This document shows, piece by piece, positions 1 to 64,000 of a stretch of 64,000 nt of DNA. The stretch spans positions 1-64,000 of the forward strand of contig JALDZX010000028.1 of assembly GCA_022813865.1 (NCBI GenBank), written 5' to 3'. This DNA comes from Xylographa opegraphella. Lineage: Eukaryota. Within the stretch, counting starts at the first letter, position 1. Every line of letters begins with the position of its first letter. A model generated the notes under the pieces. It saw nothing but the letters and a program-made list of their open reading frames with translations. It did no database searches and was not told the origin of the DNA. Position numbers and translations under genes: made by a program.

Positions 1-61
1 GACGCGCTTTAGTCCCGTTCCGTCTATCACTTGTTAAGGTGCCATGTAACACGCCGTTACA
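1..61 (-). repeat. Inverted copy of an LTR-like/TE terminus (runs off window)
   Basis: The reverse complement of 1-61 matches 176-236 at 59/61 nt; both begin TGTAAC. Confidence 0.7.
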
Positions 62-175
62 GTAGGAAGTCCGCAGCAGCCTAGTTGAGTAGGCAAAGGG
101 GTAGGCAAAAGGATTGTGAAAAGAAGAAAAAACGAATTAACTGCCGTTGTGGCTCTGCTGCTCTATCGCTATATG

Positions 176-271
176 TGTAACGGCGTGTTACATGGCACCT
201 TAATAGGTGATAGACGGAACGGGACTAAAGCGCGTCCGGGACTCAGGCTAGTTCGAAAGCGGTTAGGAGTC
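176..271 (+). mobile_element. LTR-like/TE terminus, truncated by assembly gap
   Basis: Starts TGTAACGGCGTGTTACA (TG start typical of LTRs), is repeated in inverted orientation at 1-61, and runs into the N gap. Confidence 0.5.
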
Positions 272-343
272 NNNNNNNNNNNNNNNNNNNNNNNNNNNNN
301 NNNNNNNNNNNNNNNNNNNNNNNNNNNNNNNNNNNNNNNNNNN
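272..343. other. Assembly gap (72 N)
   Basis: Run of N characters. Confidence 0.99.
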
Positions 344-1012
344 GAAATCGCTCACCTATAGCTGAGGTTCTAGGCCTGCTTTTCTGGTGAGATAGCGAGC
401 CGTAACATTATGTAGATCGTGAGGAAGGAAGCTCGAAATCAAAAAGCGCCCAAAAGACCCGCCCCGAATCCACCACAATATTATTATTGATTTAACCGTT
501 AAACTGATGCTATTTTTAATCTATAACATAAAATACCCCTTGCGTATGTAGGAGACTTTTGTGCGTACGTGCAGTACCGCGCGCTTTGACCCCTGGCCCT
601 ACCCCTGCAAAAGCCCCTGCATGCATTTGCGGCCACTAGCGGATTCTAAGGACTTTTGGTGTGTGGCTCCGTATGCTCAGCCTCGTGCAACGTAATTTGT
701 GACCGAGGACGCGCCTTGTGGATTCAGTGAGAGGCACACTCATCACAGTATCAGTTCATTAGCTTTGGTCTATCGTACGAGCGCAGCCTAGGGACCCAGA
801 GCCTACTACAATGTCGTTGTTAGCATTCTTCGTAGTCACAGTCGAGTACGCCGAGGCGAGCCAGCCATCAAGAGAGCAGCAAGAATGGGAACAGAGATTT
901 GAGGTGTCTGCCATACTGCGACCACGGAAAGAGTCGGAGCCGCAAAGATGGTGATTTGTACTTGACGCTCGACGTTGATATATAGACAATCCCGACAGCG
1001 CGTAAATACACC

Positions 1013-3019
1013 CTAGGCATTGAACGGTTTCTGCCCGAGTACAACCCGCCTATCCGCAAGTTAATACTACGTCCATATCCGCAGCACGGAAGGTTGTCGA
1101 CTTACACGTCCACATAGATATGACTCGACCGGTCTAATATCTGCTTCCTCACCCCCACCAAGAACAGCTCCACCGCCTCGCGGCTCCATCCCAAATGCCT
1201 CGTCAGCAGCGCCATACTCACCCCCTGTAGCCCCTGCAACGTGTTCTCCAGCATCCACCTCCCGATCTCTTTCTCCTTCTTCCCCTTCGCCCAGCTGCCG
1301 ATCGGCCACTTGATCGTCTCGTACCGAATATTCACAAATCCCTGCTGGGCCAATTGCTCCTCGAATTTCTCGCACGCCGTAGGATTGATGCCCACCTTCT
1401 CCGCTGCCTCCATCACCCGATAACTCCACTCACGGAAGGGCGACTCTTTGCCCGCGTCATCGTCGGCACATCGGACGGGGAACTGTAGCTCCTGCATCTC
1501 GAGCCAGGCGCCAGGCTTCATGTAGCTCCAGCTCTGGCGAAAGAAGCGTGGCCAGTCGTGCATCCCGAGCACGAGCATGCGCGCGTGGATGAAGTCGAAT
1601 TTCTGGTCGTAAACCCAATCTTCCTCTACATTGTCGACGATGAAGCTGCAGTTCGGAGGCACGAGGGTAGGCTGAATGGGCGACAGATCTACGCCGATGA
1701 CTTCAACGGAAGGGTGCTCTTGCGCGAACTCGATGGCCCAGATGCCGGTACCGGTACCGACGTCGAGGACACGGCCAATATTGCCAGAGATGGGAGAGAG
1801 ATATAGGGCACCGTTGAGGGTTAGACGCCAAACATGGTGTTGTAGATCTGGGTTGAATTAAAATAGGATTCGAGGGAAGAAGCGGGGAGAGTACCAAGTC
1901 GGTCGGTCTCGATCTGGAAGCGGCCTGGTAAGAGCCACGCATCCTCTGAAATCGGATTCAATGCAAACTCACCTCGTCGTTGGGAAGATAGTATGCTGTA
2001 ATCAGTTAGCATAGTATAGAGTTCTCAAGGCTCATCAATTGCTTTTACCTCCGTCGTGATATGCGTGGTATCTCCGGCCGTGCTCGAAGCGGTAATCCGT
2101 GACCGAGGAGCTTATTGATGTGGTTAAACTGGTCAAATATTAATGAATAGTTTCAGCTTGTTTTCTACTCTCTACGAACGAAGACGTGTCACTGCCAAGC
2201 GCAGAGTCCGTATCCGAAGACTGAAAACTCATTAGCCATGTGTGTCAGCCTTGGAATGAGCTGTCCTACATCAACGTCTAATGTGCGGCCAACTGGTACT
2301 TGGTTGTCCTCATGACCGGGCTGGTCCCAGATTTCTGCTTGCGTTGGATGATGGCTCTCGTCCGATGTGTCCATATGATCTCCATGCTGGACCGGACTGG
2401 AAATAGTGGGTACCAGGGGAGGATGACTATGTTCGGAAGAGCCATCTGGCTCTACAGGGGGCATATCCGTCGGAAAAGGTATTTCTGACGAGCTATGCTC
2501 CTTCATAGTGTTTACATGTTCCGTAAGGATTGCCTGACTTGTCAGAGTCGCAGTCGCCGCCAAGACGTCGTTACTATGCGGCAGGAATGCCGCGTGAGAA
2601 GAGCTGGGTTCGTCTATATTGATCAATTGCGCCAAGTCTCCATTCTGTGCCGAAGGATCCAAAGATTCTGAGATATCCGCATGCCCTACTGAAGCCAGCG
2701 GCTCTTCAGGCTTCGCTTCCACGATCTCTGGAAAGTTAGGCTGTTCGAGAGCAGCCAGTGGTCCCGAGAAGTGCTTCTCTTTCCGATCTGTTGTTTGCGC
2801 CAGCGGATAGTCCGGTTCGGAAGTGAGTCGCTGCTCGGAAGGTTGATTCGAGTGCCAGAATGGATTGATATGTGCCAATGGATGATAGGGTTCCGAACGG
2901 ACTGGCTCCGGTACTTGAACATCAGGAAGATATTTGGTTTGCTCAACCGGGATTGCAGCGTCGAGAAGAGTGCTCTCTGATGGAGCCTCCACCGCCACGC
3001 CAGTACCTTGTTCTGCCAT
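1013..3019 (-). CDS. SAM-dependent methyltransferase, LaeA-like/TAM (Methyltransf_23) family, multi-exon, with long acidic N-terminal extension
   Basis: Spliced exons read SDTDSALG, SVTDYRFEHGRRYHAY, VLDVGTGTGIWAIEF, FDFIHAR, PGAWLE, WPIGSW and terminal VVLGQKP; stop at 1013-1015. Confidence 0.9.
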
Positions 3020-4089
3020 GTTAACGGATGCGATACAAACTAATATTTTACAGCTTGTTGTTCAAGCACCAACTCGAAATAGGTGCTCCTTCGATTGAGA
3101 ACGATAATTCAAATTCCATTACAAATTCCATTACAAGGTAACAGAGAAGTGGGTGCAACCCAGCCCCACGAAAGTGGATGAGCTCTCGGCCCAAGATTAG
3201 CGAGGCATTGAGGCGCATTTTAGTGCTCCTTCGCGGACGAGATTCCTTGCGGCCGCGAGAAAGTCTTATCTTAGCCCTAGCAGTGGGCCGGCCTTTGCCT
3301 GACCGAATCTAGCTTCAGCCATTGCGCATGGGGGCCTGTTGTGGAGCTTAACACGACGGGACAGTGGGAAGAAACAACCAGCCAGCGATTGCGTAGGTAT
3401 TCTGGAATATGTCGTGAGACGCAGGATACCTGCATGCGCATCCGCTAGCAAACATGAGAACGGTGATTCCGATAGGTACAGTTCCTTACATGACTCAGCT
3501 TCAGCACAATGACCTACGAAACATTGAACAGTCGAGCGCTATATGGCGTGAATTATTACGACACTGGGAAATGATTCTTACTTTATCATTCATACCAGAT
3601 AGTTCGAATATTCTTTCACTTCAGACTCAGGCCCAGTTTGCCGAAAGATTATCATGACTGTCGCGTCCAAGGAGCTCATCGACTTCTATATTTTATTGAA
3701 CTCACTAGTTAATGCCAGAATATTATGGAAACTTCAAGAGCATAACATGAGACCGAAGAAGGTACATCTGTTAGGCAAAGGAAACATGTCGGCACATCGA
3801 AAGAGTGGTTGACAACGACCGTACATACTATTATCTATGTAAGATTACCAACTGCAAAGCCAGCACTTAGGGTAGGCTAGTTCTGTTAGCTACCTATCAC
3901 ACCTAAACATAGCTCGCCTACGAACCAAACCAGGAGTTTCAACAATTTTTACTCGGTAAGGAACGCTGGGAAGCAAGGCCAGAGGCGGCCATGATGTACT
4001 GCCAGTGGTCAGTAAGGCGCTGACGGGTGCAAGTAATCAAAAGAGATTATAGCATCGGTGATCTCGCGGGTGTACCATTCCTTTCAACC

Positions 4090-4680
4090 TCAATCCATCT
4101 CCCACCGCACCCATGCGCTCCCGTCTTCGAACCTTTGAATCGAGTGAAAATGAGAATTAGCGCCCGGTCGATTGATTACACGCAGCTGCTCAGCGGAGAG
4201 ACCTGATGGAGCGGAAAGGCCTGGTGGACGATAGTTTATGCTTCTGGGAGGATAGCCACCTCTAACATGAGAAGAATAGTGGTCTGCAGTATTGGTACGA
4301 TAACGAACCGGCATGTTGGCATGGTGGTTCTCCCTGGCGCGTAGAGGATAATACCCGACATCATACGGCGCTCGGTCTGCGTCGATGAAATCCCGAGCTT
4401 CGTCATCGCTCATGTCATGGTCCAGGTACAGCATGTCCACACGTTCCGGCGTACTATTTATCAGTATAGGGACCCGTAAATTCCTTCCGGCGAAGAGTTC
4501 GACATTGAACACGCATAGTTCGTTATTGTGGTCGGACCTACAATGCCGCCAGGGCCCTTGAATGAAATACAGGGTCGGGTTACCGCAAGGCAGATTCGAT
4601 CGGTGATTATATTCAGGGCATGGCACGATCACGGTGACGGATCCTCCACAGTCGAAGAGGAAAGAGTAGAAAGTACACAT
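4090..4680 (-). CDS. Hypothetical protein with N-terminal Cys-rich (possible Zn-binding) motif
   Basis: 196-aa ATG ORF beginning MCx8CG..PC..C..C..C; TATAAA on the minus strand about 140 nt upstream. Confidence 0.55.
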   Translation of the reverse strand: MCTFYSFLFDCGGSVTVIVPCPEYNHRSNLPCGNPTLYFIQGPWRHCRSDHNNELCVFNVELFAGRNLRVPILINSTPERVDMLYLDHDMSDDEARDFIDADRAPYDVGYYPLRARENHHANMPVRYRTNTADHYSSHVRGGYPPRSINYRPPGLSAPSGLSAEQLRVINRPGANSHFHSIQRFEDGSAWVRWEMD

Positions 4681-6465
4681 ACTCTACACTCAAGTAGGCA
4701 CGAAAAATTGGGAGCGACTCGAGTACAAATGGTAAACCGTAGTCCGGAGGAGAGTATTGGGATTTAGCTTGGTCGGAATAGGGATGATTAACGAGACTTG
4801 ATATTGTTGATAGACAAAAGCTTTATAGATTAATTGTGCGGGACAATCGAAATCGCGGAGTCCAACAACAATGCTCACTAACAGAGCGGTGACTCTGGAG
4901 CTGTATTGTTTGCCTTGGCATTCCCGCATGACGACTTCAACTAACGCTTTTGAGAATCGGAGACACATAAAGGATGACTTGCTGTATCGACAGCGAAGTG
5001 TTCCTCCAAAGCTGTCGTAGTACCGTGTCATAAACACTGTATCTGGCCGATAATTTTCTAGTTGCTCTGGAAACAATAATATCGAAAGGGAAGCTGACAC
5101 AGTGTTTATGTCACCATCACAAGCGCACACTGAGCTACTAGCATCAAAAGAAGATGGAGGGAATGCATAATAATGCATCGACACAGGATCTGTCGTAGTT
5201 GGTCCTGTTGGGTAGTTGGGAACTGCCGACTTCGACACCTGACGCTTTGATATTTCTGTAATTTATGGATGAACTTTCAGGCTAACATGCGAGCCAACGT
5301 ATTGAATAGACCTCTCTCATTGGCCAGAATCAACGTCAGGTCTTGGCGTTTCCATGCGTCTGAAAGTCTAAATCGATATTCTCAGCCCTACCGCCAGATG
5401 CAATAGGTAAGACCAGCGTGCAGTCTTTCTCCTATTTTTCAAACGACACTGCTTGCCATACGTACGAGTCAAAGAGATGGCTGTGGCGAACACAACGACA
5501 GCTTCCAGCTTGCTCATGCTGGACACACGGAAGCATGGCAAATAGAAATGTGCTCTCCCAGTTATCGCGGATCATGGTTTGTCATCGTGTGCTGTTAGAA
5601 GGACACAGTCTTTCGATATGAACAAGAAGCAATGTCCACAAAGACAGTGACTCACTCGCGTCTCATGCATCCATTCATTCGATCACATGCAACGCCCAGA
5701 TGTATTTAGCGATTCCTTCGTAAAGCACACATAGTCCGGGCCCGCCTCAACCTTCCACTCAACTCAAGTCTCATTCTTCGGATCAAGGTAGTGCTTTCAT
5801 ACGTATGACCTGGCTCTTCACTCGATAGCCAGTAAAGCTGTGCTCGGGTTCATATACTTGAACTCCAGATTCCATACCCAACTTGTGGTGGTTTAGCTGC
5901 CGTGGCAGCTGCGTGGCGTAAGCTTCATGTTGCCGCAAATCTCGTCCATGTTGGTGGAGGAGAGCGGAGAAGTCTAGTGACAAGTACCTGTTTTCCATGT
6001 CTTCGTTTGCAGTATGGCAGCAACGATGACTGAGGTTCGTCATAATTGTTTTCTTCGAATCTTAGCTGACTCAGTATCTCATGGTCACCTGCCGATTCGA
6101 GGTATTACAGAAGTTTTTATGGGTTCACTCGTTAGTCGTGCTTCAAAGGAAATCACTGGCGCGCAAAAGCATGAAAAGCGTAACCTCGGAATCGCATAGA
6201 TTGTGGTCGGATGTCGCAACCTGTCGCGTCAAGCAGCCCATCATGCGCTCTGGCCCCGTATATAGGTTATAGCAAGAGGCGTGCTGAAGGAATGAAACTA
6301 AACAGCCTTGATCAGTAAATCAAGTCAAGTAAAAACTCTTGTGAAATTGAGTACATGCTTATCGATGCTAACTCATGGCTTCTCCTAGGCCAAGTGAGGT
6401 ATATGGTAGATTCCGGCGGTATGTTTCCCGCGGTTCAATTGCCTCAGGTGTGCAGGTTTCACTGA

Positions 6466-8781
6466 TTGATCTTTCTAATGGAGTTTAGCCTTCCATGGAG
6501 GACGTTTGCGCTCGAGCGACCAGATCCGCTTCGGTCACGCCACATTTGTCCAGATATTGACATAAGAAGTTATTTCAACAGTTTTCAAGGCACTCAACAT
6601 GGACCTTTACTTAGCCTGGGTCATCTCTCCCAGATCCGTGAGCGTACGGATTGCGAATTATGCGTTCTGGTAGCAGCGTGTTTCCGACATGTTCCAGCAA
6701 ATGCAGATCTTGAATGTGTTCCTTTGCTTGAGCCTATGGCTCGGCGATTCAAGGAAGAAGGAAGTCTTAATTCCCTGAATCATAGGCCACAGATCAACAT
6801 TTTTCTTCGAATCGTTGATCGCAACATTATTGGCCAGCGCATGGTTGCTCTCAACCAAACATATTTGGATGATGTTTTCACTGGCCTACAGGTAGTAGTT
6901 CCAGATGGACCTGAAGGGTCTACCATATGCGGCCGCCACGTTAAACGTTTCGTTGATATGGCACTATGCCGCCAGTGGTTACACGCTTGCGAGAGTAATC
7001 ATGCGAGTCACTGCATTTCAGGACCGCGATCTGAAGGACTTGAAGAAGCTGTCGAGTATATGAACCTCATCGATGTCAGGCGTCGCCGTATCGTTAAAGC
7101 CATGCCCAATTCGAGATATGTTGCGCTGAGCTATGTATGGGGGCCGGCCTCGTTGCAAAAATTTCAAGCCACAAACGACAAATTCAGCACTTTTAGTGGT
7201 CAAATCGACGGAATACGACTCCCAAAGCGCTTGCCGAAGACGATCGAGGATGCCATGCATGTTGTCAGCCAAATGAAGGAGCACTTTCTTTGGGTTGATT
7301 CACTATGTATTATACAGGACGACCTTGAAGCCAGGAATCACCAAATATCGTACATGAATGTTATTTATGGTAATGCCGTTGTGACCATTGTTGCAGCATG
7401 TGGCTCGGATTCAAATGCCGGTCTTCCAGGAGTTGGAAGTACACCACGCCCCAGTCCGCTGGTTAAGAATGTGCAAGGTATACAGCTCATGACGGTCCTG
7501 CCATCAGCAGAAGAGTGCATCATGAAGTCCACCTGGAACAAGAGAGGGTGGACGCTACAAGAGAAGTTCTTCTCGCAACGATTCCTAATATTCACCCAAC
7601 ACCAGGTTCACTTCCGTTGTGGGACTGGATCTTGGCGGGAAGACATGCGTGGATTGCAGTGGCATCACGAATTTGCGAACTCCGAAAGGGAGGCTGATGT
7701 GTATGTTTCTCGATCGTCTTCATCGCCTCAGAGAACCAAGACACCGATGGAGATGCCATTAGGCCCATACCGATCGGAGGATATGCTCGAGCTGCACACA
7801 GGTTTCACTGCTCTGGTTGAAGACTATACATCGAGGGAGCTTACGAAGAGCTCCGATATTATTCATGCCGTTGTCGGAGTCGCTCGTGCTATGTTACCCG
7901 CATGGGGCACATTTGTGTGCGGGCTTCCGTTATCCGCATTTCCTTGGGTCTTGCTTTGGAGACATCAAGTTCCGCTCGTCAGGCGGCCATTGTTCTTTTC
8001 AAGCGGTAGCCGAAAAGACTATAGCTATCCCAGTTGGTCTTGGGCCGGTTGGCAGGGCCCCATTAAATATATTCACGATCGTGACATTTTAATAAACTCA
8101 AGATCAAGGGTGATATGGTATGAAAAGAACGAAATTGTAGGTACCAGAGCTTTGAGACCAAAAATCGACGAAACTCGCTTTTACAGTAAATCATTTCTTT
8201 CGTATGAAAACGGCAACCACGTACCTAATATTGTGATGGACAGCACGATACTGTCAGGTCACGAGAGCACGACATTATTGTTTTGGGCATCAAGCGCCAT
8301 CTTCCGTCTAGATGGTGGACTCATGAGTCGAGAACCTATGAGGATTGTTGGTACTAATGTACAGCTACCCACCTTGGCGATATATGACCGCAAAGGAAAT
8401 TGGGTCGGGCAAGCCATCCTAGACGAGGGACCATTTGGACAAGTTGGCACCAACGGATGCCATAATGGCACCTTTCACAAGCTCATTTGTCTATCGCAGA
8501 CAAGCTGTGACACATTTGGATTTTGGGTTAAGTTCGACCATGAATATCGCACATATTCCCGCAAAGGTGAACGAAATGATAATGCAAAGGGTCACAAAAA
8601 ATATGAGGATCAAGTTACTGAATACGACAACTGGGGATGGCTGAACGTCCTCGTTGTCAAGCCTTCGTCCAGAGTGCCACCCGATAACCCACCAGCATTT
8701 GTAAGAGCAGGAATAGGCATGATTCGGATGGAAGCATGGAAAGCCGCGGACCCGTACTGGCGTCTAATCAACCTCCAATAA
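6466..8781 (+). CDS. HET-domain (heterokaryon incompatibility, TOL-like) protein; true start probably in a short upstream exon
   Basis: Motifs LIDV, YVALSYVWG, LPKTIEDA, LWVDSLCIIQDD, MNVIYGNA, WNKRGWTLQE, LVEDYTSRELT, PSWSWAGW. Confidence 0.92.
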   Translation: MIFLMEFSLPWRTFALERPDPLRSRHICPDIDIRSYFNSFQGTQHGPLLSLGHLSQIRERTDCELCVLVAACFRHVPANADLECVPLLEPMARRFKEEGSLNSLNHRPQINIFLRIVDRNIIGQRMVALNQTYLDDVFTGLQVVVPDGPEGSTICGRHVKRFVDMALCRQWLHACESNHASHCISGPRSEGLEEAVEYMNLIDVRRRRIVKAMPNSRYVALSYVWGPASLQKFQATNDKFSTFSGQIDGIRLPKRLPKTIEDAMHVVSQMKEHFLWVDSLCIIQDDLEARNHQISYMNVIYGNAVVTIVAACGSDSNAGLPGVGSTPRPSPLVKNVQGIQLMTVLPSAEECIMKSTWNKRGWTLQEKFFSQRFLIFTQHQVHFRCGTGSWREDMRGLQWHHEFANSEREADVYVSRSSSSPQRTKTPMEMPLGPYRSEDMLELHTGFTALVEDYTSRELTKSSDIIHAVVGVARAMLPAWGTFVCGLPLSAFPWVLLWRHQVPLVRRPLFFSSGSRKDYSYPSWSWAGWQGPIKYIHDRDILINSRSRVIWYEKNEIVGTRALRPKIDETRFYSKSFLSYENGNHVPNIVMDSTILSGHESTTLLFWASSAIFRLDGGLMSREPMRIVGTNVQLPTLAIYDRKGNWVGQAILDEGPFGQVGTNGCHNGTFHKLICLSQTSCDTFGFWVKFDHEYRTYSRKGERNDNAKGHKKYEDQVTEYDNWGWLNVLVVKPSSRVPPDNPPAFVRAGIGMIRMEAWKAADPYWRLINLQ

Positions 8782-9115
8782 CCGTAAGTCGAGTGCGGTC
8801 TGAACGGAAGAAGATCATGAACCGGTCTTTGAGTGTCTAAGGTAGTATTGGCCAGTATTGTGGGTAGAAAAACCTAGGGTCAAAGCATACCGCTGGTTAC
8901 TCCGCACGGTACAGAGGTACATTAGGTCGTGCATAGAGTTATGCAACCAGTTATGCAAATCGAGAGACATGCAAGCGAAAGGCGAAATGATTTCATCGAC
9001 GCATCATTGCATCACGAGTAAAGTGCTGTGGACATAACTACGAGCTTACAATGGCGCATTTCTGGAGGAACACTGGATTCTTCGGACTCGACGCTTATTT
9101 TGATCCGCATCCACA

Positions 9116-10272
9116 ATGGCACAGCTCATCACTGGCAATAAGTTTGATCCTAACAAGGACATTCCCGATTTGAATGGCAGGGTACCACCAGACACACGTT
9201 CCCATTCTGCTTTCATGTGTTGACCGATCATTCCAGGTATATGTTGTTACCGGAGGCGCAGCTGGTATTGGCTTTGGGATTACTGCACATCTGCTCCAGC
9301 ACAATCCCGCCCACATCTACTTGCTTGGCAAGAAGGAATCTCATGCCGAAGAGGCTATGAAAGAGTTTGAAAAGTATGGGGACGTGAGCAAGGTCGAATT
9401 CGTGAAATGTGAGCTAGAAGACTTAAAGCAAGTGGACAAGGTGGCGAAAGAGCTGTCAAAACTACCACAGATTGATGGGGTTCGTCATTGGTCTACACAG
9501 CCAAGATAAAGGGTGCATGTCTAATCTCGACAACAGCTCATTTGCAACGCTGGCCTTGGCGTGGGTGATTATTACGAAACGGGCGACGGCTTAGGTATGT
9601 GCCATTCCTCGCATCCGATCTTGATCGTCAAATGCTCACTACTTCCCAGACTCCCACATGCAAGTGAACCACATCTCCCAATTCCATCTCACCATGATGC
9701 TTCTCCCTGTTCTTCAAAAGACCCCGAACTCGCGACTTGTCCTTCAATCCAGCGACCTACACCGCGCTGCTCCTTCCTCGACGAAATTTGCTTCCATTGA
9801 TGAGATCAATACCGACATTGGCCCCATGCTTCTCTACAACCGCACGAAACTCGCTCAGGTACTATTCGTGCGTGCGCTGGTGCGGCGACTCGAGAAGGGT
9901 AAGCTGCGGTTCACCAAGTCTGCGATGACAGGACCGTTCATAAACGCTGTACATCCTGGAGGGGTGCAGACCGACCAGCAGAAGCAGGCCGTCGAGGCAT
10001 ACGGCACGATGGGCAAGATCGGAGTCGCCGCTGTAAAGCCCATGCTGAAGGATCCGGTAGACGAGGGCTGCAGGCCGGCGCTGTTTGCCGCGGCGGCGGA
10101 CGATATCGTGACAGAAAAGATTCAGGGGCAGTATATTGTCCCTGATCGGAAAGTGACGGAACCTTCCAAACAGGCGAAAGATGAAGAGCTTGGGGAGCAG
10201 TTGTGGAAGATCACAGAAGAGATCCTGGAGCAGAAATTGGGACCCTTGCCTTACGCGGGACACGGACTATGA
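9116..10272 (+). CDS. Short-chain dehydrogenase/reductase (retinol dehydrogenase-like), 4 exons
   Basis: DIPDLNGR/VYVVTGGAAGIG Rossmann motif, NAG, catalytic YNRTK and VHPG; GT-AG introns join the ORF pieces. Confidence 0.92.
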
Positions 10273-10744
10273 AAATTGAACACAGTTTGTAGATCAGTCT
10301 TCAGGCCTCTTCTGTCCGCGATGATAAATCTTAGTTATTGCTTGCCCCACTGATGAAGTTATAAGCTATTGTAGCATTCAGTGTGTACGGTAGTGCCAAA
10401 AAGCCTACGTTGGATCCCATAAAACGAGACATCGAGGGATTTATTACATGACGAAACAGCTTTATACTTATTAGTACCTCCGTAAGGTACCACATTGAAA
10501 TCGGATGAAAAACCACGCTAAGCCAAGCTCTACGAGTAATAACGTGAAACCATCCTCTGCGCTAGTGAAACTCTAAAGATCCCAGCCAAGCGTCGCTTAC
10601 TTAAGCTTATCTCCAAGCCCGGTAGCCCACAGCGTCAGTAGCCACTAGGGTACCGTAAGCTCCGGGCCTTATTGACAACCGATCTTCAACACGAAAACAC
10701 AACATTTACAATCCACCTGACCCCATACCCCCACCACCCCAACC

Positions 10745-11998
10745 ATGAAAGTCCCCGTAGCCGCCAACATCCTCGGCACCATCGGCGCAGTACCTCCTCC
10801 CCTCCCCCTCTCCCTGCCCATCCCCTCCTCCCTGCCCCCACTTCACACATGCAACCCCCTAACTCCCACCCCCGCCCAAAACAGATCTGCTGGTCCGTAC
10901 AACTTATCCCGCAAATCGTGCTCAACCACCGGCGGCGCTCGACCGAGGGTCTGCAGCCGTCGATGATGCTCCTCTGGGCCGCGGCCGGCGTCCCGCTGGG
11001 CATCTACAACATCGTCTCGGCGTTCAACGTCGCGCTGCGCGTGCAGCCCCAGATCCTCACGCTGCTGAGCCTGGCGACGTGGATGCAGTGCTGCTACTAC
11101 GGGAAGGTGCGTACGAAGAGTTGTCGTTATTCCCTCGGGTTTTTCTTTCTCGCTGGTTTGTGGTATTCTCTGGCGGGGGTTCGGCCGCTTTCTGTGTGCG
11201 TGTGTGTGTGTGTGTGTGTTTTGAAGTTTTGAAACAAAGTTATGTGTTCGCACATGCTGAGTGTGAACCCCAGGGCTGGGCCCCGAGCACCTGCCTCGCG
11301 GCCGCGGCTCCGATCGTCGCTCTGTGCGCGGGCGCGCAAGCCGGGCTGATCGTGGCGCTGCGCGTGGCGGTGGCGCGGGGCGTGCGGTGGCCGGTCACGC
11401 TGATGGCGGTGCTGAGCGCGGCCTTGCTGGCGGCGGGCGTGTTGCGGCATTACTGGGACATCTACACGCACCGCACGGTGAGGGGGATTAGCTTCGTCTT
11501 CGTGGGCATCGATGCCGCGGGCGATTTGTTCAGCTTGGTGTCGGTTTGTGAGTCGTTCTTTTTGCTTTCCTGGTTACTGCTAGCCCCCCCCACCCCCCCC
11601 CCCTTCCTCACCTGCACGGTTTCAGATGAGAGGTAAGGATGATCGGAGAGTGTATGGGGTTGCGGGGTATCGGAAGAGTCTGTCGGGGATGATGGATCTG
11701 ATCCGTGCCTGTAGTTTTCGAGCCGGCGTTGAATGTCCAGGGGATGGCTATCTATGGGACAGAGCTTGCGCTGTGGATCGGGGTGTTTGCTTGCGGGGGA
11801 TACTTTAATTTGCTGCCGTGGGTGAGGAAGGGGATCAGTGAGCGACAGAGAGTAAGGGAGGAGCAAGAGGCACAGGCAAGAGAGACGGGCATCACTTTGC
11901 AGGATTTGCCGTCGTCGACTTCGGTTTTTCGGACGGCGTCCGAGGAGGTCGATGGGCCAGTGAGTAGGGGCTCGAGAGTTAGGTCTGAGGAAGGATAG
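10745..11998 (+). CDS. PQ-loop repeat membrane protein, multi-exon
   Basis: ANILGTIGA/ICWSVQLIPQI...STEGL, second repeat HRTVRGIS..FVGIDAAGDLFSL, several hydrophobic helices. Confidence 0.88.
11193..11219 (+). repeat. (TG)n microsatellite in an intron of the PQ-loop gene
   Basis: tgtgtgcgtgtgtgtgtgtgtgtgtgt. Confidence 0.9.
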
Positions 11999-13657
11999 CG
12001 GGGCGATTTGCTGTGTACGTTCAAGCTGGCATGGCAGATGGTACAGCGTTGCATCATACTGAGATTTATGATTGGCTCACCATACGATAAGATTTTGGAT
12101 ATGGAGCAGGCGCAGGAGAACAGCCGGTGTGGCATCTTGTATTGAGCTACAGCTGATTAATCAACGTGTTGGTCATGGTCAATGTTCGCCGAGATCCTCG
12201 TTCGTAAGGACCGTCTTTGTTGTTCTTGTGACCACCAATGATCTCATCTACCGAAGGCTTCCGGAGATATTGTGCCCCAAGTCTCCAACAAAATTTTGAG
12301 CACAGATCTCGGGAGACACACTCTGAGTGCAATGTCGCAGACATAGCGACCTCACAGCAAGAGCTTGGAAAGTGAAGCATTCGGGTATGCCTGGGAGTTG
12401 ACAGAATGCTGGTCGTCATCGACGTTCGTAAACTCCTTGAAAGCGAAAAGTAAACCAGCTCTTCATCCGATCTTCAGTCGGTCACAGTATGTGATGCGCC
12501 CAAGTAAGTGTTGCCTTTTGGGGAGTATTCTGGGATTCTATCTCCCTCACATTCCATACCTTCTTGAGCTCCCCATCTAGAATTATCTTGATGAGGTGGA
12601 CCTTTTCAAGAGTGCTAGAGAAATGGGGGCTGCGGACAGACTTTTGAATAAACAGATTGAGAGGCAGAGAAAAATCCAACGCGACAGTCACGGTTCTCAA
12701 GTCGACTTTTGAACTCAACAAGCAATACTGAGAGACTTCGTCAGAGTTGCGCAGAACGGTGAATTTGAGAATCATTTCTGAAGTAAAAGGGAGGGGAGTA
12801 ACGACGATGATGATCAGCTCGTCTATCTAAATCAGACAGAGTCTGTGTGGAAAAGGGGCTCACCAAATGGATCTTGGGATTCAACCATTGAACATTATCC
12901 GTGACTGTGAATGCACCTAGCTCAAACTAAGTATCTTGACGACATCCTGTTTCTGGCGCTGATGATGTGAGTCAAGGTAAAATCGTGAGGATACCTTGTT
13001 AGAAACAATCACGATACACTCAGTAATAAGTGCAATAACATTGAGTAGTCGCTTGCCTTCCATTTTAACATGGCATGTTGGTGTCAGAATGGCTATGAAC
13101 GACAGCGCTAACAGACAGCAGCATCACCACAATGTCATAGCTCCCTTCGCAACATTTTGCTGGTACTGCTTATGCGCGGCATCGGTCTCATCGGAGCGCA
13201 TAATAACGCAGGCACCCGCACAAGCGAGAATGGCCAGGCGCATGTTGCACCACCATTCCATTTTCTCCACTGGACCATCGTTTCTCGGAATCCTCAGGTC
13301 ACGTTGGATGACACCGCAAGCGACCTGCCCACGAACACAGTACCGTGCTCGTTTTAGGCATTTCAAAAAAGATGCGATCCACGCCAAGTCGCATAAATGA
13401 TAAGGGCAAAAGACAGCAAGATGGTTCTTACCTAGATCAGACGAATCACCTTCGATTCCCGCCTTTGGGTCATTGAGTGATCATCCAATTCCAACTATTT
13501 TCGTTTACTGCAGGACCCCGCGGTTGACACTAAGCCCCAGTCGTAGAAGTCATTATTGAGGAAAACTGTCGCAATTTGTGATCCCCGACTATGTACTCCT
13601 CTTCTACAATTTCAAGTAAAGCAAGCACTGAAAATGCAATCAGATATCTTCGTATAG

Positions 13658-13924
13658 ATGGCAGACAATCAACTCGACCTTGCCACAATCAATTGTTGTC
13701 GAACCAGATTCAAATGTCAAACAGCAAGCATTCAGACGTGGCTAGACGAGACACCTAGGGAAGAACCATGGACGATATACCACCACTCAACGGATGAATG
13801 CACAGCTGGTCAAGCCTCCCAGCTCCAGTCATTGGAGAAGGATATGAAGCAGTATAAGGAGCGTGTGGATTTCATTGCTTCGTTGGAATCATTGAGCATC
13901 TGCTGTCCATCGTGGTCTCCCTGA
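13658..13924 (+). CDS. Small orphan protein (88 aa), paralog of 18085-18432
   Basis: Shares IxxWLDExPxxxPW and GQxxQLQxLExxMK with the 18085 ORF. Confidence 0.55.
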   Translation: MADNQLDLATINCCRTRFKCQTASIQTWLDETPREEPWTIYHHSTDECTAGQASQLQSLEKDMKQYKERVDFIASLESLSICCPSWSP

Positions 13925-15025
13925 CGATCGGAAGGGTAGGCTCCGTTGAGGATCAGAGGAGGCGTTTGGTACAATGATCCGTAAGGGTGGTCCCGTCACA
14001 TACACCACATGGCCATACCCTAGAGTAGGGAGAGAATTTCAAGGGTTTTATGGAAAGTTTCCAGTCATCGTTCGGTCGCGCTTTCTCTACCTCTTGAACT
14101 TGGGAGTCGACCAAGTACGAATTGTAGAAGATTGACACGAGAATCAAGGGTCAGACCTAAATCATCTCGATCGAACTTCCAGCACGGTAATGCTCATCGA
14201 GGAAGATCGCTGCACTATGAAGGGAACGTCAAATAAGGTACAGAGAACGTTTGTGACACGAGCATGGTACACATTGAAAGACGTAGAAACTAATCATGTA
14301 GCAACTCGAACACCCGACTTTAAGAAAGGCAAAATTAGAAGTCGCATGAAAATCTGCCGTGTATGCTGTAGTTAGCAGACTTCTGAATTCCCGTAGCGCC
14401 ACCGCTTCCGTCATACACGTACGCCAAGAGCGCCTATGGCTATACTGCAAGAGTATAAGTCATGGCCGTCAGGATGGCTGCTAAGTATGAGTGCCGTAGT
14501 TGCTGCTCACCCCCCACGCTAGATTGTGTAAGGCAACCAGCAAATCTGGGAGTAGTCCGTCAAGTGTTTCACATATTCGGTGCTCGCTCATCGGCTATCC
14601 TCAATGCCTCAGCGTCGAATAACCGGGCACATAGGTGTTCGCTTGCAATCTGTCTTATGCAACCACGCTGGACGGCTGCAGGCTTTCGAGCTATGTTAAG
14701 AATTGAAGTATATTGGTATTGTCTTCGCAGTGTCACCTGCTGCCTTGTGTGAGAATGCGCTTCTGAGTGTGGAATGAATATACCTCGAGAGCCGTATGTG
14801 GAGGGTTCCATATAGGCACACTATCACCCTAGGTACGACTTTATTGGCGATAGTCCCATAGGGTTGTGATCCAGTAACATCACAATGGCTGCATTACGCG
14901 TCGTGATGGACGTTCAAGTGTGCCCGGTTTTGGAGGTCGTCATAGGGTTTGCGCGCTTAATGATTAGAGTTTGGCGGAAGACCCGGGGCGCGCGGACCGT
15001 GAGCCAGCTTCTCCCCCAATGATAT

Positions 15026-15537
15026 CAGCGAATTCCTCGGCTGACCCTGACGCACCCCCGTAATTTCCCCCGTTGTACGGAGGTACCCCATGTCGCCTGT
15101 TTTGTCACTATCCCTGGGCTGACCCTAGTTTAAAAGCCTTCAAACGCGTAATTTTTCGTAAAAAGTTACGTACGCAGTAATATTTCTTATTATTCGCAGA
15201 TTTCGCAACCATCCGCAGCTTTTCGCAACCCTCCGCAGCATTTCGCACCCTCCGCAGCATTTCGCACCCTCCGCAACTTTGCGCACCCTCCGCAGCATTT
15301 CGCACCCTCCGCAACTTTTCGCACCCTCCGTAAACCCCATTCGTAGTCTGTATTCGCAAATCCCCCTTCTCTTTGTGAAAACAACGATAAAAAACGTCAT
15401 CGACTGGTGATCGCAGTAAAAAACCAATTAGAATACGAGGAGCGGGGGTCAGCCGAGGAATAGTGACGAGACAGGGAACCGAGGGTACAACGGGGGAAAT
15501 TACGGGGGTGCGCCAGGGTCAGCCAAGGAATTCGTTG
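15026..15537. mobile_element. MITE-like non-autonomous DNA transposon (~512 bp) with ~53-bp TIRs
   Basis: 15026-15078 is the reverse complement of 15485-15537 with 3 mismatches; no transposase ORF; TA-rich flanks but no perfect TSD. Confidence 0.8.
15209..15333 (+). repeat. Tandem minisatellite, 19-20 bp unit CCCTCCGCAGCATTTCGCA, about 6.5 copies, inside the MITE
   Basis: Direct reading of the repeated units. Confidence 0.92.
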
Positions 15538-17406
15538 TATACCTGACAGCTGAAGGGACTCGGAATGGAGTGAGTTCTGCCACGCTCGTCACTGAACCTA
15601 TACTTTAACAAGTCCCGTAAACACATGGCCTTTCGTCGGTACTGTTTCCCCAAGTGGTTGCAATATTTTCAGTACGATTCTCAGTACGATTACAAGACAC
15701 AAAAATGGCACCGAAGCCATCTCCACCTGCAGTCGACTTCGGAGGTGAGGTCAACAATGCTTCACGGAATTTTGGATAGTCATATAGTCAAAGTGACTGG
15801 AGTGATTCTTGGTTCTTGATACAGCATTCGCCAGACTTGTTTCAGAAGCGGTTAACACAGTAATGGATATGCATTACTTGCTTCACTTCCTCAGACATGT
15901 GCTGATCAACAAGTTACGAGTGTGAGGCTAAAGGGAATAAACACCTTCCGACACCCTCCGGAGTGGAATAATTTGCTTTCCTAAGTCTTCGAACATCAGC
16001 CTTTGACACTCCCTCCATCAACGATGCTCAGAGCAGAAAGCTGCAATAAGTTCATGCACCATACCCAAGCTGAAGTAGTTGAAGCACAGGCAAAGTATCT
16101 CAGTCGAGAGGCACACTAACCATTACCGTCACGAGCCGAGCATCTCAACAACCATGCAAGCCGCTGATCAATACCACTAAGAGTCGTTTCAATTCTCTCC
16201 GCGGTCAGCACGAACCGCTCCCATAGCTGATCCTTAACAGCAAATGCACGTGCTTGTAGACCTCGAGGCCGGCATCCTGAGAGGAGACACCTGCAGCCCG
16301 GTTTGCAAACCGAGAACCCGTCGCGGGAAGCTTCCACTGGATAGGTTTGACAAGGATTGACATCCTATGGCACACGTAGGCCGCAAACCAGACCAGGCAA
16401 GTGAGGTTAATCGATAGCGGCGGATCCCTCGAGCGGTGCATGCAATCGAGGTCTTATTGAAAGTGGGCCATACATGCCCGCATATTTTCCCTGACGAATG
16501 CACTGGAGCCTTTACTGTCCTTCGATACGACCTCTGTACTGGTCATAACCTGGAGAGGTCATAATACACATACCATACATACAATTAGCCAGTCCGTCTG
16601 TCTGCATCGACACTCTCTATAATTGGTCCAATCCTCCGAACAACCACGAGAGGCAGTAATGTAGCCAGTCAGGAACAGAAGCCTCCGGCACAACGCCAGT
16701 AATTGTACCGGACCAGTAATCTCGCCCATAGCGTCGAAATTTCGGTATTTCAGTACCGTTTCGAAGCAACCATGATGTCCATCCAACGATTTGAAGCTGC
16801 ACGGCCTTGGTCATACGGTGGGCCATGGGGGCTGTGCCTGCAACCCATTGTGCACGGGTTGCTAAACATAGCTAGCTTAGTCAAGGCGATCACGATACAG
16901 GGGATGAAATACACGTGCTGCTCTGCAGCGAGAATGCAGATGCTTTTGTTCCGTAACCTCGACGCCGTACCGAAGGTATGATAACGCCCACTTCTTTACG
17001 GAGAACATTCCACCACCGCTAACCAGGGTTCGGGCAAGAAACAAGTAGCGATCGGCCAGTTTGCGCTTTTGCAGGTGGCCTCGAGCAAGATATTGGCACG
17101 GTAAATATTATGGTCTGGCAGATGCCTCCAGTTACCTACGACCGAGGGTTCGGAGATTTTCGGCTTGATGCTCGCAGCATTTCGGCCGAGTTGCTCGCTC
17201 CTGAGTGATAGTGACACTAGTAAGTTATAAAACATGTAATCATTGGTCGAAAGAGCCGCACAGAACTACGCTACAGAGTACTCACCGCGGTGTCGGTTTA
17301 CATACATCGGGGAATCGTGTCTGCTGGATAACCCAATTCCCTTTTATGACACAAGCGACGCTAAGGTATCCTGTCACACCCACTTTAAACCCTGGCAGCC
17401 GCGCCG

Positions 17407-17599
17407 CCATCGAAACGATTGGTAGAAAGAGAGGGAACAGCTCAAGACTCATAGGAGGATAGCGTCACCATTTGAAACGATTGGTAGAAAGAGAGGGGAC
17501 AGCTCAAGCCCCATAAGAGTGTTAGCGTCAAAGGGACAGCTCAAGCCCCATAAGAGTGTTAGCGTCAAAGGGACAGCTCAAGCCCCATAAGAGGTTAGC
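17407..17599 (+). repeat. Compound tandem repeat: ~61-bp duplication followed by 37-bp units
   Basis: GAAACGATTGGTAGAAAGAGAGGG occurs twice; GGGACAGCTCAAGCCCCATAAGAGTGTTAGCGTCAAA at 17496, 17533 and partially at 17570. Confidence 0.9.
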
Positions 17600-18084
17600 A
17601 TGGCAGCCCTCGGATAAGGTAGGTAAGGCACTCCTCAGCCGATTTGCTGGAGGTCCTTCAGGACAAGGCTAGCGATCCATCACAGAAACGGCACAATTCA
17701 CGTCCGCCAATTCAGATAGATGTATTCTGACATGGATAGGGAGTGCATCCCGCAATCAAGGCAATGGGCACTCGGCCTCCGACATGCATAAGTATCTGGC
17801 TGAGAACCACCTTTTCCCTTCTACAAAGAAATCTGGTCGCCTTCAGGCAAGGCTAGCAAGCCCGAGTGGAATCACTCGATAATCTGTGAAGCTGTCCTGC
17901 TGTGTCTCATTACCTGCGACGATCCCAAGGTGCTTCACGTGACCCCGACCGGACACTTATCGTCCGGAGCCGACCATACTTCAACACAACCATAGCACTT
18001 CCGCAAAGAGACCGTCACCGTCCCACGCATCTCAGTCCTCGCGACGTTACCGGCTGAACGGCCGGCACACTCAAGCTACACCGC

Positions 18085-18432
18085 ATGTCAGTATGCTCCA
18101 TGGTAAAGGAAGAGAGACTCGGGCTTACATCAGCAAGCCAGCTCCGTCCTAGCTCAGCTCCAGTCAACATCATGGCTGTCGTCGACGGAGCCCCTGCCAC
18201 CCCCAAGGTCGCTCGCAGCAGTGCGGCCGAAGCAAAACAACTCTCAAACAGAGCAATACGGGCCTGGCTTGATGAAGCTCCGACACAAGCCCCGTGGTCC
18301 GTCCATGGTCGACCGCCTCCCACCCAAGGCTCACAGTATGGGCAGCGGACACAGTTGCAGACATTGGAGCATGAGATGAAGCTGGATCTCGATCATCTGA
18401 GGAAGGAGAGAGGCTTCAATTATCGTGCTTGA
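18085..18432 (+). CDS. Small orphan protein (115 aa), paralog of 13658-13924
   Basis: IRAWLDEAPTQAPW ... GQRTQLQTLEHEMK. Confidence 0.6.
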   Translation: MSVCSMVKEERLGLTSASQLRPSSAPVNIMAVVDGAPATPKVARSSAAEAKQLSNRAIRAWLDEAPTQAPWSVHGRPPPTQGSQYGQRTQLQTLEHEMKLDLDHLRKERGFNYRA

Positions 18433-18591
18433 CTTGCTGATCGGTGGTCACACGAAGCGGGATAAACAAGGCCTCGGATAGACATGATGTCGAATGATAC
18501 TTTGTTGACATGTTACTCTGTCGGCATGTCCTCAGAACGTAGGAACAAGACTTCAGTTTCCACATCTTAACATGCCGAGCGCTTATTGCCC

Positions 18592-21500
18592 TCACGAGTT
18601 CCACATACTCTCTGATAGTTGCAATAGATGATCACTCAGAGCTTTTCTCGCTTGCGCGGCCACGTCCCGGTGTTGACTTTGGAGAGCCTCTGAGTAGCAT
18701 AGCTCAACCAGGACCTTGATCTCCTCAAGGCTGAAGCCCATGTCCTTCCCTCCAGTAGCTTTGGCCTTCTCAACAATTGCTTCTGCCCCTCCAATGAAGT
18801 AATCGTAGAACATGGCACTTCTCGTGAGCGCGACCCCACTTTCAATGCTTTTCAGGTTCTGCTGCAAGACTAGGATGTTGAGCTGCATGCGCTCGCAACC
18901 ATTGAGGTTCATCACAGGGATTTGGGAAGCATTCGTAACCAGTATATTATCGAGGAGAAGACCAAGACCGGATGTGATGAAACTGTATTCTTTGCTTGGG
19001 AGATGGACTGTAAGATTGTCGTCGAAGCTCAGGAGGTCGGCATTCAGAGCCAGGATGCTTGGGTCTGGTTCGTTGGCTGGTTGGTCAAGAAGATATGGTG
19101 CCTTCAAAACACGAGAGATCATATGAATCATCCCACAGCGGATGTCGACATGGAGCGTAAGCAAGGCTGTTATGGCCAATTGACGATACCGAGCCACAAT
19201 ATCATCAAACGGTCTATATCAATTAGCACAGCTCCATGGCAAAATGACAAGTGGTACTGACCCTACAGTCTCCTTGGTCATTCGTAAAAAAACTGGTTGG
19301 TCACCATCTTGCATGTTTGCTGCGCTCACCAGCGTCCAACGACGTCGACCTGTGCGAGTGTCTTGTGCGGTCGAGGAATCCTTGTCTACGATATGCCGAA
19401 GCTGGTTCAAATTGTTCTCAAGCCATCGCTAGTTCGAGGTCAGTGAGTCCCAAGCATATTGTGGGATTTTGACTCACCATGCTGCTGTACAGCAAGCAAA
19501 GCGCCGTAACTGATCTACGATCAGAGACAATATCATACGGCTCTAGAGGCGTCTCGTTTGTTCTAGATATGAGCAGCTCGGCTTCCTGTCACGTGTTAGC
19601 ATGCGGCCTACGGAAGTGAAGCTGATCACTACCTTTTGTATGAGTCTATCCCGATCACTATCATCTCCGTCCCAGATTGTTTTAACGACAACAGAAAGGT
19701 CCCCAAACTCTACCACAGCTGCGGCAGTTTTAAGGCAAGTCCCGCCTTCCCACCGAGCTCGAGTCACAAGGCCTACCATAATTAGCAACAGGGGATGTTC
19801 CTGCCGACTGAGATACACACCCTTGTACCATGCAGCACATTTATCATGATATGTAACAAGTTGGGTGACGATGAGCTGTGTGAAAGCTTGATCTTGCGGA
19901 ATATTGTCGAGCATTCTACAGAATTCTTTGACAAGTGAGCAGAAAAGCGAAGTACCCTGGAACCAGAAAGGTTAGTCAATCATTATGATTGTAGATGCTG
20001 TTCTCACCTTCAAAATTGGTTGGAGTGCATGGTTGGCCCAGTGCGGGTCCTGTTGGAATGCACCAAAGTCGATAAAGGATTGGGAGCAGAGTTCTGTAAG
20101 GGTCTCGTCAAGCTGAGGGTTGAAGACGTTGACCAGAAAGTCGTCCAAAAATGAAGTCAATGTACTGATTGCTATGTCAGAATCAGGCGGAACAATGTCT
20201 TTGAGGGTTTGTAGAAACGAGAGTGATGGTGGCAGTAGAAGGCTAATGTTGAATACGCTGGGTTTCAGAAGTAGCTTGTGACCAGCCGCAGGACTATCAT
20301 ATGTGACGCTACGGTCGCCTTGAATGATACCCGAGCGCCGGTGGGACTTGGATACAAGTCCGGGCACAGATGCTTGCAATATCTTGTCGAGATCTTCCTG
20401 CTCATTCGACATTTCGCTGGATCTTTCGTCTACTTCTCCAAGTCTGAACATTCGCTATAACTAATTAGCTTTAATTTACTCTCATTGGAGTATACTTACC
20501 TTGTTCTTATCCCGTGGAGTTCGATGAAATACATTGGTGTTAATAGTTGAGACTCTCTTCGAATTATACAATGGATTTCCATCCGTTGCTAAGTAGTCAT
20601 GAAGCAGAGAACGCATCTGTTTTTGTCGTTAGCCAGTAAAGTTATACAGATATGCTCTCATGTACGAACCTCGCTTTGGTAAAGCTTCCAAAGTTCTTTG
20701 AAACCACTGAGAAGAGACTCAGGCTTCCTTAAGCCCTCACGAGCAACGATACCAGCGATGATCTCGTGTACAGCTCGGTGTCCTTCAGCAATAGCCTCGA
20801 ACTTCGAGTACAAGGTATAGAGCAGGTCTCGCAGCACCTCCGCTTCCTCGCCACTATTTCCCAAATTTACGAATGACTTGTTGCGATTCTGGGTCTCGCT
20901 GGCTCGAAGATGAGCCGGATGCCGAAGATCAACTTCTTGAGTAGTCCGCTGAACTACTGCAAAAAGCTCTATCGGCAAGCGTTGCTCCATACGGTCCACT
21001 GCAAGGTCCAGGCGGCCCATCTTGTTGAGAGCTTCGAGTATCATGTGAATATACTCAAAGCTATCAGTCTCCGGGTTTCTGGTGGTATCATCCACCAGCT
21101 AACAAGATATAGATTAGCTCGGTATATTTTCACGAGTAAAGTACGTACTAATGAGAGTGTATTAAGTCCTGTTAGAAATCGATACAGTGGTCGTATTCCG
21201 GCATCTGCAAAGTGTTAGGAAGTTCAGATATTGCAGATTATAGACATACTGATCGGAGCGGTCTGTTCTGGATTTGTTGACGTATCTACAGTCGAAAGGT
21301 AAGGAGTCCATCTGTTAGAGCAATACGGTGATTTTAAATAGAGATGATCGTGTAATTCTTCGAGCAGGATGTCTGCCAGTGACTAAAAATAATCGGTCAG
21401 ATTGAAGTTTTGGTAGATTAGGAGCACAACCTACTGTTTCTTGGTTGTTAAGATAAACTCGAAGGTCAGCTAAAGCTCCAATATTCTCAAGATTAGAATT

Positions 21501-22591
21501 CCTGATCATTCGCAGAGCATCTTGGAGCAGATCAACAGCAGAGAGGAAGTGCTTTTCCGAGATGCGAGTGTCGAGCTGTTCGGGCATTATCTGTATCTTC
21601 TCTCTGCATCACATGAGCTTCTACTGGAACTGCCGGAGGATGAATATTACATTTGTCCAAGAATCTGAAGCATTTCATCGTAATTCTGTGAGGAGGCAGC
21701 AAGTCCCTTGAGCTCCGGCTTCGCAATCGTCAAATTCATTTTCGCATGCATCAAGGAGCCTTTCAGTGTCCTAACACGACTTTGGGATGTTTGTATACTG
21801 GACTGTATCTTGTGAAAGGTACCTATTGAGCTATTGAAGCCCTGATGATGCTCTGTGCTAGTCAGCAACTATACTCGTAGTTGTTTCAGACCACAGACCA
21901 TTTACTATTGCTTTCAAAGCCTTCTGAAGAGCTCTGCTGGTATGTTTGAAATCCTCGTAGTCATTCCCACGACCCAGAGAACTATAGTCCATCAATTGCA
22001 AAGCAATGTGTACTGGAATACAATCGTTTTTGGTGATAATGCTCCATTTCTCTTGGATATGCTCAACGACACCTGAGTGTTTCCAGTTAGCTTCCGTTCC
22101 GAGCTAATCATCCTCAAACATACACTCCTGGCCTTTTGTAGTATATTACAGATAGTGATGTGCTGCAAAGACGTATCATTGGAAAGGACAGTCGAGATCT
22201 GAGCCTTACCACACAAGTGGTGCTAACCTTCAATTTGTTTTCCTGCCGGTCCTTCTCCATAAAGATATATGCCATTGCCGATCGGTCTTGAAGGATCCTT
22301 AATCCCATTATCATCTCTCGCTTGTGACCGCCCCTCAGCTCTGCGCCAGTTGGGTATGCTTGGAGGGTTGTATGGGTCGGGGCTCTCGGGGCCCAATGCT
22401 TGCTCTTCATGCCCAAGTTCTGGCTGCTCCGACACATCCCCTGGGAAAAAACCCCCATAACCTCCTGCACGGCGTACTCGGCGGCCGCCATTGGGTGCCC
22501 CGTTTGTCAGGTCGTCTTCATATCGGGATGACAGGTCCTGGCTGCGATAGCCATTGCTGTAGCCGTTCGCGCCATTTTGTCCGTAAGACAT
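18592..22591 (-). CDS. SEC8: Exocyst complex component Sec8, multi-exon
   Basis: EHHQGFNSSIGTFHKIQ, ISEKHFLSAVDLL, NPETDSFEY, RLPIELF, LYSKFEAIAEGHR, GHKLL, FLDDFLVNVF, RMQLNILVLQQNLK. Confidence 0.93.
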
Positions 22592-22974
22592 CGCTTCAAG
22601 CCCTTAAGGGAGTGGCAGACTACCACTCTCTAACTCTGATCGCTTCAGGACCACCAGATGTAGTTGCGTTAAGGTACTCAGTTTCCTCATCCATATTGGC
22701 CAAATGTTAGGAGCATTCACGAAGGAGGCCGGGGTCACCTATCAGATGGGGCTATTATCAGCACTAGTCCGTTCTCAGAAGCAGTATGAGCTGTGGGGAA
22801 TATATACACCCAGCAGTTCCAAAAATCCAATTGAAAGTGAAGCTTGGACTTCCAAGCAGTACAATGGCTCACACAAGCTGAGTTTATATGTGCCACGGCT
22901 TCTGATTTCGCGGATCTGCTCAAAAGTGTCGGAGAAAGCAATCTCTAGAACGAGCATAAATTCTACAATCTCTG

Positions 22975-22981
22975 TGACTCA
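22975..22981 (+). promoter_or_regulatory. Gcn4/CpcA response element (TGACTCA) upstream of ARG7
   Basis: Perfect TGACTCA about 105 nt before the ATG of an arginine-biosynthesis gene. Confidence 0.55.
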
Positions 22982-23086
22982 CTCCTGCCAGGATCATGAT
23001 TTGAAATTTGACTGGAAACTTGTTCTACATACAGCTCTGCTTCTTTCTTCTTGCAATTGATGTTGTCGATTTGTAAATACAGCAAA

Positions 23087-24507
23087 ATGTCACTCAAAAG
23101 GCTCCAGCGAACGCTGGCAATACAGATCCGCAACTACTCAGCGCCAGTCGACGGATCAATACCACCCGCAAAACGCAAATACGTCCCAAGTTCAGGGACA
23201 TACCCACAGGGTTTCCAGGTATCTGGAACCTATGTCGGTGTGAAGGCTTCCAACACTCGCTTTCCCGACCTGGCTCTTATCACATCCGCAACTCCTTGCT
23301 CAGGCGCTGCCGTCTTTACGAAGAACAAATTCCAAGCCGCCCCTGTCACGATAAGCCGCGAGACCCTACAGAAACGTAGCGGTGAGGGTCTCCATGCCAT
23401 TATCATCAACTCGGGCTGTGCCAATGCCGTCACCGGAAAAGGCGGTCTCGAAGATGCCACAAGCATGGGCTCCGCTGTCGACGCATGCTTCGACCCGCCT
23501 CCGTCTCCCAGCAGCACGCTCGTGATGTCCACCGGGGTCATTGGGCAGCGCCTCCCTATAGCCAAGATCCTCGCCCGTATCCCTACAGCCTACAGCACTC
23601 TGTCGGACACGCACAGCTCCTGGCTCGCCACCGCTCGCGCCATATGTACCACTGACACCTTCCCGAAACTCCTCTCCACGACCTTCTCCCTGCCATCCTC
23701 GCCTTCAACGACCTACTCCCTTGCCGGTATGACCAAAGGCGCTGGCATGATCCACCCAAACATGGCAACCCTCCTCGGCATTATGTGCACGGACGCCCCT
23801 ATCCCAGCCCCAATCCTGCAACCGCTCCTCACCCACGCCGTCGACCGCTCTTTCAACGCCATCAGCATCGACGGCGACATGTCCACCAACGACACTGTCG
23901 CCATCCTCGCGAATGGCGCTGCCGGCGGCTCGCCCATCACATCCCTCACATCGCCAGACGTGCAGAAGATGCAGGAAGTGCTCACGACCTTTACACAATC
24001 CCTTGCGCAGTTGGTCGTTCGAGACGGCGAAGGCGCGACCAAGTTCGTGCACGTCCGAGTCTGCAACGCAGCCTCCTTCCCCGACGCCAAAGCCATCGCC
24101 TCCACCATCGCACAGTCCAATCTTGTCAAGACGGCGCTGTACGGCAAAGACGCTAATTGGGGACGCATCTTGTGCGCGGTCGGATACACGGATGCGGGAT
24201 CCATAGTGCCGCAGGACGTGGCCTCGATCGTGCCGGAGCGGACGAATGTGAGCTTCGTTCCTGTAGATGGAAGCGCGGAGCTGAAGCTGCTTGTGAATGG
24301 GGAACCGCAGGCCGTGGATGAGGAGCGGGCGAAAGTGATTCTCGAGGCGGAAGATCTGGAGATTAGGGTTGATCTGGGGACCGGGCATGAGGAGGCGAGT
24401 TATTGGACTTGTGATTTCAGTCATGAGGTAAGTCTTGCCGGAAGTGCTCGTGAGAACTTGGCTGAATTCTGTAGTATGTGACCATCAATGCCGATTATCG
24501 TACATGA
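23087..24507 (+). CDS. ARG7: Mitochondrial ArgJ-family ornithine acetyltransferase; one intron at 24428-24474
   Basis: [61 protein letters not shown]; last exon [10 protein letters not shown]. Confidence 0.96.
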
Positions 24508-24872
24508 TTTTTCGCGCCTGGCATTGTAGAGCACGATGTTGTACTCCCTGAAACGGACGACCTGTTGTGCTGCTTTTGGATGTGCCTGGGTTCAATGAAA
24601 GGCATAGCATGAAAGACTGATATTTTACCAAGATATCGATATCGATATGGATCACAGGGAAATAAATGCATCCATAAAAAGTGCTTCGCCAAGACACAGC
24701 TCAAAGTAAGCTATAAAAGCCAAAGACCAGGGACTTTTACATTACTCCAAGACTATCGTACAGGCCGTGCGCATATATACAAGTCTAGACTAAGTAAGAC
24801 CGCAGCCTCGGTGATTCCAAGTTCGAAGGACGATTGAAATCGCAGTATTGCACTCACAGCGTCTTCTCTGTG

Positions 24873-26548
24873 TCAACCCATTACCATGCCCTTAAGCCCA
24901 GCCATGTCCCCTTCCTTGGCAGCTATCTCGAAATATCCGTAAATGATACTGTGTAAAAATTAGTACTAGGTTATGAAACTTAATCAGTATCTTACGTGAC
25001 AGCCAAGAGGATACCTGTCCCGGAACCCAAAGCTCCCATAAGATCGCTAGCCACAGAAAGAGCTCCGATGCAAGCGCCACCAAAAGCAGCAGCTGTAGGG
25101 ATAACCCTCTTCAGTTCCTTGTACATGCTCTGCTCGCGGTGTCCTGCCATAACAAGTCCCTGTTCCTTCAACTGTTTTGCAACGTCGCGAGGGGAAGATC
25201 CAGATACTTCAATCCATGTCTTCGAAAAGAGAGCGCAAGCGCTCAACATGAAAACGATATAGACGGCAGTATGGACTGGGTCGAGTAGAGCGGCTTTAAT
25301 ATCCAACGGAGGAGACATGTAATACGCGATACCCGAGGAAGCGTAGAGCTGAGCTGAGCCTTCCCGTGGTTCCCAAGCTCCAAGTAACTTGACAAGAATG
25401 TTTTCCGAGAATCGAGAATAAAGCATCTGACTGATCAGGAAATAATTGGACGCCAGAGCAGATTGCAGCATTATAGGCATGTTCGAAGTATAGAACAGAC
25501 GGACCGGATATGAACCCCGCATTCCCCTCTGTCTGGAAGACTTCAAAGGGATTTCGACACGGAAGCCTTGGAGGTAGATCACGGCCGCGAAAACGACCAA
25601 GGTAGCGAGCAGGTTCATGATATTTGGTAGATTCTGTCTGTAGAAGGCTTCGCGAAGAGCCACTTGCTTGTCGGGCCACGTGAGAAGCAGGTGAAATAGA
25701 GCTATCACTGCACCTTCGAATTCAGGACCGCGACCAGTATTGATAGTTGTTGGGGAGAAAGCCTTCCAGATGATGGACTCGCAAATATTTGTTGCAATGA
25801 AAAGAGAGATACCACTTCCAAGTCCATAGCCCTTTTGCAGCAACTCGTCGAGAAGAATGACAATAAGACCTGCCAAAACAAGTTGGACCACTAGAAGGAC
25901 GCAGACACCAGCACCCAGATCAGACGGCAATCCATAGAGACCAGTCAGAACATGAACACACGCCTGTCCGATAGCGATCACGATAGCAAAAAGTTTTTGT
26001 GCTGTTTGGTAGAGTTCACGGTCCGTCTTTAAGTCAAGATTGACATCAATAAGATGCGTACCCGCGAGGAGCTAGATTCTGTGAGCTTAATCCCGGCGCG
26101 GAGCCTTGCCGCGTACCTGAAAGACCATCCCGGACGATATAATTGGTGTTATACCAAGTTCCATCAACGTCCCCCGATTACTCGCCAGCATCATTCGAAG
26201 CCAGTACAGCGGATCTGAAGTGTCCGAGGATACGATCCCGTATAGCGGCATCTGGCTCATCACCAAGAATATCATCAGAGTTAACTACCCGTAACCCATT
26301 CTATTAGTTATTTCGGCATTTTACATAAATTGAGAGCCGCCATAGACAAATCAGGAAAGCTTACCCCTGTCCACATCAGCTTTTGATTGAAAGGTATCTT
26401 CGTTTCTGGAGACGCGACCTCCGGGAGAATGGGCGTAAAGGGCTTTATCAGGTCAAGGAATCGTACTGGACATTCATTCATGCTCATCAGCAGTGGTCTT
26501 GTGGTAAGGGCATTTGGTACCGCGCTGGGTTGACTTACACCCGCTCAT
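24873..26548 (-). CDS. SEC61: Protein translocon Sec61 alpha subunit, multi-exon
   Basis: [65 protein letters not shown]. Confidence 0.97.
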
Positions 26549-27598
26549 CTTGAAAATGGTGCCGCGGTGCGGACTTCCCAAGTTTAGAGAAGCGAAGTAA
26601 AGGAACGGATGTGCTTGACGCTTCTCGCCAAGGTCTATTACACCGACAGTAGAAAGATTGATTCCTCAAGGAGTTCCACGAAGGTATTGATGCATGAGCT
26701 GGCGAAGTTGTGGACCGTCAATTTCTCGCGAAAGGACAGATCAACCATACTAGTCCCAAAGTAGACTTAGTTTGGCCGGAACTTCAAACTCGAGACTCTG
26801 GAAGTCCTCATTGTCGTTATTATTGTGTATACACATGTCCGTTCTGTGCTCGGCGCGTCGAATCTGGAACTGATTAGGGTGTCTCGCGGATCACCGTACA
26901 TGAGGAAGTCGATATCCTCCAAACACTAATAGCTATGGCATTAGACTCTGCAAAGTAAAGTAGTGTACAGCGAGCTCCATGCTACTGCATTTTAGATTCA
27001 ATGTGTTAAGCTACATGAAACGTAGAAATTACTATGGCCTCATTGTAAGATGACCAAGTCAATGTAAAGAGATCAGTGGTCACGCAAATCCTCTTACCTT
27101 AAGATCTGCTGCAGTCAAACGCGCTTAATGAAATCCCAATGACTGCGCCTTTACAATTGAGAGTACACGGTAGCGTGAGATGTGAATGCGCAATAGTCTC
27201 CAACCACTTGTATAGGAGCTATGTTTGCCTTGCCGTCAACATTTGCCGTTGAGTTTGAACTTGCTGACCGGTAATACGGTTCGGAGGGTTTGTTTCCAGA
27301 ATTCTTTGATGACTGTTGACATATGCTCTGTTTTCTTGATTATTGGTTTTTTCTTTCAACCGATCTATCCCAACGATTGATGCGACTCGAAGAAGAGGAA
27401 GATCAATTTTTCCAACGCTTCTATAGATAAACTTAAAATACTGAATTGTGCAGAGCTGCTATTGTAATGCAGATTGTAGCCAAGCCTAAGAGCTGCTGAT
27501 ATTTCGATGTGGTGTCGCAGATTCTGTCTCAGACCATCATACAATTGACAGTTCACACTTGACAATTCATACGGCTGCATGATCACCAGACACTTCTC

Positions 27599-30500
27599 AT
27601 GGAAGCCAGTCCAGACTCGATAGAGTCTCTACCACAACCGAGAACCTTCGAGGAAGTCGAAAGAGTTTTATTCCGGCCTCGATCTCTGTGGCCTTCATAC
27701 TGACTCTTGTATTCTAGCTAGTTCAGCGGCTCTACTTGCCAGGATCTTCGAGGCAAGTTGCACAGATCCAGCAGGTACTTCAAAACCTACAAAAATCGAC
27801 AGAGGGCTGGGCACTGGCAGATGCCCTGCTGCAGAGTAATGATGCCAATGTCCGTTTCTTTGGAGCGCTGACATTCACCATTAAGATCAATACCGATTGG
27901 TAGTTATTGGAGGTTTGTCTAGTACACAGGTCTAACTGGTACTAGGCTGTCCTTGAGCGACAATCATTCCGAACTGTTAGGAACACTGCTGTCATGGCTA
28001 AACCGGCTTGTCTATGTAAATGAGCGCCCCCTAGTGGTGCGAAAGCTGGGGTCGGCCTTAGCAGCGTATTTTCTTCAACCCACCGCACAATGGACTCGAT
28101 GTGTCCGTCATATTATCTGCTGCTTCTATACCAAATCTGTTGTGATTGAAAGCGATGCTGATAATTTACCACCATCGACTATTCTAATGCAAAACCTCAA
28201 TGCTTCGCAAGTGATTGCAACTTTATGGTTCGCGACCACTGTTGTGGAAGAGGCTGGTAAGCTAGGCTTCGAAACAATTCAAACGTAGGTATGGCAATGA
28301 GAGCCTTCATTGCTGATATATACATATGTGCCGGCCTGACCTAGTCTTTAGACATAAATACCACGAGAAGACAGCAGCAAATATCGATGATATAGTTTCG
28401 ATTCTGAGTTGTGTATTGAACAACGCCATGATTTCTGAACCAAATCTCACAAACGAGTGTATCAAATGCTGCCAGGTACTGAATAATGCCTGTTCCCGGA
28501 TGGGTCGAGGCTGACACCTTGCTGCGCAGTCATGGATCATGTATGCACAGAAGGCGTGGTTCAAAAAGGACCAATATCTGTCACGCTTTAAGTGCCTGAC
28601 ACCCTCTATCATCGAGCGTTTCAGGTTTACCGAAACCGCCGATACATCTCGGGAGTTCCTCATTGATGTGCTGAATAATTTCCCATCCTATCTCCTACCA
28701 TCAGATTATGAACATATTGCCAGTGTCATAAACAGTCCTTTGTGCAACAGCGTCGTGGACAACCTTCGCGACGGCGACTTCGATGTCGATACAGTGGCGT
28801 TCTCTCGTTTGCTATTAGCATTTGGAGATGCTACAGTACAAGATCTTGCCCAAAAGACCGAAAGTTGGGATTATGCGGCAATACTTGGTCTCTTAGAAGG
28901 TCTGATGAAGTGTAAAGGTTATGCAGTGGTTGACGATGAGATTTGTCCGCAGGCACTAGAGTTCTGGATCACCTTTACCGAGTATCTCACAGATATTCTC
29001 TTTGCTGTCGGTAATGACCGTCCGCTTTGGATGGACTCTGCGTTACAAGTTCTGATGCGGATCATTGAGGCATCATGGAAGAAGAGTCTTCTGCCCCCAC
29101 CAGATATCACTTCTTCCTGGGACCACGATACCAGGACCGGATTCAAGGCATTCCGTGCAGACGTCGAAGATCTACTACAATCATCCTACACTCTTTTGGG
29201 CCTCAGTCTCTTCGAGCGATTCGTTCAACTTGCTCTCCACGCTCTACGTACTGGAGCATGGTACCCTCTCGAAACGACTCTGTTCTGTCTGAACGCGCTC
29301 GCAGACTCCGTTGCCGAAGAAGGTATCGCTGATCAGAATCTGTTGCAAATTTTCGGTTCGAGCTTTTTCGGTCAGATGGCAGGCGACGAAGCTTTAGTAC
29401 CAATCAAATGCCAACAAACTGCTGTTACCATGATCAACCGTTATACTGCCTTTTTCGAAAGACACATCGACCATCTACCTCAGGTACTGAACTTCTTATT
29501 TAGTCGCTTACAAATCGCAGACATGGCAAACCATTCAAGTAAAGCTATACTGGCATTGTGCTACTCATGCCGGAAATCGCTTATGCCAGAGCTTGAAGCG
29601 TTTCTCCATCAATACGAAAGGCTTCTTTCGCAGCACCTCATTGATATTAATACAAAAGAAAGAGTGATTGGCGCCATAGCAGCGATCGTCCAGGCAGTGA
29701 CTCCTGTCGAGAACATGTTCGCACCGCTTGATCGACTATTACTCTTCGTTCAGGCCGATGTTCAGAACTGCTTAGGACTTCTGAGTTCTGGTCTTGTCGA
29801 AGAAGCTCAACCAATCGGCCTAGCAGCACTAAAGTGTCTGGTCAGTATTGGAAAAGCAATGCAAGTTCCAGACGAGGTGCCGATTGATCTGATCTCATCC
29901 AAATCAGCTCCAACAATATGGAATCAGGATCCAGGAATAGCCATACAGTCGAGGATAGTACAGTGTTACGAAGCTATTTTCTCTTCCTTGCCGTCTGATG
30001 GCGATATCGTCGAGGCGACATGCCAGATCTTGAGGACAGGATACACCGAGACATCTCCAGGACCGTTCGTCTTATCACCCCTAAAGACAGCTGACTTGGT
30101 AGTCCACAGTAGATTGTCAACAGCGCGTTTAGGACATATCCTCGACACTGCAGGGCTTATGCTCAGCCGTAATATGACGGAGCACTCAGATGACTTCAAG
30201 CCAGCAACAATGAAATGCTTCCAGCACTCTCTTCATCTTATAGCCGCCATTGGACGTAGGTTTTGTCGCAGATATGCTCGAATCGCAATTTGCTAAACAG
30301 TAACGCAGATGATCCTACTAGTGATCCCGAAGTCGCCTCGAGCTGCATAGAATTAGTCGCGAAAATGATCCCACGTTACCTTGACATTTTCTTCGAGCCT
30401 CAGCTTCAGTCCATGCTGCCCAACTTCCTTACGTTCTCAATACAATGTTTGATAAGTCCCGAGATCTTACCAAAGCGTTCGTCAGCAAATTTCTGGGTAT

Positions 30501-30970
30501 TTCCACATTGCAATGCTCACCAAGCATGGAAGTTCTGTGTTAACTTTGTACAGACTTCGTTTATTCAAGTACAAGAACAGAGTACTCAAGTACAATCAAT
30601 GGTTGACGCTGCGATGCAAACTTATGGGCCTGACCTGGCACGTGCACTCATGCGAGGCATCGGGGGTGAAGCGGCGCGAAGCGAGCTGGATAGTCTTTCG
30701 GAACTGCTGAAGAAGATGGTATACACGCAACCAAGAGCCAAACAGTGGCTGACGGATGCTCTTGCCGGCGGTGACTTCCCAAGCCAAGTAGTCTCGGATG
30801 TGGAAAAAAGGGTGTGGCTGCAGAAAGTGGTCAAGTATGTGAGATAGGCCTCCATCTTTATACCCTGTGCTGACGACACATATAGTCTTAGAGGCGCACG
30901 CGGCACAAATCAAGCTGTGAAGGACTTCTGGATGGCATGCAGAGGGACTAATCATGCCTTTGCATCATGA
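27599..30970 (+). CDS. Importin-beta family karyopherin (importin-13/Kap122-like), multi-exon
   Basis: N-terminal LQKSTEGWALADALL..VRFFGALTFTIKINTDW, HEAT-repeat helices, ALEFW, FRADV, GGEAARSELD, C-terminal FWMACRGT. Confidence 0.85.
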
Positions 30971-31071
30971 ATAGCCCAGTGCGACATTTTATTTGTAACT
31001 TAAAGCAGCTGGATTGAAAATTGCATTGTACTACACTCCACCTGCTTTTTCAACATAATTATCTTGATCGA

Positions 31072-31723
31072 TCAGAACTCCGCAAAAGCAGCTAACATGA
31101 ATGTTGCTCCGAAGCTCAGCTTGAAGGCGACGTTATCCTCGATAGCAGACCGTAAGTCTATGCCTTTCACATATTGCTGCAATCGCGTCGTAGGTACTAT
31201 GTTGATACCCCTTGAAGCAGCAAACTACTCGTTCTGTTAGAGCAATGTCCTTTCCTTATAGCACCCGCCATGGTCAAGAATACCTGCACTCCCATCACCA
31301 TCAACCCTATCAGAAACGCCAGCGTCTTCGAAAACGTTGAAACGGCAAGCCCTCCTAGCAGACCTACAGTCACAGAGACAGAGCAAGAATTAGCTCTCTG
31401 ATCTTATGCTGACACACTTTCTCTCTTTTTCCCAAACATCGCATCCTCCTCCATCCACATCATTTCTTACACCTACCTAATATACTCCCACTCGAGATCT
31501 GCTTGTACGCCGCTGGGTTTGGCCGCCCGTTCTTCACTACCGGCACCTGCGCATCTCGCGAGTATGTCCGGAAAGTATCTGATCCGAGCAGGGAAGCACT
31601 TTCGCAGAGAAGTGGCCTCCGTATTTGTTGGTAGAAAGTGTGTGCAGCGAAAGCAGTAGAAATACCGAGGCCAAGGGAAAGTGGTGCCAAAAGGGGCCGA
31701 CGAAGGAGGAAGAGCGTCGCCAT
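31072..31723 (-). CDS. FUN14 family mitochondrial outer-membrane protein, 3 exons
   Basis: YKQISSGSILG/LLGGLAVSTFSK, GINIVP, NVAFKLSFGATFMLAAF. Confidence 0.8.
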
Positions 31724-32202
31724 TGTGAGGCTTTTGTGTTTCGTGCGAGGCGTTGGAGATGACCGCAAAGCTGAAGGGGCGGATTGGGATTGTAATTGAG
31801 CTCAATACACGAGCAGTACTCGAGAGAGCTGCATCGTGGACTTTCATCCACTGACATCACTAAAGCTCGGGCCACCAATGCCATATGCGTGGACAGGGGT
31901 ATCTTTTCCCATGGCGGCTGAGGCCGTTTTTCCGAAGATAACCGATAACTCTATTCAGACCCTGCGATTTGTAACTTTTTTCGATGTGGGGCTTTCGAGG
32001 AGTCATCATGGATGTCACAATGCGGTCCTTCAACTCTTCCTTCGCGCCCTTACTTCAGCTTTTCGTCATAATCACATTACTGTCCCAGAAGACTCCGTGA
32101 ACCTGGCTGCATAGAGCTATTACTTTCTCAGAAGAATCATTTTACCCTCAGAAACTCATACACCGTTCCACCACCGCCTCGCCTCCTCAATCTTCCGCAA
32201 GA

Positions 32203-33258
32203 ATGACCAACGACTCCAAAGCCCCCAACGGCCACGGGCCTTCCACGGAAACCAATGGCGAGTCCACCAATTTCACAGTCAAGGCTGGATTAGCCCAGAT
32301 GATGAAAGGAGGAGTAATAATGGACGTCGTCAATGCTGAACAGGTACCAATTCACGCCCTCTACCCCAAGCCGTGATTACTTGACTCACAACTCTCATTT
32401 TAAGGCCAGAATAGCCGAAGAGGCTGGCGCCTGCGCCGTGATGGCCCTTGAGCGTGTTCCTGCCGATATCCGAGCTCAAGGCGGCGTGGCTCGTATGTCG
32501 GACCCCAAGATGATCAAGGAGATCATGGCGACAGTGACCATACCCGTCATGGCGAAGGCACGGATAGGGCACTTCGTTGAATGCCAAGTACGCCTCTCAT
32601 TTACCTATCCACACACATCTTACCTGACCACTGATCACTCCCTCAGATTCTTGAAGCCCTCGGCGTCGACTACATCGACGAGTCCGAAGTCCTCACACTT
32701 GCCGACCCACATGCCCACGTTGAGAAACATGCCTTCCGTGTTCCTTTTGTCTGCGGCTGTCGGAACCTCGGCGAAGCGCTCCGTCGGATCTCCGAAGGCG
32801 CGGCCATGATCCGCACAAAGGGCGAGGCTGGCACGGGTGACGTGATCGAGGCCGTCCGGCACATGCGAACCGTCACGAACGAGATAAACCGCGCAGCTGG
32901 GATGTCGGACATGGAGCTGCGGGTGATGGCGAAGGAGATCGGGGCACCGTTTGACCTGCTGAAACAGACGGCGCAGCTGAAGCGGCTGCCGGTGGTGAAT
33001 TTTGCGGCGGGCGGGGTCGCGACGCCAGCCGACGCAGCCCTCATGATGCAGTTGGGCTGCGATGGCGTGTTTGTGGGAAGCGGGATCTTCAAGAGCGGGG
33101 ACGCGCGGAAGAGGGCCAAGGCGATCGTGCAGGCCGTGACGCATTTCCGGGACGCGAAAGTGCTGGCGGAGGTGAGTGAGGATTTGGGGGATGCGATGGT
33201 CGGGATCAACTGTGGGAGCATGGCGGAAGGGGAGAAGCTGCAGGTGAGGGGGTCGTGA
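32203..33258 (+). CDS. SNZ1: Pyridoxal 5'-phosphate synthase subunit (PDX1/SNZ/pyroA), 3 exons
   Basis: [59 protein letters not shown]. Confidence 0.97.
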
Positions 33259-34535
33259 TACAGGGTGGAGCATTGAGAGGAAGAGGCTGCTGTATGATGC
33301 GATACGAGCAATTGTACATATCTGGGGAGCCAAAAAGTGGACCTTTCAACATTAGACTCCATCATAGAAAAGTCGAATAGACCGGTCTCACGGACCAGCA
33401 CAAGCAAGTTCTGCCCATAGGTCCTAGAAGTTCTATCGAAAAGCGGAAAATATAAGCAAAGCACGATACTGACCAGGATTCGGTCTCATCCCAGAATCAA
33501 AGTGCCAAGGTGACCCTCTGGACCAGAAGCGCAGAGGCGAAATCGTCTTGTAAACCTTATCTACTTAGCTAGCAGGCTTTCTGTCTTGTTGCATTACACG
33601 CAGCGGGAACAGTACAACGTACAAACAGAAAAGGAGGGAACGCTCCTCAAGGCCGGGGCTGGATCCGAGCTTCTACCTTATGCTTCAGGCATTTATTGTA
33701 GCGTTTCCAATATAACAAGCCAAGTTGAAGCATTCGTTCCAGATGGTCAAATGAACATGATGTACTGCGTTCAGCCACATTGGTTGTTAGGTTGCTTCAC
33801 TATTGCAGTCCATGTCCTGCAAAGACTGCTCCAGCAATGAATAGAACAAACAGGCAAGCGCTGGAACTTTGGCCAATGGAAACATCAAAGCGCAGGAAGT
33901 CAAACAATCATGTCACAAGCAATGGGATCGATATTTCAGGTAACTTGGCTCATAGACTCGGTTCATATAAGGGGATATATCTCCGCACCTTAAATTGCTC
34001 GTCTAAAGGGTGGCATGTTCCTACGCACCCTCACGGTACTGCGTGATCGGGCAAGAATAGAGATCCCGTGGCTGGTATAGCGGTACAATCATATAGCTGT
34101 AAGATCAGACTGTAATAGTGCTATATCGAATACTAGATCTGCGCAATACGTATCGGAGACTTCAAGTGCCAAATGCCAAAGTGGAGGCGAGGCACCCTTT
34201 TCTCCCTCCAGCTGATGGTTCCGTGGCTTTCATGCATCATACTCTAAATAAGACACTGACAAGAGCTACTTTCTCAGCCATTATCTTGCCTGCCATCAAT
34301 CTTGAGGCTAATTGAGTGCTGCAATTGTCTGTTGAGAATATGGATTGATGCCGTGCCATTGAGTTTTCGTCGTTCGAGTAGGAAGGATTGGGTTTGAATA
34401 TGAGATTCGACTTGCTTTAGAGCCTATGCCCGATGAGGACAAGCGTAAGATATTCAGGTAAGTCTAGTGCGAGAATGGAACAGCCTTGCCCTAATTACCG
34501 TATCTAAATGTCGTTTGTCTTGTTCCTCTTCTCCA

Positions 34536-37116
34536 ATGCAAGTGCTTAATCGAATAGTGCTTCGAACCTCGTTTGCTAGCCTTCCTGTCAAGCCTAGACT
34601 TCCCTTCCCCTCAAACTACTCAAACAACCTACGATACTTCTCGTCGTCTCGAATTCTCGCTGCTCTTGAAATGGAGACCGTGAATAGTACAGATCGGTTG
34701 CAGCACCTTAGACAGCTTATGAAAGAAAATAAGTTTGATATCTATAGTATATAGTGTGAAAGGCTTGGTAAAGCGGCTGTTGACCGCTTGCAAGTTGTTC
34801 CGTCCGAAGACAGCCATCAATCAGAGTACATTGCGCCTTGTGATGCTCGTAGAGGTCAGCGACATACTCACCGTTCAATCTGCCGCTTATATATATAGCA
34901 CATATTTCTGGATTTACTGGATCTGCTGGAACTGCAGTCATTACCCTTGAGAAGGCAGCTTTGGCCACCGACGGCCGCTATTTCAATCAAGCTTCGAAAC
35001 AGCTCGACAGTAATTGGCTACTGCTCAAACAGGGCTTAGAGGACGTACCTACCTGGCAGGAATGGTCAGTAAGCAGACATCGCAGAATATCTCTTATTTG
35101 CTGACAAAGTCAGGACGGCCGAGCAATCGGAAGGTGGCAAGGTTGTGGGGGTAGACTCTACAGTCATCACTGCTCGTCAGATTCTCTTTATCTGGCAGTA
35201 TAAAGATAGAGCGCTGAACTTTCTTCTAGCCGATGCACGGAAGCTTGCGGAGAAGATCAAGAAGAAGGGTGGCGGGAAACTTGTGGGAGTTGAGACTAAT
35301 CTGGTCGACCAGGTCTGGGGCAAGGCGAGACCAGCCCGTCCTAACGAGCAGGTAAAAGTTTTAGATGTACAATTTTCCGGCAAGAAATTTCAAGAGAAGC
35401 TAGAAGACTTGAGAAAAGAATTGGAGAAAAAGAAGAGTGCAGGCCTTATCGTTTGTGTGTCATGCTGACGAACCAAGCTCATACGGAGCATTGATGACTT
35501 TGCTAACTCTTCTTCTAGCTATGCTTGACGAGATAGCATGGCTCTATAATCTTCGCGGAAACGAGTAAGTACTTATCCATTACGGTATGATGTTAAGTCT
35601 TTTGAACATCGTTCAGCATTCCTTATAACCCGGTCTTTTTCTCGTATGCCATAATAACGCCCACGGCTGCTACAATCTACGTTGATTCTAGCAAGCTAAA
35701 TTCCGACGTTCACAATCACCTCGGAGATACTGTACATATTCGACCATATAGTGCAATCTTCGATGATGTCAAGGTCATGGGTGAATCGTTGCAGACCGAG
35801 ACCACTACCAACGGGGACTCAAACGCAGAGGTTCCAAAGAGAAAATTCATGATATCCACGAAGGCTTCCTGGGCGTTGAGTTTGATCCTTGGTGGAGAAG
35901 ACAAGGTTGATGAACTACGAAGTCCTATTGGTGATGCCAAGGCGATCAAGAACAAAACCGAGCTCGAAGGTATGCGGCAGTGTCACATCCGTGATGGAGC
36001 TGCTTTAAGCGAGTACTTCGCTTGGTTGGAGGAAGAGCTTGTCACCAAGGAAACGAAACTTGATGAAGTGGAGGCTGCGGACAAGCTGGAACAAATTCGA
36101 TCGTAGGTCACCAATGATGTCTCGTATCCTTCCCATCTTTTGTCTCATGGAATGCGCTAGGAAACATGAAAACTTTGTTGGTTTATCCTTCGACACTATT
36201 TCGTCCACAGGAGCAAATGCCGCTGTTATCCACTACAAGCCTGAACCAGGGAATTGTTCTACCATTGATCCGAAGGCTATCTATTTGTGTGACTCAGGTG
36301 CGCAGTACCTTGATGGCACGACGGATACGACCCGGACCTTGCATTTTGGCGAGCCTACGGAGCTTGAGCGAAAAGCATATACATTAGTGCTGAAAGGGGT
36401 CATTTCCCTTGAGACGGTTGTATTCCCTAAAGGGACCAATGGGCTTGCTTTGGACACACTGGCGAGACAATTTCTATGGTCAGAAGGCTTGGACTACAGG
36501 CACGGTACCGGACATGGCGTTGGCTCCTATCTGGTATTACAAGCCCCTGTAACCATTATGATATTCGAGATACGGCTGACTTTTGCAAAAGAACGTTCAC
36601 GAAGGGCCAATCGGGGTTGGTACGCGTGTACAATACACCGAAGTCGCTCTCTCGGCAGGCAACGTGATATCAGATGGTACAGATTCCTCACGTCCGTCCT
36701 GGCATCACTAACGAGTCGTTCAGAACCTGGCTACTACGAGGACGGTAATTTTGGTATACGTATAGAGAGTGAGTGCTCTAATCATCCTCTCCATGAATAC
36801 ATCTTACTCTTAGACCTACCCAATGGATATCGATCGGGACAATTGACTTGTTTGACTGATTAACGTCATAGATATCATCATGGCCAAGGAAGTCAAAACA
36901 GCGCACTCGTTCGGTGAAAAGCCATGGCTAAGTTTCGAGCACGTGACGATGGTACCCATGTGCCGCAAGTTGATCGACGAGAAGTATCTCACGCCGAAAG
37001 AGGTGACATGGCTGAACAACTACCATGCAGAAGTCTTGGACAAGACGAAGTCTTATTTCGAAGGACGAGATGAGCGGACGATGAAGTGGTTAGAGAGGGA
37101 GACACAGCCCATCTAG
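34536..37116 (+). CDS. Xaa-Pro aminopeptidase P (peptidase M24B), multi-exon
   Basis: [73 protein letters not shown]. Confidence 0.95.
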
Positions 37117-37752
37117 AGGAGGTACAGAAGGATGTGTAATGCATGAAAGGGGTTTCCGAGATAGGGCATGATTGAGCGGAGCATGAGGTAGGCACATGCG
37201 GCTGAATAGATGTCAATTAATGCTCCTCTGCTACGTATGATTTTTGAGTTCATCGACAGATTCTTCGACAGAGGTTATATCTCATTGCTTACTTCCTGAT
37301 CATTGTGAACGTTGGCTTTACTAATCAAACCTTCCATTACTATCATTTGAAATGAGACGCACATGCCGTCGAACCTCTCCGAACATCTGACAAGAATGCA
37401 CAAAGACATAATGATGCGCGTGGCTTATCTTTACTCTTACTTGTATCTTCTACTTCGCCCTTCTAGTCCCTACATCTCGTCGCCTAGCCACAGGCTACCG
37501 CTCTGCGAAATCGACACTCTTGGCATGATCTCGACTGGTTTATCTCCCCAGGCCATGCGGGCCCAGGACCACTCTTTCTATTCACCTGATCTACCCTTGA
37601 ACCCCGGAAATGGCGACCAACGCTCCATCCGGCTGCACCGCAGCACTCGGACCATTTCCATGGCTCCCGGAATCCGCAGAAAGGTAACTCCAGGCAACAG
37701 AGCATACACAAAATCTGCCTAATATCCCTCGAACCCCGATCATACACTAGTA

Positions 37753-39615
37753 TCACCCCAGTAGATCCTCCAGCACACCCTCGAGATCCTCTCTGCGCAT
37801 CGGCACGCCCAGCTCCTCCGACCCGCTATCGTCTCTCCGCGACACAATCATTTGATGGTCATGGAACTCCTTCAGCAGTGTCCGAAACGCCATCTCGCTG
37901 CTACACAAGAACTCTTCGACCGATTTCTGGTAGAGCGCTTTGTACTCGACGCCAAAAGTCTCTTCCGTCCTGCCTCTCCGCCTCTTCGTCTTCCTCTTCG
38001 CGGGTAGATCTCCAGCGTCAAGGCCATCCGCGCTGTCGTAGTCACTGGCATCGTTGTCTTTGTCCCCGAATGCATCTTGACCGGGGTCGAGGTCATCAGA
38101 GTCCAGCGAAAGCAGCTCGCTGACCAAAATGCGGAAAACACCTCTTGCGTTCTCCGGTAAGCTCCGCAGAACCCAGCCGACGCCTTCGCGGCCTCTTCGG
38201 CCGACGCCCTTCCGGCCCATGAGCTCGTGCACGGCGTCCACGACGCCGCCGACTTCTCCGGTCCCCTTTCCGTCGTCGTAGGATACGAAGGTCGTGGCGT
38301 CGTGGAAGATGAAGTTGTACTGCGTGAGGAGGGCGAGGTCCCACAGGAGAGGAAAATATGGCTGGTCGGCTGTGGCGAGGAGCTTGATCGAAGGGTGGGA
38401 GGCGAGAGATGCGAGAAGTGCTTGCGTGGCAGGTTTCCGCAGTGGCGGAGCATCGATGGAGTTGAGAAGGAGGTATATCGGTTGGTCTGGAGTGTGAGCC
38501 ATGAGATGGGTGAGAAGATGAGACAGGAGAGCAGGGGCCTGGGAGGGCAGTGGGTGCTGGAGCGGGAGCATCAGTGTGCTGATTATTGTATTTAGGATCT
38601 GCGTAGGTGTGCAGGTAGGATTGAAGCCATTCACTATGACAGTGGTGGGGGGGGAGGTCCCTCCAGGTCTTGAGTGTATATATCTAGCGAATGAGGTTAC
38701 CAGCCCTCGCTTCGAGCCGTAGCCATAGAGACATATAGAGAACGACTCCGCGAGCTCGAACATCCATTGCGGGAACGCACGTGTGTGTAAAGCGTGGAGA
38801 AAAGAGATGGACGACGCGTGAGAATCTTCGTGAGTGGACATGCGGTCGTGATAATCGGAGTGGGACAAGAGGGAGACGGACGAAAGCGTATTCGAGGATG
38901 TTTTGATCTTCCCAGGTCGGTTGTGGAAGAAGTACTGTTCGTGTGGTGGAAGATCCGTCGGTGGCGTTGGCGACCGTTTTCGACGAGCTCCTTTCGGACG
39001 TCCTGGACCACGCTTCGAGGGGGTATCTGTGGGAGTGGCTTCGGCTTCGGTAATGAGATTGATTCGCCCGTTTCCTACGTCTTTATCGTCTTCACCGTCC
39101 TCATCATCCTCCGCCGCCTCTCCATCCTCATCCTCTTCATGTCCTTCTCCTTCCTCGTCTGCCCATATCTGCCTCGCAAGCTCGTCATCCTCCGCGATTC
39201 CACTGTCATCACTCAGATCCCCAGCAACTGTTCTTTCGATGAGAGATCTTGCACTTTTACGCCGTGCTGATCGGTCTGCGTTTGCAAGAGCCAAGGCAGC
39301 AACCGCTGGAGGAGGATCTAGCGATTTTTGGGGAGTTGTGCAGGGTCGATTCTCCTTGCCTATCGTCCTGGTCTTGGTTTTTGGTGTTGCCGACTCTGCA
39401 AGGGAATCCTCGATGTTGTCAAACCCTAACGGGATATTCTTCTGCTGCCGAGCTTGGCCTCTAGATCTCTTCGAAGGAGTCTCTTCCTCAACAGCAGCGG
39501 TGGCAGTAGCGTCCTCGCGGTTGTCTCCTTTTGCCTTTCGCTGCCGAGTCTGCTTGGGGGTTGGAGTGCTAATAACATCGTGCTCTTCAAGAATTGGATT
39601 CCGCTTTCTTTTCAT
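37753..39615 (-). CDS. ORC2: Origin recognition complex subunit 2
   Basis: FPQWMFELAESFSICLYGYGSKR, FHDATTF, VLRSLPENA, EEFLCSSEMAFRTLLKEFHDHQMI; AT-hook PGRPKG. Start placed at MKRKR; an upstream non-ATG extension is possible. Confidence 0.93.
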   Translation of the reverse strand: MKRKRNPILEEHDVISTPTPKQTRQRKAKGDNREDATATAAVEEETPSKRSRGQARQQKNIPLGFDNIEDSLAESATPKTKTRTIGKENRPCTTPQKSLDPPPAVAALALANADRSARRKSARSLIERTVAGDLSDDSGIAEDDELARQIWADEEGEGHEEDEDGEAAEDDEDGEDDKDVGNGRINLITEAEATPTDTPSKRGPGRPKGARRKRSPTPPTDLPPHEQYFFHNRPGKIKTSSNTLSSVSLLSHSDYHDRMSTHEDSHASSISFLHALHTRAFPQWMFELAESFSICLYGYGSKRGLVTSFARYIHSRPGGTSPPTTVIVNGFNPTCTPTQILNTIISTLMLPLQHPLPSQAPALLSHLLTHLMAHTPDQPIYLLLNSIDAPPLRKPATQALLASLASHPSIKLLATADQPYFPLLWDLALLTQYNFIFHDATTFVSYDDGKGTGEVGGVVDAVHELMGRKGVGRRGREGVGWVLRSLPENARGVFRILVSELLSLDSDDLDPGQDAFGDKDNDASDYDSADGLDAGDLPAKRKTKRRRGRTEETFGVEYKALYQKSVEEFLCSSEMAFRTLLKEFHDHQMIVSRRDDSGSEELGVPMRREDLEGVLEDLLG

Positions 39616-39926
39616 AGCTGCGTCTTTCTCGCCGGTCCAGTGATGCCCAATGTTAAGCTCCTCTTGAGGCAGGCGGCATCCTCGATCCCATTTCACACGG
39701 AATTCGTCGAATTCGTCCCATTCCAAAAGCCGCGATTAAGCGCGTCACTCTGGATACGGTTAGCGTATCTCGCTTCAAACGCGTCGGCATGCCGTCGAAT
39801 GAATGATTTGCTCGTGTATATTTATCCTGCATACCTACTCTGCGGGGAACCACGATTGCAATGGCACGTACAACGGAAGTAGAGCAAGTAGATCAAACTC
39901 GGTTAAGGCACTATTCTGTCTAACCA

Positions 39927-40761
39927 TTGAACTTCAAATGTAGTAAGCCTACCTTAGCATCCTACTTTCCGTTCATGAGCTTGCCTGTGGAGCTACGGGT
40001 GTTGATATACAAAGAAATACTTGTTCCTCCCAACCACTGGTCGCCGTGTTATTTTGCCGTGTGGGGACCTGATCATACAAAAGCACTCAGTGTCACACGA
40101 AGTGGCAAGCACATTCGGCAGTGTGAGAAGGTGGGGTATAACAATGATTGTCCAGCACTAGCGATTGCTTTTACTTATCGAGCGATTTACCTTGAAGCTT
40201 CACCTATCTGGTACGCCGCTTGGACTTTCAAGTTCTTCGACAATGGCCAAATGAAACGTTTCATAGATGCTGTTGGCTACAGCAATTGCTTTGGAACTCG
40301 CAATAGCAGCTCCATTCAACATGCTCTACTTGAAATAGATTCGTTCGATCAGGATATGTATGACGTCCGCGTGGATATGTTTGCGGAAACCACCAGGCTC
40401 AAGGGTCTTCGCACTTTGGAAATTCGCGTTCACGAGCGCTCCGGAAGCGAGCTATAGGAAATCTACCAACTTCGGCTGTGGGACATTTGCAGACTTTCGC
40501 AAACACTGCAAATTGCGACTTTGTTTGGAGGGAGAAGATATTATGATAATCGTGACGATCAATCGTGACGATCGATCGTTGGAGTTATACAGGCTCACGG
40601 GAAACCACTGGAGGGACATGTCACAATTGACACGAATCAAAACTAAGAAAGGGACGACCGCATGGCAATCACACGATGGACTCTACGACGTAGCTAAATT
40701 CAGAGTAGTGTCTGAATGCCTTACGAGAAAGTTCTGGAAACTCTTGGGAGAAAAGCCGTAA
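39927..40761 (+). pseudogene. Pseudogenised F-box-like/2EXR-type protein
   Basis: N-terminal FPFMSLPVELRVLIY motif; in-frame TAG at 40455; a 13-bp tandem duplication (40548-40573) shifts the frame into the 40360-40761 ORF. Confidence 0.7.
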
Positions 40762-42776
40762 TTGGTAACGTACTTACATCAAGGATTCCATCTTGGACAT
40801 GTCAATACTCGTGAGTCCTGTTCATTGTAGCAGACTTGCTCGAAGTACTCTAGAATTGTCAATCATTAGTTAGGTATAGTCTGCTTCGAAGATCTCATGT
40901 CTTCAATGTCTATTCTATTGGCTTTGAAGCAACAAATCATTACTTAAAAGCCGCCCATTGGTGCTGCATTTAATGACAGGCTATCTTGTTGACGGAAAGA
41001 TATACCTTGATATTACTATTAATATATACTCTCCTGCTTGCACCTTTCATCGTGGTTAAAATGCCAGCTCTTTCCCGCTTGTTCTGCCTAACACTGCCGT
41101 ATTCTAGGGAATCAACAACCCTTATCTCGCTTTGTGTAAATCCACTATCTTGCTCTTCCTCCTATGCAGAGTATATCTCGTTTACTGCTATGGTTCTGCC
41201 TGTTCTAATTTGCTTTGGTGATATATTGTGCTATATGTTACACCTCTCCTTACCCCCCAAGACCAGCGACTTATCATGACGGAGCTACAAAGAAGCTTGA
41301 CTCATCTGTGCGAAAAAATGAGTCGCACTCTCACCTCGGACCTTCTTCGAATGTACAAGGACAGGGGAAAAGGTCGTGGATCCAATTGCCGAACTTGATT
41401 AACCAGCATAGCAGAGAATAGCAGTCAATTAGGGAGTACTATGGCGTCCGTCTTGCCCTTGTTGGGTGTCTGAAAGCTCTGCACGCTTTTCACACGACTG
41501 AGGAGCCTCTGTGTAGGCCGATGGCTATTTTTTTTTTTCTTCCACGAAACTTGAATATGACGCCTAGGCCTTTTCTCCACCGGCATCACATTCGGGGGAT
41601 CCTGCCGCCTTCGCCGATATAGACGGACCAGACCTATACATACATCGAGACCCTACAGCGAACGCGCGCGGTCGGCGCCGTGGCTGGCGAAGACCTTTCA
41701 CTCGGCCGTCTCCACACGGCTGGACAACGACGTCGTCACCCACAGAAGCGACCCGCACCCTCACTCTCAAGGCACCTGCGGCTCACCTACCACGATACCG
41801 AGTCCCCAACACAGCATGCGGAGTAGCCGAGAAGTGCTGTCTCCCAAGAGCAATTGCCAAAGCGCGCCTTCCACGGCGCCGGCGTGGGACTCTCCTTCCG
41901 TGAGGGTTGCCCACCCCGGCTCGATCCCGCCTGCAAGCCGGGTCGTCCAGAGCGAGCGGGGAACAGCGAGAGAGTCTTGATAGGATGGAGGAGGAGATGA
42001 TCCCGGAGGGATCGTTGGGATTCCAGGCGGGGTGATGGGAAAGGTTGGGACTGGATTGGTGGTATGGTGATCGGGGATTGAGCTGTTTACCTACCTATCA
42101 AGCTGCGAGGTAGTGGGATGGCACGCAATTTCGCAGGGGGACGTTTCCATGAAAAGTGCCGGTTCTGGTTGCGTTGGCTACGTTTGCGTTGTTGCTTGTG
42201 TGGTGTGTCGAGCTGTCCCTGGATTGATTCTAGAGCTATCACTTTGCTGCGAAGCTCCTTGGGTCCTGCTTGTGGGGCCTGGGGTCCTCCTGCGAATCAT
42301 ATCACCCACGCCTCTTCTTTGCCGTTCCGCAATCCACGACCGAGGGGGACGGTGCTTGCACGGCGATGAGAGCGTCGATGTGGTGGATATCCCCGGGTAC
42401 TGTGTGAAATATAGATTCCAGTAATAATGCGACATCATGTCGCAGGACTGCGTAGCGGGCAGCACGCGCCATACACACACACGACCACATCTTATATGCA
42501 ACAATAACAATGGAAATGCCCTGCATTACGCTCCATAGCGGCCCCTCAAACTCGAGTAAGCGAGCCACTCCACCCATCGCTAGAAGGACGAGCACCCAGC
42601 AAAGCACAGGCTACTCTGTAGAACCGTCCTCCTCCTCCACCAGAAGAAGAGCCCATGACTCCAAGCGCTGATTCATATCCCCACAAAGCGCACCCTGCCA
42701 GCAATGCCGCACCACAAAACCGCTACACACTCGACACACCCCCTTGCCCACACGCCCATCGATACAACGCGCACTA

Positions 42777-44033
42777 CTACACCGTGCCCGCGATGCTCAG
42801 GTCCCGTATCTCCGCCAACACCTGCTCGACCCGACTGTCCAGGTGGCCCTGCGCGTACTGCTCCCTCGTGTCGGCGTCTAGGTACTTCTGCACCTGCGCC
42901 ATCCGACTGTACGCCTCGGCGCAGAAGCGGAGTTGGATCTTCACCAGCGCCTCGAAACTGGGGTCGAGGTAGGGGACCCGCAGGTCGATCAGCTGCGGCA
43001 GCTCGTTGAAGAGCTGGTCGTTCAGCGCCTCGTAGGCCGATTTGGCGAGCTCGGATTCGCGCTCCGCACGCGGGAGCTTGCTGGCGTCTTTGTCGGGTTT
43101 CTCCACCAGTTTCTTGACTTTGGCGCGCGTGGCATCGTAGTCGAGCAGTTTGTGGTTGCGTTTTTTTATGCCTTGGGAAATGGGGGTTAGTGTGGTTTGA
43201 GGGGGATAGTTATTTTGGATGGGGAGGGGTGAGTTACATTCGTTGATGTCAGGAAAGTAGTTGCAGAAGCGCATTATGGGCTCGAGAACGGTGGTTCTGG
43301 GGTACACTCCGTTAGTTTCTAGATCATAAATTACACATTAGAGTGCACGAACCTGTAAGGACCATCAAGGGCTTTGATCGTCTCGGCGTCAAGATCCTCA
43401 ACCGCTTGCTTGTAACTTCTGCTCACGCCATCTTTCGCTCCAGCGTCGCCATAGAAAGCGTCTATCGTTTCGGCGATGCGCATTTGGGAAGCAGTCATGG
43501 CTGTAGTCCTCATAAGTTTGTGGTCCAATTGCTCCATATCCATGGTCGCTATGCCCCATACCTCGTAACGAGTCCAGGTAGCCTTTGGCTTCCTTCTGTA
43601 GTCGAGTTGCTGCCGACTCGAGTGTGCGGTACCGGCTGGGAAATTCGTCAGACAAGTACACTCGATATCTTTGATAATACACGGTTTGCGCTCGGAGCGC
43701 CTTGCATCGATCAGGATATTGAGACCGCAGTCTGTAACAAAGGCATCCAATCTTCTCAAAAGTCGCACCGCTTACCGCTCTTCCACTTCATAATCTCGGT
43801 CATTGGTCTTCTCAACATGGCCTGTACCCCACCAAAGTTGTCAACCCTCACCCTTCTCCTCGAGTATGCACCACCTGCTCCGTCTACAGTGGGAACGCAC
43901 CAGTCTTCATCATCACCTGGGTCGTGGCCCGGTTGACATTCTTCTTGAAGCCTGAGAACTAGTATCAGAACCTTTGTCTTGAATATTGAAGACATAAATT
44001 TAGCGTGAGGTTTTGCCTACCTGCCCACGACAT
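42777..44033 (-). CDS. RVS161: BAR-domain amphiphysin Rvs161/Hob3, multi-exon
   Basis: MSWAG/FKKNVNRATTQVMMKTG, LQKEAKGYLDSLR, IKKRNHKLLDYD, ELPQLIDLRVPYLDPSFEA. Confidence 0.95.
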
Positions 44034-44777
44034 GGTGTCTAATTCTGATGTATCGTACAAGGAGTCGGTGTCTGCGAGGTTTCCGCTTTCGGGGAGCTTC
44101 AGATACGATACCAGGTCTGCTTGTTGGAAATGACGGCTGCGAGAAATCGCTGCGCTGCGTTGCGTATGTCACACATCCTGATGAGGTATGGTGTGTTTGA
44201 AACGCCGAAATGATTGACCGCGCCGAGATCCTCAATCTCCGATATGCTAAGGCTGATATAAGGGAGCGACGTGATTCCAATCCATACTTCTCCAAGTATA
44301 CTGGAAACCTATCAATGACGTACATACACTACATATCATCACCAGCAAAAGAGGACCCTAGACTTCTTGCGCGAATAACGCTCAGTACTCGTAGGGCGTA
44401 CAGCGGTTGATTGTACTGGAGGTTACCCTTCACAAATGGGTAAAACACTCTATCGAGAGCAAAATCTACTGTAGATCAGCACCAGCAAGCGACTCGCTTC
44501 GGTTGCCAAGAATCCCATGATTGACAAGTAGCTATCAGCATCGAACACTTGTAGTTCATGTATCCTTCTGTGCCCGGCCTAGTTTAGAATCCTCTTTACC
44601 CATAACACCATGCCTCATAGTGAAAAGTCCCACATCGCAGCCAAGCGTGTGCAAGCAATGCAAACAAAAGCAAAAACTTCATGAGAACGTGATATGTACG
44701 CAGCGTCGGCTGTGTGCACGACCATGAGGTAGCAATGCGTGACCGCATAGCCCTTAGACTCATGGTCATCACAAAGG

Positions 44778-46416
44778 TTATATGCCCTCCTCCCCAGCTT
44801 TGCAAAGTTTGATTTCACGACCCCATTCGGATTTGAGGACTTGCGAAGCTGTTATACGACGGGTCGGATTAGGGTCGAGGATGGAGTAGATAACGTTACG
44901 GCAGCGTGCCTGTACGAGGATTAGCATTATAGAGATTATGTGGGGGAGGGTGTGAACATACTCTATGCAATGTTTCGATGGGCTGGTACCCATCTTCATC
45001 ACGCCTTCCTTCTAGATATCTATCAAAGAACTCGTCTTCTTCTCTTTTAGCAAGGCGCCACAAGTGGCGGCCCGTCCTCATAGCCATGTAGATAACCCCA
45101 GTGGCCCACACATCCACAGCTCTCGGATCGAACTCTTTATCAACATATTCCTCGGGTGCAATGTAAGGAGCAGAGCCACAGAGTCCCGCTGTCATGTGCG
45201 CTTCTTTCTCCCAAGCCATCCTGAAACATTCTCCATTGCCGAAGTCGGTAATCTTGAGGGATCCGTGTGTAGTGAGCAGCAGATTTTCTGGTTTGAGGTC
45301 TCTGTGTGCAACGCCCATCTCGTGCATGTACTCCACGCCTCGCATCAGTTGTTTGAAATAGCAGTCTGCTTCGGCCACTTCCAGCTTGCCGGCAGCAAGA
45401 ACTAAAGTATAGAGGTCTCCTCCGGGGCAGAACTCCATGACCTCGCAGTAGTCCCCCTTCGCATCTTGCAAGAGATCCAAGGTATGAATGACGTTCGGAT
45501 GGCGCAGGGATGATGAAATGCAGAACTCTGAAGTGAGACGCTTCTGATACTTTTTGGGTGACTCTTGCGGTCGTCTCCGAAATTCTTTGACAGCGTAGAG
45601 CTGCTCGAGTTTCGAATCCTTGGGGTCCGTTTTGTGCGATATCCTGACGATGCCGAAAGCACCGCGACCGACAATCTCCTGACATTTCCCGTACTTCTCC
45701 ACCAGTGTGTGTGTTGAACTGGGACCACCTTTCTTGTCTATGGCAAGTTTCTCCCGCTCGTTCTTTAGTTGGTCGACCCAGGTCGACATGAGTGAAAGCT
45801 GTTGATGTTCATCTCCGTGCTCTTCTTTCCGCTTTGCGCCAAGCATATCACGTAGCATATTGGAGAGCTTCTCTTGTCGCTTGGCGCTTTTGAGATGATG
45901 TTCGTGCGTGCCATCGGCGTTGACGATGAATCGCTGGAAAGGGGCATCCTGTTCCTTGGCTTCACTCTTGGTTCCAGCAACAGTAACCTTCCGCTCCATG
46001 CTCGTGCTCTCAGCACGCTTGTCTCCATTGTTGTGCGAGGGTGGCCTCGAAGGAGTCTTCGCTGCTGAAGGTTTATTCAACGTTTCAATCGATTCTGCAT
46101 CAGAGATAGCGCTTTCATTCTTGGATTCCTTGGGAACTTCTAATGGGGCAGCTTGTTTAGAGCCTTGTGAGAACATGCGAGTAAGACGATTTGTGATGGT
46201 AGGTTTTCTCGGCGCCGATTGGACAGGCAAATCTTTCGTCGGCATCTCTTTCTTGAGCGCATTGTCGACAATATCATTGGACTCCTCTTCCCGAATTGTA
46301 GGAGTTGGGTCGGTGTGTTTTGTACCTTGTGAGTGCACAGAGGAAACAGAACTGGTGGGTGACGGCCCTGCCGTCTGCGAGTGCGACCTCACCTGTAGAG
46401 TAGATCGAGTGGCCAT
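44778..46416 (-). CDS. Ser/Thr protein kinase of the HAL4/SAT4 (ion homeostasis) family, one 3' intron
   Basis: KYGKCQEIVGRGAFGIVR, KRLTSEFCISSSLRHPN, HRDLKPEN, DFGNGECF, CGSAPYIAPE. Confidence 0.9.
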
Positions 46417-48000
46417 TTTGTTGAGAAGCTCGTGAGTATATCTGGTCGAAGGGTATTCGGGAATCTTCGGCTGAGTCGCAAAGCTTGCTTCGTCCACGAG
46501 AAGATTAATCCTCGTAAGCGTCGTAAAGAGATGGTTTCGAGGACGTGCGAAGGGGCAAGCTGGCGAAAAGCAATATTTACAGGCTGCACTACACCGTAGT
46601 CGTCGAAAGAGTCGAGCAGGTTCTCAGCTGCTTACCAAACTGCCGGTGAAGGCGAAAGGGCAAGCAGGACCTCCAGCCGATCGCCGTATACTTCGACACG
46701 GCGCTAAATCGTCACTCACGTCCGACAGAGCGCCTTTACCAGCGTCCCAGGCCGATGGACTGAATGTTATAAGCTGCAAAGGAGAGGGACGAGCATGGTG
46801 GGCGAAAGTGGAGGAAGTGGGAGATTATTCCAAATCTAGATTCGGACCAGCGCTACTGTATAAAAATCATCTTCGAGAGATTCGGCGGACATGATGAAGG
46901 GTGGGGTTTCAAGGCTAGTAAGACCTTCAACAGATGGGTGTACGTGGTACTAATGTTGTGCTTGCGTCCAGCTGGATTTAATTGTGGCTGTGAGATGGTG
47001 GAAGAATTGCGTTTGCGAAGATCAGCTAACGGCAATGTGTGCATAAAGAATTTTCTCGAGAACAATGTGTCATTGGAGCTGTGCTACTAATCACGTGCCA
47101 TGAGGGGGCCTGGTCGTCTACGGAGTACGCCTGCGGTCTATGTACGTTTCGATGCGTGTCGTTCTCGAGCTGTGAGTTGGTCGTGGTCGTCAGCTCTGGG
47201 CAGACAGTGCTTGCGACCTTTGTCCGCGTGGGCGGTCGTAGCCGGCGTCACATGTCGGCGCAGTCTGTCGGTAAGAAGCGGTCTCAGGACGCGGTACGAG
47301 GACGGCCAACTCGACGATTGGGGTCACAACCCCACAAACTTGATATCAGAATCTCCATACCGGTTTGATGGACGCGTGCCGCGCCTCTGCTAAACTAGAG
47401 CACTGATCACGGGCGAATGCGATGGCTATCGACTACGCATGTCGTCGTACAAAAAGTGCATGAAGCTGCGCCAAGCAAGCTGGATAAGAGAAGGTTGCGG
47501 ACTGGGTGTCGTGCGATACGGTAAGAAGTGATAGCTCGATGACTTCGTTCAGCACACTCTATCGACCTCCATACATAGATCTGTGAGACCAGGCCACAAG
47601 TCCCGCCGTTCCAGGCCATTTGCTGAAAGTGCCCAAGCTGCATGTGGTGAAGGCGGGAGGGGCAGGTGTTGGCTCATAAATTAAATGCCTCATACAACGT
47701 CCAGCTCAACTGTTGCTCCACCACCTCGCAAGGAACCATGTCTGCGACTTCTTAGCAGAACAGAAAGATGCCAACGTGCTTCCTCCGGCACTATCGCTTG
47801 GTCATTTGCCTGTGGCACACCTCAGTACAACTCCGGAGCATGCACGACCAGTCTGCATTCCAGTGCATTAGGCCACATTTCAACTGCGACCACGGCGCTA
47901 CTACCTGCGGCCGTCGGAAGGTACACACAGCAGGCCGATGCAACTTGTCCTTCCTGGCGGTCGCCCTTGCAGGTAAGATATCGCCGTCGGGACTGCCTCA

Positions 48001-50364
48001 TTATTCATCGCCATGAGTGTTCTCGTTGGATAATTCTGGAGCGGCCACTTCGTTGGGCAAGCGCTTGTCGAATCCATTATCTTTATCGCGGACCTTCTCC
48101 AACAACTTGGCCAATCCACTCGCTGCTGATGAGTGACTTGTGTCGATCCCGATGAGGTTCGCATCTTTCTGATATTCCTTTTTGTTTTCCACTCGTCGCG
48201 TCAGGAAGAGAGCCGTGTCACTGCCTTTTCTGGCTCGTATACGTTCGATCTCATCATGGTAAGCGGTATCATATATGTTGATATCGGACGCTGGAGGGGA
48301 TTCACTGATTGCGGGAGGGTCAGGAGGATTGTCGCTTGCGAACGGTCCAATTTCGAGAATAATCAATTCTTCTAGAGGATCGTGTGCGTGACCCTTCCCA
48401 CTGTCCTTTCGATGCTCTATATCGCGTGGCGTAGGACCTCCGCCAGAGTGATGTTTTTCTGGATGTGCGTTGAGCTCTCGATGAGACACGGGTACTTTGC
48501 TGCCATCTTCTTTACCATGAGCGTCTATTGATGGTTGAGTGGGCGACTGAAGTACAACGCCGTCTCCTCTCTCCGGTGAAATTACATCCATCAAGTCTGG
48601 CTCGATGCTTCGATGTACACCTTCCTGCACAAGTGCCCTTTCGACTGGCCTACGGTCGTGGACATCCAGACTACGAGATTTCTGAGGCATGGCTCTCGAA
48701 GTCTCGCTGTTGATTGATAGAGGAGGTTGCACAATCCGGGCTCCTTGCCCTAGGATGCTGCTCATAAGATATGGTCGGCGCCTGTTAAGGAGACTCTTGA
48801 ATTTGTTAACTGCTTTCATCTGTCGGTAGAATTAGTAATCGGTCGCCTTTGTAGATTACATTAAGACGTACTACTAGAATGAGGTTGCTTAGATTGCCTG
48901 TGATGGCACGATTCATCTCTTCCTCCGACGGAGGCTCCACAAGATGTGCTGTGTTGTCCTCCGCCGATAACAGGGGATCTGTGCCCCGTCTAGTGACCCA
49001 CGGATGATTCTTCATAGCTGTTAGCATCGTGAGCACTAAGAGTCAAGACTTAGTCAAACTAACCCGCAGCTCGGGCATCTGAATGCGCTTTGAGGGGTCC
49101 TTCTCCAGAACCTTGTGAATAAGGTCCTTGAAGTCCTCGTCACAGTCACCCTCTACGCGTAACTCATCATTCTTGATGGACTCGTACAGGTCAAGAACTC
49201 CCATTCTCTCGAAAGGAATCCTTCCAAAATACAAGCAATAGAGGGTGACCCCCATTGACCATATATCGGCAGCTTTACCAGAAACGCCGCCATGTCTGCT
49301 AACACACAGCTCTGGGGGCAGGAAAGCTGGGGATCCTGCCGACTTGGCCGTCATCATGTCCGATTCCTTCTCAAACATTTCCGAAACTCCAAAGTCAACG
49401 ATTTTCAAAACGTCATCATCCGTCAAGAGTAAGTTGTCTGGCTTTATATCTCGATGGACAACTCCTTGAGCATGCAGGTACTCGATGCCGAGAATCAAAT
49501 CACGAAACCAGCATCTGCAACTGTCCGAGTCATACGGGTCTGCCTTTGTGTGGATGTCGACTTTCATCACTACCCCTTTCTTACACATTTCAAGGACCAT
49601 ATACAGCGAATCCTCTCGGGGATCGTCCAAGACTTCGATCAACGAAACAAGATTGGGATGGTTCAGCTTCTTCATTATAGCAATTTCTTCTCGAATTAAA
49701 TACAGCGGGTTCCCTTTCTCCTCCTCATCGTGTATGTCCGAGGCGGAATGTTGGTGGAGAGGATGATTGAAGCCTCCCGCGGCCAGATGACCAGGGCGTT
49801 TCGCGCCATGAGGACGACGAAGAATGTTGGATTGCGCTCGTTTACGCAATCGCGATTTGGAAAACTCTTTGACAGCCTTAACGTCTGTATCAGCACGTAA
49901 AAAAAAAGGCAGCGAGAGCAGAAAGCTGAACAGCATCAAATAAAACATTCGTGCTGAGCAAGTGGAGCTTGAGACCTCACATATTCGTTGCCATGTTGAT
50001 CAACCGCCAGATGGACAGCACCAAAAGAGCCGCGTCCAATCTCTTGCTTTATGATATATTGGTTAATTCTGTGGACTGCAGTACCATCGTCCTCACTATT
50101 CGTGTACTCGGAGCGAGCATTAATGGTTTCCTTGACCTGGCGAGGTGTAGACGGTTGGCGACGATGATGCCTCAAAGGGCTTTCGTATGCGGGTGATGAG
50201 CTGGTTGGGCATTTTCAGCACACTAATTAAGCATTGCTGTGAGCCTTGCAGACATACAGATGTGAGACAATTGCGGGTCGCATCGGAGTGCCATCGTTCG
50301 CTGGCAGATCTATAGAGATGCCGTGAGACGGCTTGATGTCGGTGGGTAGCTCGCCTTGTGACAT
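48001..50364 (-). CDS. Calcium/calmodulin-dependent protein kinase kinase (CaMKK, CmkC-like), multi-exon
   Basis: INQYIIKQEIGRGSFGAV, EEIAIMKKLNHPNL, HRDIKPDN, DFGVSEMF, AGSPAFLPPE; start inferred at MSQGELP. Confidence 0.9.
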
Positions 50365-52075
50365 TGTCGGTTTACACTGAAAGCCGAAGTAAGAGGCACA
50401 TTTCGGTACCTGCTCGTTGAAATTCTTGATTCGTTGAACGTCAATCCACGTGTGGGCGGAAAGAGAGTGCGGGCTCTCCCAGAGCCGCCTACTCGATTCC
50501 GATCCCGAAAGTCCCTAGGTGACAAAAGTCTGCGCCGACCTCACTAGGGTGAGCGCTGCTTTATTCTCGCGCGACGCGGGTGACTTGTCGCGCGAGCATG
50601 TGCTGCCCCTGGGTAATCCTTGCTCAGGCGCAGGCTCCGTGTAAAAGCGGCGGCAGTGAGGAAGACATTTTAATTATCAACGTCGCTCCGTCACAGTTAT
50701 TTCTCTCGTCTTCTTCACCACTCTCATCTCCTTCTTTGGTTCTTTCTCTACTTGTTTACTTTTGCCTACGGGTCTGTCCTCCCTCCAACTGCAATTCCCT
50801 GGCCCTGGGAAAGGCCTGGCTCGCTCGTTTAGTTGTCAATTCCTCTTTTGGAGTCCTTGTTATCCAAGCTCGAATCTAGACCTTCATTAAGACTGTGTCA
50901 AAGGCTGCGACGATCTTGAACTCCTACAAGCCGTCTTACTCAAACCCTTCTCTCTAACCAGGTGTATTTCCCACTCAACCCATTGAATCATCTTCGACTC
51001 TAACCCTCCTTACTCTCAAATCATCTGACCTTCCAGATTCTTGTCCTATCGCTCAACGTTTCCTGGTTTGTTGCAGCTGGCCTTCCCACATTCGCTGCAG
51101 CAGCGTTGCAGTCTGTTTCGGCTTGTGTATACCAGCTGTCGATCATGATATAGCCACAATAGAGGTGCCAGCGAAATGGATTTTGCCCTTTTGCTGAGCA
51201 CTTATTAGCTGCGCCAGTTGCAGCCACAGGTTTCGAGCTTACAAATGGGATGGTCTGCGGTAATAACGCTGGATCAGGTACAATTGGTAAAGCAGTAGTA
51301 ACGAATAATAAATGTATAAAGATTCGTACCACGAGGGCGCCACCAAAAGTTTTACAAGGCGTTTAGTAAGGCGGGATTGTTTGAGGATCCAGCTGGCTTA
51401 GCTTGAAGTTTTTAGCCGCAGTAGGGAAATAAAAGCGAAGGAAAGCAAAATGCATCTTATCTTGCATGCTCATGCATGAACGGAAAGATATCACACGCCA
51501 GTGACGCCACATTTCAGTTTCGTGACAGTTCTCAGCCAGCCTCAACATGTTCGCTGTTGGGCGCAACCAATGAGTATGTCACAGCCAGTTCGGTACCGGC
51601 CAGATGCGGCCTTTGCCAATTCACGATGTTTCCCAGAGCAACCTATAGGTGTGGTCAAGAAGATTCGACCACCGCTCGATAAACGCCAGCTTGCTCATCA
51701 CGATGTAAACGCAGGGGGGTCTGACGAGTCAAAGACTATTCAAAGCGAAAGGTTCTCAATAGTAAAAGGGTGAAGAAATCATGACGAACCTCCTGTCAAT
51801 ACTCGCTATCGAGACCTACTAGAGCACGTATTGGGGAGTTGATCACGTGTGGAATTATAAGCAGTAGGTATATATGGGATGAAAGGAATCGTCGGTTGCA
51901 GTCATCGTACCTTTTCCTGAACCTCCATTCCATGCTGACCTGTATCACTTGACATATCACAACCAGTTGCCAGTCTGTACCCAGAACTTATCTATTACGA
52001 AGTCCATAGTAATATATTTGAATTCAATTTGCTTCAAATCGATTCACCCCATAGCGGTGTGAAAAGTTGTTAAGA

Positions 52076-55000
52076 ATGTCTACTTCCGTGTCTAGTCTTC
52101 TTCAGTGTCTTAAGTCCGTCCCTTCAGTGAAGTCTGGGGAATATGCAAGGAAGCTCAGACTTCGTTGCCGCAAAGAGCCAGCACTCGACCGTATTAAAAA
52201 CATCATGGGTTCATCGGATTTGCAATCTGCAGACAATGATTTCGTGAATTCCTTTCCAAAAACAGATGACGATGGATCAATGAATGAACTAGCTATATGT
52301 ACACTGGGTTGCGCTTTGCTACGAATTGAAAATGATTATGGCACGCATTACAATGATATGGCTAATGCGGTTTATAACATATCAACTCAAATGTAGGTAC
52401 TTCACTAACACTCATGTAGTCGAACGTTAAGTCTGGAGCATCCAAGGCACTTTGCTCACTGCTACCGCAAATATTCGAATGGAACATTAACGCGTTAGTA
52501 CCTATACCACTGTGCAAGGAATCGTTCCTTACAAATGTGTAGAAAGCTATCGAGCCAGCAGATTCCGCTGTTGAATGCCTTGTCCAAAGACAAGCAGCTT
52601 TTCGAGGCTTTCCGCAAACAAATCACAGATGGATGTGCGTACAGGATCAAAAGAACAATGACTTCATACTGACCCCCATAGCATTGTCTCAGAGTCTAGG
52701 AACCCAGGATGCATTAGGTGGAAGCGCAAACTACAAGGCTAATATCATTTTCGTCTATGAATATCTGCGGACGGGTCAATGCCCCAAAATCATACCCGAA
52801 CTCTCGCATGCCGGCAGCGAGAATTTCATGGCAATCCTGAAACATTGGCTGGAGCAGACGGATGCTCCGTCCGAAGGCAAGACATTCTCTACTTTGATCA
52901 CTGAGCTCAGTACGGTATCCAGCAATAATCAAGATCCGTTTTCGACGCTGAGCAATCGACAAAAGTTTGCTGAAGACTTGTTGGATCTAGTGCTCTCCGT
53001 GCAGGCAGTCTATGCTCCCAACGCCCGGTTGGACGTCCCAGCCTTGGACGTTGTAAAAAATGTTATCACAAATGCCCACCCTCAATTTTCAGATTTTGCT
53101 GCCACTCATTTTGGGTTCCTTAACTTTAATTTCGTGCCTGTCGCTCATGACCTCTGGCTTGATTGGGACACCCAAGTCTTGAACCTGCGCAATGATATAC
53201 AGAATTTGCTAAACAGCCCGGAAGTCCAGACTGGGTACTTGCACAAGATCAAGACCTATGCGAAACCTGTCTATGACTTGATCTGGTACGCAAAGCACGA
53301 CGATTTGTTCAATCTTGGAAGGTTGAGCAGTGTAAAGACGGAGGACCTGCCAACCATTTTCTCCTGCTTTAAGGCAGGAACTTTGGTTTGGACAGATGCT
53401 GGTCAGTTGCCGATTGAGATGCTTGGAGAGGGCGACTCCATCTTGACTCGGGCGGAGCCGAAGCAGTATGGGGTTCGATCTGATGAAAATGTTGCAACAC
53501 CGATCCCCGAGGAGAAAGCCATTCTTATTGGAATCAACGGAGAGTCGGCCTTTTTCACGCCTGGACATGTCTTCTACACAACCACCGGCCTTCGTGCGGT
53601 TGATCCAGAGGTGGCTCGACGTGAGAACCCCTGGCTCACTGTGGGAGAGCTCAAGTTGGGGCATGTCTTGCTAAGATCCACTGACGGCGTCAATTATACC
53701 CGAGTACCAATCGAGCGGATGACGCCTAGTTTGGTCGACTGTAAATGTGTGTATGGGGTGCACCTCCGCGAAGGGTTGTGCAGCTATCATGCTAATGGGT
53801 ATCTTGTCCATTTGAATTACCCTGAAATCACTATGCGAAGCATCGCAAGTGCGCTGAAGACCTTTTCAACGGAGCAGCCGATGAGGTTTTTGCAGCAATT
53901 TGCTGAACTCCAGCCAATATTTGCTAGATTTGGTGTGGGAACTGTTGCAGATGTGCTCTCTCGGGAGCTATACGATGACCAGCGGCTACGCTTGATGCGA
54001 CCAAGGATTAGCAATGAACAGCCTCCGATGCCTTTACGGTATCAAACACGAAGCTTTGAACTTTTTCAACTCGGCGATTCTACCACGAAGGATCCAGAAG
54101 TGTTCGACATCCGCCTGCCTACCGTGGACGCTTTTGATGGGGTACTCCTCATAGATGGCAACTACTGTGAACGTGCGCATTTCACAGATCGAGGTCTCAT
54201 TTGGTCTAGACCTATAGATGATCATATGTGGGAACATGCAATGTTTATGTTTCAAAACGACTTTCAATTGTTGTCAGGTAAGGGTGTAATATGGTACGGT
54301 GAAGGGCCGACATCAGCGGAACCATCAGTCAACCTTCGACAAGTTGAAATATCGTCTGTTGCTGTCAGGTCAGCTCATGCTGCAGCCTTTACCGGCATGG
54401 AAGATTTATCTGCTGCTGCAGATGCCACTGCTGCCGGAGCAGCGGCAGCTCCAGAAGAACCTGGCGATGCTATCGAATCAATGGAGGAGTCGAAGATAGA
54501 GCTGATAACATCACCACCTTTAGCACAGATGAGCACAGGAGCAATCACGAGTTCCACCGATAGCCAAATTCATGATAAGCCCATGCTTGCGAAAGTTCCC
54601 CAACCTCGCTCCGACCAAGACACTGCGACGACCTTTCAGAGGGTCTATGCGGCAACATATGATTCTGCAGAGTACAATCCGAAGTCACATGTATCTTTGG
54701 ATCCATCACCGTTCCTAGATTTAGCTTGCTACTCTGTGGGAGGCATCAATGACATCAAAATCATTACGTTTACAATGCCTGCCCTGGATGAACTTGCGTC
54801 GAAGCGACATGATCAAGTGACTAATGGTACTGGATCGGGATCTGACCTCAAACCCTTCACTTACTATGAGACCGAAGCTTTTCTTAACGAGAAGAACAAC
54901 TTGACTGTCAAGATGACCATCCAAAATCCTCAATTATTGGCAATGGCTGCAGACCAGTATTCCGAGACGGATCCAAAAAGGATATCGTACCAATCATTGA

Positions 55001-57912
55001 CCTTCAAGAACGCCGGATCCAACCTGGAGCTGCCTTTTGTCTTTTCCCAGGGATACTTTTCATTGGATGCAACAGAAAAACGTGCTTCTGGGATGCTGCG
55101 AGACTACGATCCTACAAAGCAAGGAACTCTTGGCAAGAGACACAATTTCGACTTACAGGCTTACGGTGATCTGCCTGAAAATGTTAGAAAAGTTATTGCC
55201 ATTGGTGTTCCTGGATACTTGAAGCCCGGAATAGCACACCAACAACCCATATCTTCTCCTTTTGAAGGTCAACAACGTCAGCCACTGTCATGTGCCGAAT
55301 TGATCAATCTGCCCATAGATAGTCAGAAGGTCAAGGGCGATGCGCAGAACATGCTCTACAGGACAATGGTCTATCACATGGACGATAATGATCGCAAAAA
55401 TTTTCTGGGTATTGATAAGGAGCATATACCAGCCGTAGGAGATGATCCAGATCAACCTCAGCAAGTCCCTACGGCGATGGCCGGAGCACTTGACCAAAAG
55501 CTGAAAACTTGGTTGAGGAAGACTTACGTCCCAGCCTATGTCGCTATCAACCTTGCTCGTTTGCCAAAAGATCATCAAGATAAATTCCACATCAATTACC
55601 ACAGCAAAGACCTAAAGAAATTAGAATACTTCTGGAAAGGTCGTGGGAAGAATGCAATGGCGCAGCAAGACGAGTACAACGATCTTAACCGTATGTCCAC
55701 AAGGCTTTCACTCATGAGAAGAGTGCCTCGCTTGCAGGATTACCTGGATGACACAACCACTTTAGCTTCTGACGACGCTGTGCTGAAGAAAAATTCTGAT
55801 TGGGCAAAGTACAAGGGTGGTGAGAAATGGGCACATTTGTTCTTCTACCAGCTATCTAGAAATAGATGTCGTTAACTCGACAGCTTCCGCGACAACCGTC
55901 GCGACTTATTCGGTATGCCCCAAAACTCAATGTCTTTGTATCACCTGACATTACATAGGGAAAAAACGCATTGGAACACCATACAAACAGTAAGTTTACA
56001 ATATTATGGCCTGATCCTGACCCTGACGAGCTTCAAAGTCCTTCATACCCTGTTCCCGCAACCCAAAATCGACCCAAATAAAGAACTCAGTCTCGATGCA
56101 CGTTACACAGCGATCGTTGAAGGCAAATTGGCAACAGATGCAACAACGAGCGCGGAATATGTCGGAGACCTGCGAGAGATTCGCTCTGCTGTAACGGATA
56201 ATCTCAGAACAATAATAGAGATGGTTCTCAAAGGACAAGATGAATTCGAACCAAAACTCAAGGCGCAAATTGAAAAAGATCTCAAAGCTATCGCTGCATA
56301 TGAGCTTGGTATCTCAGAAGGGCAGATCGCAAATAGTCATCAGATTTCCGACATCGTTCTGGCAAAGTGTGCTTCCTCCATTGCTGCAAGCGCAGATGCC
56401 ATGACCAGTAACTTTAGCATGAAGTTATTAGCAAAAGCTTTTAAGCCTGGGGTGGAGCCTACGAAACTTGGAGCCTGGGCTTCCTCGCTATGTGTATTGA
56501 TGACAGTGGTGTCAACGGTGACATACGCATTACAAGCTTGGCAAAGCTGGAAGCAAATAGCAGATTGGGTGGACGTCGTCCAACTGGTATTCAACAGTCT
56601 ACAAGCGGTTACGGGCTTAGTGTACGGTATCCTTGCAGCCAAGAATATATGGCAAGATAGCAAGTTGGCTTCTGAGTCACGTCGGCTAGGTACTGCTGAG
56701 ATCGAAATGACGTTACAGCACCAATTGAGACCGCAGGTAGCTCCACCAGGAGTCGAAGCAGAAAGCGTGGAAGCATTGAACGCGCGAAATCGTCAGAACG
56801 TGGAAGCAGTGGAAGCGCTTTCCGAAAGTTCAGTCAGCTCAAACTCTAGTATGAACGTTTCTGCTTCCTCGGGCAAGCAATCATCCCTGGAATCGCTACT
56901 TGTGCACGAAGAAGAAGAAGCCGATCTTCTAGGCTGGGAGGAGAAGAAAGCAGTATCCAAGTCAAAACCAAACAAAGCAGATGCGGCTCGCGAAGAGCTT
57001 GAAGCCAAATGGAACGTGACGCAAAAATGGATTCGAGGCGTCGCCGCCATATTCGGCGCTGTGTTGCTGGTGATGGCTTGTTTCGCACTTGCCCACAATT
57101 GGAAACATCTGGATGGATGGGAGCAGGCTTTCAACGTGGTGATTCTGGTGCACCAAGCTGTTGCACTTGTCATCGACGTTGTCTTGATATTTACCTCCGT
57201 GGCCATGTGGGTGACCGTCGTACTTGCTATTGTCGGCCTTATACTCATGATTGCGTACGCCCTTTATGAAGCTTTCAAAGAACGACCTAAGACCCCCATC
57301 CAGGAATGGTATGAATCGACAGGCCGAAAGTTTGTTGATGACTTACATGACCCTCCCGAACCTCAGTTCGACTGGAAAATCAGTCCCGAGTCCGGCAGTA
57401 TCGGCTCGGACATTACAATCGTACTTACTGGTACGGCTAAAGTGACGATCAGTAATGGCCTCAACAATCTTTCCAAAATTGCCGTCAGCTTTGCAGCTGC
57501 CAAAGACAGCGACAGCGGTCTTTCCAACACCGAAGATACATTTTCCGAAAAAGAGGCTTCTGCTGCTCAGCTGAACACGAATCAAGTCTCCATTTCGGTT
57601 CCTTCAGATTTGAACGACAAATGCTCTTGGCCTCTGCTTGCTCCTGACATATTTGGCGACGTTTTCACTTGGAGATGTGTCATTAATGCCAACAAGCCGA
57701 CAATCAAGTCCGATGGTACTAAGATGAAACAACAGCTTATCGAGCTTGATAAAAATAAGGAGGTCAAATTCGAGATGCGCGGAAAGATTGCTAGGAAAGG
57801 TAGTGGGACTGCAGGTGACATCTTCAAGATCTCTGTCGTTGAGACCTATTTGGATGCGATGATGGAGTTCCTCGAGGTCATTGAGCCAGAAATCTACTTC
57901 AAGAAGATATGA
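52076..57912 (+). CDS. Large (~1860 aa) Hint-domain protein with C-terminal hydrophobic hairpins; +1 frame break near 55858
   Basis: Exons joined by phase-consistent introns at 52370-52419 (weak donor), 52494-52542, 52635-52681, 55913-55958 and 55990-56038; Hint motifs CFKAGTLV, FTPGH, SYHANGYLVHLN. Confidence 0.8.
53365..53817 (+). other. Hint (intein/Hedgehog-like) autoprocessing domain, 151 aa, no homing endonuclease
   Basis: Block A CFKAGTLVWT...PIEML.EGD; block B TPGH; block F/G VYGVHL..SYHANGYLVHLN. Confidence 0.85.
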
Positions 57913-58988
57913 ATAGGAGGGACCAGCTTTCGGGGGCGATGCACACTCTCGATTTTGGTGACTGTATTCTAGGGAAATTAATTCACAAAGTACAGGGTAT
58001 CCAGAGATCGCACGGAAAGAGAAGGAGGCACAGCAACAATTCCGTGATAAGATTCAGTCTATCACTTGCTTTACGATTTTATCAACCAATTGAAAACTGT
58101 GATCGAATACAAATTTGATCGGATGAAAAGGTCAATCATGACTTCGTGAGTCGTTTGCCAATCCAGGCTTGAGCGCCTAGAACCAAGTCCCTTTCCCCTC
58201 ATGCCTGTTTTTCGCTGTAGCACTGTTTCTACCAACGACCCGTTTCGCGGAAGAAATTTGGTAATGAAAAAATGGTACGATAAATATAACAGCGTTTGTA
58301 ATATTGGTGCGTTAGTCTAAGTAAAGAAGCCATGAGCATAGTCCTCAGGAGGACATAGTACAACAGTAGTAACTGGTAACTTCTCAAGAATCGCAGCTTA
58401 AGAACTCAAAGCGAAATGTGCAAGTTTATTTCTCTCCCACTTTTGCACACGCGTACCCGAGCGGGCCACGAACCGAAGTCTGGTAGCGATCGGCAGCGCG
58501 GCAAGTCGGTAAGCTTAGCGGCAGCGATGATTGGGTGCTAGGGAGACTTGCCAGCAATTTCGTCATTGCTCCGGGGTCACAGAAAGATCTGCCCAACTCT
58601 AATGTCGTGCTGGTTCAGTGATTGACATGATACGCAACGCGCCATCCGGAGCAAGCTCCTTCCGCCCATACCGCAGACAACTCGCTTTCTCCCCACCTTA
58701 ATCTATCAACGCAAGATACGCATACCACTGACGGGAATCAGAAAGCCGACTCTTCGTCCTTGCTCAATTTTCAGCCATCGCTGCTCACCTAACTAGAGTC
58801 TGATCTCGGTCGGGCACCAGCAATCGGCAATGAGCGAGTAGACAGACCGCGAACCGACCACTTCTGCAGCGGGCATCTTCAAATCGGGTCTGGAATGTTC
58901 ACAGCTACGTTTCACAGGAGCAATTGTTGTGGCTTGTGGACGAGCTAAGAGTACGACTGAGTGAGAAATAGCCACTGTGGTCCTCAGA

Positions 58989-61900
58989 ATGTCGGATCGC
59001 CGTAGGAGAAAGAGCTTGAGCATCTTTCGACCCTCTGTCAACAGTCTTACTCCTATCTATGATGACTCTCCAAGTAGTGCACCGGCACTTTCTCTCAAGA
59101 AGAAACTCCGGCAAAGCACAACTTTCTCGATGCCTCCAACACCGACAAGCCCACTTTCAAGCCCAGCGCTCGAACGAACGGACTCTCAAAAAAGCTTCGG
59201 CAGGTCTTCGTCTACAATCACGTTGTCGCGCCCACGCACCCTTCATAAAGTGTCACGACCATCGAGCATATTCGGTTCTTTCCGCTCACTGCACTCTCTC
59301 CAAGATGAGGACGAAAATTTGGTCAGAACCCAGTCGACTACATCATCTGTCAATGAGGATATCGCTCCTTGCTTTGATGTCCTTAACATGATTGTGCTAC
59401 ATCATGGCGAAGTCCAGAATGGTGGTGGCATGTTTCGGAAAAAGAATACATACCTTGTGCTGACGAACTCACACCTGCTACGTTTCAAGAGCCAGGCTAA
59501 GGCGGCCGAAGCTTTTCCAAGCATACCGACTTCGTCAGGGAAAACTAGTACCACGCGCCACTCGAGATTGAGTTCTGCCGGGTCCATGCATGAGGCTCCA
59601 TATCCGAATGATGGGTGTATGAGTACCCCCCTCAGTCAGGTGGTGGCTGTATATAAGCTCGATGACGGGCGACCATACTTTACTATTGAGGTCGCTCATC
59701 TCGACGAGGAAACGAATCAAGCATCGACCATGTCACTCTTGTTGAATGATCCACGGGAGTCAGACCTGTGGCTTTCGTCCATTCGTGCAGCCATTACGAA
59801 ATCCCGTTTGACAGATCCAACCCCACCAATCCGGAGGACCATTGAACATCTTGTCAGAGCAGTGGAACATGATTGTGACTATGATCCACTTCATTTCCGC
59901 GTATTCAAAGTTGTCCAACGGGCCACCAAAACCGGTGCCAGATCCTCCTCGGATGATCTAGCGAAGCTGACTTCTAACATATATTATTTGGTGATTGGAT
60001 ATCAAAAAGTTCATCTGGTGCCTTTGCCACGGCTTGCCAAGTCTGGCTCCAGCACGTCTTTGGCAGAATCGAGCGGGTGCTCCCATGGCGTCGTCTCTCT
60101 CACATCAATATTCGTGCAAAGTTTCGACGATTCTTTCCAGCTTGCTTTTCGCATTCCGCTTCAGCCATCAACGACTTTGTTTCTCGCATCATCCAGTGTC
60201 ACCGATATTGCACTATGGATTCGGCATGCAGCAGATTTCTTACGACCGACATGGCTTGAACAACCTTTCTCATGGCATGTGCCACGAGCTCTGGATGACT
60301 CCATCCTACCAGTATCGGTGTCTGATGAGGAGGACCATTTTTGCTTTGACAGAACGCTCACGGCATACTGCTCGGCATACAATGTTGATCCGTCGAACAT
60401 TAGATATACTATCAACTACTCTTGCGAAGATGCGCCACAGTTTGAACTGTTGGAACCGAATCACTCGCGACGGTCCAGGTATACAGTTCTAGAGCTTCTT
60501 TCTATCATGCGTGCATTACGCTATAACGAGTCATTCCACTCAATTTCTTTTAGCAACATCGATCTGAGCGGCTTGCATGGACTATCCGACCACTTTGGGT
60601 CGGAGCATCTTCTATGGACTACGAGATCAGGCGTTCCGTTAACACTTCCGCTTAAAGATCAGAGCTGGCTTCTTGTGCAAGAAATCCAATCCCTCGCTCT
60701 CAAAAGTAAAAGACTACGTCGGTTGAACTTCTTCCATTGCATCAAGAGGAAGCCAAGGGATGAGGATGGATTTCGAGATCCAGGTTCCGGAATCTGCGAA
60801 GCTCTTTTCCCCTTGTGTGCGCAGCAGCTGACAAATGTTGATTGGATCATACTGAACGGCGTCACGCTGGCTGAGATCGATATTGACTACCTATATGCAG
60901 CTGCAGTCGAGAAGTCGTGTCACTTCCGTGCTGTTGACTTGGGACACTGCGGCCTCGGGGACGGAAGTCTGAAGACTGTCATGGAGGCTCTGCTACACCA
61001 GGAGGAGACACTTGAGTCCGTCGATTATTCTGGGAACCCTGTGAGGCTCAACCCGGAACTTCTTGCAAAACAGCTTTGTCGGCTTCAACGTGTACGGAAA
61101 CTTGACTTGTCGAATACGCAATGCTCTGCTGGTAAACGAGGTTTGTTAGAATCGGGAACGTTGCTCAGGTGGAGGTTAGAAGAGCTTTCGCTTTCCGGAA
61201 CTACCCTCAACGAAGAAAGCGTTGATGCGCTCGCATCCTACTTTGCGGATCCGAAATCAAACACTTTACGCCGGGTTCAACTCAACCAATGTCAGCTGAG
61301 TGGAAAGGACGTAGCAAAGTTGGCCAAGGCGATGTGCGCAGGTCGTTCACAACCCCGAGAAGTTGACTTTCAAGTCAGCGAGAACAAACTCGAACTGGGT
61401 CATGATCTCCTGGTCGAAGCCTTCGAAAGCTCGACCACGCCAAGCCAAATGACAATGCAAATGCTCGAGTACACCCGAGAACAGAACTTCAGAGATCTGA
61501 TAAAGGCTTTATCCACTAATAAGAGCCTGTTATACCTTGACATATCGCGCACGTCTCTGCCTTTTGACGCGAATGAACAGACCTGCAAGGTATTACGCCA
61601 TATGCTAGAAACAAACGATACGCTGCAAGAACTCAATTTGTCGGGTGAAGAGACTCATCTGGAGGCTGTGACGCTCGGACCGGGACTCCGGCATGCTTTG
61701 AAAGGATTGGAGGAGAACAGGGCGCTCAAAATCCTGCGCATAGAGCATCAGGCCCTAGGGTTACCGGGTGCCAACGCTTTGGCATCTGTCCTCGAAAAGA
61801 ACGATACTCTGTCGGAACTCTATTGTGAGGACAATGGGATCAGTCTACAGTCCTTTACCTTACTCGTCAATGCACTGAAGAACAACAGCTCCGTGGTTCA

Positions 61901-62501
61901 TCTTCCCAACATGGACAAAGATCGTGCCTGGTCCCGCCAAAGAGTAGACCGAGAGATCGATGGCATGCGAGACAACAGCGCTTCGACGCCTGGACCGTCG
62001 ACAAAGTCCACAGTCCGAAAAGCATTCAGCGGCGCCATCCACGGCGGCCGCTCGTTCTCCGGCCGCAGCACGGAAAAGCCCGCGCCCATGCCCGGGTATA
62101 CGGAGCAAGACGTCCAGGCTGCCGTCGCCAGCCTCGATCAACGGTGGGACGCGCAGGTGCAACGGTTGCACGGCTACCTGCGGCGGAACTACTGCACCAC
62201 CCACGGCCTACCTTTGCCGGAGGAGGACGCGACCAGTCCCGCGGGCGAGAGCCGGAAAGGGTCAGCGGGTGATGGTCTGGTCGGCGCGTTGATGGCCGCG
62301 AGCTTGGACCGGACGCCGAAGATGGAGTTTGACCTGCAGCTGGGAGACGAGTATCGGGTCGGTGGCGACGTCGAAAAGGGGGGCGTTCTCAGCCGGGCCC
62401 GTGAGGTGCCGGGCGAGTACAGCGAGAAGTTGATCGACATCGGGGACGACGAGAGCGACTCGGACGGGGAGCTGATCATGGCTCGAGCCCGACCATTCTG
62501 A
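58989..62501 (+). CDS. PH-like domain plus RNI-like leucine-rich-repeat protein (CARMIL/LRRC16-like architecture)
   Basis: Single long ORF; PH-like HHGEVQ..FRKKNTYLVLT..LLRFK; LRRs such as VDLGHCGL, LDLSNT, LSLSGT, LQELNLSG, LKILRIE. Confidence 0.8.
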   Translation: MSDRRRRKSLSIFRPSVNSLTPIYDDSPSSAPALSLKKKLRQSTTFSMPPTPTSPLSSPALERTDSQKSFGRSSSTITLSRPRTLHKVSRPSSIFGSFRSLHSLQDEDENLVRTQSTTSSVNEDIAPCFDVLNMIVLHHGEVQNGGGMFRKKNTYLVLTNSHLLRFKSQAKAAEAFPSIPTSSGKTSTTRHSRLSSAGSMHEAPYPNDGCMSTPLSQVVAVYKLDDGRPYFTIEVAHLDEETNQASTMSLLLNDPRESDLWLSSIRAAITKSRLTDPTPPIRRTIEHLVRAVEHDCDYDPLHFRVFKVVQRATKTGARSSSDDLAKLTSNIYYLVIGYQKVHLVPLPRLAKSGSSTSLAESSGCSHGVVSLTSIFVQSFDDSFQLAFRIPLQPSTTLFLASSSVTDIALWIRHAADFLRPTWLEQPFSWHVPRALDDSILPVSVSDEEDHFCFDRTLTAYCSAYNVDPSNIRYTINYSCEDAPQFELLEPNHSRRSRYTVLELLSIMRALRYNESFHSISFSNIDLSGLHGLSDHFGSEHLLWTTRSGVPLTLPLKDQSWLLVQEIQSLALKSKRLRRLNFFHCIKRKPRDEDGFRDPGSGICEALFPLCAQQLTNVDWIILNGVTLAEIDIDYLYAAAVEKSCHFRAVDLGHCGLGDGSLKTVMEALLHQEETLESVDYSGNPVRLNPELLAKQLCRLQRVRKLDLSNTQCSAGKRGLLESGTLLRWRLEELSLSGTTLNEESVDALASYFADPKSNTLRRVQLNQCQLSGKDVAKLAKAMCAGRSQPREVDFQVSENKLELGHDLLVEAFESSTTPSQMTMQMLEYTREQNFRDLIKALSTNKSLLYLDISRTSLPFDANEQTCKVLRHMLETNDTLQELNLSGEETHLEAVTLGPGLRHALKGLEENRALKILRIEHQALGLPGANALASVLEKNDTLSELYCEDNGISLQSFTLLVNALKNNSSVVHLPNMDKDRAWSRQRVDREIDGMRDNSASTPGPSTKSTVRKAFSGAIHGGRSFSGRSTEKPAPMPGYTEQDVQAAVASLDQRWDAQVQRLHGYLRRNYCTTHGLPLPEEDATSPAGESRKGSAGDGLVGALMAASLDRTPKMEFDLQLGDEYRVGGDVEKGGVLSRAREVPGEYSEKLIDIGDDESDSDGELIMARARPF

Positions 62502-64000: not shown

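Follow-up and report, generated by a model that had tools for sequence, protein, structure and literature searches.

The question raised by this locus is what a Hint domain might be doing in a giant protein that also carries a set of hydrophobic helices near its C-terminal end. To our knowledge, eukaryotic Hint domains are scarcely understood beyond inteins, Hedgehog-related proteins, Vint and the ciliate BUBL loci. The gene lies in the window, the whole stretch of 64,000 nucleotides of Xylographa opegraphella DNA that was analyzed, and was described in a sequence-only reading as a spliced gene of ~1860 aa. The gene model agrees with that description, with six exons, five GT..AG introns (5 of 5) and a product of 1,864 aa in which an X is placed at the break caused by a frameshift.

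52076–57912, plus strand: whole gene, 6 exons and 5 introns, about 1,864 aa
52076–52369, 52420–52493 and 52543–52634, plus strand: exons 1–3
52682–55912 (frameshift inside), 55959–55989 and 56039–57912, plus strand: exons 4–6
52370–52419, 52494–52542 and 52635–52681, plus strand: introns in the part encoding the N-terminal domain

Leaving aside small unannotated ORFs, the gene is flanked by ORFs for kinases and for a PH-LRR protein. Upstream are minus-strand protein-kinase ORFs (48004–49999 and 44899–46623), and downstream is a PH_2nd_LRR protein (58965–62498). The neighbors named in the sequence-only reading were thus correct for the PH-LRR gene and, at the level of a kinase, for the upstream gene, a putative CaMKK.

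The reading frame of this copy is interrupted, and the repaired protein mentioned in the sequence-only reading implied as much.

55858–55864 (the base at ~55862), plus strand: one-base insertion relative to three related genomes

The contigs of three related organisms (X2, X3 and X5) are each one base shorter at 55862/55863. A fourth contig, X1, from the probable source run, was excluded as an independent check of the frameshift because it is identical to the window. The insertion produces an in-frame TAA at 55873–55875 and cuts the reading frame ahead of the membrane part; the present copy was therefore probably inactivated recently, and the protein may not be made at this locus. The public NCBI model (P0001, 1,800 aa) uses a downstream start at 52205, and its splicing bypasses the frameshift, masking it with a 64-base 'intron' across a conserved motif. 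What follows refers to the 1,864-aa product.

Structure prediction gave a pLDDT of 81.8 and a pTM of 0.71, and a pLDDT of 72.8 for the C-terminal part. The first 1,380 or so residues divide as follows:

52076–53364, plus strand: N-terminal domain, mostly helical, residues 1–381 (predicted structure)
53365–53817, plus strand: Hint domain from Cys1 to the terminal Asn, residues 382–532 (predicted structure and sequence)
53833–53997, plus strand: short helical segment after the Hint domain (predicted structure, partly low confidence)
54028–54360, plus strand: beta-barrel 1, eight-stranded, up-and-down (predicted structure)
54403–54612, plus strand: Ala-rich disordered linker (pLDDT < 50)
54628–55170, plus strand: beta-barrel 2, eight-stranded (predicted structure)
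55177–55860, plus strand: helical domain (predicted structure and family alignment)

The boundaries proposed earlier for the Hint domain are exact, and the predicted structure of the segment folds as one. In VIA-align, the best match was the Tetrahymena BIL2 domain 6tmm (Z 15.9, rmsd 2.3 Å over 138 residues), and all 28 of the 28 chains at Z ≥ 8 were Hint or intein structures. The top Foldseek match was BIL2 6y75 (E 3.3e-7, target-normalized TM-score 0.77); other top matches were the Clostridium thermocellum BIL domain 2lwy, inteins, Hedgehog (1at0 and 6tyy) and Vint (8r2c). A profile of 26 family members searched against PDB sequences also had a BIL domain as its best match (2lwy, E 6.8e-4). 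The family profile matches two multi-Hint proteins, P0082 (E 1.6e-57) and P0085 (E 1.1e-54), in which Pfam finds Hom_end_hint/Hint/Vint/PT-HINT. In the window protein itself, the only Pfam signal is the N-terminal block of Hint_2 (PF13403), at 23.7 bits against a gathering cut-off of 28.4 and over profile positions 2–34 of 147; relatives score 20.7–32.8 bits, in the first block only.

Both the modeled fold and the sequence identify this segment as a true Hint domain, and its catalytic residues are intact. It begins at a Ser|Cys-Phe junction (Cys1 codon 53365–53367), has a block B of Thr-Pro-Gly-His, and ends in His-Ala-Asn-Gly-Tyr-Leu-Val-His-Leu-Asn followed by Tyr-Pro-Glu. Among 134 full-length family Hint matches, Cys1 is present in 113, the block-B His in 114, the terminal Asn in 124, and all three together in 101. 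The residue before the domain is Gly in 62 and Ser in 44. Classical inteins have a penultimate His; this position varies in the family (38 His and 38 Ala of 134), and the window has an extra Leu separating the His from the terminal Asn, with no intein-type His-Asn dipeptide. Immediately after the domain the window has Tyr, as do 116 of the 134. Protein splicing was considered and rejected on account of this Tyr; instead, the Hint domain is likely to act by cleaving at its N-terminal side or by transferring the N-terminal domain.

Some members of the family have lost catalytic residues. Position 1 is not Cys, Ser or Thr in 18 of the 134 Hint domains, and in 15 a Gln takes the place of the block-B His; some of these records are truncated at the N-terminus. 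Because of these losses, part of the family seems to work without cleavage, as far as sequences can tell. An entire subgroup (P0040, P0043, P0046, P0055, P0077, P0156 and P0164 among others) has lost both Cys1 and the block-B His while keeping the full architecture, as expected if the domain were an uncleaved structural relic in a multi-pass receptor, adhesin or transporter-like protein. The C-terminal beta-sandwich of the window protein, which is similar to adhesin, pilin and cohesin modules (Z 8–10), points the same way. Against this, the window's own subgroup retains Cys1, Thr-x-x-His and the terminal Asn, the three residues are intact together in 101 of the 134 domains, and no other part of the protein is as well conserved as the Hint domain (54–66% identity to distant members, versus 12–47% for other domains), which is hard to reconcile with a relic. 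We consider a purely structural role very unlikely.

The closest known folds are thus those of the BIL domains (BIL2 of the Tetrahymena BUBL1 locus, 6tmm/6y75, and C. thermocellum 2lwy, Z 15.9 and 14.3). Like the window Hint, these have Cys1, the block-B His and the terminal Asn, and no Cys, Ser or Thr follows the domain, so the outcome would be cleavage or transfer and not splicing. There is precedent for transfer – BIL2, a Hint domain with no nucleophile at +1, is reported to conjugate its N-extein to lysines (PMC8616854). The context is different. BIL domains are flanked by ubiquitin-like domains or belong to a secreted bacterial protein, whereas the window Hint lies within a eukaryotic membrane protein of ~1,860 aa, between a 380-aa helical domain and beta-barrels. 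The window also differs in the inserted Leu, next to a His that is not conserved in the family, and in the partial, below-cut-off match to Hint_2.

The layout of the remaining domains is as the sequence-only reading had it: its beta-rich region is barrel 1, followed by the Ala-rich linker, and its long middle region consists of barrel 2 and the helical domain. No significant structural match was found for the N-terminal domain, either barrel or the helical domain, and the N-terminal domain matched no known fold or family. Barrel 1 is weakly similar to avidin, hemophilin and TbpB barrels (best Z 7.6, under the tool's guide value for noise); for barrel 2, the cathepsin C exclusion domain, fHbp and NHBA came up as weak matches (Z 5.5–6.4). 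The helical domain contains the best-conserved family motifs outside the Hint domain: M-x-Y-H-M, Y-F-W-x-G-x-G-x-x-C-L and G-G-x-x-W-A.

The conserved helical segment and eight-stranded barrel directly after the Hint domain, which occur together with it in most members, bear on the choice between cleavage and transfer. Eight-stranded barrels often hold small ligands. Barrel 1 could present a specific nucleophile to attack the Hint thioester – either a sterol or lipid, in the manner of Hedgehog, or a target-protein lysine, in the manner of BIL2/BUBL – leaving the N-terminal domain covalently on a lipid or protein at the membrane. The isopeptide bonds that BIL2, the nearest structure, is reported to form are consistent with this, as are the strong conservation of the Hint domain and its junction, where Gly or Ser at −1 and Phe at +2 recall the Gly-Cys-Phe of Hedgehog. 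The barrel matches, however, stay under the noise guide and a sterol-recognition-like sequence was not identified, and we regard such a transfer as improbable.

The comparison with Hedgehog/Hog proteins extends to the Hint fold (1at0, Z 12.9), the small residue|Cys-Phe junction and the release of an N-terminal domain, putative in the window protein, and the conserved module after the Hint domain could correspond to the adduct-recognition region. Unlike Hedgehog, the window protein has no signal peptide by Kyte-Doolittle analysis and its Hint domain is predicted to be cytosolic; behind the Hint domain comes a beta-barrel and not a short sterol-recognition region; and the processing part continues into some 1,300 more residues that include five membrane helices. 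The Hedgehog-type Pfam Hint family (PF01079) has no match in the window protein or close relatives at E ≤ 0.1–1.

The C-terminal part begins with the hydrophobic helices:

56458–56655, plus strand: hydrophobic helices 1 and 2, a moderately hydrophobic hairpin
56731–56910, plus strand: disordered, charged, Ser-rich loop between the helix sets (predicted structure)
56974–57276, plus strand: hydrophobic helices 3–5 (hydrophobicity and predicted structure)
57367–57906, plus strand: C-terminal Ig-like/cohesin-like beta-sandwich (predicted structure)

Hydrophobic peaks are found only at residues 1383–1408, 1420–1441, 1567–1596 and 1601–1655, the last covering two helices, which makes five where four or five had been counted before. 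The lack of a signal peptide noted earlier was borne out – the Kyte-Doolittle 19-residue mean reaches no more than 0.53 for windows starting at residues 1–60. A cytosolic location is therefore predicted for the N-terminal part, including the Hint domain. The hydrophobicity profile and a weak charge bias to N-in/C-out suggest an N-in/C-out topology, and the C-terminal sandwich may lie outside the cytosol. In helix 4, a Gln (30 of 47) and an Asp/Glu (34 of 47) are conserved seven residues apart, and a Pro-rich motif is conserved downstream of helix 5. No toxin, pore-forming or translocation fold was recognized in the predicted structure of the C-terminal half. The helical part of the 623-aa model, folded together, gave generic helical-bundle matches (Z ≤ 10.8, from a match list shared by two regions). 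A multi-pass protein whose helices are ordinary transmembrane segments, behind a large N-terminal part in the cytosol, would account for them just as well.

In an exhaustive profile search, 1,234 relatives came up, 174 of them at E ≤ 1e-30. Those with a named source belong to Ascomycota, Basidiomycota, Volvox and a clam, each annotated as "hypothetical". The same architecture is found in about 25 proteins of about 1,500–2,080 aa, and the C-terminal profile is present in most long members, including those of Volvox and the clam. The sequence-only reading recognized no named fungal family with this architecture; Pfam names none for the protein either, and we found no description of a Hint-bearing membrane-protein family in the literature. 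The gene belongs to an undescribed and mainly fungal family of predicted multi-pass membrane proteins of about 1,700–1,900 aa. Bacterial relatives were also among the features that the sequence-only reading suggested looking for; a single one was found, a giant Olivibacter protein (L001) with two Hint domains that are 33% identical to the window Hint and share the motifs D-P...E-N-P and S-Y-H-A-N-G-Y-L-V, and only the Hint domain is in common.

The distribution looks patchy, and there is gross disagreement between the gene tree and the species tree. Galerina is placed with Xylographa, Pluteus with Neonectria and Coniothyrium, and Monilinia with Aspergillus nomiae; monophyly of the basidiomycetes was rejected (AU p 3.5e-68), for a group named after the tree had been seen. 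Copies are 89.8% identical between A. flavus and A. lentulus and 54% between Pluteus and Neonectria, while paralogues within a genome are alike only around the Hint domain. X. opegraphella has at least two paralogues (P0001 and P0166), and Volvox and the clam have tandem pairs. Because of the strong clash with the species tree, the sequences suggest an accessory and possibly horizontally moving family.

Each of these observations also fits a conflict-type gene, in which Hint cleavage would arm or free part of an effector of cell death, allorecognition or antagonism and the late helices would act as a pore or translocation device. The fresh frameshift is consistent with a dispensable gene, the conserved Gln and Asp of helix 4 suggest a role beyond passive anchoring, and PT-HINT toxins are a precedent; like the window protein, they are very large and multidomain with an internal Hint domain, and their distribution is patchy and discordant. 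Swappable N-terminal domains, which the sequence-only reading suggested looking for, were not seen; 63 of the 85 pre-Hint regions fall in one homologous cluster, and judged by sequence the N-terminal domain is not hypervariable. Throughout the family the domains that follow Hint are conserved and not polymorphic, with no variable toxin tip, and the window protein has no secretion-associated N-terminal domain. Pfam finds no toxin domain and no PT-HINT match (PF07591) in the family proper. There is no evident partner or immunity gene, and no immunity-like gene beside the window gene when small unannotated ORFs are left out; the flanks are core genes (kinases, PH-LRR, ORC2, Sec61/SecY and ArgJ). 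One architecture across fungi, a green alga and a mollusc would also be unusual for a lineage-specific weapon. As the N-terminal domain is not hypervariable and no toxin or pore fold was recognized, a toxin or allorecognition role stays speculative and such roles conjectural; we think an effector of this kind unlikely.

Vint proteins likewise have a eukaryotic Hint domain that is neither intein nor Hedgehog (8r2c, Z 9.8), but the window protein has no VWA domain or Vint Pfam match and a wholly different architecture. MYRF has a cytosolic N-terminal domain, a self-cleaving domain, a membrane anchor and an extracytosolic C-terminal domain, and its self-cleaving part is an intramolecular-chaperone autoprocessing domain, not Hint. 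The likeness to the window protein is a functional analogy only, in the order of N-terminal domain, self-cleaver, anchor and C-terminal domain; no DNA-binding domain was recognized in the window protein.

On balance, we favor an explanation that combines the family identity, this layout and a Hint-driven detachment of the N-terminal domain. The N-terminal ~1,380 aa – N-terminal domain, BIL/Hedgehog-type Hint, two barrels and helical domain – would be cytosolic, the five hydrophobic helices would form a membrane anchor, and the Ig-like sandwich would probably face outward. The Hint domain would carry out an N-to-S acyl shift at Ser381|Cys382, and water (plain cleavage) or a different nucleophile (transfer) would then resolve the thioester. 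By either route, the N-terminal domain of ~380 residues would be detached from the membrane-bound remainder. In function this would be akin to Hedgehog, to BIL2 of the Tetrahymena BUBL locus or to MYRF. Release of an N-terminal module from a membrane-bound part, as the sequence-only reading proposed, is the most economical mechanism that we infer from the Hint domain and the architecture.

The family has hundreds of members, with a Hint domain predicted to be active in the cytosol, within a membrane protein of the multi-pass type. Should cleavage or transfer be borne out, this would be a new cell-biological use of Hint chemistry and would provide a natural, probably Cys-dependent self-cleaving module from fungi. 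If the discordant tree reflects transfer between Ascomycota and Basidiomycota, these genes would be a marker family for horizontal gene flow in fungi. There is a small chance that this is a horizontally spreading accessory family, present in fungi, a green alga and a mollusc, whose cytosolic Hint domain and ligand-type barrel covalently transfer the N-terminal domain onto a lipid or target protein at the membrane. This would be a new kind of ATP-independent conjugation or lipidation, Hedgehog/BUBL-like and intracellular, and might serve self/non-self conflict.

The gene reported by the sequence-only reading at 52076..57912 on the + strand was confirmed. Two long frames on this strand, 52543-55875 and 55876-57912, share the same phase, with a TAA between them, and the 1,800-aa NCBI protein 'hypothetical protein MMC26_004470 [Xylographa opegraphella]' matches the window at 100%. 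Mapping of this protein onto the DNA, reading of splice sites and comparison with relatives gave a six-exon model:

52076-52369, + strand, predicted exon 1
52420-52493, + strand, predicted exon 2
52543-52634, + strand, predicted exon 3
52682-55912, + strand, predicted exon 4, which holds a frameshift
55959-55989, + strand, predicted exon 5
56039-57912, + strand, predicted exon 6

The introns are GT..AG throughout, and the predicted product has 1,864 aa. The start ATG at 52076 is favoured over the later NCBI start because the 43 residues that it adds are similar to the start of a Trichoderma homologue.

To keep the window in frame, one base within 55858-55864 in exon 4 must be skipped. The frame continues through a conserved G-G-E-K-W-A motif in three relatives (P0002, P0004 and P0005); the public model of the window gene (P0001) calls a 64-base intron at 55819-55882, deleting this motif. 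That intron hides the one-base frameshift and is probably an annotation artefact. One base at 55862/55863 is missing from each of the Logan contigs of three related organisms (X2, X3 and X5; 41–53 differences from the window per 1,001 bases), while a contig of the probable source run (X1), not independent of the window, is identical to it at word depth 163. The insertion is therefore real in the reads of this genome, and derived. It is the sole lesion found – the remaining exons are all open – and the X. opegraphella copy has probably been freshly inactivated. All three related genomes also have an extra C behind window position 56036, inside intron 5, so that coding is unaffected.

The segment 53365-53817, proposed as a Hint domain from the sequence, folds as one in the structure model, with exact boundaries from the Cys at 53365 to the Asn at 53815-53817. 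The Pfam evidence by itself is weak: the window protein reaches 23.7 bits with Hint_2, under the 28.4 cut-off, and over profile positions 2-34 only. A family profile, the structure model and a PDB sequence match together settle the identity. A search of 1.84 billion representatives with a four-sequence family profile gave matches, through profile positions ~245-412, to two multi-Hint proteins (P0082, E 1.6e-57; P0085, E 1.1e-54), whose Pfam domains are Hom_end_hint, Hint, Vint, Hint_2 and PT-HINT. The best match of AlphaFold2 model 1 (window 52684-55860, 71-row alignment, pLDDT 81.8, pTM 0.71) was the BIL2 domain of the Tetrahymena BUBL1 locus (Z 15.9, rmsd 2.3 Å, 138 residues), followed by the gp41-1 intein (Z 14.4), a C. 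thermocellum BIL domain (14.3), Hedgehog (1at0, 12.9) and Vint (8r2c, 9.8). Each of the 28 chains at Z >= 8 was a Hint or intein chain, and Foldseek agreed with the assignment. A BIL domain (2lwy) was the top PDB sequence match of the 26-member profile (E 6.8e-4). In the PDB sequence search the four-sequence profile matched gp41 only, on a W-x-x-W-D motif, and these matches were attributed to chance.

Residues were counted in 134 full-length family Hint domains from 133 proteins.

Residues at key positions of the family Hint domains
Position -1: Gly 62/134, Ser 44/134
Position 1: Cys 113/134
Block B: His 114/134, Gln 15/134
Terminal residue: Asn 124/134
Position +1: Tyr 116/134
Position +2: Pro 129/134

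Cys, His and Asn occur together in 101 of the 134 domains, as they do in the window domain; the residue at the site of the classical penultimate His varies. Cys, Ser or Thr is absent at position 1 in at most 18 of the 134, an upper bound, with several records beginning inside the domain. A degenerate site is clear in a coherent subgroup that includes Aspergillus melleus P0043. Splicing is excluded because the +1 residue is Tyr. A thioester would form at Ser381|Cys382, and would then be resolved by hydrolysis or by transfer. BIL2, the closest structure to the window Hint domain, joins its N-extein to lysines independently of ATP, according to PMC8616854.

Outside the Hint domain, model 1 has the following parts:

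N part, helical
After the Hint domain, short helices
ORF residues 449-559, barrel 1, eight-stranded
ORF residues 574-643, Ala-rich linker, disordered
ORF residues 649-829, barrel 2
ORF residues 832-1059, helical domain

The best matches to barrel 1, all weak, were a giant-haemoglobin linker chain (Z 7.6), avidins (6-6.7), hemophilin and an LbpB lobe; those to barrel 2, also weak, were the cathepsin C exclusion domain (6.4), fHbp (6.3) and NHBA (5.9). The noise range stated by VIA-align covers the barrel and sandwich matches (Z 5-10). The barrel values lie inside it, and therefore topology alone is claimed. Foldseek matches to TbpB/LbpB had E ~1e-3 but rmsd ~20 Å and TM <= 0.15, and were read as shared small-barrel topology only; one lobe-only TbpB/LbpB chain had a TM of 0.27.

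Model 2 (window 56041-57909, pLDDT 72.8) has long helices and a disordered loop, together with a tight pack of three hydrophobic helices and, at the C-terminus, a beta-sandwich. The sandwich is similar to modules of adhesins, pilins, YcnI and cohesins (Z 8-10, in the noise range; Foldseek E ~1e-4). Hydrophobic segments are confined to residues 1383-1441 (two) and 1567-1655 (three). Within helix 4, a Gln (30/47) and an Asp/Glu (34/47) are conserved at a spacing of seven residues, and a Pro-rich motif lies behind helix 5. Lys+Arg counts in the loops weakly favour an N-in, C-out topology. When the C-terminal model was searched as a whole, no pore-forming or translocation domain was among the matches listed, a result that counts neither for nor against such a domain.

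The ESM Atlas gave no usable match for the N domain; a single match of P0004 to a viral cluster (0.78) was under the tool's lead level and was rejected. N-domain-only proteins were sought among shorter lengths, and the sole match was a 110-aa fragment on a relative's contig.

A word-indexed search found 5 relatives. An exhaustive profile search found 1,234 at E <= 1e-3, with 504 at <= 1e-10 and 174 at <= 1e-30. Segment mapping showed identical domain order in ~25 proteins of about 1,500-2,080 aa. A profile of 26 full-length members retrieved 54 proteins at E <= 1e-5 (7,999 candidates scored), and the C-terminal profile recovered most long members. The Hint domain is the best conserved, with 54–66% identity to distant members versus 12–47% elsewhere. 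Pfam on 53 members detected the first Hint block, a C-terminal fn3 in P0064 and, at the N-terminus of P0091, a tetraspanin-like region, and nothing beyond these.

Named members come from the Ascomycota genera Aspergillus, Fusarium, Trichoderma, Monilinia, Colletotrichum, Podospora and Neonectria, several Dothideomycetes, two Agaricomycetes (Galerina and Pluteus) and three species of Xylographa, with a second paralogue in X. opegraphella. Non-fungal named members occur in Volvox africanus and the clam Tegillarca granosa, as two neighbouring genes in each: P0183/P0184 (locus tags 015504/015508) in Volvox, and P0189/P0091 (009143/009144) in the clam, where P0091 has the tetraspanin-like N-terminal region. 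P0064 shares the N-terminal type of the Volvox copies, which their source names fn3-containing. All named members have names that are 'hypothetical' or automatic, and a literature search, with supplements outside its reach, found no account of this family.

Swappable N-terminal domains, which the sequence-only reading suggested looking for, were not borne out. BLAST single linkage divided the pre-Hint regions of 85 proteins into clusters of 63, 16, 4, 1 and 1; with 63 in one cluster, most fungal members therefore share a homologous N domain rather than having exchanged it. Proteins of 370-560 aa made up of the 'middle domain' alone seem to be truncated models on short contigs, and were not taken as a separate architecture.

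A scan of bacterial and archaeal genomes used two peptide patterns only and gave 26 pattern matches, so it is no gauge of how frequent bacterial relatives are. It found one relative, a giant ORF of Olivibacter oleidegradans in which two Hint domains stand in tandem, at 33% identity to that of the window; the remainder of the ORF is non-homologous. Its coordinates are:

NZ_JBHLWO010000002.1, 2065546-2072409 (L001 1-6864), Olivibacter oleidegradans frame of >2,288 aa, running past both ends of the locus

Its Hint motifs D-P...E-N-P and S-Y-H-A-N-G-Y-L-V are common to the fungal family. The ORF also carries a hydrophobic stretch rich in Ala and Gly, numerous fn3-like repeats and a C-terminal FBA (F-box-associated) domain, PF04300, a combination odd for a bacterium.

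For 34 named members, the maximum-likelihood tree (LG+G4, quick search, 1,667 columns) was strongly at odds with the species tree. It grouped Galerina with Xylographa parallela and X. bjoerkii, Pluteus with Neonectria and Coniothyrium, Monilinia with Aspergillus nomiae, A. flavus with A. lentulus, and the window copy with Trichoderma. Forcing the two basidiomycetes together, a group chosen post hoc, cost 241 log-likelihood units (AU p 3.5e-68).

Identities between named members
A. flavus / A. lentulus (P0159/P0164): 89.8% over 1,696 aa
Trichoderma citrinoviride / T. viride: 86.6%
X. parallela / X. bjoerkii: 84%
Pluteus / Neonectria: 54%
Window / nearest named relative: 31%

Identity is 94.8% between P0175 and P0178, which carry the labels Neurospora sp. 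IMI 360204 and Trichoderma evansii. The discordance could come from ancient paralogy with heavy loss, from horizontal transfer, or from both. The likeness within P0159/P0164 and P0175/P0178 could reflect recent transfer, or mislabelled or contaminated assemblies.

Core genes surround the locus – kinases, PH-LRR, ORC2, SecY/Sec61, ArgJ, importin-13, an M24 peptidase and a BAR protein – and none of the genes around it gave a transposase-like match. Two ORFs with protein-kinase domains lie upstream on the - strand (44899-46623 and 48004-49999); an ORF at 48004-48831 without a Pfam match may belong to the second kinase gene as another exon. A 771-aa ORF at 6466-8778 (+) has a HET (heterokaryon incompatibility) domain (PF06985, E 1.9e-33).

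The family's patchy and discordant distribution lends some indirect support to the proposal of a toxin or allorecognition function, and its domain content lends no direct support. The most likely mechanism is Hint-mediated detachment, or transfer, of a predicted cytosolic N domain from a multi-pass membrane protein.
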